Source: Pseudovirgaria hyperparasitica
Taxonomy: Eukaryota
Direction: 5' to 3' (one strand)
Length of the DNA: 64,000 bases
NCBI GenBank assembly: GCA_010093815.1
Contig: ML996584.1
Made by a program: the position numbers and the translations under genes. The notes beneath the pieces are model-generated. The model saw only the letters and a list, made by a program, of their open reading frames with translations. It was not told the DNA's origin and made no database searches. Below are positions 1-64,000 of the stretch, piece after piece. Within the stretch, counting starts at the first letter, position 1. The number at the start of each line of letters is the position of its first letter.

Positions 1-137
1 CTCGCACCTTAATCAAGTCTCACATTTGGTCATACCCAAGATAATCACAAGCCACGATTCTTCCTATAAACTATGTCTTCTTTGGCCTCATGTGTTCGTA
101 GCGATCGTTCTTCAGGAGATTTTGAACGGAATGCTGA

Positions 138-1833
138 TTGGAAAGAATTTCAACGACTTCTTTCGTAGCTCTTACCACATACGAGGTAGAGCGAATGCAA
201 AACATAAATATCAGTAGCACTGCCACATACATCTCCACTACCATGACCCTCGAGAGCACTTACGTATTCAATTACGTTGGCCACAGTCTTGACTCTGCTT
301 CATATGGAACAGGAATCATACCTCAAGACTTCCTCTATCAAATCCATGAACGGACGTGTACAGCTGGTGAATGGCATGGAGATGTTACTGTTCTCGTTCT
401 TGTCAAGTTGGTGTATGCGTCGATCAACCCGAATGAGGCTGCCGTAGGAGTCCTTCAATTAAGCGTCCGTCCATTCTGATAATACTCACCCGTTGTGCTA
501 GAATCATCTCTCTCGACTGATCCAATTGGACCCAAGCAAACAGCCCATCAAACAAAAAGCAAGCCGATCCATTGGAGCGATCCCACTCTTGCAGCGTTCA
601 GCGCGCTTTAATCACTTTAGCGTTATTTGCCTATCCTGCATCACCAGTAGATTCATTCCTGGCCACAGTCACTCCAGTGTATTCTATTAAGTCTACAGCT
701 TCCCTCGATTCATCGTTTGCAGTATTCACGAGCAAAACGAACGTCAATCTTGTTTACATGACCCGTGTAGTGTGGAAAATCAAGATAGAAATTAGAATCA
801 TCACTTTCACCAAGCATTACCGCCACACATTTCAACAACAGTCCTAACACCTTGACAGGTGGCCAACAGCTCATTGGAAACGATGCTACCGACGGGACAC
901 CACGCCAAACTGGTATAGTCGACTCTCCAGAGCTAGAAGGGGTACTCTGCTCACCACCGATTCTTACGTTAGGCAGTCATACAGTGACCGGGACCGCTGC
1001 AACACAATATTACTTTAGGCCGGGAGCAGTCTTAATATCTGGTGAGACTATTATGGTCGATGCTACAATTATCGGTCTTGACGCTTGAGCTCACTATCTT
1101 ATCATTGGAGGGTCATCGTCATACATCCCAACAGTCGCAACACCAGTTCCTATGCTCAATGTAGATGACACGAAGTATCCGCTTCAACCTGGTAACTCAA
1201 TCATCATTCAAGGACAAAGGCTTGTTGCTGGGTCCGTCATAAATGTTACACCAGATATGCGCATGCTACAGCTGCACCCGTACTTCCAATCGACGGAGCC
1301 AAGTTCACAGCAACACCTGGATCTGGAACGAGCTATGCGATAGGGGTCAATATCTAATACCTGATGGTCAGATCATAGTCGCGAATCTGACGATGTCACT
1401 GACACCTTTTGCTACGGCACTTGTGATCAATAGTGCCACTACAACTCTGTTGAGTCCTCAGTCTCAAGCTACGAATGCACCACTGCTGTCATTGAACGGG
1501 CAGACAATCGCTGCCGACCCGCAGACCGCGTACACTATTGACGGGCAGACCTCTACAACGTCGGATGCCTCGCCAGATCTAGACTCAGCTACCACGACCT
1601 ACCAAATTGTACGTCTCGCCCATACCGAAACCGGAAATGCACTGAATGTAATGGTGCCCGACTTAACTTTCGCCTTGTTCGTTGGGGCTCCTCTTGTATT
1701 TGCTCTAATCTGGAATAAGTTCGATCCCTCATGTGAAACGCTTCAACTTAAATTTGGCTTTGAAGCAAGGACAAACACAAATTTTATATTTACATGTTTT
1801 CTCCCCTTTCGACAGCGTTGGACTCCTTTGTAG
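138..1833 (+). pseudogene. Degraded Ser/Thr-rich repeat cell-wall protein, possibly GPI-anchored
   Basis: Fragments share the repeat style P-[IV]-L-T-L-G-x-x-T-[VI]-T-A / Y-x-I-x-G-Q-T-L (PPILTLGSHTVTG, APVLPIDGAKFTAT, APLLSLNGQTIAAD). They are broken by an in-frame TGA (1086-1088) and frameshifts near 1255 and 1346. Hydrophobic tail TFALFVGAPLVFALIW. The 5' boundary is uncertain. Confidence 0.6.
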
Positions 1834-2275
1834 TCTTCGGAACATTTGTAAAAAGGGAGAACTACGATGCTTATTAATAACTACATCATTAACTCATCTT
1901 ATATAGCTGGCGCCTAGCGTGCACATATACAGTTTGAAATCGCCATGATCTTAAGGTGGATGATCTCTCTTAAGAAGAAGACATTGTCACTAAATCTGGA
2001 CGAACATGAAAAGTCTACACGGAACAGATATCAGGCAATATCGACACCGTAGCCAGACTGCCGTTTCCAGGATTTATGTCTCCGTCTCCTTGATAATTTG
2101 TATAGGTCTTTGAGACAACGTATGGTCGCACTCATGGCCCGTTCTTAATTGAATGCGACACACGTATCAAAAATAGTTTTAAAAGTGCTTTCGAACGATT
2201 CACGAGGCTGGAAAGCAAACAGAAAGCTCGCAAAATACGAGCGGCTAGTTTCGCCAGTCTGCCTCAGCCGTTGTG

Positions 2276-2753
2276 CCTCGGCATAAATCACGAGACTGCT
2301 GCGGGGGATTGCAACGCATTCTTCATTCAATCTCCGCAGCTCAGTAGTCAGCGGTTTGTCAACGCGACGCGTTGCGCCACTGGATTCTTGCATGTGAATG
2401 CCTCTCGTCTTGCGGGTTGATGTCGATACTTCCTATTATCATCTGGATGTATGTTTACATGATTCACAGCCGCCGTGTCCGCAAAGCTCGAAGCCACCGA
2501 GTCTTGTCACGGATGACATCAGCTGGTCCCTTACTGCAATTATCCCCTTGGACCGGCTACGACGTAATTCCTCGGCCCAATCCACAAGCTCCGTCACGTC
2601 CACCAGACGATTCAGGTAATAGCACATGCGATATGGTTCGTTATGAGTACCGGTCTGGCCCGAATGCGCTTTGGCATACTCTTAGCTTGTCTTTCCTGGC
2701 CGCATGAGCAATCGTGATGCAGCTTTATATACCCTAGCGTGACCATACCTCGG
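2276..2753 (+). promoter_or_regulatory. Three CCTCGG motifs (FarA/FarB/Ctf1-type fatty-acid response element) and a SYGGRG (CreA-type) site upstream of isocitrate lyase
   Basis: CCTCGG at 2276-2281, 2570-2575 and 2748-2753; GCGGGG at 2301-2306. Function is inferred from known Aspergillus motifs. Confidence 0.5.
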
Positions 2754-2937
2754 ATGAAGATTGTTGTATCCACCTTCTCTGACTGGTCTTTAGAGTTATC
2801 TTCTGTAATTATTAGGCCCGTGGAAATACGCTGGACTACATTGCTCCTGCTAACTCATATTAACAATCCCAAACTCAGCTATATTATAGCTCATACTTAC
2901 AAGCTCTTCCTCACGTCTCGTTCGAAACGATCTCACC

Positions 2938-4645
2938 ATGGCAGACAACGAAGAGAAGGTGTACCAGCAGGAGGTTGCAGAGGTTAAGAAGTGGTGGACT
3001 GACTCGAGGTGGCGATACACCAAGCGTACCTTTACTGCTGAGCAGATTGTTGCTAAAAGGGGGACTATTCCAATATCATATCCAGGCAATGTCTTGAGCA
3101 AAAAGCTATGGAACATACTGGAGGGGAGGTTCAAGAATAAGGAGGCTTCCTTCACCTACGGCTGTTTGGACCCGGTCATGGTCACGCAGATGGCCAAGTA
3201 CCTGGACACTGTGTACGTCTCCGGATGGCAGAGCTCATCCACCGCAAGCTCGACAGATGAACCTGGTCCGGATCTCGCGGATTATCCATACGTACATATT
3301 CACCTCTACAAATTGACAGACATTAAATTGATAATTGGCAGACTACCGTCCCGAACAAGGTCCAACATCTATTCATGGCGCAACTTTTTCACGACAGGAA
3401 GCAGCGTGAAGAGCGTGTGACTACTGCAAAGGCCGATCGGGGCAAACTCCAGAAGATCGACTTCCTCCGCCCCATCATTGCCGATGCCGATACAGGTCAT
3501 GGTGGTTTAACTGCCATCATGAAGCTCACCAAGCTCTTCATTGAGAAGGGTGCTGCGGGTATTCACATTGAGGATCAAGCTCCAGGAACTAAGAAGTGCG
3601 GTCACATGGCTGGAAAAGTGCTCGTTCCGATCGCTGAACACATCAACCGTCTCGTCGCTATTCGTGCGCAGGCCGATATCATGGGAAGTGATCTTCTCGC
3701 TGTAGCGCGCACGGATTCTGAAGCTGCCACCCTAATCACCTCCACAATTGACCCTCGCGATCACCACTACATTCTCGGTGCGACCAATCCAGCTCTTCAG
3801 CCTCTCAACGATCTCATGATAGCTGCTGAGAACGCCGGTAAGAACGGGGCACAACTGCAGGCTGTAGAAGACGAATGGAATGCACAAGCAGGTCTCAAGC
3901 TTTTCCACGAGGCTGTTATTGACACTATCAACGCCGGTGTTCACGTGAACAAGAAGGATCTCATCAGTCAATTCACGACTGCATCCAAGGGTAAGAGCAA
4001 CGCGGAAGCCCGCGCAATTGCGAAAGGATTGACTGGTGTTGATGTTTACTTCGATTGGGATTCACCGAGAACGAGAGAGGGTTACTACAGGTACCGTGGT
4101 GGCTGTGAATGTGCCATCAACCGCGCTGTTGCATATGCTCCCTACTGCGACCTGATTTGGATGGAGAGTAAGTTGCCCGACTATGCGCAAGCGAAGCAAT
4201 TTGCCGATGGTGTCCACGCCGTTTGGCCCGAACAGAAGTAAGTTCTGATCCAGTTAAAAATTTAAATAAATGCTGATATACATCGAGGCTCGCGTACAAC
4301 TTATCTCCATCGTTTAATTGGAAGGCTGCAATGCCGCGTAACGAACAAGAAACTTACATTCAGCGTCTAGCCTCCATGGGTTACTGCTGGCAGTTCATCA
4401 CTCTCGCGGGTCTGCATCAGACTGCACTAATGGCGGATACCTTTACCAAGGCATATGCCAAGCAGGGCATGCGAGCATATGGCGAGCTCATTCAGGAGCC
4501 AGAGATGGTCAACAAGGTGGAGGTTGTGACACACCAGAAATGGTCCGGAGCAAATTATGTGGATGAGCTGTTGAAGATGGTGAGCGGTGGTGTAAGCAGC
4601 ACCAGTGCAATGGGCAAGGGTGTGACCGAGGACCAGTTCAAATAA
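2938..4645 (+). CDS. ICL1: Isocitrate lyase (glyoxylate cycle; acuD orthologue)
   Basis: Motifs [40 protein letters not shown]. Predicted exons 2938-3291, 3342-4237, 4288-4645. Confidence 0.97.
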
Positions 4646-4840
4646 GTGACAGAGTCTCATGGACTCTTTGACCGTGTATATGCAAATTGCTTCATGTTAG
4701 ACACGTTCGTATTAAATATCACGTTAAAATTATGACCGGTAATTTATCTCACGTGACGCAGCTATCTTGTAGACGGCTAGGACTTTGACGGGTTCGCGCT
4801 GCGGCCTGTTCCCACATGCTCCCTCGCACATCTTTTCGAA

Positions 4841-6650
4841 ATGGAAACTCTTCATAACACGACCTGGGATGTGATAATCTCTGGTACAGGACTTCCACAA
4901 TCACTACTTGCTCTGTACGTATCTTATTTCCGCAATCACTTCTCCAATCTGACTGACTTAGCATGATGGAAAAAGTTCTCTCTCGCGCTCCGACAAAAGA
5001 GTCCTACACATTGACCAGAATGAATTTTATGGAGGCCCAGAAGCTGCATTCAGCTTGCAAGAGGCAGAGACGTGGGTCAGACAGTTAAACGATGTGTCAC
5101 CCTCTCATACGCGTACTGTTTATTCCAGCGTCTCGTTACAACAACCTCCAAATCATGATACAGATGGACCGAAACTTTCATTCTCTCGCGCCTACAGCTT
5201 GACTTTGTCCCCTCAAATAATTTACTCACGATCAGCGCTTATAAGTGCGCTCGTAGACTCCAAAGTATATAAGCAACTGGACTTCCTTGCTGTTGGCAGC
5301 TGGTGGGTTTTTTCCTCTCCCGAAGACGCAGAATCGGTACGCGCAGGCTCTTTGCTGAAAGTACCCAATGGAAGAGAGGACATATTCACGGACTCGTCAC
5401 TACGGTCAAAAGACAAAAGAGCACTGATGAAGTTCCTGAGATTCATGACAGACTACGAAGAACTCCACGATATATGGGAACCATATCGCGATCAGCCTTT
5501 CTCTGCACTTTTGATAGAGAACTTCAAAATGTCTCCGAAGCTACAAGAGCCTATTTGTGCCTTGACTTTGACATCAATGACTCCTAATCGGACGTCGACA
5601 GAATATGCCTTGCCACGCATTGCAAGACATCTGCGTTCTGTGGGTGTCTTCGGTCCGGGATTTGGGGCCATCATACCAAAATGGGGAGGCCTCTCCGAGG
5701 TTGCACAGGTGGGATGTCGAGCTGGCGCTGTCGGTGGCGCGACTTATGTCCTTGCAAAAGGCATCGAAGGCCGGCAGTACAAAGAGCCAGATTCCCCAGA
5801 TGGCCCATCTGATATTACACTCAACCTCCGAGGAGGCGAGAGCGTCTCGACCAAGTGGCTTGTTGGGGCGCGTGACGAAGCTCTCGGTCAACCATCTAAC
5901 TCGATGCAGCGCTCAAGGGATTCAGCGCCAGGTCTACTGCGGTCGATCTCCATCGTTTCATCACCTCTTCGTAGCTTGTTCCCTCCCCTAGGCGAGGGCT
6001 CTCCTGTCCCTGCCGCGGCTGTCGTTGTGTTCCCCACGGGCTCACTTACTATTGAAGGGATATCATCTGCAGACATGCCTCCAGTCAACATATTTGTTCA
6101 TTCAAGTGAGACTGGTGAGTGTCCTACTGGACAAAGTAAGTTGCCAACTCCTTTTATCAACTTTTCGGATGACGATTTCTTCATACAACCTTATCTACAT
6201 TGTCTGAACTTCATTGACGACCTTGCGAGACCTTCTGACACTATCATGAACTCATATAAGCATCACGCCCATTATAGTACACCGTGCTAATGATATGCAG
6301 GTGTTCTCTATGCGAGTATATCTCCCGTCGAATGCGATTGCGAGGTGATTCTCAAGCAAGCTGTGGATACACTCCTCCTGGCTTCTCGGGAGGAACCACA
6401 ACCGAAAGTACTATGGTCGCTTCACTACAAGGTCAACCTACCGTTGCCAGAGGTAGCAGAAGTAGACAATGGTGTCCGAGTCACGGGAAACATTGTAGAG
6501 CTCCCTCATACCTCTCTAGATCTAGTGTTCGAAGACGCCGTAGTTGACCAGGTACAAGTCGCATGGAGGCACGTCACAGGGCAACGCAATAGTGAGTTCC
6601 TCGATTTCGAAGATAGAGAGGGCACGAATGAAGATGCCAACAACGATTGA
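4841..6650 (+). CDS. MRS6: Rab escort protein / Rab geranylgeranyltransferase component A (GDI/REP family)
   Basis: N-terminus METLHNTTWDVIISGTGLPQSLLAL-SLSRSDKRVLHID; motifs KVPNGREDIF, GGLSEVAQVGCRAGAVGG, GECPTGQ. Introns at about 4915-4975 and 6136-6300. Confidence 0.9.
6164..6243 (+). ncRNA. snR62: Intronic box C/D snoRNA, snR62/U34-like
   Basis: Box C ATGACGA 6169-6175, D' CTGA 6204-6207, C' TGACGA 6215-6220, D CTGA 6235-6238. The 15-nt guide CCTTATCTACATTGT (6189-6203) is the reverse complement of the conserved LSU rRNA segment ACAAUGUAGAUAAGG (rRNA sequence recalled, not searched). Confidence 0.8.
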
Positions 6651-7331
6651 TTATACGACAACCTCAGGACCTATCGCATTTATGTGACGCCTGACATGAT
6701 TTAAGAAAGCAGTGATCTTTGGGGCCAGACAAGCTCATATGTAAGATGAATGCACCAAGAGAGTTGGCAGAGCTTTAGGTGATCACATACGACCACGCAT
6801 CCCGATACAATGATCATGACTCTTTTGCAGGTCTGAGATTGGTTGTCTGTAGGTGATCTATATATCTCGTTTCACTGGTGCTGTAGCGTATCATCGCTAA
6901 AATGGCCACCTGCATGACGCGTCGTTCGCGCTAGCGGCTTTGGTAATGTAGGTATCTCTCTGATATACCACGTTCAGGATATGATTAGTTCTCGTCAGCA
7001 TCGAGCAAGAACAACACATAGGCATATTACCTACTTGTACCGTCTCCCCCTTGGCTCTTCATAGTTAGCAGCACCGTGCACGTAAGGGGTGACGCGGGTA
7101 TTGTCGGAAGTGCAGGCCCCGCAGTAGGAATTGGCCGCGGGCCTGGGGAACTCTGACCTGGCCCAAGCTCCAAAGCTTGTGGTCATGGAGTCCATCATCC
7201 TCGGCAGACAATCCCAAGTGACGTTTGCTAGCTCAGTATGTAGTTATTGTGTCCCCCTCTTCTACGGGTCTCCTTCTATCACGACCTTTAAATCTCTAAT
7301 TAGCAGCATACATCTTATATACTTAGCCAGC

Positions 7332-9120
7332 ATGCCTCCCTCCAACCCAGATCTCATTCTCCGTGATGTCAATATCCTCGGCCAGCTCAATGATAAGACT
7401 CGCCAGATCCTGAACAAAGATGCCGCAGTCTTCCTAGCCCTCCTACACAGAACTTTCAATGAGCGACGGAAGGCTCTTCTCGAACGCCGTCAGATTCGTC
7501 AGGCTGAGCTTGACAAAGGCAACCTTCCCGATTTCCTCCCAGAGACCAAGCATATCAGGGACAATGATGCCTGGAAAGGAGCACCACCAGCCCCTGGCCT
7601 GGTGGATAGGCGGACCGAGATCACCGGTCCCACGGATAGGAAGATGGTTGTCAATGCTCTCAACGCCGATGTGTGGACATACATGGCTGATTTCGAAGGT
7701 ATGAGATTTCTGAAACGTGAGAGAATGCTATGATTGATCAACACAATCAGACTCCAGCGCCCCAACATGGGACAATATGATCAACGGACAGCTTAACCTG
7801 TACGACGCCATACGCAGGCAAGTAGACTTTAAGCAAGGCGAGAAGGAATACAAACTACGCACTGACCGTAAGCTACCGACTCTCATTGCGAGAGCTCGAG
7901 GATGGCACCTCGAGGAGAAGCACTTCACTGTGGACGGAGCTGCCATCTCCGGTGGGCTTTTCGACTTCGGTCTCTACTTCTTCAACAACGCCAATGAGCT
8001 TGTAAAGCGTGGCGCAGGCCCATATTTCTACCTTCCAAAGATGGAGTCACACTTGGAGGCACGTCTCTGGAACGATGTGTTCAACTTCGCCCAGGACTAC
8101 ATCGGCATGTCCCGTGGAACCATTCGTGGTACTGTTTTGATCGAGACTATCATGGCTGCTTTCGAGATGGACGAGGTAACTATGTCAGTCAATTATGCAG
8201 ATATCATAGCTAATAGCCGCCCAGATTATCTATGAACTCCGTGATCACAGTTCAGGTCTAAATTGCGGTCGCTGGGATTATATCTTCAGTGTTATCAAGC
8301 GCTTCCGCCAAAACCCCAACTTCGTTCTACCAGACCGATCTGCCGTGACCATGACCGTTCCTTTCATGGATGCCTACGTACGCCTTCTAATTAAGACCTG
8401 CCATAGACGACAAGTCCATGCCATGGGAGGCATGGCTGCCCAGATCCCAATCAAGAATGACAAGAAAGCCAACGACCTCGCTATGGACGGCGTCCGCGCC
8501 GACAAGCTCCGCGAAGTACGCGCTGGCCATGATGGAACCTGGGTCGCACATCCTGCGCTTGCTGAGATTGCCAACGAGGTCTTCAATACCCACATGCCAA
8601 CCCCAAATCAACTCTTTGTACGTCGTGAGGAGGTCAATGTTACACGTAACGACCTTCTGAACATGAACGTACCGGGTAAGATAACTGAAGAGGGCATTCG
8701 CAAGAATCTGAACATCGGGCTCGGATACATGGAGGGCTGGCTGCGCGGGGTGGGCTGCGTGCCGATCAACTTCCTAATGGAAGATGCGGCGACGGCGGAG
8801 GTCTCCCGCAGTCAGCTGTGGCAGTGGTGTAAGCACGGAAGCGCGACGGCGGAGGGTGTCAAGGTCACGCCGCAGTATGCACTCAAGTTGTTACATGAGC
8901 AGTCTAAAGAGCTGGAGAGCAGGGCACCTAAGGGCAACAAGTTCCAACTTGCGGCAAAGTACTTTGAGGGCCAAGTGACTGGACAGGACTATGCAGAGTT
9001 CTTGACATCGTAAGTGTCCTCCTGAGATCTGGATATGTGCATATGCTGACACAAAATCGTAGACTTCTCTACAACGAGATTACAAACGTGGGTTCTCCTG
9101 TCGGCGCAGCCAAGTTATAG
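7332..9120 (+). CDS. MLS1: Malate synthase, peroxisomal (glyoxylate cycle; acuE orthologue)
   Basis: Motifs [56 protein letters not shown]-terminal AKL is a PTS1 signal. Introns 7699-7750, 8176-8224, 9010-9062. Confidence 0.97.
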
Positions 9121-11348
9121 ATACCAAGCCACTTTTAAACTCGTCCCATGATCGTTTAACTACTATATATTGTAAAGTAACTACGGCGTATTGAAACCAG
9201 CGATATTGTCCTCGCACATCCAAAAGCCTGTGAAGCTTCAATTTCCTTCTCATGAGCACACCATCTGATTCGTCGGTAACCACTTCTTCCACCGGCACAC
9301 ATGTGACTTGCTCTCCTCCGTGAATTGAGAAACAAGCTAAATCGGATCCCCTTAGATCGCGTCCTCCGTGCCGGCCGTGAAGTTGTAATGTCAATCACAT
9401 GCCAATCATGTACAGCCGACGGATCGGCCGTGGACGGAGAGCTCGCGTGATTACCTTAATGCAGCGGCGCCGAATTTTGCCGACTCCACCTAGTCGTGTA
9501 TTATATAATACTTGGCTAGGTAAGATAGCTCGTTATGTTGGATGAAGGTGTGTTAGCACGCATGGATACACTCACTGTTTGCACGTAGTTCCCTGCTTTG
9601 AATTTGGCTTGGGATGATGTTGGTGGATATTCAACCTTGAGGGCAGGAATGACGGTAGGGGATCCTGGAGACTGGTCTATTCAGAAGTGAGTATGCGATA
9701 CTATCAAGTAAGTTGGTTCCATGTTTACTATTGAGCTGCTGATCTTGGTTGTTCTCTCCGTTTGTCTGCATTTTGCTCAAGATGTCCCTATAAGTCAGCA
9801 AGACATGGTCTAGGTTTGTTAGTTCCGGTGCACTAGTCTCTTCAAGCTTGTCAAGTACTCAGATTTCCAGCGTAGGTTGCACTTGCAATGATAAATTCTG
9901 GACCAGACCCTTGTGTTCAGCCCACGTAATGCTTATCCTTGGGCAGGTGGATCTTCTGGGATCAAAACGCGAGGACCTATAGCTAGCACAGATAGTATTA
10001 AGTATAGGTCATGAAGATACTGACTGCTGTGTTTGCTGGCTCCTTTGGGCTTTGCTATGTGCGTGTTGGCCACGATAGCGTAGATTATCAACTTTCGAGC
10101 TATATGCAGAACGTCCTTCATGCGCCATGCCATGTCTTGTTCTGGTACAATAAAGTCCTTCATATGGGTGACGTCCTTGGTGTTTCAGCGACCGTCTAGT
10201 CGAGTTGCCGATTTGTAAGTTGGTCCAGGATTTGGCCTGGTAGGTCCCATGGGGATATGATAGTGTGCGTAGTTTAGGGGGTTCTTACAGCAGACGTGAT
10301 TATACGTACCCTGTTTCTCCAACAAGTTATTACCAAAGAAGTGCCTGAAGCTCTCAGAGCTGGAACGCTTAGTATGGTATTATATAGCAATTATTGATAA
10401 AACTATGCAGTCAACTCAATCCAAACCGGCCATAATATGTCTGTTGCACTCTTCAGTACTTATCTATATTCTTTGTATACTTATATATGAAACCACACCT
10501 ATGATCATCATAGTGTATAAATGCTAAAAATTATAGATAAATGTTAAACACCGTGCGGAATGTTGATCTATGCGTACCGTAGTCATACAGGTCATACCAC
10601 TATGTTCTCTACGAAGAGACTTTACGGAGTTCACCACCGAGAGAACTTCGCGCCACAGAGCGCTCAGTTTTGTATCTCAGGCAATGGGTCTAATCAGATC
10701 TATGTATTATGCTAGGCATCTGCAACTCCCTCTGAGCTTCAGTATTCGTGAAACACAATACGATTAACTTGTATACGTCACGAATATAAAGGAAAAACAA
10801 TGTTAGCTTACTCTGAAATAATTTTAAAGTAGTAAGACACCTTGAACGCTGCTTGCTGCCACGACTGTGTAGGGATACCTTATAAGAAGCTCAAACTTCC
10901 CTCATCAAACCAACATTATAGTGGAGCAACCGTCTTCTTGTTTCAGAAGCGTTTCGTAAGCTATCGGGCATCGTGTATCAGCGAGACTCTTTGGTTGGGT
11001 TAAACAACGTCTCGTTGAAATGAGTTATATGCTGTTGATCAATATGCAAATGTGCTTATTCAACGCCTAGCATGTGTGATTTGTAGGGCTCAATCAAATG
11101 TATAGATAGCATTCATAAGGCTATGTGTTAACTACTAGCTTTCTGATGTTACCTTGATGTATTCACTGGCTCTAAGCGGTGAGTTGGCACAAGACGATGG
11201 ACTTATGCAGAACCTAGTGGCTATATAGAATTGTAGATTTCACTTTCGACCCCTGATGACGCCCACACCTCATCTCTACGGAAAGAATGATGGTACAATA
11301 ATATGCAGATTGCGTGATTTCCCTTCGCTTGGCTCGAAATATAGTAGT

Positions 11349-12252
11349 TCAGCCTGTGAGCTTCTCACCCCTGGCAAAGAATAATGTCCTTGAAACGTTC
11401 TGCCCGTTCTTACCCTCCAAGACCATCTTCTCGTCCATGACCTTGAAGCTGAACCTTGACAGGCCTGCATTATCGTATATTTTCTGCATATCAGATTCCG
11501 TGAAGCCATGTTTCTGGATGGATTTGACTGCATCGTGATCATTAAATGCAGTTCCGTCATCTGACAGAAGATCGATCAGAAGTAGTACACCTCCTGGCTT
11601 AAGGCGTGTTGCTAGCTTTTTTGCGGCATCTGCAGGATCTTCGAAATGGTGGAAACCCAACCCGATACAGGCGATATCGAAGTTGAAGTATTTATCCTGC
11701 ATGAGTTCTACAGGCTCCACTGGATCTCTCAAGAGGTTGCCTGTTACTGCCGAAATATTTGACAACGGTATACCCGCATCAGACACCTTTTTGTTGAATG
11801 CGTCCACCATTTCGGGCGTTATATCAATACCTATGGCGTGAGTAATGTGGGGTCCAAGTCGCTGAGATGATAGTTAGCAATATCCTAAGACGGTGCCACG
11901 TAACTGACTCGTGTCACTATTCCAGTACCGCAAGCATAGTCCAACAAGCGGACCTCTCTGCTCTCAGCCAACCTTTCCTCCGGCGTGATCCAATTGACTC
12001 CAATCCAGGAGTGATAATCCTCAAAAGCTTTCGAAACAGCCTCTTGTACTTTTTTGTTCTTGGGATTGTTGTCGTACCATTCGACTTTGTCCCTGTACAG
12101 GTCACGGACAATTAGCTACCAGCCCCTGGTACATTTCAAGAGAAGCAGAGACACCACCAGAAGAAACCGTGTGCTACACACAATACGAGTCGGGTCATCG
12201 TCGAGCGTGTCACATACCGGAAATACTTAATGTTGTCATCTTCAATGCCCAT
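11349..12252 (-). CDS. Class I SAM-dependent methyltransferase
   Basis: Motifs LLDYACGTG, AIGIDITPEMV, FDIACIGLGFHHFEDP, LKPGGVLLLID. First exon MGIEDDNIKYF from 12252; multi-exon. Confidence 0.85.
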
Positions 12253-12598
12253 CGTGCTTTGGGTGGAACGCGCGTTCTGCTGATCGGATATGTGAAGTGA
12301 GCGATAGCTTGTGAATTGAAAGAGTATTTGTTGAGTTGATGCAGATGCGTGGTTCTAAGTCGTCTTATATGCGAGATATCTAGGCACATTGATTGTTTTA
12401 AGGGCCGAGATGGAAGTCTCCGGTCTGGCTGGAACTATCCGAGAGGCCCGCTTCGCGTAGCTCGGCGACATTTCGAGTGCTGGACGCCCTCGGTGAAACA
12501 TTAACTTGGTGCAATAGGTGCATTTGGATATTTTGGTCGAAACTTGGAAAGCAATAACCTAGCGCTTTTCTGCTACCAGAGGAGATGATGATGGATTT

Positions 12599-13609
12599 TT
12601 AAGATGGAGATGGGTATGGAGATGAAGTCTCGGAGAGATGCACTTTGTATACGTCTTGCCCGAGCACATCTTCTTTGGTGCACAGTTTCTCAAATTGTTG
12701 TCTTTGCTGCCGTTGTAAGCCTTCCTGTCGTTTCCTCTCTCTTCTTGCAACAGGGTCTTCCCAAACTGTGGCTTTAAACTGATTACCCTCGTCAATAATG
12801 TTGCTGAGTCGAACCCTGAATAGACTATCGCGAAACCTGGCGATTCTTTCTGAGTTGATACGGAATCGGCTGTTAGCAATGCCTACCAAGATACGAAGAT
12901 AGGATTCATCAACAAGAGATTGAATTCGTTGTACACCATCTTCGCATATCTCGTATCCGATAATAGCATCAAAACCCAGTCCTGTTGACCGAACAGCAAC
13001 AGTAGGGGTTGATTCTTGTTGGGTGGACGATGAAAGTCCCACTGCTCCACTCTCGCGGAACCCCGAAGCAAGAGCAGCAGCGAGCATTTCTTGTGCATAC
13101 GTATTTGTAGCTGAAAGGACGTGTAAAATCTATCTTGAAATGAGCATACGTCCAGCGCGGCATGGGAAGCTGCATACCATTGCTTCGAACTTTAGGTGTA
13201 CATAACGAGTAGAGCTTTCCATGTCGGAAGGAAGCTTTTGCTTCGGGTGCATACCAAATGCATTATGCAGATCAACCTCTGAGTTTTCATTACAGAGCTT
13301 CACAGGCTTATGAGATACAAATCGCCAAGAGCCTCCGCCTTTACCCCCAACAGACGACCGTATAGTATCGGCTTGGCTGTTCGCTTGGACGTCAGCTTTT
13401 TCAACTGGCCTGGATCCCTCGAGAAAAACGCTGATTCTACCAGAACAGCTACTCGTTGTCACGAAGCCTTCTCTGTTGTTGATATCGTCTATGAGAGATC
13501 TGATGGGTTCATCGATCGTTCCTTTTGGTGAGGAATCATTATACGACTCACAAGGCTCAGCAAGCTGCTTCAAAATGCGCGACTTCTTTGCATCGAAGTT
13601 CGAAGGCAT
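12599..13609 (-). CDS. TYW3: tRNA wybutosine-synthesizing protein 3
   Basis: Motifs FDAKKSRIL, DSSPKGTIDEPI, VTTSSCSGRISVF, GFRESG, VAVRS, ANSRFRINSERIARF. One intron near 13120-13176. Confidence 0.93.
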
Positions 13610-13850
13610 TTTAGAAAATACTGCTGATATAGATTGCTTGCCCTGAAAGTAAAACTCTCGAGGAAAAACTCGCTGCTTAGGGAGGAATGGCTGGGATGTG
13701 AGAGCGCCCGAGGAGCACCCGAACGGAGGGTTTCTCAAGCGTCCAGCTGTATTATATGTACTATACGAGTCGGCTATTATACCATATATCTAAGCCGTCT
13801 TACTAAGTAATATAGAATAAACTTAAAGCACGTATATATCCGTCGCCCGT

Positions 13851-14253
13851 GAGGTTAAAATCAGTTAAAATCAATTAAAAACACGTGTAATCAGTGTTGT
13901 TTTAAAGCCTACGAGGTTAAAATCAGTCAAAATCAGTTAAAATCAGTTAAAAACACGTGTAATCAGTGTTGTTTTNNNNNNNNNNNNNNNNNNNNNNNNN
14001 NNNNNNNNNNNNNNNNNNNNNNNNNNNNNNNNNNNNNNNNNNNNNNNNNNNNNNNNNNNNNNNNNNNNNNNNNNNNNNNNNNNNNNNNNNNNNNNNNNNN
14101 NNNNNNNNNNNNNNNNNNNNNNNNNNNNNNNNNNNAAAAACACGTGTAATCAGTGTTGTTTTGAAGCCTATAAGGTCAAAATCAGTCAAAAACACGTGTA
14201 ATCAGTGTTATTTTAAAGCCTATAAGGTCAAAATCAGTCAAAAACACGTATAA
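13851..14253 (+). repeat. Tandem repeat, 52-72 bp units with a variable number of AAATCAGTYA subunits and a CACGTG core, inside the transposon
   Basis: At least 4-5 copies of AAAAACACGTGTAATCAGTGTTRTTTTRAAGCCTA..AGGTYAAAATCAGTY, interrupted by an N gap. Confidence 0.9.
13976..14135. other. Assembly gap (160 N)
   Basis: Run of N within the tandem array; true length unknown. Confidence 1.
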
Positions 14254-14765
14254 TAGAGAGAGGGGGAGGGAGGAAGAGAGGGGGAGGGAGGAAGAGAGGG
14301 AGAGAGAGGGAGAGAGAGAGAGAAGAAGAAGAAGAGGCGGATAGAAGGGTAGCGGATATTACTTCGGCTAAACTACTGACTACATGATTACTCAGTAACT
14401 CTTTGTTTTGAACGTTTAGAACACTAAAATACACTGGACGCTTGAGAAACCCTCCCCGAACGCGCCTACTGACCTTGTGTCCACGCGACGCGCCGTTCGT
14501 GAGGTCATCATGAATGACGCTTGGACAAAATTGAAGTTACCTCCCCTGGGACTTCATTCTCAACCCTATACTCAATATACATCTTGCTCCAGTTGTGCGA
14601 ACGCCTGAATATTCCCCCTCGCATACAGAACTTAGATTCCGCCTCTCTGGAACCTCCTCGACTCTACCCTGCTTCTGGCTGAGCAGTCGTGCCTATATAC
14701 AGTATTAGTACGCTAATCGACAAATCCGCAAGACGTTTCAAGAGCTTCCATCGAGTTCACGCAAA

Positions 14766-17164
14766 ATGGCCCGTCGGTCTACTAAACGCCCAAATTCATT
14801 TGTGGCGAGCTCACCTAAAAGATCGCCAGGCGAGAACCTCACCACAACACGCCTTTCCAAACGGACTAAGCGCTCGGATGGCCGAAGTACCACACCACAG
14901 AGGAGCAAGTACTTCAAAGACATGATCAGTGACGGGGAAGATCCGGAAGTGGGGGAAAATGATGGCGAAGAAGCCTCCGATTTTGAAGACGATGAATATG
15001 AAGAACCTCCCATAGAATCCGAATCCGAGCTGGGGATTTCAAGCGACGAAAATACCACAAAAGGAAACAGAGCGACAGCTGTCAATATCAACAAGCCAGG
15101 TGAAAAGAGATTCACAAAAGAAAGAAAACCTGCAGGAACTGGTTCTGAAATACGATTGACCCCGGGGACGCAATTGATCACTAAGAAACCGAAAGCGCGC
15201 GAAGCAGGCAGTATTCCTTATAGGGATAGAACCATACATCCCAACACGTTTATGTTTCTTGTGGACTTAACAAAGAACAATGATCGTCATTGGCTAAAAA
15301 GTAGGCAGCGCCACTTCTGTTTGCTGCTGCCAAGGTGTTCGCTAATTGTTTTGGTCTGTACAGTGAATGATTTAGATTATAGGCAATCCTTGCATGACTT
15401 TAATTCATTTCTAGAATGTTTGACACAGAAAATTATAAAAGCAGATGAGACCATTCCAGAGCTGCCGGTAAAAGACATTGTAAGGCTGCATCGACGTAGC
15501 TGAGTATCGACTGAACTTTGTTTAGATATTTCGGATATACCGAGATGTCCGGTTTAGTAAAGATCCAACTCCCTACAAAGTATGTTCATGATGAACTGGG
15601 CGACCTGAAGAGACATTGATATAACATAGACCCACTTCTCTGCGGCCTGGTTAGTACTATGTCTGAAGTGACCTTGATAAGAGCATGCAACTATAACGTA
15701 GGCCTAGGTCAAGAACGGGACGAAAAGGACCATATGCTGGGTACTATTTACATGTTCAACCTGGGAAGTGTTTTGTCGGTGAGTTCCTTATCGTACTACA
15801 CCATATCTTTTCTTCATGGCTGTCGCTTCTTACCATGTAGGCAGACGGCGAAGACTGGCTTACGTCGTACTGTCACCCCTTTGATGGCTCCATATTGCAA
15901 ATGAACCGTGTTTCGCGCCGGACCTGACGTGTTTTCTAGGCTCAGGAGTATGGCTACCAGAAGCCGATAAGTTGGCAGCGTTGCGACGAGACGTGGATCG
16001 GAAGCCACATCGACTGAAGAACGTTTTACTACAGGAACGCATTCGATCGGAGATTCTCACTGTGAATAGCGCCGACGAGAAAAAGGTGGTTCGGACGTTC
16101 GTAAGTCAAGGCATGAACAAAGAGTCTGCGCTCAGGACGAAGCCGAAGGTGAGTCTATTGTCGTAGCCTTGGACATCATGCACAACCCTCTCGAAGGTTC
16201 TTCCTCTAGCGTCCGTCGCAAGTGACGTTGAAGGCTTATCACACCAAGCATGTCTGAGTGAGGAGAAACTTTGGCCTCATCTCAATAGTGCACATAATTC
16301 CGTTTCTTTGGGTGCGCGGGACTATTGAAGTCGAGGATGCCGCCTATGCGGTGACCTTTTCTGTTTGTGAGATGAGAGGGAGGGTCTCGGATTGACCAGT
16401 TTTGGCTCAGGGCGACGTTTGGCCGACCACTGGGCACTAATCAGCAACCCAACCGCCACAAATTTCTGTTATACCATTCCGGCCGTGGCAAACAGAGCAG
16501 CACAATCTCTCTACAATCCTCCATTTATTTCCTTTGACTTCGCTTTTCAGCACATTGTCTGGAGTGATCAATCATTTCACATTTATGCCGAGGCTGACTT
16601 TGCATCGGTGATTCGCAGGGGTACGAGAACGACCATGAAAATATCGAGCTCTTACGGCTTCGAAATTTCACTATCAGCAAAAAACTAGCTGATAAGGAGG
16701 TACTTGGTGACAAGGCATTGGAGAGAATCAGCTTTCTCATCTCGTGTATGGTTCCGTTTGTAAGTATACTCTCTCTCCTGATCATGAGCTTAGGATCAGT
16801 TGTGCATGTCCCATGACCAGCTATCCATTGACAACGACCCTCGTACCACATTGGTTTCATCACAGCCGGTTGGTGCGTCCGCCACCTCCGAACTATTCTG
16901 AGCCGTAGAACGAGGGCAGTACGGCACAGAAGTATGGTTGAAGCGATTTTAGGCTGATTCTGCTGACTGGCACTTGCTCCAGACAGGGGTTGTTGCGGTT
17001 GCTCCTCGTAGAATAGAGCACTATTAGTGACGTGAGACCAGAAGATGAAGCTGACAAGACATGTTTGTTTGCAGGTCACATATCTCAACAGTATAATAAT
17101 GCCCGACGACCCAGAAGAATCGAGCAGCGAAGATGAAGATGAAGTCGAGGATGAAGGGACGTAA
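14766..17164 (+). CDS. DUF2461 (TIGR02453-like) protein with acidic/low-complexity N-terminus
   Basis: Motifs FLVDLTKNNDRHWLK, IFRIYRDVRFSKDPTPYK, HFSAAWSRTGRKGPYAGYYLHVQPG, GYENDHENIELLRL. About 8 exons, including introns 15779-15939, 16149-16618 and 16760-17074; stop TAA 17162-17164. Confidence 0.85.
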
Positions 17165-20100
17165 GACGGCATTAGCGACAGATAATCTTGGATGGGTAAA
17201 AAGTGATAGTCGCCCGTGCAGCGCAGGCATGCGGCGCAGACAGCGCGCGGAACCATTCAATCTCTCCACGTATCTAGACGCAGCCGCAGACACTCACCGC
17301 ATCCATCCAACCTTTTGCGCGTGTGACATGCAATGGATATGCTTTCGCCCTCACACCGCGAGGGGGGTGTCATCGTGGCCACATTGAATCATGGGCTTTG
17401 ATGGATGGGCCGCGCCAGCTGGCAGAGCGGCACATTCCAATCAATATTTGATGACCAGAGCCCTTCCTCCTTTGCTCCCCAGGCGCGACACGGGCGCCTG
17501 GATGGGTGAGGCAAGGGATGCCAGGGTGTACGAGTGGACTCCAATCATCGGCCTTCCATCGGGAGCGGCGCGCTGACCTGCAGGAAATTCCAGTCATGTG
17601 ATCTACTAGTACCGTACAGGGCATGGTTCGTCTCCTTTCTGCGGGAAGCTCCCAAACGGGCCGGCGAAAGAGCGTGCCCATAATGCTTGGCACTGTATGA
17701 CTGCGGAGTCAGTGAGCAGATGGGGAGTCAGGGGGGGGGAGGGGGGAGGAGTGTGTGTGAGAGAGGCACAAGAGGAGGGGGAGGGGGATGCATATTGCAG
17801 CGACCAGGGTGCTGCAGGCTTCTGTGCGCTAACTGGCATTTCTCAGCCCGCCGACACTTTTTGCCTTCGGCTCTTTCGCATGCTGGCTGGCATGCTTCCA
17901 AGTGCTCGCTCGCTAGGATTTTATGGCTCGGATCGAATGAACGGCGCGGCCCCGTGGTTGATATGTTGTTCTGTGCAGCTGCAGCTGCCCATTTCTTACC
18001 GCCACCAGCCCCGGTCACACTTTGGATCGTCACTGCGCCTTGCCGTTGCAATTACCGTCTATCCATCCTAAATCGAGATGACGGTCATGATGGCAACGTT
18101 GGAGAAAGGTTTGCATTCACACCGTCGGGGTTCTGGCGGGATACACAGGTCACTTTGCATCATTCCAGGGCACATGGCATGTCTCCTGGGCACCATCAGG
18201 ATGGGATAGCTGGACAGCTGGGCATCAGGTTGCCTTGATGGCGAGTCGTGTAGTAGTGCACATTTGCGAAGTGCAGCGGATTTGCTTCGTAATCTTCTGT
18301 CGCGGTTGTGTCCGCCTGACCTTAGTTTTGAACGCTAGGACGGTTTCCGGAGGGGTATCTCGGCCGATCTCAAGATTTTGACCTCGATAGGGCTCGGGCT
18401 CGGGCCGCTCAGTGACTGGCCTTGGGTTCCCCGTTCATGGATGGGTATCGTGGCATGCCTTGACAATTCCGGACTGAACAGTCTTTGTTCGTGGAAGAGC
18501 GACTGGTGCAAAGATTCAAATGCATAGTAGGACCTGATAATTATGTGGCAGACGAGTGCACTCGGATTGAGGACGCGCTGCGGGCTGCTCGCTCTTAGTG
18601 TTGCCTAGTCGTCTTACATGGTTCAGACAAGCCGCCATCCTTCGTGCAGCAAAGCAACAATGCATCATTTGTCTACGATGCAGACAGACATGGTTGAAAT
18701 CATGGTCGTCACTATGCTAAGCAGCGGTGAAGGCTGTGAATTTACGATGCAGCAATGTTCTCCACTCATCTCAATACATACACTCATAGATGGATGCATG
18801 AAGGCCAGCAGCAAGCTCGTCACATCTATACTAACCAGCTCGAGTAATCCGGCAAGTCTGAAGCATCTAGGATGTAGGATGTTTGGACCCGGCTTACTTT
18901 AATCTGACTTTCGGCTACCAGCCAAGCTTCCATAACAAGGCTTTGTAGTCAACTGTAGCTGTGAGGACGATGAGAGTGAGCAATTACCTGATGAGCGATA
19001 TCAGCAGCACCGACTCGGGAAGAGAGAGCTTCGGACGAATTGAAAACTAATTTTGGACTAACTAATATTGTATGCAAATCAGATGGGACGCTGGCAGTAC
19101 GTACCTAGTTGCAGCTGCTGACGGGAGCTGTGGGTTGCATTCAATGCTCTTTGAACACACACACACTGGGCGTGTCGAACTTTTGGTAATTTCTAGGCAA
19201 AGTACTGTAGTTGTTGCAAAAAGTTTTCGGGCCGTCAGCTGTTGACGGCGGCGGCTTAATTACCAACTTCATCGAGAATGATGGCGTGTGTGAAGAGAGC
19301 AGCCACACGTCAACAAGGATGCGACGGACCGTTTCGCTGGCGCATTGCATGGCCGGCCACCTAAAAATACCCCCCGCGCTACAGTCAGTCCGTTTGGAGA
19401 TTGCTGTATTGATTGAAGTGTTTGTTGAAGCTCGGTGGTTTCGAAGCAGTCGGTCCATGGGATTGTTGAGGCATTGAGTGAGTGTCCACAAAGTAATTAA
19501 CTAAGAGGAGAGGAGTCGGCAGTTTCAAGAATAGGTTTGCCAGATCTGAGTTCAGTCGAGTGTTCCTGCCCCCGCTTTGCTGCTGTTAGTTAGTAAGAGG
19601 TAGACCGACGGGCTTCGTATGAATGGATGATCGACATGTATGTCTGTATGTACATGTATATGTATGGATAGAGCGACCGGCAACAAATTTTTAATTTTTT
19701 TTTCGCGGGGGTGTGGTGGTGGTGGTGGTGGTGGTGTATGTGCGCGCGAGATGCCGTGGTGCTTTGCCGTCAAAAGGACGAAACGAGTGTGCGAGTCTGC
19801 AGCTAATTATGAAACCAGCAAAGAGGAAGTTTGTGTCCTTCAGCTTGGCTGGCACCCCGGAGATGACTTTTAACTGGTCATTTTGGAAGACAGGAATTGA
19901 TACACATGGCCAGGCAGCAAACCTAATTGATTAGCGATCAGATTTGGGATTTCCACACCCCTTCGATCCGCCTACCCTCCCCCCCTCCTGTTCTTCTTCT
20001 TCTGCTGCTTCCTGGTATGTACGTATCGATGGGTTGACCGCTTCTGCGACCTGCTCTTCCGCGATCAGTGTTTGCCTGCGGTGCAAGCAAGCTATGCGGG

Positions 20101-21903
20101 GGAAGCTGGGGAGAGAGAGAGAGGGGGGGGGGGGAAACACGACATGTAGTAGTGAATTAGATGGATGAGCTCCGATATGAAGGAAAGTAGCGTGGGCGTG
20201 GGCCGTGGAATCACGCACACCGTATGATTATATCCACGACTTATTCCATAGCGACCGGACGGGATGTTTGCTTGTATTGTATTTGTGTGTATGCATGCAT
20301 GCAGAGTCAAATATTCCTTGCTTCCTTCTGGTTGAGAAACAAAGCGCACTGTGCGTAGCTTTCTGTTCCGCCAGGCATTCGGTGTGTGTGTGTGTGTGTG
20401 TTATGTGTGTTATGTGTGTGTATGAGTGTGGCGTAAATGTGGGTGTGGCACAGAGCAAAGGAGGGTGAGGACAAATATGATTGATATACAAAGTGTGTAT
20501 GTATGTATGATGCAAAGTGAAAGAAAAGCGCCGCCGCCGCCGACGCCGCCGCTCACACACACACATGGTTGTCAGTCATTGCCTAGACCAAGGCTGATAT
20601 GAGACTTCTTTTTTTTTTGTCTGGGAAAGCTCCGACAAGGAATACATGATGGTAGGATTGCAGTCGGCCTCGTCTCAAAGAAGTGAGCGTTGTAGGAGGC
20701 AAAGTGGAACAAGGCATGTGTGTACGTGTGTGTGTCTGTGTGTATATACATATTTGTGTGTGTCTGTGTGTCTGTGTATGTTTCATCTGGGGAATGGAGG
20801 AAGATGGAACAACAACAAAAAAAAGAGGGCAGGCAGATCAAAAGAACAGGAAAAACCACCCGCTGGGCCGCTGCCTGCCACGAGGGAAAGAAAAGCGGGA
20901 GCGGCAAGATGCAGATCACTTGGGAATGGATGGGAATGGATTGGAGCTTTGCTGCTGGCTGGCTGGCTGGTCGCTTAGCCGCTCCTCACAAGCCCCAGCA
21001 AAATGTTTTTATTTTATTTTTTCGAATCTTTCCCAGGGCCGCCGGGCGGCTATCTCAGACCGCGCCTCCCCCCGCCGCCCGCGGACAAGTGGCGGGCGCG
21101 CGTGCACGCGCGCCTTTTTGCCAAACATGTAACATGTATTTATTACTCATGTCGGGAACCCCCCCTGCACATCTATGGTATGGTTTGTGATGCTGATGAT
21201 GGTAGTCGTGGTGGTATTAGTGTAGTGATAGTCGAGACGTTCTTAGAGAGAGAGAGAGAAGGGGGGGGTACGACTCACTACGCGCGGTACGTATGTGCCG
21301 TGTAGCGCGCAATGGGAACAGACGGCACGAGTTTGATGGCACAAGACCGCCAGGGCAGGGGAATGTGGCGAGGCTGACTGGAAGAAAGGAGGAGGATGAT
21401 GGATGGATCATGATCATATTGCAAGACGAGAAGGAGTGTGTTTTCCCTCGTCACAGCCTTCAGCTCAGGAAACATTTTGATTGATTAATTACTCACCTAC
21501 TTGTGTGGAGCGTAGCGTAATAGTAGCCATGGCCGTGGTCGCGTTCGGGGAAGCGTGAGAGTACATAGATAGTATTATAGTAAGACGGAAAGCGACGTTT
21601 GATTCACTGCAAAGTCCTGCAGAGTCCTGCAAGTCCTACGTAGCTACGGCGGCGGCGGCGGCGTGACGCAGGCTGGCAGCGGCAAGGCTCGCTCTGCCCG
21701 CGCCCGCCTTACACTAATCCATACACTACGTGACAGTCCATATACACACACAAGTCATCAACTAATTATCCCTGGGCGGGACGGCTGTACGGCTATTCCA
21801 TCTCCAGTGTCGGCGCGGCACTTCCCCTCCTCCTAGCTGGCCAGGCGGTGTTAATGCCTGCATGGTCGAGATGTAATACTAGCATCTACTATAGGCAGTA
21901 GGC

Positions 21904-21943
21904 ATGCCCGTATGCCCGTATGCCCGTATGCCCGTATGCCCGT
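21904..21943 (+). repeat. (ATGCCCGT)5 tandem repeat
   Basis: Five perfect 8-bp units. Confidence 0.9.
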
Positions 21944-23587
21944 ATATGTAGGGGCAAAGTAGTGCTAGGTTCGTAGGTAGGTAGGTAGCTAGGTAGCTAG
22001 GTAGGTCGGTCGCTGTCAGTGTAATGGCGGCGGGCATCGTTGACGAGGCCTGCTTTCGGACCAGCATGTATCATATTCCTTGGTGAGATGTGATTGCATG
22101 GACATTAGGGCGACAGGAGGGACGAAGAGGGGATGCATAATAGACTGCATAACACTTTGACCGGTGAAACATCAGGTAGGTAGTAATTAAGGTATGGAGT
22201 ATGTATGTATGTATGTAGGTAGGTAGGTAGGCAGCATGTTTCTACGCCCAGCCTGCCGAGGACGAAGGGGAAATATGCCTCAAGGGGGTCGGTTGTGGCT
22301 CGCATCGTGACTAGCAGAGAGTGTGTACGTATACGTAGCCCATCATACAGTACAAACATACAGGGCGGCAGTCAACGAGGATACGATGTGCCGGTTGCTC
22401 GCTCGCTACATTGGACATTATCATTATCATGGTAATTAACGGATGGTGGTGAAAGGAGTCAGGACGCGACGCGACAGGCCCGTGCCGCAAGACTGCCTCC
22501 TCCATGCTGCCACTCTTTAGCCCGCCGACCAACTAATACTTTTACTATTACTATACAGTATATAGTAATAGATAGGTAGTCAGAGTAGACGGTCCATGGT
22601 TCATCCTCTCTTCCTGTGCTGATGAATCATCAAAATCTTCGTTCTGCAGTGCCTTTTGGCCTCCACTCCCCTCCCCTCCTCGACAGAATGGTCGCGCGAT
22701 GGCGTTTCTGTAGGCTCTCTGGATGCCAACACGCAGAAATTAGCTGTCTAGTTCACCGTTCACAGCAGCAAGACAACGACAAGCTAACTAACAATATGGA
22801 ATGGAACCATGGATGATGGCTTTTTTTCCTTTTTTGCACCTTGGAGTCTTGGGGCCAGCCCCTGCCAGTGCCATCGTCCTCTTCCCAGCAGCCGGTGCGC
22901 CGGGCCTCGCGTTTCGCGCCTGTTTCCCGTCCGTTGAATTGCCTTGACTACTACACACTAGACGCCATGGCCTGTCTCTCTATTCTTCCACTCAGGAGAC
23001 CCCCTCCCCCCCTACTCCCCTACTCCCCTTCTTATCCTTTATCCTTTTTGACCAACAAGGACATGCACTCACTCACACTCACACACATACAAACATACAC
23101 ACACACTCGCACTCACACACTCTGTCTCTCTCTCTCTTTCTCCAAGCCAAGCACAATGCCCAGCTCCGCCTGGTCTCATCTAATAAGGTATGGTATTAGT
23201 GGTGAGCCTGCCAATAACACACCACTGTATCTCCTCGTTGACATTCTTCAAACCTTTCCTTTGCTGCCTCTAACAGCTCAATCCTCGTCATTCCTCGCTG
23301 GTGCCCAAACACCCCATACGACAGGTTTGAGCCCGACTCTCATTTACCATTCAAGTCGCAGCCCCCTAGCTCCCGAGAAGCTCTGTTACCGTCGTCATCG
23401 CTACCTCGACCGACAGGTAGAACCATTTGGTGCGCCTTTCTCGTGTCGAAGACTCGTGCAGACTCCGGCACGGTGACATACTCTCTTCTTGACCTTGACA
23501 CCACCACTGCAATCTCAGATTGGCTCGCTCGTTTGTTCTCTGCGCAAAACGCACACGGCAGGCCAGCTGAAGAAGGGGGGGGTGGTT

Positions 23588-23600
23588 CAGCAGCAGCAGC

Positions 23601-23644
<44 letters not shown>

Positions 23645-23662
23645 CAGTAGTAGTAGCAGCAG
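23588..23662 (+). repeat. Compound (CAG)n/(TAG)n microsatellite
   Basis: About 14 AGT units flanked by AGC units. Confidence 0.95.
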
Positions 23663-24597
23663 CCAGGCCCACCAGCTACTACTAGTAAGCTAGCAACAGC
23701 TCCCACCTATCCTCCTCCATCCTCCATCATCCATCATTCATCATCATCATCACCATCATCATCATAAGGTCCGCCACGACGACCGGGGCACGTATGCACC
23801 AGACTTTCACCCTGGCCCAGCCCTAGCTAGCTCTTTGTCCCCCCCCTCTCCCCTCCCTCCCCCTTCTATTCCCCCGTTTTTAGGCAGTCCGCCACCCCCT
23901 AAAGCCGCCTCCCCCCTCATCCTACTACTACCTCGAAGGTGTCAGCCCGCTAATACCCCCCCCCCCCCCCCCCCCCCTCCCAAGTCCGACTCCCAGTTCC
24001 ACACAAAGTCCCCAGTGTTCACTCACACTCACCCATACACACATACACATACCCGGTGTACACACAACCACAACATCCACTCCACTACCACCTCCTCTAC
24101 CTCTACCTCTACCACTAACCACCATCACTACCACCACCACCACTACTACTACTACCACCGCCTGGCCACCATTCTTCCATTTCCACTTCCACTTCCACTC
24201 CCGTTCCCGCGCTCTGCAGGTGTTCGTTGCTGCTTTGCGCACCCCGGCCGCGCTTCGCTCCGCTGCCCTATTCCAGCCAACTAGCTCTAAATACTTCCGT
24301 CTTAACAACGCCGCTATCCTCTTCGTGCCTCTTCACCGTCGCACTGCCTCACATCTCACTCACTCTCTTCTCTCACTCTCTTCTCACCTTCACCTCGTGT
24401 CCGCCACGCCTGACCGCGCCTGCTCATCACAGCTTCACTCTCCTCTGTTCCTGTCACGCCAGATCGCTCCCCGCTTGTGTCAGCGCATGCAACCTCGACC
24501 TCGCTTTCTCGGCCACGCCATCTCTCTCTCTCTCCCTCTCACCTATCTCTTCAACTCCACATCCATCATCAATCCTTAGCTTTGCACTCTCGCACAG

Positions 24598-26079
24598 ATG
24601 AACGGGCTCAACGGTCAGAACGGTGCTCCTCCTTCGCAATGGACTCCCAACGGTCCTAATGGCCAGGGCCAGTGGAATCAGCAATGGAACGCCTCTCCGA
24701 ATCCGCAACATCCTCACGGCGTCTATCCACCTCCTACTTCGCAGTCCGCACAGCCCTATCCAGCAGCTCCCACAAATGGCCCATATCCACCAGCTCATGC
24801 GTATCCACCGCCCGCGAATGGATCTTATCCTCCACCGACGTCGCAGCCTCCAAGTGTTCCATATGCTCACCAGCCTCATGTACGTTGAACTTCTGCCTTT
24901 GCACCTTGCCTGTCTCCTCGACACATCACTCTTCAGACTTTAGCTGACCATCATTCTTCTTCTAGCTTCCGCATCTCCCTCCAGTTGAGCCTCGCGCAGA
25001 GTATGGAAGATATCCCTATGCAAACGACATGTATCGAGGCCCACCTCCGCCTCACATGCAACAATATCAGCAAGCTCAGCCTGCTCCTCGTCAGAGAACT
25101 GCCATAGCTTGCCGTTACTGCAGAAGGCGCAAGGTGTGTTGGCCAGACTACTTGTCTCGCAGGACAAGCGCTAATCACAATCTAGATTCGCTGCTCTGGT
25201 TTCGAGTCTTCCGAGGACGGCCGTTGCACCAATTGCGTTAGATTCTCACAAGAATGCATCTTCACCCCCGTGTCTGCACAGGCTCAGGCCTTCGTACCCG
25301 CTCATACCGTTGGTCGATGGGCAAGTGGCCATCCACAGCCTGCTTTGTACGGAGCTTACGGGCAGCCTTTGCCTCAGAGCCATGTACCTCAACCACCTGG
25401 CCCAGGTCAGCATGGTCAACCTGGCTATCCACTGCCCAGCCCAACAGGTCCGTATCCCACCCCCGGTGCGTCTTATAATCCTGTCGGTGGTGTCTACGAT
25501 GAGAGGGCTTCCCAAGATGCCAACAGCAGGAAGAGGCCGCATCAGGAGCCTCACACTCCTACGCTGCCTCCGCCCAATCCTTCTGTTGCTGCGTCTCGGG
25601 GCTATGCTGATCATCGGGCGGCGCAACCGTCGAAGAGTAATGATCATCATACCTATCCTGAACCAACGAATCTAACTGCAAGCGCTGTGTCTCCAGCCTC
25701 CTCGCAAAGTTCGTACCAGCCTGGTGGACCACCGTCTCAGCAGCCCTATTACGCCAATAACCCGTCTGGGCAACAGCCACCACCACCACCACCCCCACAG
25801 CGGCGCCTCTCCCCACAGAGTAATTACTCGTACGATGCGAATCGCACCTCGTCGAGCCCGCACGCGAGTGCCGCCCCCAGTACTCCCAGCACCACTTCTT
25901 ACCCATACTCAAACGGCACCGCGCCTCCTCAAGCTGGTCGCACCCCGCCACCAACTTCGCAATCCGGTGGAAGCCGCATGCGGATCGACGACCTAGTCAG
26001 CAGCGATAGCAAGGACGGTGAAACGCGTAGCACCGCGGACAGAAGCATGCTGGACGCTCTCAATCGCCGTCCCATGTAA
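24598..26079 (+). CDS. Zn(II)2Cys6 transcription factor, Pro/Gln/Tyr-rich and without a middle homology region (possibly McrA-like; orthology not established)
   Basis: Spliced zinc cluster RQRTAIACRYCRRRK|IRCSGFESSEDGRCTNCVRFSQEC (CX2CX6CX10CX2CX6C). Exons 24598-24879, 24966-25133, 25186-26079. NLS-like RKRPH. The start could lie upstream because CAG immediately precedes the ATG. Confidence 0.88.
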
Positions 26080-29000
26080 ACCTTACCACCTTTGTCAAAT
26101 CAATCGTCGCAGATGACGGTCAGATGACCCGACGCCTGTCTGAAGCTGGTCTAAAGGCATGGCACCATGACATTATTTGTCATTTTCTTCTGCACGGGGG
26201 TCTTACAAACTACAAGTCTAGAATGAATACGAGGAAAATCACATCAACAAAAACTATAAAAAAACAACAACATATCTTCAGCATGAGCTGGTAGGGTCGA
26301 ACAGGCATATCAGCCTAGAAACACCTGGACCAGCTCATGAATATTGCGAACATTCTCCTTAATTCTCGGCAGCCATTCTACCCACACATATCCTTGTCTC
26401 GTCAAGGGACGGGAAAAGTGGGTGGCACTGTCCATAGAGCTCGTCAAGAGCCGCCTTACGGCACATGGGGTAACGAAGGGGGTGTCAATAGCGCTCAAAG
26501 CATATTTGGGGGGCTGTCTGAGCGTCTGCTACTTACTGTATTGCTTTGAAATTTCCGAACCGTTTGTTCAAATCTTCCCTTTGGAGTGGTCGCATTTGCA
26601 AGTATGCACACGTGCATCGTCTGTCTTTTCCGCATCGGGAACGGGATACATGTTGGGAGGCTCTTTGAAATTTTCCGCACTTTGTCTATTACGTTGTAAT
26701 TCTCCTTTATCCTTTTCACTGTTACCCATTTTGGCTCTCTTCGTCTGGCGCCGCCCCGCCGTCAATATTGCGCTCGGAGCGGTTGATGGGCCACGGCACG
26801 TTCCAGTGTGCCAACTGTTGCATATTGGTGGAACAGGGAGGGAACATGACGTTATCCGTAGCCTTTGCGCAACCAAAAAGCCAGCGTTCACGCGGAAGAA
26901 GAAGCTGTTGTAGTTGGTTTGCAAACCGCATGCTCACACATTCACACACACACCTCACAAAATCGATTTGACTTGACGACTTTTGTTTCTCTAGTGTCTA
27001 GTGCATTGTGTCCAGTCACTAAACTCCGTCAGCGGACCTCCTGGCGGGCACCTGCATCTTGTATCACTTGGCGATGACGAGACTCTTACACACACTAAGG
27101 TAGGTAGCGATGCGATCCATCTCAGACACGGCACGGCGCACGTGGTCGATGCAAGACAGCGGGCAGTGTCCTAAAAGAAGAAATAATCAAGCTCTTTTTC
27201 TTCTACCCTACAGGAGGAGAAATGAAACAGCCCGTGATTTGACGACGGGCCAGGCCTGCTGAGAGAGTGCTGCTAGACTGATTAGTAAGACTTGGGGGGG
27301 GCATCCATGCATCATCATATAAGGTAAAAAAACGGTCCTGTATGTATGATGATGATGATGCGACCGACACACAGGAACATGTGACTTGAGCCGTCTGCGT
27401 GTCACCCGCCTCTAGTATTACGCGCAACTGTTTTTTCAACCGGGGGGGGACCGCCCAAACAAGGGGGGAGAAGAAAAGGTAAGGGGAAAGACTGGCTGGG
27501 TAAGGGGTTTAATTGTTCGACTGTTCCACTTGCCCAGACGGCCAAAACCGACGCAGCGGTTGAAGCGTCCAGCGGCAAGACGGACGGCTAAGGGATTGAT
27601 GGGTGAGTGGGGCGGCCATCTGCCATGCCCATGCTCCATGCTACATGCAGACATGCTACAGGCTACAAGCTACATGTGTGCTACATACAGTACACATGCC
27701 CCATGCTTCATGCCCGCCCGCTGCCTGTGCCCGCCGCCTGTGCCCATCCATCCATCCATCCATCCATCCCATCCCATCGTACCTAATGAATGCCCACCTT
27801 TCTATCTACAGTCTCCTCTCCTCCAACAACCCCAGCCAGCCCCATCCATCCACACCTATCCCTACATCACCCATACCTCCATCCATTCCATCCATCCATC
27901 CACCCATCGCCAGCAGACCACCTCTCCCTCATCCCATCGTTTCCCTCCCATCCGCCAGAAGCGACTGTCGTACCTGTGGGCGCGCGCGCGGGAGAGGAGA
28001 AGGGGGGTATTGATGCGCCACACAACTGATCCCGAGCCCGCCCTCCCCTCGCACGTTTTGAACGAATAAAAAAGCACAAGAGTTTTTTTTTTGGTGGACG
28101 CAACACGGATCTTGCCGTCTTGCTTGGGGTCGTGGCAGCCCTACGGATGCGAGCTTGCGAGCGGGGCCCTTCCCCTCCCCCCCTAGCTGCCTTGCTCTCC
28201 CTGGCCAATTGTATCGCTTGCGCTGCTCCTGTCTTCCATTACGCTTCTATGGCTCCGTCGTGCGCTCCGGGGGTTGGGACGAGGTGGTGGGGCTGGGCAG
28301 GCTGTATGTATGTACATTGGGACTTGGTATTGGCACTGGTATTGGCACTGGCACTGGCACTGGCACTGGCGGCGGCGGCGGCGGCGGCGGAGGAGGAAGT
28401 TACGAGCAAAAGAAGGACGACAGGCGGAGAGTGCTGGTGGTGCTTGCTGGTGGTGGCTTAGATGGTGATTGAAATGATTACTGAATGACAACTTTTCTAC
28501 TCTGGGTCACAGAACCCGCAAATTTTTTGATCTTATTTGGTCCTCCTGTGTATGTGTAATTGATTAATTAGTTCCTGGACTTCTGGACCTCGACCTCGAC
28601 CTGGACCTGGACCTACCTCTCTGTGATTGAATGCTGCCATATCTTGGATACCTTGGTAGAACTAACTAACAAAATACTAACTAATTACGCCTACGCTGGA
28701 TCGCGCCGTGCGCTCCGTGACAACGGAGATGGCCAGCCAGCTTCTGGTCGCCGTCATCGTCGTTGCCGTCGTCGTCGCCGTCGTCGTCTGTGCCACGCCT
28801 CGTTTACTAACTGCGCTTGCGCTCTATACGAGGGAAGAAAAGGATGCCTTTCGTGCGGCGGCGGCGGCGGCGGCACCCGCCACTCCCTCCATTCATCCCA
28901 TCTCCACAGAACACACCAAACTCAGGTACCGGGGGGGTTCTAGACAACTCGCCATCCGATCCGAAGAGATCGTTTATGTGGGTGAGAGATGATGGATTTG

Positions 29001-29517
29001 ATGGCGAGACTGCGTGGTGCTCGGGATGCTCGGGCCATTGCTCGCTTGCTTGCTTGCTTGCTTGCTGGCTGGCGTGCTGCTAATTGCTAATTATTGAATG
29101 AAGGGGGGAAAAGGGTAAAAAGGGCAGAAGAAGAAGAAGAAGACGAAGAAGAATCTTGTGATTGAGATGTTGTTGTTTGTTACTCATGGATCACTGGTCT
29201 TCTCTGTTGGGCCTTTTCGAAAGAGGGAGAGAGAGGGGGAGGGAAGGGGGGGTGTTGGCCAGCATAATATCATCATGATGCTGTGCAGCAACTCTCTCTG
29301 ATCACGTATCGTGGCCGCCTAGTCCATTATCCACACCAACCTTTTCTCTCGTCCGAGGGGACCTTGTTAACGGGATGTTGTTGTTGTTGCTGCATCGTCA
29401 TCGCAGCAAAAGGTTTGAAACACACGTGTGCCTCCGCCGTGGCCGCCGCCAGGGCCCGGCACGCATCATCCGCAGTTTGCATCAGTATGTATCACCTCGT
29501 CCGTCGTGCATCGTGCA

Positions 29518-29549
<32 letters not shown>

Positions 29550-31524
29550 GAATGAAATGGATCCAAGCCCTCTCCCTTCTACCCCTCTCTCCCTGCGTCG
29601 GTCTCTCTCTCTCCTTACAGTAGTACCTCAATCAGTACCTACCTATCTCCACCATCTCCCCTCCCTCCCTTCCTTCCTTCCTTCCTTCCCTTCCTTCCCT
29701 CCCATCCCTCCCATCCAGCCCAGCAATCCGCGTCTTCCGCACCAAGCCGTCCCTCCCTCATCTCCCGCCGCAGCCAATGACATTACCCATCAAACGTCGG
29801 TATATATATATATTCAAAGCGGATTCTGGTCCTACTAGCTAATAGCTAGCTACAATTACCCACCCGTCCGCCCGTGCGCCCACGACGTACCGTGGTTCAT
29901 AGTCCATAGTTCATTCATCCAGGACGGACCTCCAGTAAGTAAATTATTACCCCGATTCTGCATTCTAAACGCAATGCACGCATGCAATGCATGCAAAATG
30001 ACATGCGACGGCGCGCCCGGCTCGCACCTCCCGGGGGCTGCTGCTGCTGCTGCTGATGGATGCATGCATGCATGTGGTTCAGCTAGTTTCGGTTTTGGTT
30101 CAGTCTAGAAGGATTATAATATCCGTCGTGCGGTATATTGACCGTACCTTGTTTTTTTGCTACCTATGTATGTATGTATGCTATGGATGCTATGTATGCT
30201 GGATGTACGGGACATGCTACCGGCCACATCCACGCACGGCTGGCTGGCACCGTCCGGCCGTCTCCTTTCTTCTGAGTCTCTCGTTCTCTCGCTCGCTCTT
30301 TCCCCCTTTCTCCGCTCCTCCCTCCCTCCCTCCTCCTCTTTATTAGGTGGAAGGGAAGGGAAGGGAAGGGAAGAAAAGGGAAAGAAAGAGCGAACGTGAC
30401 GTGTGAAAAGTCTGGTACCCGATTTCGGGCTGCTAAGGGGGGGTTGTATATCAATCAGGGTTGACCGGAGAGAGTGAGAGAGTGGGAGAAAGTGCGAGCA
30501 TGTCATATCATGGGATGTTTTGCTGACAAGCAAGCAAAGTAACCTTACGCCAGCCCGCAAGCCATCCCCGGCCAACGGCAATTGACGGCTCTGTTGGTAT
30601 ATACTACTACTAAGATACCTATGGTTTGTGGTGGTGTGGTATGTGTGTCAAGACATACATCCATCAGCAGTCAACAGAAGTCTCAGCCTACGTAATCCCA
30701 ATCCAACAAGCAAGGGGCAGGCAGGCAGGGGAGCGGAGGGAAGGGGGGGTATCGGCCAAAGAAAACAAGCATTTTCCAATCCCATTAGGTTTGCGGAGAA
30801 GTCTTCTTTTTTTTTCCTCTCTTAAACAGAAAAACAGGGGGGGCAGTACCAAAATAAAATAAAAAGATAAAAAAATTTAGAGTTTGAGACGTTGAGCCGT
30901 TTAGTGTGTCGTGTGACCCCCGCCGGCCGCCGCCGGCCGTAACCGTTCCTGAGAAAAGAATGAAGCTGAGACAACGGGACAGAATTGAAGTGATGATCCT
31001 GATTGCCTGCATGAATTAGACGAGATCGGCGGGGTTTCGTTTTGGGTTTTGGTGGTGGTGGTGGTGGTACCACTGGATCGGATGAGGGCCGTCCAGGTTG
31101 ATGATGGAATATGGTTACTGCTGGCTAGGTACTTGTTAGTTTGTTATTATTGGAGGAGGCAGGGAGTGAGGGAGGGAGGGGGGACTGTTGCCTGTGTGTG
31201 TGTGTGTGTATGTGTACCGTTCGTATACTTAGGTACCTAGGTACAGTATGAATGGATGAATGAATGAATGATAGAAAAAAGCACGAGCCTGTTCTCGCAT
31301 ATACCTGAATCCCAGGTAAACCTCAGCATGTCTGTCCCCCGTCTCTCCATGAATCCCTTCTAAGAGGTAGCGCAATCGATACTGCGGTTTCCTCTTCGGG
31401 TATCCCGGCTCCTTCTTTGCTACTAGTGCATCCATCGTATGATTATTCTCCGCCGGTCAGCCAGCCAGCCAGCCCGCGCTTTAGTCAGTCAGCCTTCAAC
31501 CGTGGTTATTGTTATTGAGGTCCA

Positions 31525-31527
<3 letters not shown>

Positions 31528-31574
<47 letters not shown>
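31528..31574 (+). repeat. (GT)n microsatellite
   Basis: About 23 GT units. Confidence 0.95.
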
Positions 31575-31575
<1 letters not shown>

Positions 31576-33420
31576 TGTTCTCTTGTTCTGGGTCGGTGAG
31601 GTCCATCCCATCCCATGCCATCCGCATCCGCGTTTCCCTCGCTCCCTCTTGTCAACCCAGCCTTTTTGTTTGTGACTATCGATAGTTGGCTGGGTCAGCA
31701 TATATGCATGTCCGTTAATGTCCTGACTAGCTCGGCTCGGCCGGTCCCATGATGGAGGGTCTGGGCGTTGGGTGAGGTATGTATGACTTGCCTGACCGGC
31801 TAGTTGTTGCAAGCAACTTTAAACCTCCTTGACTGACTGGACGAGTGACGAGTGACGACTAACGAGTGGCGATCTTGTTCGTTCGCTCTTTAGGGTTCTT
31901 GCTTCGATGTTAGTTGTTCATTGTCGTCATCGTTGTTGGTCTCCTTGCGTGCCTGATCTTGTTCTGCTCTGTCTATACTCAATTTCGATTCGTAATCTGT
32001 ATAATCTCCTCGATTGTGGTCAATTCTTGAACTTTACATCAATGTCTCCGAGTAGACATCAGAGAGGTAGTAGCCTGATAATACAAGGCCACGTAGACGT
32101 CAGCCCACAAACACATACACACACATGGCAACTCTGTCAAGTTTAACGTGGCAAGTCCATCTGAATTCTCTGAAATTAACTCATCGTTCTCGTTCCTTGC
32201 TTCTCTGTTTGCTTCTCTTGGGAGAGCTATACCCATTCGACTCGTGATTCTATATTCTTCATGTTTGTTTTGGCTCTTTTGGAGAACGAAGAGCTTTTCT
32301 GTCAAGTCGTTTAGACGTATTGAATGACATGTACTTCGTTCGTCTTAGCTCGAATCTTATGGAATGATGAGTAACATGTCGTTTATCACGACTTTTGTTG
32401 GCGATTGTGGATTGATATTAGTACTTTGTAGAGATCAAGTAGTGTAGTGGTTGAATCGTTTAAGGACCTCGCCCATCTACAGACACGGTCTTTGGTATGA
32501 CGGTTGATGATATGCATCTGCAGCTCACACATTATCCTCTATGTATGGCCATACGTGTACGTTGATGACCAGTAAGTAGTACATGCATATACTCTCTGAT
32601 GGGTATCATTTACTACATGCACTTCGAACTCTGTCGGTTTTGACTTTTGCCTGTCCTGTAGCAGCCAGCGTCTACAATCGCGCATATACAAGTCATGACG
32701 TTACTATCCCCGGAAACTACTACCTCTGCCAGCCGTTGGCGCAATCGATCGAATGCATGAGCAGCAAGTCGGAGTGCGGCACACGTGGGCCGCGCGTGAA
32801 GTACAATGTCGTCGCGTCAAAGAGGGTCGGTCAGACCAACGCCGCAAATTCTTCATAGGTCCATCCATGCGGCACGATGAGATGTGTGTGTATGTGGCCG
32901 AGTGGCGTAAATGCTTCGTGGTACACACACCCAAGAACTTCTATGAGACGCCGCATCGCAGATCGAGAGGGATCAAGCCAGACATAAACAAACTCTATTC
33001 TCCTGCGCGTAAGCCGTGTCTAGCCAGCTGGTTGGATCCGTTTCCAATGTTAACAAGGATGATGCGTCGAATGACAAAAAGTCGGCGTGGCAAAGGAGAT
33101 GGAGGGGGGGGAAGGGGGTGTTGATGGGCTGTATCTGACTGTTTGACTGTGCCGTTATGTGCCGGCTATGTTCTATGTCAGAATGGTGATCAGGTGAGTA
33201 GGTAGGTTCAAGCCCGATAGGCAGCAGTACCAAGTTTTAATGAGGCATCACCCGTAAGAGCATTCCTTGATATATTTTCATGGCAAGCAAGCAACACCCT
33301 ACTTGTATCTCGTTCTGTTTTGTAGCCGCGGTAAGCGCGCACTTCCGAGACAACCAACGCCCTTTCGCGGACTAACAACAGATTCTTAACATGACTCAGT
33401 CCAACCACTACTGGTTCAGC

Positions 33421-34847
33421 TTAAGCTTCTCCGGGCCAAACTTCATCAGCAATCGCTCGTACCAATAGCAACTTCTTCCGCATGTCCTCATGGCCCAACG
33501 CATTCCCTTCAGCATGGCTCGCAAACCCACACTGCGGGCTGACTGACAGTCTCTGCAGCGACTCCTTCCTGCTCTCACCTGATCCCTCAGCTACATAGTC
33601 AGCGGCCTTGTAGATGCGGTCTACCATGTTCTGCTTGTTCTCAAGCTCCGGGAACTTCGAAGTGATGACGCCCAGGACAACGTTCTTGTTCTTGGGCAGG
33701 TGCTTCAGGGGCTCAAAGCCGCCGGCACGCGGTGTGTCATACTCGAGGTAGTATGTAGAGACGTTTAGGTCATTAAACAGCTTAGTTGCGATACGATCAT
33801 AAGCTCCTTCGCTAAAGTGCTTGGAGCCGAGATAGTTGCCTCTGCACAGATGAATACCAAGGTGGAAGTCTGCAGGTCGCTACGTGTGCGTGTTAATGAC
33901 TGTAAACGAGGGCTTCTCTTGAAGTACGCACCTCGAAACACTTATTATAAAAGCGGATATAGGCGTCTAGCTGCTCGTCTGCGGTCTGGAAGTTCTGTGT
34001 ATCCGCAGCCCATCCTTCAAGCATGGGCTCAGAGCAGAAATACTGTGCAATGATTAGCTCTCATCTCACTATCACAATGATAACACCCACGGCCAAGTTC
34101 GGATCGTCGACTTGAGCATTCCTGAGTCCGGCGTCATAGAGAATCTTGAGTTCTTGTTGGTAAGCTTTGGCCAGGTCGTCGAAATACTCGTCGTCGTTGT
34201 TGTATACCCCCTGTACGTACGCCTTGTTAGGCCCGTATCTGAAGTGATACCAAGACGGACTTGTCAGGGTCAGCTTGATGCTGCTCCATTTCTCCTTGGG
34301 TAAGATCGACTTCAGATACTCCAACTCCGGTAGGAAGCTACTCCGTCCCGGGTGTGAGAGTTTGCCTACGGCCACAGTGACTTGGTTTGGGATTGTCTTT
34401 GCATGCATGAAGCTCTTGACGTCAGGCGCGTATGCCCGGAAAATAGACTGGTCGTAACCGCCTTCGCGAAGATTGACTTCTTCCATACCATTCAACGTCT
34501 CCATGAACGCTTAATAGCTGTCAGTCCATCGTGGATTATTGACGCTGGGCCGATGACGTCACTTACTTCCCCAGAACTGATGGCGACTGTATTCTCCATT
34601 CGTGATGCTGTGAATACCGCATTCTTGCTGAAGCGTTACGACATCCTTGATTGCCTTCTGCTCGATCGGCACCAGAGATTCTGCCGTGTCTGAGCCTCCT
34701 GCTACGGCATATCTCTTGTCGACCAACTCCTTTGGCCGGAGGAGGGAGCCGATGTGCTCTGGAGCTACGGGTTAGCGCAGGCACTTGATCGATTGACTCT
34801 GTGTACCTACCAGCTCGGAACGGAGGATTGCGCGGCGAGGACACCAT
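33421..34847 (-). CDS. Cobalamin-independent methionine synthase-like protein (single-barrel UROD/MetE catalytic domain)
   Basis: Motifs PPFRAEHIGSLLRP, ITNGEYSR, QVDDP, GIHLCRGNY, YYLEYDTPRAGGFEPL, VSPQCGFAS (His/Cys/Cys zinc ligands). About 5 exons. Confidence 0.9.
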
Positions 34848-37375
34848 AGCGATGAGTACGATGTTGGACACTGTCTTTGCTGCATTCCAAAGATTCGAAA
34901 TGCTCCTCTACCCCTCTCCATGCATCGTGACTCGCGAGGTGGGTGATTGTGGCACGTTGTGCCGCCCTCAACTGCCGAGAGCATGCTTACCTAGGATGAA
35001 TTTGCCATCATAAAACTGGAGTATTAAGAATGTGTAGTCGGACTTTGCTTCTAGAGTCACTTTATGAGGTCGCTGTATAGCATGTGCACAGGAAACCTAC
35101 CAGTCCTCTCCTCTAGTTACCATCATTCTACGAACCAAAACCTCCAGGAAGCCGGAGCTTTTTTGTACTGGTTTTCAGGTTTATGAAGCAGTGAAGGGAA
35201 TGGCTTCCGATGATGACACAGGGGCTATATCAGGATGCACAGGCATACAAAGGGATACATACAGTCACAAGCATCGAGCTGACAGGACTTAGCTTCAATA
35301 CACACCATAATGCCCATCAAAACAACATCCCATAAGCCTCATCATCCTCCTCTCCGTGCAATATGTACACGTAGTCTTTACTTTTACCCGGTCGCGCCAG
35401 GCCTAGAACAGGGTCCTTTACCGAGCTATACTTGTGGATCTTCAGCCCCGAGCACGTAATCGATCGAGGGTGTTCGTTAACAACTACAATTCTATGTCAA
35501 GGGCACGCTTTTGAGTCTCGTAACCACATTATGACTCTCCTAGGCAGGTCCCACCCTCTCCTGTGCTGAATAAAGACGCGCACTAGGCTCGGCCGGCTGA
35601 CACCAGGATTCATGGATGGACGGGAGTGCCGTCGCCATTGCAAAGTGCTTACCGTCTAGGGAACAGGTTTTCATTCCATATTTTGATAGGTAGCGCGACC
35701 TTATTCGTTAGTCAAGACTAAATCGAAGCCTTTTTCTGACAGGCTTGCCAGGATTTCTGCCCTCCAACACCAAAGAAGTGACAATGCAACAACGGCGTGC
35801 GTCACTACACCCTCCTGTCCCGTTGGGATGCAAGGGTAGGTACCATGACTCTATCGATGCTTGTTGGTTGGTCTGTATGTGCGCGGTTGGCTGTCTGTGT
35901 GTAACATCTTGAGACATGACACTCGCAGACTTGGGAGGGAGGAGGGGGGTGCGTGGGAGGTCCACTTCCGAGTATTGTCTGCTGCGGTAATCATGAAGCT
36001 GGAACATGCAGAGATAAACACGGTCTAATGCTCCAAGACACTGGAATACAGTCACAGACCCAGGTCTTCGTGGTGCCATAAGACAAGCCGCGCTCTGCTT
36101 ACTGCCATGCTTCCGATCCTTGCTTCTCCCTGGCTGTTCCAACATGGCAAAAGCGACTAGCAGACAGTTTTAACAACAACCTGTGCGTCGCCTTGCTGTA
36201 AGGCTGAAGACTAAATTGTGGGAACGGGAAGCTCGTAACGTGGAAGGCAATATCAACATATCCAATAGAATTGTGTCCATTGTTCTCCTTTCTGAAATTG
36301 AAGGCCAGGGCTAGGATGCAAGCACATCTCGCAACCCCTTACATGTCCTCAATATCCTCAGTGGACTTCACCACCAATAGATAAATCTGCAGTCAGCATC
36401 AGCAGCCCGGTCCCATCCACGCTCAGCGAGTATGACTGGCATCAATCAGGACCCTGCCTTGACATCTGAGAGCGTCAGGGGCCACAAAACAAATACTCCG
36501 AGGTCAGCCTGCATATATGTGGTCGCTTGCTCCAGACAACAAGAATCCTGTTGGTTCGCTGTCTGATTTGATCAAGCATGTGGGCTTACGCGCGCTTTGC
36601 GCCGTCTGAGCCGACCCGTGCCGCCTCCGTGCATGGCCATGGGTAGTGTTTGCTGAACTTGGGAGGATGGTGGCTATTATCTGAATGTCAAGGATAAACT
36701 TATACCTCACCTGGCGTGCACCAAAATGTCGAGACAACCCACGAGGATCAAGCTTTGCCCTGCTGATTCGTGCCGCGTATCGGTGCAGCTTCCGTTCCTG
36801 GAATCGGGCCTTGTGTGCACACGAAGGGGCAATGTAGCATGTGGACAGAGCGACGTTGCGAGTGAGCATTATGGCTCGTGATCCGTAGAACATGTGGCCT
36901 TGCTCGTTCAGGTATTCATGGCCCTGAATATTGTCTTAGTTGCTGGCAGTTCATGAACCCAATGACATGCAAGGCGGACTCCGTGACATCTCCGATGACA
37001 TGGGAGTTGTTGGTAACAAATAACGGAGATCGAGATGAGCACTTTAATAAGGAATGATGGCTTGCGAGGACCTGTATCTACCACTAGGTCACCAGTGCCA
37101 CAAAGGCTTGAATGGTGGCATTCAAAATCAGGGGAAACTTCAGGTCAATCGACAGGGACCTAATCTGTATGATTATCAGCTCGATGTCATTGTATTTACT
37201 TATTGGTATGAGCCTTAGTCCAAAAGACACAGTGGTGGCTGTGACAAGTCACCGAGCGACTGGTGAAAATCACCATACAACTTTGAGCTGATGAGGAGGG
37301 TAGATGCGACATAATTAATAGTATAACCACACTTTTGTAGCAGTATATATGACGTTCTGAACTAACAACATCGCC

Positions 37376-39406
37376 TTAATCATAGCCTATGATTATAGCA
37401 TCAGATAGCTTAGCCCCTGTCCTCTTTGTTCTTGTGCGATCCAGGGGTGCAGACTCAGGTCTGTGTGGAGGAGAAATGTGGAAATGATCCTGATCATGCC
37501 CACGCATCAACTGGCTGGAAGAAGCATTTCCCCTATGCGGAGTGACTGGCAGACAGCGTTTCTTCTTGGGCGAAGTATTTTCGTCATCGGAGGTCAAGTC
37601 AATGACATTTCGTCCGCCTAAGCACGCGGCCGGCTCCTCGTCCGGACGGCTCTTCAATACCCCTATACATGCGAGGAACAGAGCCTTTGCAGCAACTGGC
37701 GGGAACGCATTACCTATTTGTACTCGAATTTCCGTCTTAGAGCCAGCGAACTGATGTCTCATTGGGAAACCTTGGAGGCACGCTGCTTCCCGGATAGTGA
37801 ACTGTCTGTGCTGGTCGTAGTTTGCGTCTGGCCCACTAGTCGTCATACATGAACGGAGCCCTCGCGATCTATCAGCAACTGGCATATTCCTGGCTGGTTC
37901 GTGGGTCGAGAGTGAATCTCCGCGGGGGATGCCCCGTATTGCTTGATCGATAGAAACGAGCGTCCGAAGGCCACTGCCTGCTTCTCCGTGTGTCGGTGCT
38001 GGCCACGATGGCATCGTGGCGCCATGCCTTCTCATCTATTAGTTTGGTTTGATGATTTTAACTTATACACTTACTTAACAGCCACCATCAATAATCTAGG
38101 TCGCGATTGCTGAGGAAGTCCAAATTCTGCCAGGTTTTCCCTTCTCCACTGCACATCGTACCCACTGTCATGTATCTGCGCCACAAGGCTTTTGAAATAG
38201 TCAAGGTGCCGATTCATCAGCCCAGCTGTTTCCTCGAGGGTCACGATACGAGGTTCAATCGCTTTGATAAGCATACCGACGGAGAATATTGCTGCGGTAT
38301 TTTTGTCATCATGACGTCCCTCTCTAGTGTGCGCCGGGCTAAAGTACTGGCATGGCGGGCTCATGTGGACGTGGTCGATTTGCCCTTTGTGTTGTTCGGC
38401 GAACCGTTGAATGAACTCAGAAACGTCCATACAGTAGTGCTGACTACTTGGGAAGTTTGCTTTGAAGCTCTCAATCTTCGTTGCATCAATGTCAACGCCA
38501 CCCATGATAGTGTACCCGGCTGCTCTTGCTCCGGCTGATGCACCTCCAGCACCACAAAAGACGTCGAGAAAGATGTAGCTTGATCTTTGGGAGACGATTG
38601 TACGTGCTATTTCTAGAATGGATCGAAAGGATCCACCTAAAGGCCTTACGGACTGGACTTGACGCTGTGAAGCGTTCTTGTAAAGATTTATTCTGGTAAA
38701 TCGCGCAGTAAGTCTGGCGAAATGCGTTATGTAATGGCGATCGTCATTGTTATTCTTTCTGTAATATACGGCATCGTCACCATGCCTCCACGACTCCAAG
38801 GGATATGGTCGTGTTGTGATGACCAAATCTCTCTTCTTCATTACGGTCCGGGCGTCCACCTCAATTTGGCCCTGGACCTCCTCAGGCCTTGGATCATTAA
38901 TATCAATGTCCATATCACAAAACACCTCATTCAGCCATGCTGTGGTCACGATTCCACGATAGTGCTTCGACCTACGGAATCTTAAACCACGGAAGAAGAC
39001 AATCGGCGGTGCCCCTCCATCAGATTCTGTGGTATCAAATACGATGTCATGAATCTTGAGGAAGTCTGACTCGTTAACTGAATCGGAACTATCCATTCTC
39101 TGAAATTCAACGCAATCATTGACTACCACAATTTCCCCGTTGTCTAACCGGAAATTTGTAATGCTGATCTTGGGATATTGGATTGGTCCATTGCGTTGGA
39201 CCGTTTGTGGTACGTTCGCGCTGAAGTGGGTGTCTTCAAGTTCGTCTCCCAGGTCGTCACAAAGTTCGAGGCCTGTAAATGCCTGTGCTGTTGCTGCGCT
39301 TGAGTCAGCTAACCAATGCACTAACGTAGCAAACTCAAGGGATTTACTCACCAGTGACGTCGTCAAGGTCTATCGGACGATCCGCAGACCCATTTTGTAC
39401 ACTCAT
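37376..39406 (-). CDS. rid: C5-cytosine DNA methyltransferase of the RID/Masc1/DmtA family
   Basis: Motif I DVFCGAGG, catalytic SPPCQYFSPAHT, motif VI as LEET (the RID/Masc1 variant rather than ENV), motif VIII FGLPQQSRPRL, motif IX REAACLQGFP, motif X QIGNAFPP. Two predicted introns. Confidence 0.9.
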
Positions 39407-40611
39407 GTGCCTAAATCCAGGCATCTTGGATTTGAACGATCGATGTAGGCGCTATAAAGGGAAGGCAGAGAAGTAGGTAGACAAGAGAAAAAAATAAAGT
39501 AGGTTTTAAGACGGTTTCACGTTGACGGTGAGAGTGAATAGATTTGACTGAGCGGATGGTCAACGGCGATAGCCATGAAGTGAATTGCGTCAATCCAAGT
39601 GATTGACCTCGAAAAAGCCAGGCTTTGAAAATGGAAACATAATAGACACATGAAATTGTGAGAACAAATGAGATTGGCAGTGTAATTCCAACATTACCTT
39701 GCACTTCACTGTGTAAGTTTTTATCACAGCAATACGTCAAAGGCCATGTAGCGCTGTACAGCACATACTTTATGATAGACTCAAAGTTACATCACCAGGC
39801 AACCATGTGGTCTCGTTGCCAGTACGCGATTAGTGCTCATTTGAGACCGGGTGCAGCTTCGAGTTCACGTTCGATTTGTCGAATTGAGATGTCAGTCCTG
39901 AATCATAGTTATTGCATGTGTATGGAGACAGAGCCGATGTGATTAGATATATTCCTCGGTTACGGAGTGATATGTGTAAATGAGTGAGGATCACGAGGTC
40001 TCTAGAGAATGACTGCAAGGCCGAAGTAGGCGCGAGAGCAGACGCCATACCGCAGTCCGTTAGTAGGTGCAACCAATCAAGCAACGGCAAATTTTGATCG
40101 CAACACTGGAACCATTCTATATCTTCCCGGGCGAACTTCAACGTCCTAGAAATCCTAAACAATGGGCTTCCTGCACTTTTTGAATCTTGTCTCTCGCCTT
40201 GCTCAAGGGGACTTCTCTGCCTTTGCGCAGGACCGTCTGCACCGTTTTCCACAGCTTCAGGTTCCACATTGACGTTATTGCGCCCCTCCGCAGCATCCCA
40301 CTTCGCGACGGTCACCAGAGATTTTTTTGCACATCGCCTGTGGCTCTACATATTCACACCAGGCCCGGAGCACTATCTAGCAGGATACATGTAAGTGTCC
40401 TTTGTCTGGGTTCTAGATTTTCATATGATGTTTTCAAATATTATAGATGTTAGACTTCCAACGCCAAAAGCGTATGCGGAGAAATTCCTTTCTGATATAT
40501 AATGTTTGCTCATTGGATCACGCCTCAGCACTATCGTAGCCAAAGCTGACTTCTGTATCTCATACAGATCCAAACATACTTTAGTTACAGTGTTACAGCC
40601 TTGACTACACC

Positions 40612-42498
40612 ATGTGTGGCATCATTGCCGTAATCCACGGCGACCCGGCATCCACTTCAGCTGCCGTTGAAATCCATGATGCCCTATACCTCCTACAACA
40701 CCGTGGACAAGATGCATGTGGCATCGCGACATGTGGATCTGGAGGGCGATTCTACCAATGCAAAGGCAATGGTATGGCCTCAAGAGTCTTCCATGACGGT
40801 GCGCGTGTCGCCGATCTTCCGGGATGGATGGGCTTGGGACATCTCCGATATCCCACTGCTGGTAGCAGCGCAAACTCGGAAGCCCAGCCGTTCTATGTGA
40901 ACAGTCCCTATGGTATCTGTTTCACACACAACGGGAATCTGATCAACGCTCCTGAGCTTACCCGATTCTTGGATCAAGAGGCCCATCGACATATTAATAC
41001 AGAGAGCGATAGTGAGCTCATGCTCAACGTTTTTGCAAGCGAACTGAATGAGACCGGAAAGGCTCGTATCAACGCCAATGATTGTTTTGCAGCTCTTGAG
41101 AGGATGTATCAAAAATGCGTCGGTGGCTGGGCTTGCACAGCAATGCTTGCAGGTATGCAGAGTAGACGCACAATCAAGCCAATGCTGATGTGTTCACAGG
41201 TTTTGGCTTGATTGGTTTCCGGGATCCATACGGCATTCGTCCTATGGTACTTGGCTCTAAACCCTCCGATACTGGTCACGGGAAAGATTACATGATGGCC
41301 TCTGAGTCTGTGGCATTGGTCCAGTGTGGGTATAAAGACTTTTTCGACATTAAGCCCGGACAAGCTGTTATCATCGAAAAAGGAAAAGAGCCCGTCTTTC
41401 ATCAGGTTCACAAGCAGCTTGGATACGCTCCCGACATCTTTGAATATGTCTATTTCGCGCGACCTGATACGATTATCGATGGTATTGATGTAGATGAAAG
41501 CAGACGCAATATGGGCTTCAAGCTCGCAGAAACCATCAAGAAGCAACTTGGCTCTAAGACGTTGGAAGAGATCGACGTGGTTATGCCAATACCCGAAACA
41601 TCGATCACATCTGCGTTGTGTGTTGCTGAAGCTTTGAATAAACCATACTGTCAAGGTTTCGTGAAGAATAGATACATCTTTAGAACCTTCATTATGCCTA
41701 GTCAGAAGCTGAGGCAGAAGGGTGTTAGAGCTAAGCTCAACCCTATGAAGAAGAAATTCGACGGCAAGAACGTGCTCCTGGTAGATGACAGCATCGTCCG
41801 TGGGACTACAAGTCGGGAGATCGTGCTGATGGCTCGTGAAGCCGGCGCCAGAAAGGTCTACTTTTCTAGCTGCGCGCCTCCTATCACGTAAGTCCTTCCT
41901 ATACCTCCACTGGTATACAAGGGTAACATTGTCTAGCAATGCGCACATATACGGCATCGATCTCGCATCTAGCTCTGAGCTGATCGCTCATCATCGATCA
42001 TCCTCGGATATATCGCGCATCATTGGCGCTGACGATGTCATCTACCAGTCCCTCCCTGACCTGGTATCCGCATGTGCGGCACTATCTCCTCGCGACCCTG
42101 CAACCCAGAATTTCGAAGTCGGTGTGTTCTGTGGCAAGTACGTGACTCCAGTAGATGATGAGTACTTTGAGCACCTCGAACGCGTCCGAGGCGAGAGTAA
42201 GAAGATGAAAATCAGAGAGCAGGCGAAGGATGCTGTTCTTCATGGAACTGCAGGTGAGAAAGAACTTCGCATGGCCGCAAAAGGTGTGGAGGTAGACAAA
42301 CATGGTAATGTTGTACCTTTGCACGGTACTGATGAGTCCTGGGTCCAAGGTCAAACAGACCAGGTCGCAGTCGGACCCACTACGACGAAAAGGTCAAATG
42401 AGTTCCACGCTGAACGCAAGCGGAAAAACAGCGATGAGTCAGCGAAGGTCAAGAACACGCAGGATTTAAGCCTCCATAACTTCAATGACCATCCGTGA
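40612..42498 (+). CDS. ADE4: Amidophosphoribosyltransferase
   Basis: N-terminal [41 protein letters not shown] motif [14 protein letters not shown]. Introns 41153-41199 and about 41888-41936. Confidence 0.97.
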
Positions 42499-42894
42499 GA
42501 GGTTCTACAGGTTTACACAGCGGACGTATGGAGGCGATACGGAGTTTCGGCTGCGATACAGGTCGTTAGGATGTTCTGTTTCGTTGTCCTTATTGCGTAT
42601 GTGTGATACTGCTTGGGAGGATACTTTGCATGAAAAGTTGTATACTGCTTAGAGGTCCCAACATACAGCGGACTTCACAGCCGCGCTTTATATATACCCC
42701 TACCATACTCTCATTCTCTTGACAGACTTGGAGCTATGTCAGCAGCTCCTCTACACGAAATGTGCATTACGTATCGGGACTCCGCTGCCAAACATGCAAA
42801 GTTGACAGAGTCTACGTGGTACATCGATACAATTCTCGCTCCTCGTTATGTATGTACACTTCTGACACTATAGGAACCATGAAAACGCTCGCCA

Positions 42895-43785
42895 TCAGAA
42901 CACCGCATATGAAACCCTACATATACCTGATTTCCTCGCAATCTTGCGAATCTCAATCCTGCCCACATCACTTGTCCGCGGTAAATGCGTCCCTCCACAC
43001 GGATAACTTCCCACGCCCTCGATCTCTACCGCCCTCAACAACCCACTCGTATCCCCATCCGCCCTGTTACCTGCAAGCATATCTTCCAATCCCTCACATC
43101 CGCCCTGGCACTTCTCTCGCATAGTCTCCACATTCCACCAATGTATATATACCGCAGTGTCTTTCGTCCCGAGTTCGTTTGCTCGTGCTTCGATGGCGGA
43201 TTTATATTCTGATGGAATCGTGCCTTTGAACTCGACGTTTGCGGACCCGGGAACATGCGACGCTTTGCCGTCGATTAGGCCTGCGGATGGTAGTATCTGG
43301 TGCGCTGCAAGGGCAAGGATGTGACCGGCGGTGTGCCAGCGAGAATGAAGAGCTCGTTTTGCGGCATCAATTTCTTGTATGAGAGGGCTTGAGGGTTGGA
43401 AAGACGGTGTGGCGAGGGGGAAAGTGCCGAGGTGCAGAATGCGCGTGGGTTTCGTTACTGAGGAGCGCACAAGGGAGACGACGAATGAGGAGCGTTCGGG
43501 ATCGCGGATGGTGCCGGTGTCGGCGGGCTGGCCGCCGCCTTGAGGGTAGAAGATTGTGCGATCCGTGGTGAGTATGTAGGAGTCTGCAGGAGGAGATTTG
43601 AAGAGGGCTTGGTCAAGTTCAGGGATAGATGAGAACGGGGTGAGGGATGTGAGGGTTGAGGAGAGGATGTGGATGGAGGCGTCGTGGAGGTAAACGCTGC
43701 TGGGCGAGGGTATTGTGGGAGCTTGGTCCTAAAGAAGAATCAGTCAGTACGAAAGATTTTGCTTGAGTTGAGTACTTACAGTCAT
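42895..43785 (-). CDS. Free-standing alanyl-tRNA editing protein (AlaX; ThrRS/AlaRS common domain)
   Basis: Motifs RTIFYPQGGGQPADTG, HSRWHTAGH (HxxxH), YPCGGTH (CxxxH). Tiny first coding exon (ATG ACT) then a GTAAGT intron; an alternative in-frame ATG lies at 43800. Confidence 0.9.
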
Positions 43786-44318
43786 TGTTCTTAGGCGCAT
43801 ACAGTTGTTCTGGATACAAGGTGAGAGGAAACGCGGATTCTAGCTAATGGAAGTGAGCGCCAGAGAGTTGTAAGGTACATCTAGTCTCATTCATTTGCAG
43901 GTAGGCACGTTCTGCCGAATAGCTACACCTTATATGTACACATTGTAAGGTTCCAATTGAGCATCGTTGACTCACTTATTCGACATGCTTCCTGCCGTAT
44001 CATACGAATTAGATGTTTACCAAAGGGCGCGGTGTGACGTGCAATAGACGTGGACTAATCTAACACAAACTTTAGCGAGTCTGCCCACACACGAAATTCG
44101 GGTCAATCTCGGTGATCACTTGCGATTCCGCAGCTCTCCCACGATAGGACTACTCACGACTCTCACCTCGATCTGTCGACTTTGAAGCCCTTCATACTCG
44201 TCCTATCCTTCCCGCTATCCCATATAGCTAGCCTTGACCTGGTACATCCAACCAGAAGGCCCTGTTCGAGACTCCGCAAGTGACAGCCTCTCCTCGCATC
44301 ACCTCACACTCCGCCATC

Positions 44319-45097
44319 ATGGATCAGGCAAAGCTTGCTAAGATGCAAGCGTCGGTGCGCATTGGTAAGTAATTTGCTATAGAACTCCAATAGACATCTT
44401 CTTTCCAACATTTTCATGAATGCTGACATGATATAGGGTAAGCCTTCTCATTTTTATGTCGTAGCTCGGGTCGAGCTTCCGCACACGATACAACCATCCT
44501 ATGATACTGTCGCACACCAGACAGCTATAAGAGTGTGAGCATTACTGACGCGATCCCGCAGCGGCAAAGGCACACCGCGTCGTAAGGTCAAGAAGGTCAG
44601 CCGGACCGGTGGAACCGACGACAAGAAGCTACAAGGAGCATTGAAGAAACTCAATGTGCAACCAATTCAAGCAATCGAGGAAGTCAACATGTTCAAGAGC
44701 GATGGAAATGTTATTCACTTTTCAGCACCAAAAGGTACGCCTGTCTCATGTCCCAAACCACCAGACAGCAGAGCTGTTCCCCAAACTCCGAAACTTTTGC
44801 TATCAAAACAACCTGTTCGTCCATACCCCAGCCCTAACATGACTTCTAGTACATGCATCTGTTCCATCAAACACCTTCGCTATTTATGGCAACGGTGAGG
44901 ACAAGGAGCTGACCGAACTCGTCCCTGGAATCCTAAACCAGCTGGGTCCCGACTCGCTGGCATCACTGCGCAAACTCGCGGAGAGCTACCAAAGCATGCA
45001 GAAAGAGAAGGGTGAGGGCAAGGATGACGATGACGATGATGACATCCCAGACCTTGTAGCGGGGGAGACCTTCGAGGGCAAGAATGAAGTAGAATAA
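44319..45097 (+). CDS. EGD1: Nascent polypeptide-associated complex subunit beta (BTF3)
   Basis: [59 protein letters not shown]. Exons 44319-44364, 44437 (1 nt), 44562-44734, 44849-45097. Confidence 0.95.
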
Positions 45098-45793
45098 GCT
45101 TGAGCAGGTCCAAAGCCGAAAAAATTGCAGTCAAGGACTCGTGGGTATAACTATGAAAATGAAAAAGGCCGATATCGAGCTTCTCATCTCTTTGGCGATT
45201 TATGGCGGACTGGATTGGAACGGAGGTTCCGCAGATAGCACCTCTTTTGTAACCAGCAATTAAGCAATAGGACTCCTCGATGAGGTCCAATGTAAGTACC
45301 TCCTTGCTCTCTGTCCTAATGTGTCGTACTTGAGCATACCAGCAGCACACAGCTGTCGACACGTGTAGAAGAGCTCCCGAACCAGCAAAGATTACCAGAA
45401 AAATGATTTTATTCTGCCCCAAACCCGAGAATCTGAGATGCAGCACTCCCAGAAGCAATCGCTCAACCTGGCAGTGTTTCAGGTGGGGCTGAGCACACAT
45501 GCGCCAAAGTTGCAATCCTGGTGCCTAAATCCTGAGGTGTGCGTTTTGGGGGGGGGCGGTGTACTTCTACTCACCTCTAGTCCTCCCCTCAAACTACTCT
45601 GGTTAATCTGGTTTGTCACTTAGTTTTGCTACCGGTAAGGTGAAAGTCGAGGAGTGCCATTTCCTTGACGTCTCATATGGACTTTTTTCCATTCATCAGA
45701 GCGTATATTGTGTCTAATTGCATTCAAAGCATTTAGTAATCACTCATAGCACGCTGTTACTAAATCACGTTCAGTATTGAGGAATTTGGAAAA

Positions 45794-46951
45794 ATGTCGA
45801 GAGTACAGCAGCTACGGCTGCGCTTCGAGAAAGGAAATGAGTCGCAAATTACACCTAGAAATGTAATCTTTCCGTCGTCAGAGCGTTCGATATTGCGAGA
45901 CGTACTCATATCTGCGCACGGTTTTCAAAAACCGAACAGACAGGAAATCCCAATCATACGTGGGCAGACCCAGCGACAGCCAGTGAGGATATCACAGCAT
46001 ATTGTACCATCCGACTCATACAACATTAAAGCAACTACCGCTGTATCAACACAGCAGCCATTGCCGCCATTAGCACCAAGGATACCTCTTAATCCAGTCA
46101 GAAGCAGGATACAAAACCTCGAAGGGATCCTGCAGAAAGAAACTCGTGCGCTTGTAGAGCACAAGGTTCAAAATGAGAAGCTTCTGTGCAACAAGAGTGA
46201 AGCCGTGGTGCGGCGGCAGAGTTACGCGAAGGAGCGGATGAGACGAGAGCTGGAAGAAAGGGAAGCTCGCCGGCGGTGGTGCGTCTCATGTTTCGAAGAG
46301 GCAGATATGAGTGACATGGTCGAGGCTCCATGCCGACACTGGTACTGCCCAGGTTGTCTATCAGGTAGAGAATCAACTTTTCCGTTCTGGCAGGGGTCAG
46401 CTGACTCAAGGCAGAAGCATTCACGATTTCTCTGACATGCCGCCGCGAATTCCGCTGCTGCTCTATTCCTGCCCCTATCAGTCTTTTACCATCTCCGCCG
46501 TCCAACATATTTGTGTCGCGCTACAACGATCTCGTTTTGGAGCTCAGCACGCCTAATCCATTATACTGCCATAATAGACGCTGCAGCGCTTTCTTACCAC
46601 CTTATCTTCTATTCGGACCCGACATAGCTCACTGCGTAAAATGTTACGCGCAGACGTGTCGACATTGTAGAGGCAGAGCGCATACGGCGACTGTGTGCGC
46701 ACATGATGTTTCCATGAATATGGCGATCCAATTAATAGACAAGGAGGGCTGGAAGAGCTGTCCTACGTGTCGAAATGTAGTGGAAAGGAGCGGAGGTTGC
46801 TTGCATATTACTTGTCGATGTATGACGGTGAGCGTCCTCGATCTGCTATGGATGCCAATAGACGTGCTGTTGACAAAGCGTATAGGAATTTTGTTATCGT
46901 TGTGGTGGGCCGTGGAAAGATTGTGAGAGTAGTTGCGGTGACAATCAGTAA
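45794..46951 (+). CDS. RBR (RING-IBR-RING) E3 ubiquitin ligase-like protein
   Basis: RING1 CVSC..APCRHWYCPGC, IBR PLYCHNRRCSAF..CVKC..TCRHC..H, RING2 WKSCPTCRNVVERSGGCLHITCRC-EFCYRCG. Two short introns. Confidence 0.88.
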
Positions 46952-47236
46952 CTAAAGTGGTAAGCAATTCCAATCTTCCCGAGACAAGTTGGACAGGAGG
47001 TCCCCTTCCAGAGCTTAGCTATTGGGGCATCTTCCTGGTTATAAACCTATGGGTCTTTCTTGAGACATGCAACAACACTGTATGGGTGCTCATTCCAATT
47101 CATGTCTTTCAATGATTGCTACGCACACAACAAAATTACGCATGTCTTTGTCTTGAATACCAGTAGATATCTACATTTACAGTTCATGACCACGCAGCAA
47201 CAGTCCTAATCTATAAGACTTTCACTACTAATACGA

Positions 47237-48733
47237 CTAGTGTGCGACACCTGAAATATACAACTGGTGGCCTTTCCAGTTCCCGTCTCCGCCCCACTTA
47301 TCATATGAGCCATAATCGCAATAGAATAAGACGTTTCCAAGCCCTTCAACACAGTTCTTCACTGTCTGCGTCTTCTCTTCTTCGGTATAACCCTTGGCTT
47401 GGTTGTAGTCCGTGACCACGCCTTGGATCTGGACGAGCTTTTTGCTCTCGTATGGGAATTTGCCGTCCAAGGGATATTGCACTTGCATACTGGCTCTGGA
47501 ATCGTAGTACACGTATCCACCATCCACTATCCACTCCTTACAAAACCGTTCGATACTCGGCTGAACATCTCCTTGCTGAAATTGGAAGTTAGACTTGGTG
47601 TTGTCATAGCACGCCAAGTTCGCAGGTTTATTAGGCTCGGGATCAGACGGAGGATCTGAGGGAGTATCCGAGCCCGGATTTGAGAGTAGCTCTTGAATCG
47701 CAGCTTGTACAGCAGCCGCGTCACCATACGACGCAAACCCTGTGAATGGCTCGGCCCCATAGCAGTAGCAATCCTTCCAGAGATTGTCATGTGCTGTAAG
47801 CTATTGATAGTATTAGTCGGGCTCGACCTGAGATAGGAGGTTTGCATACCCCAGTACACTTGCCGCTGTCTCCAGATTGGGGCCCACCACATTCGTTGCA
47901 TTGCAACACAGGATCCTCTTTAGTTTCCGCTGGACACTTCCTTTTGCACGGGCCTAGAGTATAACTCAGTTAGAGTCATAAGTAAAATGGAGGGACTGAA
48001 CGTACATTTCTCACCAACGGTGCAAACGTCGCTATCGTCACCTTTGCAGTCCGACGCTGGGCAGTCTCGCTGTGGCTTTGCTGTACACTTCTCGAATTCC
48101 TGTAAAAAGGGGTTCGGCAGCTTCTGTGCCAAAGGTGCGTGCGCAGTCAATTCCAGACCCATCCAGAAGTTGGCTGCAATCAATGCGACCGGGATCGCCA
48201 GCAGTCCAACACCGACAACACCGGCGGCCACAGCTCCAATAGCTCCAATGCCTATGGTGATCTCAACAGAGAGAAAGTCTGGCATGGGCAAGTCTCCTGG
48301 GCCTCTTTTCTGATTGCCAGCTAATGCATCATTGAGACGCTTCTGGAGATCCGGCGATATGACTAGCGAATACTCGTCCTGATCATTCACTTTTCCAGTA
48401 AAGATAGCAACGTGTGCTGTAGCAGTCTCAGTGCCAGACGAAAGTACTGTTAAATAGTCTTGGTTCTATACAAGCGTTAATCAGGGCCAGAGCGTGTTTT
48501 CCGGCTGGTTGGCTCACTGGACCTATGAATTCTGTACTTCCACCCTCTAATTTCAAGTATTTGGGGTCCAATGGACCTTTTATTTGGTAGTCCGGGACTT
48601 GGAAGGGCTGTTGTTGACGCTTATCGATCGCAACAGTGGGGGTTTGCAAAGTAGGCGCATTGGTGACAGCAGTCGCAGCGACAACAGAGGCCCATGTAAG
48701 GTAATTAAGAAGCCTAAACAGCTTGATGGTCAT
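47237..48733 (-). CDS. Secreted Cys-rich multi-domain protein of unknown function (effector/toxin-like)
   Basis: Signal-like N-terminus, KR (Kex2-like) sites, an internal hydrophobic segment, a Cys-rich middle, a Pro/Asp/Ser linker and a C-terminal ~125 aa domain. Four exons join in frame through canonical GT-AG introns. Confidence 0.75.
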
Positions 48734-49485
48734 TTTTGGCAAGTAAATGATGAATGAGATACTATTTGAGAGTATCATTCATGTTCGGTTCCCTCCAGGA
48801 TATTTATTCAGCAAACACCGTGGTATGATTTCTACTGACCAGCCATAAGCCTTATGAGTGCTTGGGACACAGATACTGGTATTGCCACTCTAAATCTGAC
48901 TGGGCGGTCCCTGAAACAATACAGTTTGGGGGCAAATGATAAGCTGACTTGATCTCGGGTCGATAATTTTGCACACCAGCCAGGATAATCACGGGAAGTG
49001 ATGGTATACACATGCTTCGTAAGGACCTTGGCACATCGCATCCGTGTACGCCACAAGAAGAGCATAAATCACCATGGACCCAAATAGTTCCTTGCTGATA
49101 ATTGAGTAGATCATCTAGACGCCACTGATTTGATGACATCGTGACACAAAAGAAACACAGCCTCACGTCTCAAAGGGAGTCACTTTTCATCATCACTCAT
49201 GTTTCAGGATCGCTCTCAGGATCGTTCATGCACGGCTGACATGCGAGTCGGCAGAGCCCGGGCTCGACCAGAAATGGCTCTTTGTAAACATTTCAAGTAT
49301 TCTCCCTAGCATTAATGGTACAACAAAGTTATTTTGAGAATGCGCCATTCCACATATACTACTCTATTTACATTCCTGATATAGAAATGTCTCCTGGTTT
49401 GTCTATATATGACCTTGTGGTAATCCCACCGAAGTATATACTTTGCCATCTCCTCCCCTTGACAGTTCATTCATTTAGTCGCATC

Positions 49486-50586
49486 ATGCATATCACGTCC
49501 ATCCACCGCAATCCACTCCTTGTGGTGGCATCCCTTGTCCTCTCTACTCATGCGGCCGACCCGACCTACTGGATCCATTCCAGCTGTGCGCCTTATGGAT
49601 TTAGCGACGTCATGGCCGATTCACTTTCCATGGCGACGAGTTCAGTCACCAACAAAGATGTCTACGACCTCCAATGGGCCTTTAAGTGGATCTTCGGGTC
49701 GAAGAACACGACGCCCTCGCAAGAAATTGCAGCAAGATACAAAGTAACGAACCGTAAGCGTACTCCACTGAAGGCTCCTCACGTTTCTAATCCTAACCTA
49801 CCTAGTCGTCATGGCAGAAATAGGAAATCTTAAATCCACCGACAATAGTGCCACTGCTTCTATCCGCATCTATTGCGACAACGACGCCCGCTGGACTCTG
49901 GCTCCGGACCGCCCTGATACCCCTGAAGGACAGAAGAACAAAGACAAGAAACCCAGTGATCAGTACTGGGTCGATAATGAAAACGGATTGCGCAAACGAG
50001 GTCCGCCGTCTTGCAAAGACTCCGGCATGATGGGTGTCACATACCATAGCAGGACTGACGTGCGCGACGACTACGATCCCTCCCAGCTACGACCACGCGA
50101 CGTCATCACCATCTGCAACAGTATCCTGACGGGCTCAGGGGCAGAGAAGTTCCGTACCTTGAAGACATATATCAAGGGCTATCACGTCGCTGGCAGAAAG
50201 TCGAAGCAGCTAGAGCTTATAGCTAGCTTCACGTTGTTGCATGAACTGGCACATTGCAAGCCATGGGCTAGTGAGTGTTTGTGGCCTTTTTGATTCTATA
50301 TTAGTGCTAATTGTGAGCAGAGGATGACATCCCGCACCCATATGGCTGGAGCAATGTTATCGAAAATCGCCATCCACAGGATAACGCGGAGAACTTTGCG
50401 TACTTGGGCCTTTTTGCTGGGCTGCTGGACAACAAGTATCGCTTGAACTTCAACCCACGAGATGCCGAGGATGGTTATATCGAGCAGCTTCCGTTGAAGA
50501 AGACAAAACGTGATGTTCCTGCCAAGTGTCGGGACGTTTTCTATCGGCGTAACAATGTAGAATGTATGGAGGTAGTTGTGGTATAA
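49486..50586 (+). CDS. Secreted zincin metalloprotease-like protein (M35/aspzincin-like)
   Basis: Signal peptide (LLVVASLVLSTHA), VITIC, TLLHELAH (HExxH), D..PYGW, DNAENFAY. Two introns. Confidence 0.78.
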
Positions 50587-51478
50587 ATCTTTCACAAGAG
50601 AGTATTAATGTAAATAGTAGAGTATCGTGTTAGATGAACGAACAGTATGTACTCGTTAAACCCACAATCCAAGTATGTTATGAGCGTGGCATTATTTTAA
50701 AGTCTTGACGAAGCTGCTTAGCCTTTGACTTTCCACAGGAGACTTTATACAAATGCGAAAACCGCTCTCCAATCTCTTCTATTAGCTCTTTCCAAGTCTT
50801 GGATTTCCGGTCTTTTGATCACCTCAAGACTTCAACCCACGAACCATATATACACACACACACACACCATTACTGGGCTCTCCACACTCTTCACAAGGAC
50901 CGACACCCTCGCCATATGCATCGCATATTGACCCACTCTTCCCCAAAGTCCCATGCGTCTGTGTAAGATTCTCCTCATTCCCATCAGAATTTGGCATGCA
51001 GCTTTCACGTGCTTATCTCGTTAGAGCGCTTCGTCTCCACGCTATCCAGGGTTAGTCATTATGCCGGACTTTGTCGCTGCATGGAGGAACACGTGCGGCA
51101 GGCTCAGGAATGTTGAAAATGTAGATGATGGCGAGGTGTGGAAATGGTAGGAGACGGGTGCTGAGCGACATGGTGGATGTGCAGTGTATTCAAGGATTTA
51201 AGGGCGGAAAGTAAGTGAAGCAGTTGGGAATCGATGTAACACGTATCAAGATTGGACGAGTGTGACAGAGTGATGCTTCCAGAGTCGAGCATGTTAACAC
51301 CAATCCCGTGATGGCATAAAGTTAAAACCTCATTCATAGCGTTCTATAGAGCAATGATAGTCTATCTTCATGATAAGCATCAGTACGCTCGCTTCCGTCA
51401 GTCTATCAGTCTTTACCATTTCTACGATAGCATGTATGCGTGCGATAGTCCAAATGGACAAGCCATAAGTCGTCCAGA

Positions 51479-54400
51479 CTAGGCCCACATCTCCATGAAC
51501 TTCGCATCAAATTCCTTCTGCAGAGCTGCAAAAGCAGCCAGTACACTCGGAAATCCACGCTCCTCTTCAGTTTCCTCCGGGTCGCCCTTTTTGCTGTTCG
51601 CACCGGAATCATCTCCATCATCATCACTGTCGGCATCCCAGCTATCAGGGGCATCGTCTTCGACGTCACTGACATCGTCGTCCCAGCTATCGGCAACCTT
51701 CTTCTTCTTTTTGGGCGCGGCACTCGCAATAATTTGAGCCATCTCCTCCTTCTTTGCAGCGATTGGGTTCAGCTTCGGTGTGTCGGTAGGATCCGGAACG
51801 TTGGCGATATTCTCTGCTTTATCGTCCACCGCTTCCTCTTTACGATCACCGACGTCGGTGATATCTAGCATATCAAGATCGGCATTGGGAGAAAGCTTTA
51901 GGTAATTTTGGAACGAAGTGACGATCGTTGCTAATATCAACGAGAAGTCTACAAGTCAAGTCAGAATGGAAAAATTATGTTGCTAGTACTTTAATAACCT
52001 TTGAGGAGAAACCAGACTTCGCTCTTGCGGACGCCGTTGGCGCGCTCGAGGTCTTCGGTACTCCCGTGCTTGAAGAAGTCATATAGGTCTATTCAGGGTA
52101 AGCCTTTTGTCATTTTACGTGATGATCATACTCACAGGCATTGAGATGGCCGTCATTCACGGTGATATATGGAATAACAGCTTGCTCAAGAAAGACGCCA
52201 CTGCGAACTGTAGAGCATAAGTCCGGGATCGACTTAACATCTGTCTCTGAGAACCCAGAGAGGGCAACAAAGGGTGAGCTCGAAGATACTGGTGGTAGCG
52301 CGCTGTGGCCCGATCCGCGCTCCGAGGCCGACACATTACCACCAAATTTCATTCCCGTCAGGGGAAGCGCATTGTCGGGAGTGTTTATGAGATGTTGGTT
52401 CACGTAAGTCTGAACATATGCTTTGTAGATAGCAAGTGTTTGCTTGTTGTGGTCCTGTAGATGCTTCGCAGCAACCTCATCCAGGTTAGGCAGAATTACG
52501 ATCGAAGCCGAGCTACCTTTCACAGACTCCCTAATGGATTCGACTCTAGAGGCCGGTAGATGATGTCGTCCGAAGAGATGAGACAGCACAAGCATTAGCT
52601 GTAGCATGATAGTATCACTGTTCTTTGGGAAGTCCTTGCAGACCGAATGGAAGTATCCGGCCTTTAGAAGAGCGTGGAAGGCAAAAGCGGAGTTCTCGGT
52701 GAAGTATAGATTTGAGGCTGTGCCAGCGAAGTTAATAGCTTGGCCAGATTTATCGAGCAGGAAGTTTCGTCTTAGATACTCAATAGAGAAGCGCAAGTGA
52801 TGCAGTACAGTATGTCTCGCTTCGTTTCCACCTAGGTAGATTCGCGGCTGAGATAATATCGAGTTTATCGTATCCTGGGCGAATCTGGAGTCTCCCGAGT
52901 TATGAAGGAGACTGAACAGGCGGAGTACGAGTGTGGTTGTGATTGGGAAGTGGCCATTCAGATCCGGCAGACGTGAGCTTAAGAGGCGACAAACCTTAGG
53001 ATATGGTACAGCCTGGAATATTACATTTCCCAGAAGGTCAAATCCTCGACGACCAGCACGACCAGCTGCTTGACGGAAGTTTAGCGCTGTTAAGTAGATC
53101 GAGTCGCCCGAGAAGACAACAGTCTTACAAGGCATATTGATACCCAAGGCTAAAGTGCCAGTCGCAATGACGACCTGAAGATACCCCGTTCGAAAAAGGA
53201 CTTCACAGATCTGGCGATACTTTCGATTCATACCCGCATGATGGACGCCTATTCCCCGCTCAAGAGCGTCAATGAGCCAAGCCGGGATGTCGCGATAAGC
53301 AAGCTGCTTGCGGTACTTTAGTAATTCTTCTGGATCCACTGCCTTGACTTCTGCAAGATGGAACCCGTCAACCATGCCCTCTGGGTCGAAGAAGTCAAAC
53401 TTGCTTCGCTCCGTTTCGGCCCTATCCCGTTCCATATCGGCTTTAGACAGACCTTCTTCGGTGTCACGCCCTTTCTTAGACTTGGCGGCTATTCTGGGCT
53501 GTTTCGCCTTCGCCTTCATGTGTGCCTCGAATTCGGTGAGTTTTTTCTTCCACGCTGGGCTGGTTTTCTTCCATTTATCCTCTTGTTCCTTCAATGTATC
53601 GAGAAGATGGTGAGCCACAGCCTCGCACTGGCCTCGGTCGTAATTGAAGAAGAGAGCCGGTAGTGCATCGTTTTCGCGCAAAGTGCATATGAGTGGTAAA
53701 GTGGAGGATATAACGTTGTTTGGGTCGATCTTGGTGAGAGTGCTCTGGGTATCGGGGCCCTGAGAAATTTGTACCTCGGGTGACTTAACACTCTCAACCG
53801 AGCGATCTAACTCTCGCAATACCTTGTCAAATGGCGACTCATTATCATCTATCCACTTCTTCAGTAAGCCCTTCAATTTGACTTCCCATTCAATAATGTC
53901 CGCCTTACGAACGTAAGACGGAAGGGCGTTCACAGGATCCAGTTCAGAAGATACTGGGTATTCCGAGTTTGCAAATTTGGACATAGCTTTCCAAAGAAAC
54001 CAGCAATCTCTTGCCTCAAGAGTCAAATCACTTGGCATGCCGCGTGACCTGTTGACGATGCTAGAAATAGGATGCATGTATGCGAGGCCCCGAGCTCCAT
54101 CAAGGCCTAGAGGAGATATCGTGACCAGCGGCTTCTCTTCAAACCCTCTAAAGTCAAACTGCTGTGGTGCATTGTAGATGTATTTTCTAAGATCGGAATA
54201 GCGGTGGCGATGTTCAATGTATGCAACTTCTCGTTTGTTGGCATCCTGTGTGGATTGTAACCAACCGTGAAATTCCTTCGGGTTTCCCACCGTGGCGGAG
54301 AGGGCAATAATGGGACAGGGAGCCATGAGCAGGAGTTGTTCCCAAACGATGCCGTCCTCTGCTTGCCCAATACAGTGCACTTCGTCGAAAATTATGCTCT

Positions 54401-57099
54401 TTACTCGTTGAGACCAACCTTTAGCGTTGGAAGGCGCGAGAAGCATTATCTGGAGTATATGTGGTACGGTGACCAGTACCTGACAGCCTGTTGGGTTGTT
54501 GATACGATGGTCTCGCGTATGAATAGCCCAAACTGATTTTCCACCTGCGTGCTTGAACGAAGATTTCTTGAATCTTGCAACCACTTCTGCAGCGATCTGA
54601 TTCACCAGTGCTTTAGTAGGGGCAACATAAACCAGCACGCCATCGTCGTCCTCTTCGAGGACTTGCTTCATAGCATAGAATGAGATAAAGGTCTTCCCGG
54701 CACTCGTCGGGGCTACTACTAGCAGACTTTTTCTCTCATCAATGGCGTCTAGAACACGACGTTGCCACTCATCAGGCTCGAAATCCTGTACTCTGTCATC
54801 TGGTGCAGATCCCATATTACGGTCAAGGTAAGGACCTGTGTGCATCAGTTGGAATTCTGTCGCACCTAGCCCAAGCTTGGATTCCGAGTTTATGTTATGC
54901 GTGGAGAGAAACCCGGTCTTTGCTTTGTTCTGAGACTCCATTTTTAGCTTGGCCAGTCCCAGGTCGGCCAGTCCAAGAACTTGTGATATTGCGGACACAA
55001 ACTCAATGATGTCTTCTGTGATGCCTTGCTTAACTTTGGACAGTAGCCCGAAGTTGTTGTATATTAACGCAGCCACTGATAGGCGGTCGTTCTCCTTACC
55101 TGCCTTGCACAGGTCCACGTAGATTTGCCAGAGGCATTGGATTTGATAGGCACGGATACTGGCTTCAACAACAGGTCGCTGATCCTTTGGGCGGGTAGCT
55201 AGATATTTTCCGGCTTTCAAGTATCGACTTGTGAGGCTCGGATCGTGGGCAAGCTCCTGGCGCTTGGTCTCCCAATTTGCGAACAGTCTCGCTTGGCTCT
55301 TTTCGATACTCTGTTGGTGTGCCGCGGCCGCATCTGCTCGTACTGTGTTCTTCGAAACCGCCCCCATTTTACCTGGTGTTTGACGAGATTCGGGTTTATT
55401 TGCTTTCTTGGGGACCTTTTCGCCTGCCTTGACGAACACTGTCTCAGGCTCCAGACGTCCACCTGCCGAATTGGTCAAGCTGGCTGCGTATGACTGAATT
55501 TCGGCCATGAACAGTTGATTCCTGCGCAGGGCACGTTGCTTTTGTCGTTCTGTCTGCTCCGCAACGAGTTTTACGTTCATGGGCACTTTGCTATTATGCC
55601 AATGGCTTAATTCCTTAAATATACGATCCGAAACACTAGGCGAAGCTTCTGACTGCGCGGTATCCGCGACAATACTGACAGGCTTCAGATGAGGGTCGAA
55701 CACAGCGTTGTAGAAAGGGAGGACGCCGGCGATTGCGCCATGATCTTTTCGGGCTCTCTGAGGTGCAACGGCGCCTGTAGTCAGGTGTCAGTAGATATAA
55801 GATAAATTAGGCAAAGCATACCACTACCTTTCCCAGCTGTTGAAACTTCGAGGAGTTGAATTCTATTCAATTTCTTGCAAAAGGTTCTATAACATGTCTC
55901 GATGGTACTACCGACGTCGACTTTACTTGAAGCATTCTTGAAGAGCTCAGTCGCCTCATTGAAGATGCGACCGTCAAATAGGTCTGCAATATCTGCCTTT
56001 GGCGACGTTTCACTCACCCATGATTTCCAACCTGAAGATCCAAGCAGGGTCACGGCATGAGAACAAAAGACAGCAAGAAAGTCTTCGGCTTCTTTGGTAG
56101 GCTTTACAGACTTGGTTTGCCTATCTTGTAGCCTCAGATTCTCTAATAGGACTGTATGTAACACTGTAGCGGATATGAGGTCGGCCTGTTTCCCGACAGC
56201 ATCATTCTGCACCATGTGGGAAATGATGGCTAGCGTGAGTAGGCGGCGTTGAGAAACTGGTGATTCTTCCTCAGTTGCACTCAATGGTCCAAGAAGCCGT
56301 GTGAGAGTAGTTGGATCAACTTCAGTGCCGTTATTCTTAGGCGCTGGTTCTCTATCACTGTTGTAGGCTATGTCGTTAACATTGTCATTAGCTCTACCTT
56401 CTACTACCATTGCCATGACCTTAAGATAATTAGCAAAGGCTAGGACCTTGCTTGACATATACTGACTTTCGTATCCCTGAATTCTAAGCCATTAACAAGT
56501 GCTATGTTATAGCCGTTCTGCGTTAATCGCATAATCATTGAGCGCATGATATATGCTGAGCTAGTAGGAGCATCTGCTCCATCGTGACACATAAAGAAAT
56601 ATGCACCTGTAGCTTCCAAGTATTGCTCGAAAGCACGGGAGCGAACAGATTCAAATCGATGTAATTCGATTTCAGAGCCGCTCGCGGGAGAGTTCCGAGC
56701 GAGATGCTGGATGATAACCTCTCGTGCAAGTTGATACTTGTGACAATCGGACGACGCACAATTGACTGGTACACACGTTGACGCTTGGTCGTTGAAAAAC
56801 ACAACATGGAAGTGACATTTTCTTTGAGAAAGAGATCGCAAGAACTTCTCGACAAGATGTACGGCGTGAAGAAGCTGGAAACCTGGAGAGAAGTCCAACT
56901 TATCGTTCCTGAAAGCCTCCAGTAAAAGCGAGTCGCCGTCTACAACGAAAAACTCTTCTCCGGCGTAATCACCTACCAGATCGACCGTTCGTGAATAAAG
57001 CTTGCGATACCTGCAGGGTGTAAGTAAAGAACGATACTGTGCCCAGTGCTGGGGACCGTACCATGCTGATACGGCAGCTTTCTTGTCGCCATCGGCCAT
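51479..57099 (-). CDS. Large Ski2-like DExH-box RNA helicase, DDX60-like
   Basis: Motifs VAPTSAGKTF, YVAPTKALVNQ, IIFDEVH, ALSAT, RGIGVHHAG, ATGTLALGINMP, QAAGRAGRRGFD. N-terminal DLVGDYAG..F.VDGDSLL and C-terminal LYDFFKHG..VWF.L.DF are typical of the DDX60 family. About 6 exons. Confidence 0.9.
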
Positions 57100-57862
57100 G
57101 ATTGCAACTCCAGGCGTGAGCTAGACAACACGTAGCTCAGAAATAGCGAGAGTTGCCAGGTGAAAGGTATGCAGGGTAGGCAGAGTGGATAAGACTCAGG
57201 ATCCTACTTTTCAGGTGGGACTGCTACGTTTGATGATCCGAGCTCTTCTTGTTCTATATTGAGGCTAGATGGCAATCGTCACATTCAGATATGCAACATG
57301 CTGGAGGGGTCGACAGGGTCCAAGTGTCAAACGATGGTGCCCTAGGAACAAATAAGCAAACTATGTGTGGGAAGATTTAGTTTCTGTATGAAAGTGAAAG
57401 GATCACGGGATCGACGCGTCATAACGTCTTTTCGCAGTGTGCGGCTCTTTGCTAAACGCCCCGTAGTTACCCCGTCGAAGCGAAAGACGGGCGTCTTATG
57501 GGACACGTCAGAAATCATGGTGATGGATTGCAGAAAGTCTCTATGGATTACTTCGTGATGTCAGCGACATTATAGAAGCAGAAGAAACTCTTCATCTTCA
57601 CGTTGACGTTGGCCGATGGAAACGCGTCGCGGAATGCGAATTACTGTTAAGACTAATTACGTTAATCGCGCTATCCCTAATACAGAAAGCCTCATACCCC
57701 TGGCCTTGCAAAGGATTTGCAAGTATAGTAAGTAATTACATAGTAGTGTATTAATTAGTGCGAACAAACAGAAATCTTATAGCTAATACTGCATTTACAG
57801 CGTGGACGTACAACAGACTTCCTATAACTTCATCGCTAGCCTGCTGACCTGCACGCTTTGCT

Positions 57863-58471
57863 CTAGGAGCTGACACCCACACAAGCCCAGTACCCAGCAT
57901 CAAATCCTGAGCCATCAGCCTTGATGTACTTGTTCCATGCAAACATATCGTTAAGTGTAACGCCCGCATCCACCGAGACATCATACGCGGTCTGTCCTGC
58001 ACCAATAAAGTAGAAGCGTTCGCACTCATCCACAACCTCCAACAACCATGGGACAGGGTAAGCAGTCAACGCAACCTCCGTAGTATTAACAATCGACTTG
58101 TCAGGGTATTGAGTCTCTCCCTCAAATTCGTACCAGGGGGTGTTGATGCAGTACGGCATAAATTCTTGCAATCGGGCATAGGGCCCGATTTCAGGGTTCC
58201 AGTAGCGGAGAATCGACGCGCTAAAATTGCCGAACTTCGCGGCGACCTGGGTCACAGTGTCGTCCTGCTCAGCTTTGTATGTGGTCGCGCAGTCAGATGG
58301 CCTGCAAATTGTGCGAGTACCTGTGCTGGGAGAGGTGTATTCAGTGCAATTGGATGGGAGAGCTGGGCCGGTGTCGCGGCGTTCAAAAGAGGACTTTGGG
58401 ACTATCGAGGGGAAGGCGGTGGTCATGCTGGAGAAGACTGCAAGCGCAGTGAATAAATGAGAGGCAATCAT
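57863..58471 (-). CDS. Secreted LysM-domain protein (two fungal-type LysM repeats)
   Basis: Signal peptide, RR propeptide site, CATTYKAEQDDT..RYWNPEIG..YCI and CERFYFIGAGQT..FAWNKYI..GYWACVG. Intronless, 202 aa. Confidence 0.85.
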   Translation of the reverse strand: MIASHLFTALAVFSSMTTAFPSIVPKSSFERRDTGPALPSNCTEYTSPSTGTRTICRPSDCATTYKAEQDDTVTQVAAKFGNFSASILRYWNPEIGPYARLQEFMPYCINTPWYEFEGETQYPDKSIVNTTEVALTAYPVPWLLEVVDECERFYFIGAGQTAYDVSVDAGVTLNDMFAWNKYIKADGSGFDAGYWACVGVSS

Positions 58472-59511
58472 CCTGATCGATGTTTTATGTCGAAACGAAT
58501 GACTTTTAGGTGTCGAAAGCGAGTGACTTAGAGTGAGGAAAGCTGCTTGTTGAAAGCTGCAAGCCCGACTGAAGAGGTCACAAACTTATATAGAACATCC
58601 TTACATAGGCGGCAAAAATGCAAATCTCGCATGTCATTATCACGTACTAGGCCTCAACTCCTGGATATATTCCCACATGTTGAATCTGGTTAAAGCCAAC
58701 AATTACAAGACAGGTCAGGCAGATTTCGATCAAAGTCTCGGCCCTAGTCCCACCTTAACCGAAACCTCGCCCGATTCAGGATGATGACTACACCTTAATA
58801 TTGACATGTAGGATTGACTGTATTTGATGTGAATTGGCGGATCCTTCCAATCTCTAGAATGAACGTGAGAGGTGAAGGATACGGAGGATACAGTTGGACA
58901 CTAGCTTATTCTTTGCCGGAGTCATAGTCGAAAGGAGTAGAATGGCCGAGTCAGCCTGACCATCGGCTGAAGTCGATGGGGGTATTTGTGTAGGCTGCAT
59001 GGATTTATTATCAAAGGCACTATGTGACTCTGGTCAGCCTCACGGAAGCCTGCGGATTGTCACTGGTTTGGTAATCTAAAACGACGGTTGTAGTCGGTAC
59101 GTGCAACCGAAGAGACTGTTGTATCCTCACCTAGTGTAGCTAACATAAGTCTTTGCCCCTGGAGAAGTCATGGAATACCGTACTGAACACAACCAAACTA
59201 TGTACTCATAGCTACAGGAACTTTTGCAGCTAGAATCCAACATGACTGTGATTTAATGTTCACATTTGAAGATGTTGGTGCTACTGTTTAGTTCGTGGGG
59301 TTACCCAAAATGATTAACATGGCACTAAAGACACCAGAAATCAAATTAACACTGCGAATGTGCCACTGTTGCTATACCGAATCGCCCATCTCCAGAGAAA
59401 AGAATTGTTAAAAAAAAGTCATATCGCACCGTGAGCTGTCTATACCTTGACAGCCCTTGCGACCCAATCTATGACCGTACTTTTGCCATTACTATTCGAC
59501 CTACACTTTCG

Positions 59512-59644
59512 ATTGCTCTTCGCGCACTGCTCCGTGTCACGGAGTCGATCTCGTGTTTGGAGGCTATAACATTGCTCTTCGCGCACTGCTCCGTGTCACG
59601 GAGTCGATCTCGTGTTTGGAGGCTATAACATTGCTCATCGCGCA
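59512..59644 (+). repeat. Perfect 59-bp tandem duplication plus a partial third copy
   Basis: ATTGCTCTTCGCGCACTGCTCCGTGTCACGGAGTCGATCTCGTGTTTGGAGGCTATAAC at 59512 and 59571; ATTGCTCATCGCGCA at 59630. Confidence 0.95.
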
Positions 59645-59991
59645 TATCACAGAGCAGACAAAACTCATAAAGCGGACTGCATACGACATGCACGTTCCGG
59701 CGTAGTAAGCGTCCACTTGAACTTGACTTGTGTGTTGTAAGAAGGCGCATATCCGCAGAGTCTTGTTCTTTCTTTAAGCTTTCACAGTTGCAAAGTCTGC
59801 TCCAGGGACAAGAGGTGATATCAGCTGCTGGATTGTTGGCAATGCGGAAGGATCTACTTCTTTATGGCTGGTAATGCTGCCTAGTGTAAATCGTCCTGCA
59901 TTCAATAGCTAAGAGACTGAAGACGTGACATGTCGACGTTTGATTAGGTGTAAGACAGGCATTGTGCTGATATTCGGCGGTATATATAGAT

Positions 59992-62010
59992 TTAAAACCC
60001 TAGAAGCTATTAGTCTGCATGTCTACCACGGGACAATCCATGATACAACTTACCGGCTTCAGTATTTCCCTCTCCCATACTCTTATTCCCTGAGCTGCCG
60101 CTTTGGATGGAACCCAAGATTCCGTCGATATACTTGGCTCCGCTCCAGGCTTGATGCGTCAGAACATCACAGCCTAACTCCTTTTCTCTTCTTTGCACAA
60201 GCTTAACATATGCAAGCATACCATCGTCCTTGAAGGCCTTCGACAGCTCATTCGTTATCGTTGCAGTGCTATGCAAGCCAGCAAGGGAGATTAGCTGGAG
60301 CACAAACCTGCAATGTGTTAGCAGGCGATATTGCTTGTTCACATGAGAACCTACCCATGCTTAGCAAGATCCCAAATGAAGCTCTTCAGAGCCTCTTCTG
60401 AGAATCCTTGGCCCATCCAGTTGAAGCTTGGACTCAAATTGTAAACAAGTTTCTTGTCTGGATAGGCGGCTCGAATTTCGCCCGCAAATCCAGCGGCCTT
60501 CTCAACGCTAGGGTCAGCAGTCTCTAGCCAGCAAAGATCCGCATACGGAGCAAATTCGATTGCACGCTTAGTTGCGGCAGCGATGCCTGCACGGTAATGA
60601 TAAAAGCCTTCTCGTGTTCGTGGAATATCGCACGACCATACAATCGGCGCCTTTGCATAGCCTTGGGCGATCTGTCGGCGTTTCGTCAATGACAAGTTGG
60701 GGTCTTTCTTTACGACTGCGTTGTAGGAATCGAGTGAGCTCTTGGAGGCACCTTCATTCTGGAGGTGCTGCGCGACCGCTGTAGGTATATTAGCCGCATT
60801 ACTCTTGCATATATCAAGGCTGCCAACTCACCCTCGTCGAACGTTACAAGCTTGTGCTTCTTGACCCAGGCGGCCTCAAATTTGTCAATCTCAGCACCGG
60901 CCGCACCATCGAGCTCCATTGCCTGCAGCGTTTCTGCCAACGGCTCGGTGTCCTCAGTCACACCAAGAATGAATTCGTGATCACGGACATCGATGGCACT
61001 GCTTAAGAGCTTTCCACTCTCTGAATCAGTCCTAGCGATTACCAGGTTCTCACATCCCATGAGATCCCATTGAAACCGCGCTGCCACTAGGCGATTTATG
61101 TGATCCCCAACAGGCACCAGAACCTTTCCCGCAAGATGGCCGCACTTCTTTCCGCCATGCAGTTGGTCCTCGAAATGAACGGCAGCAGCTCCGTTCTCTG
61201 CGAAGAGTCTGGCGAGCTTTAGTACCGCCGAAAGACCTCCATGTCCTGTGTCTCCGTCCGCAATGATGGGTCTCAGGTAGTCAATGTAGGGCGTCTTCGC
61301 TCTTTCCTCGGGTGACAGCCTTCTCCTATTGTCCCAATTCTTCCTATCGTGCATCTGCTGCGCTTTGAACAACCTCTGCACCTGGTTAGGAACAGTGTTG
61401 TATGGATAATCGCCAAAGTCGGGCGAGACTTCGTTTGTACTGGTCAGGAGCGAGGAACAGGCCCAACCACTGATGTATAGGACCTCTTGATTCGGAGCTT
61501 GCTGGGTCATTTGTACGGGGTCAATCGCACCCACTTGAAACAAAACAGTCAGCATGCCACGTTGTGTTTTGGTATCGAAGGAAGAGACCCACTTGTATGT
61601 ACTGGTTTGCCTTCAGCAGCACGTTCCTCAAACAGGTTGAACAGCTTCCTTGCCATCAAGGAGCTTGGGTATGTTTGTTGGAGTGCGCCTCTCTTACTGA
61701 CCACATCTTCTGCAGAATATGGTCTCTTAATTCCCTTGTAGCGCGGAGATGCCCACCAGCTCTTGACTTGTTGCACTTGCTCCTCGAAGAGCGCATCCTC
61801 GGCAGATCCGACTTTTGAAGCTTCAGGAAGCAATTGATATGAGTCGGCGGGTAAACGATCTGACAATGGCGGCTCAGCCGACTTGAGAACGGACGGTGAC
61901 ATGCGCAGTAGCGAAGTTGATATAGGACGTATGGAGGGGACTCTCTGTGTAGGTGCAGGTCTTGTATTACGGCTTTGCCGTGCAGCGCAGCGGAGGCCTG
62001 TTCTCAGCAT
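59992..62010 (-). CDS. ICL2: Mitochondrial 2-methylisocitrate lyase (mclA orthologue)
   Basis: ICL-family motifs with the MCL-type variants [25 protein letters not shown] and HQAWSGA. Arg/Ser-rich mitochondrial presequence. About 5 exons, the last encoding GF*. Confidence 0.93.
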
Positions 62011-62383
62011 TGCGTCTGCCAGAAGGACTGGAATATACGATCTCGATGTAGTCTAGAACGTCACATTCGTAGAGAGAGCTCTTGATTATGTTGAAGGTGG
62101 CGTGGCCTGGAGATACACGCGTAGAGGACAGTAGCTCTGAAGACTGTGGGTTCGTAGAATGATGGACCTGAATAATGGCCGAAACCGCTTGATAATTGCA
62201 CCTCTTAATTAGCTGCCCTGGTAGCTATCCATGTGCCACTACCACTCTGCCTATTCCCGCCGCTCAGTGGTAACAGCCGACGTGGGGTCGAAGCACGAGC
62301 TCCCGCTGGCCGGCGAATCCATCAAACCATCCATGAATCCATTTTCATCTGATCCGTTGAGTGCATACATAATTAGTTTGTAG

Positions 62384-62399
62384 CCGAGGAAGGCCGAGG
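62384..62399. promoter_or_regulatory. Two CCGAGG (CCTCGG) motifs in the bidirectional mcl/mcs promoter
   Basis: CCGAGG at 62384-62389 and 62394-62399; SYGGRG-type GTGGGG at 62282-62287. Confidence 0.45.
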
Positions 62400-62682
62400 C
62401 CAGCCGCCAGCCGGAGCCGCGCCAAACACAGGCCTTCCCTGCAGCCGACATCATAATTCATCCATTGATGTACTGCTGTAATAGTGCAGGTGCTACTCTT
62501 CCGATGGTTAAGCTACCGTAGTCCTGCTCGATTGCTGAACACTGAACATTCCTCCAACCCAGCTTCATAACAGCACCTTCATTGTGCTTGATTGATCTCT
62601 TCAACTTCGAACTTTTCTCAGATCGGACCAATTGAAGCTTCCTTCATAGCTCTGTCTGCTGCCCCGCTCCCCCACACTCGTC

Positions 62683-64000
62683 ATGGCGTTGAACGGTCGT
62701 ACAGCTTCGCGTACGCTGCGAACCTTACGGGTAAGCTGCATGCTATCCATCCACCAGCTGGGATAGCTCCAAGGAACTCAGCTGATTTACATGTAGATTT
62801 CACAATTGCGTCCCTTTGCTGCTGGTGAGCACCGCTGTACTACCTACCTCAGACAGTTGCCTGACCAGCTCTTCAGTACAAACATGCAGCTACTCATCCT
62901 CCTCCGAAGAAACCCTCAAGGACGCACTCAAGCGAGTGATTCCGGAGAAGCGTGAGCTCCTAAAGAAGGTCAAGGCACACTCCGACAAAAAGATTGGCGA
63001 AGTTAAGGTCGAAAACACCTTGGGTGGCATGAGGTAAGCTAGCCAGTGTGCAAGTGGGCGCGAAGCTGCTAAGCTAGGAAACAGGGGTCTAAAGGGAATG
63101 GTTTGGGAGGGATCTGTCCTCGACGCGAATGAGGGTATCCGGTTCCATGGCCGTACTATCAAGGACTGTCAGCAAGAATTGCCCAAGGGCACTTCGGGTA
63201 CTGAGATGCTGCCTGAGTCCATGTTTTGGCTCCTCCTCACTGGAGAAGTGCCTTCCACTTCTCAGGTCCGAGCCTTCTCGAGGGAGCTTGCAGAGAAGGC
63301 ACAGATCCCAGCATTTGTTTCCAAGATGCTCGATGACTTCCCGACGGATCTTCACCCCATGACACAATTCGCTTGTGCTGTCTCGGCCCTGAACTATGAG
63401 TCTAAGTTCGCCAAGGCATACGAGAAGGGTATGAACAAAGCCGACTATTGGGAGCCGACATTCGATGACAGCATCAACCTTCTGGCCAAACTGCCCACAA
63501 TCGCCGCCAAGATCTATCAGAACGCATACCGTGGCGGTGGTGCCCTGCCCAACGAGGTCGATCTCGACCAAGATTGGTCTTATAACTTTGCGGCCATGCT
63601 TGGCAAACCTGGCAAGGAGAACGAAGGTTTCCAGGACCTCCTCCGCCTGTACCTTGCTCTTCATGGGGATCATGAGGGTGGCAATGTCTCCGCACATGCC
63701 ACTCACTTGGTTGGTAGCGCTCTGAGTGACCCATATCTGAGCTACAGTGCTGGCCTTCAAGGTCTCGCTGGTCCTCTACACGGCCTAGCTGCACAGGAGG
63801 TCTTGCGTTTCATCCTACAAATGCAAGAGACTGTAGGAAAGAACTTCACTCATGAAAATGTCAAGGACTACCTGTGGAGTCTTCTCAAGTCTGGCCGTGT
63901 CATTCCAGGCTATGGCCACGCTGTACTCAGAAAACCCGATCCTCGTTTCCAGGCTCTTATTGACTTTGCTGATGCTCGTCCTGAGATCGCAAAGGACCCT
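62683..64000 (+). CDS. mcsA: 2-methylcitrate synthase (mitochondrial citrate synthase family); truncated by the window end
   Basis: [79 protein letters not shown]. Divergent from methylisocitrate lyase; three short 5' introns. Confidence 0.88.

Follow-up and report, generated by a model that had tools for sequence, protein, structure and literature searches.

Introduction

Exons of a single nucleotide are in print for plants and, in reports of 2025-2026, for fungi. In Arabidopsis, a microexon of this size was described in APC11 (Guo and Liu 2015, PMC4674806), in a paper that also mentions ratchet-point recursive splicing, and the one-nucleotide microexons of APC11 and VPS55 have been traced across land plants, where they were absent from all reference annotations (Yu et al. 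2022, PMC8831610). Among fungi, the long-read annotation of Coprinopsis cinerea contains 13 exons of 1 nt in 13 genes, based on full-length transcripts (PMC12230235). A further case, the one-nucleotide exon of Fusarium CYP621A, was confirmed by SRA reads and is called the first for a fungal gene in that report (Nelson and Syed 2026, PMC12940212).

Here we analyse a stretch of 64,000 nucleotides of DNA (hereafter the window), for which a preliminary description had proposed that an exon of one nucleotide is needed to build NAC-beta. That description called such exons extremely rare, a claim that needs tempering in view of the reports above. In the main texts of openly accessible papers, our searches turned up no account of such an exon in egd1/NAC-beta.

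Results

The gene in question is NAC-beta (EGD1/BTF3) of a Pezizomycotina fungus, with its nearest protein matches in the Dothideomycetes. A Pfam search matched exon 2 to the NAC domain PF01849 (E 1.1e-15; score 57.7 bits, cut-off 21.3), and those of the 1158 database homologues that carry names are NAC subunit beta. The gene lies on the plus strand. The coding part of exon 1 (44319..44364) runs from the ATG at 44319 to ...GTG CGC ATT G, and thus comprises 15 residues and the first letter of a Gly codon. It is followed by intron A (44365..44436, 72 nt), with donor GTAAGT, branch motif GCTGAC at 44422-44427, whose branch A lies 10 nt upstream of the intron end, and acceptor TAG. Then come a lone G (44437..44437), which constitutes the one-nucleotide exon, and intron B (44438..44561, 124 nt), with donor GTAAGC, branch motif ACTGAC at 44544-44549, branch A 13 nt upstream of the intron end, and acceptor CAG. 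Both flanking introns are accordingly complete, with a separate canonical donor, branch motif and acceptor for each. Exon 2 (44562..44734) starts C GGC AAA GGC and encodes the RRK..KK stretch together with the first part of the NAC domain, intron C (44735..44849, 115 nt; GTACGC .. CTAACA .. TAG) is ordinary, and the coding part of exon 3 (44850..45097) ends at the stop codon TAA at 45095-45097. From the end of exon 1 to the start of exon 2, the coordinates and motifs given in the preliminary description were exact to the base.

With the lone G included, the spliced coding sequence is 468 nt long and encodes 155 amino acids. In VRIGGKG, the lone G provides the second base of the Gly codon G-G-C, which is assembled from three exons (G / G / C). 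The basic N-terminal RRK..KK stretch, which we take to be the ribosome-binding motif of NAC-beta, is invariant or nearly so in our NAC-beta protein alignment (A1), and it appears in the spliced product only if the one-nucleotide exon or another in-frame choice is used. An Rfam scan of 44200-45200 returned no matches at E up to 1, and no sign of an intron-hosted snoRNA; a scan for bacterial-type promoters and terminators, which is not meaningful for fungal DNA, returned no sites. The upstream neighbour is a minus-strand open reading frame of 277 residues (42895-43728) with a tRNA_SAD domain (PF07973, E 5.6e-8); it also matches class II alanyl-tRNA synthetase, but weakly and short of the cut-off. 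Downstream, on the plus strand, an open frame of 223 residues (45764-46435) contains cysteine-rich stretches, and Pfam gave nothing for it up to an E of 0.001.

Excision of 44365-44561 as one intron shifts the frame and leads to a stop after 42 residues, and retention of intron B gives GGG TAA, an immediate stop; the frameshift and the GGG TAA stop had been predicted correctly. Retention of intron A is equally terminal (GGT AAG TAA). No single GT/GC..AG intron leaves GGN at the junction. It had also been claimed that only G+G+C restores the protein. G+G+C is indeed the form found in spliced contigs (see below), but the exclusiveness of the claim does not stand, since three other canonical single introns are in frame: one with its donor at 44369 (yielding VRIGNGKG), one with its acceptor at 44569 (VRIGTPRRK) and one with its acceptor at 44539 (a junction stretch of 14 residues). 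Because of these three alternatives, the window sequence by itself is not decisive.

We therefore turn to sequences that record the spliced product. Three public runs (X1, X2 and X3), none of which is recorded as RNA, were compared with 44200-45150 by means of assembled contigs rather than reads, which makes the comparison blind to rare isoforms, transcript starts and expression level. Runs X2 and X3, of unrecorded kind, come from one sample in one study, and X1 is only guessed to be RNA. One contig from X2 and one from X3 cover exons 1, 2 and 3 with 0 differing letters, in a spliced form without introns A, B and C; intron A lies outside their coverage. In both contigs the match breaks off at 44364 and resumes at 44561, with 196 bases left out and 1 letter ambiguous. 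As 196 and not 197 bases are skipped, exactly one extra G is kept, and the mature junction reads ...ATTG-G-CGGC..., which is the cDNA junction that had been predicted and agrees with the claim that NAC-beta needs the one-nucleotide exon. The joint of intron C, placed from 44732 to 44848, skips 115 bases and becomes GT..AG when the cut is set 2 places further right; contigs from X1, X2 and X3 alike, which represent two studies, span it. Run X1, which contributes mostly contigs of relatives, bridges intron C only and stops short of the one-nucleotide exon junction. We infer that the X2 and X3 contigs derive from spliced RNA, and even as a DNA copy of spliced RNA they would record the splice product. 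The two contigs (3131 nt in X2, 2886 nt in X3) extend more than 2 kb past the 3' end of the gene (45150 onward), probably because transcripts of neighbouring genes overlap or were chained in assembly.

The same contigs bear on the possibility that a base is missing from the window through an assembly error, which would fake the phase clash between exons 1 and 2. Only its prior possibility speaks for this explanation. An assembly indel is unlikely because the contigs show no inserted or missing letters relative to the window, and the phase clash recurs in 71 of 71 entries from the best 80 of 399 relatives; we give the explanation next to no weight. The two outcomes that the preliminary description had named as contrary to its reading were thus both absent: the X2 and X3 contigs contain no junction at the 44539 acceptor, and no indel was reported.

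Public gene models provide indirect evidence for the junction. Three protein searches listed 260 proteins, of which 139 carry species names; the remaining 121 were counted as unnamed, including P0088 (labelled Quercus suber) and the nameless P0031. Except for three that were checked, the class labels of the named models are those we presume to be correct. Among these 260 listed proteins, the junction of the RNA type (RIGGK) occurs in 21 of the 139 named models and is wrong in 118, or about 85%, which belong to at least six Pezizomycotina classes (Dothideo-, Lecanoro-, Eurotio-, Leotio-, Pezizo- and Orbiliomycetes). The wrong models have a donor shifted by 4 nt and read RIG-x-GK (26 of 139), carry a deletion at the junction (13), read into the intron (28), miss exon 1 within the 26 residues inspected (50) or show no motif (1). 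By comparison, 59 of the 121 unnamed, transcript-type proteins include exon 1, and all 59 read RIGGK; a further 57 start inside the intron, and 5 are regex false positives of a like sort. The expectation that aligners and gene callers would miss the exon was borne out, inasmuch as the aligner called the joint 'GT..CA' and 118 of 139 named models among the 260 listed proteins are wrong.

These models also provide an argument for supposing that the principal mRNA uses another in-frame canonical single intron, with its donor at 44369 or its acceptor at 44539 or 44569. All three choices keep the frame, the RIG-x-GK form is present in 26 of the 139 named models among the 260 proteins listed, and most gene callers choose introns of this sort. 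However, in the X2 and X3 contigs 44364 is linked to 44561 and to nothing else, none of the 59 transcript-type proteins with exon 1 among the 260 listed shows an alternative junction form, and the alternative donor, GTAATT, has no G at +5. We therefore regard such a choice as very improbable for the main mRNA.

The spliced product taken alone fits a single non-canonical intron equally well, either 44365-44560 (GT..CA) or 44366-44561 (TA..AG), as the extra letter could just as well stem from the G in GT or in AG. Single-step removal of such an intron would give the same product as the path through two introns, its arithmetic works in every relative, and the aligner itself placed the joint as non-canonical ('GT..CA, skips 196', with 1 ambiguous letter). 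The origin of the extra G is decided by comparison with relatives, which points to two canonical introns around it. Metagenome contigs were scanned with alignment A1, giving 399 relatives, the best 80 of which were kept. The first set consisted of 71 entries (70 loci and the window) in which exon 1 was found together with intervening sequence. In none of these 71 entries from the best 80 of 399 relatives does a canonical single GT/GC..AG intron leave three letters; in all 71 the donor is in phase 1 (ATT G|GT) and the acceptor in phase 2 (AG|N GGN), and in all 71 GGN can be obtained through an internal AG|G|GT.

When exon 1 was sought less strictly, 7 loci with a variant or split exon 1 were added, which brought the intron-bearing entries to 78, with 62 distinct intervening sequences among them. 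Every one of these 62, again from the best 80 of 399 relatives, contains an internal AG|G|GT, and the lone letter is always G, in keeping with the earlier proposal to look for AG-G-GT at this position in EGD1 of related fungi. A CTRAY motif lies 5-40 nt upstream of AG|G|GT in 61 of the 62 (best 80 of 399), the sole sequence without it being locus L076, which has CTAAA. Beyond the 62, one locus (L020) whose contig lacks exon 1 has AG|G|GTAAGC, and another (L003) is uninformative, with only 128 nt upstream. When each sequence was shuffled 2000 times, the expectation was 5.4-7.5 of 62 sequences for AGGGT and 0.8-1.0 of 62 for AGGGT with a branch motif (best 80 of 399). For the window alone, AGGGT with an upstream branch motif arose in 0.35-0.7% of shuffles of its own intervening sequence. 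The 62 sequences should not be counted as independent events, since the loci share descent.

Positions -2 to +2 of the internal site are 100% conserved because the sequences were anchored on the motif; the unanchored position -3 is C or T (YAG) in 61 of the 62 distinct sequences from the best 80 of 399 relatives, and in the same sequences the intron B donor has A at +3 in 92%, A at +4 in 79% and G at +5 in 97%. Equivalents of intron A are found in 62 of 62 (54-487 nt, median 92.5), and those of intron B measure 68-252 nt (median 141.5; both from the best 80 of 399). The intron bodies have a mean pairwise identity of 0.40, and in a MAFFT alignment only the donor, branch and acceptor columns are conserved, with the consensus GTa.GT ... 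gCTaAc ... cAG for intron A and GTAaGc ... CTgAc ... acAG for intron B. The bodies of introns A and B are not alike (mean z 0.36, 4 of 62 above 3, best 80 of 399 relatives), and from these comparisons there is no evidence that the two would be duplicates of each other.

The argument is that both full sets of splice signals have survived while their surroundings diverged, and that a single non-canonical intron would let the internal signals decay. Such an intron leaves unexplained the complete internal acceptor-G-donor with its branch motif, which is kept in 61-62 of the 62 distinct sequences (best 80 of 399) although the bodies are unalignable. Every lineage would also have to use a splice site other than GT or AG, and the spliceosome strongly requires the terminal Gs of introns. 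Removal of one non-canonical intron in a single step is consequently highly unlikely in our assessment, and two canonical introns around the G remain the preferred reading.

Several other features of the aligned loci were recorded. At +6, the intron B donor has C in 38 and T in 16 of the 62 distinct sequences from the best 80 of 399 relatives, with GTAAGC as the commonest form (32 of 62), and the intron A donor has T in 89%. At the start of exon 2 (44562 in the window), where the Gly codon is completed by its third letter, the same 62 have A in 25 cases, C in 21, T in 16 and G in 0. Two loci, L040 (about 440-650) and L059 (about 200-376), have one extra intron in exon 1, which separates MD.EKL.. 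from MQ..(V/A)RIG, and they contain the AG|G|GTAAGC site. Intron C is absent in several relatives, the alignment with locus L066 being continuous across its site in L003, L080, L067 and L019.

Each of the 62 distinct sequences from the best 80 of 399 relatives was assigned to a class by its best named protein match. By this measure 35 are of Dothideomycete type, 16 of Lecanoromycete type, 3 of Leotiomycete type, 2 each of Pezizomycete and Orbiliomycete type and 1 of Eurotiomycete type, with 3 unsure or without a match; the weaker of these labels are tentative because the NAC-beta protein is very conserved. When identity had to reach 85% or more and the three best matches had to agree in class, 18 Dothideomycete-type, 6 Lecanoromycete-type, 2 Leotiomycete-type and 1 Pezizomycete-type sequences remain (best 80 of 399). 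Some loci are near-identical to named species, namely Alternaria alternata (100%), Epicoccum nigrum (99%) and Ophiobolus disseminans (99%). A third protein search gave no placement for the L079-type lineage, and neither the best 80 of 399 loci nor the proteins listed included Sordariomycetes, yeasts or basidiomycetes.

Locus L066 (249-716) holds an intron-free NAC-beta open reading frame of 155 residues with long untranslated flanks, reads ATA GGA GGG AAA at the junction, and is 98% identical over 139 residues to an Orbilia brochopaga model. Its intron-free reading of the RIGGK type, set beside the failure of 3 of 3 named Orbiliomycete models at this junction, makes it look like a transcript. 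Judged from its letters, L066 is probably a transcript contig in the metagenome collection, an intronless gene being the alternative; compared with the genomic loci found, it has no same-species match, with identity of at most 82%. Taken together, the layout probably spans the whole subphylum Pezizomycotina. That it is ancestral to the subphylum, including the early-branching Orbiliomycetes and Pezizomycetes, is a reading towards which we lean with some reserve.

Discussion

The presented data make it very probable that NAC-beta contains a constitutive one-nucleotide exon between two canonical U2-type introns that are removed in succession. The mature product, the two sets of splice signals and the conservation of both sets are shown by the data. 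Acceptor A and donor B are one base apart, so that two spliceosomes cannot occupy the site together, and from this, as from the signals and their conservation, we infer that introns A and B are removed consecutively by intron definition. After the first splice, the G would close exon 1 or open exon 2, in each case within an exon of normal size, and the second reaction would be an ordinary splice. Direct joining of donor A to acceptor B would drop the G, with a frameshift and a stop after 42 residues as the predicted outcome. The site contexts are nearly equal before and after removal of the other intron, so that the order of splicing is not readable from the sequence. Removal of the upstream intron A first is slightly favoured because it is transcribed first, and co-transcriptional splicing would favour the upstream intron. 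A precedent in potato invertase, cited for Arabidopsis APC11, has the downstream intron removed first, and an exon of normal size after the first step is also the model proposed for APC11 itself (PMC4674806).

Could the one-nucleotide exon be a regulated switch, such that skipping it produces a frameshifted, NMD-sensitive mRNA and thereby sets the dose of NAC-beta? The form without the G would end after 42 residues, introns A and B are both kept in every lineage sampled among the best 80 of 399 relatives, and plant VPS55 has isoforms with and without its one-nucleotide microexon (PMC8831610). On the other hand, the X2 and X3 contigs contain the included form only and no skipped or retained form, bearing in mind that contigs drop rare variants, and other junctions occur in 0 of the 59 transcript-type proteins with exon 1 among the 260 listed. 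Moreover, introns near the 5' end are expected to persist without a function, as intron loss mediated by reverse transcriptase leaves 5'-proximal introns in place with no need of one. We thus consider a regulated switch unlikely, and likewise the idea that the G is skipped now and then to serve as an NMD-linked valve for the dose of NAC-beta; constitutive inclusion remains the preferred reading.

With this locus, a deeply conserved constitutive case joins a very short list of one-nucleotide exons. If the layout is ancestral in Pezizomycotina, no one-nucleotide exon known from fungi would surpass it in age or spread, and it is located in a housekeeping gene of genetically tractable moulds and retained in essentially every lineage sampled. 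As the gene is present in model filamentous fungi, the way in which the spliceosome handles an exon too small to be recognised is open to ordinary genetics.

The results also expose a systematic annotation error, in which wrong models carry an extra residue, a deletion, a read-in of the intron or a false start, and in NAC-beta these errors adjoin the stretch that contacts the ribosome. A simple rule would repair such models: a phase-1 donor and a phase-2 acceptor with an internal AG|G|GT. Given that aligners report joints of this kind as non-canonical introns, similar cases may hide among junctions of the 'GT..CA' type.

How does this locus compare with the systems already described? Recursive splicing makes use of ratchet points (AG|GT) in long animal introns. 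There, too, the upstream exon is first linked to a position that a new donor follows immediately, and this donor is then used; in this respect the two work alike. A ratchet point, however, keeps zero letters and is found in very long introns, whereas NAC-beta keeps one letter between short introns; with its core of AG-G-GT and one G retained, the site was rejected as a recursive splice site, that is, a zero-length exon. The stwintrons of Pezizomycotina are similar in that two U2 introns in direct contact are removed consecutively, including those of the alternative [D1,2]/[A2,3] type, but in a stwintron the internal intron breaks up a splice signal (donor, branch or acceptor) of the external intron, which functions only after the first excision, and no letter from between the two survives (PMC5587772). 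In NAC-beta, neither intron is interrupted at the outset, and a single letter stays behind. A stwintron was accordingly rejected, as the preliminary description had argued, since the DNA has every donor, branch motif and acceptor of the two introns in unbroken form and the spliced product keeps the G.

The plant microexons of APC11 and VPS55 resemble the present case in being constitutive exons of one nucleotide with two canonical flanking introns, distributed over a very wide clade and explained by a sequential or recursive-like model (PMC4674806, PMC8831610). They belong to another kingdom and to other genes. The APC11 exon is backed by mutagenesis and reporter assays (PMC4674806), whereas the exon of NAC-beta is known here from sequences, and VPS55 has natural isoforms without the microexon (PMC8831610), none of which were seen in the NAC-beta contigs. 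The 1-nt exons of Coprinopsis cinerea are those of a basidiomycete, whereas NAC-beta represents a case in Pezizomycotina.

Fusarium CYP621A has an identical AGGGT core, a lone G that stands second in a Gly codon of a conserved motif, a position between a phase-1 and a phase-2 boundary, and a history of being missed by annotation (PMC12940212). CYP621A is, however, a rarely expressed P450 with 20 orthologues in one genus (PMC12940212), whereas NAC-beta is a housekeeping gene whose layout, unlike that of CYP621A, is found in the DNA of Dothideomycete-, Lecanoromycete-, Leotiomycete- and Pezizomycete-type lineages. In conclusion, the one-nucleotide exon of NAC-beta is of a kind already known, and its breadth across lineages is unusually wide.
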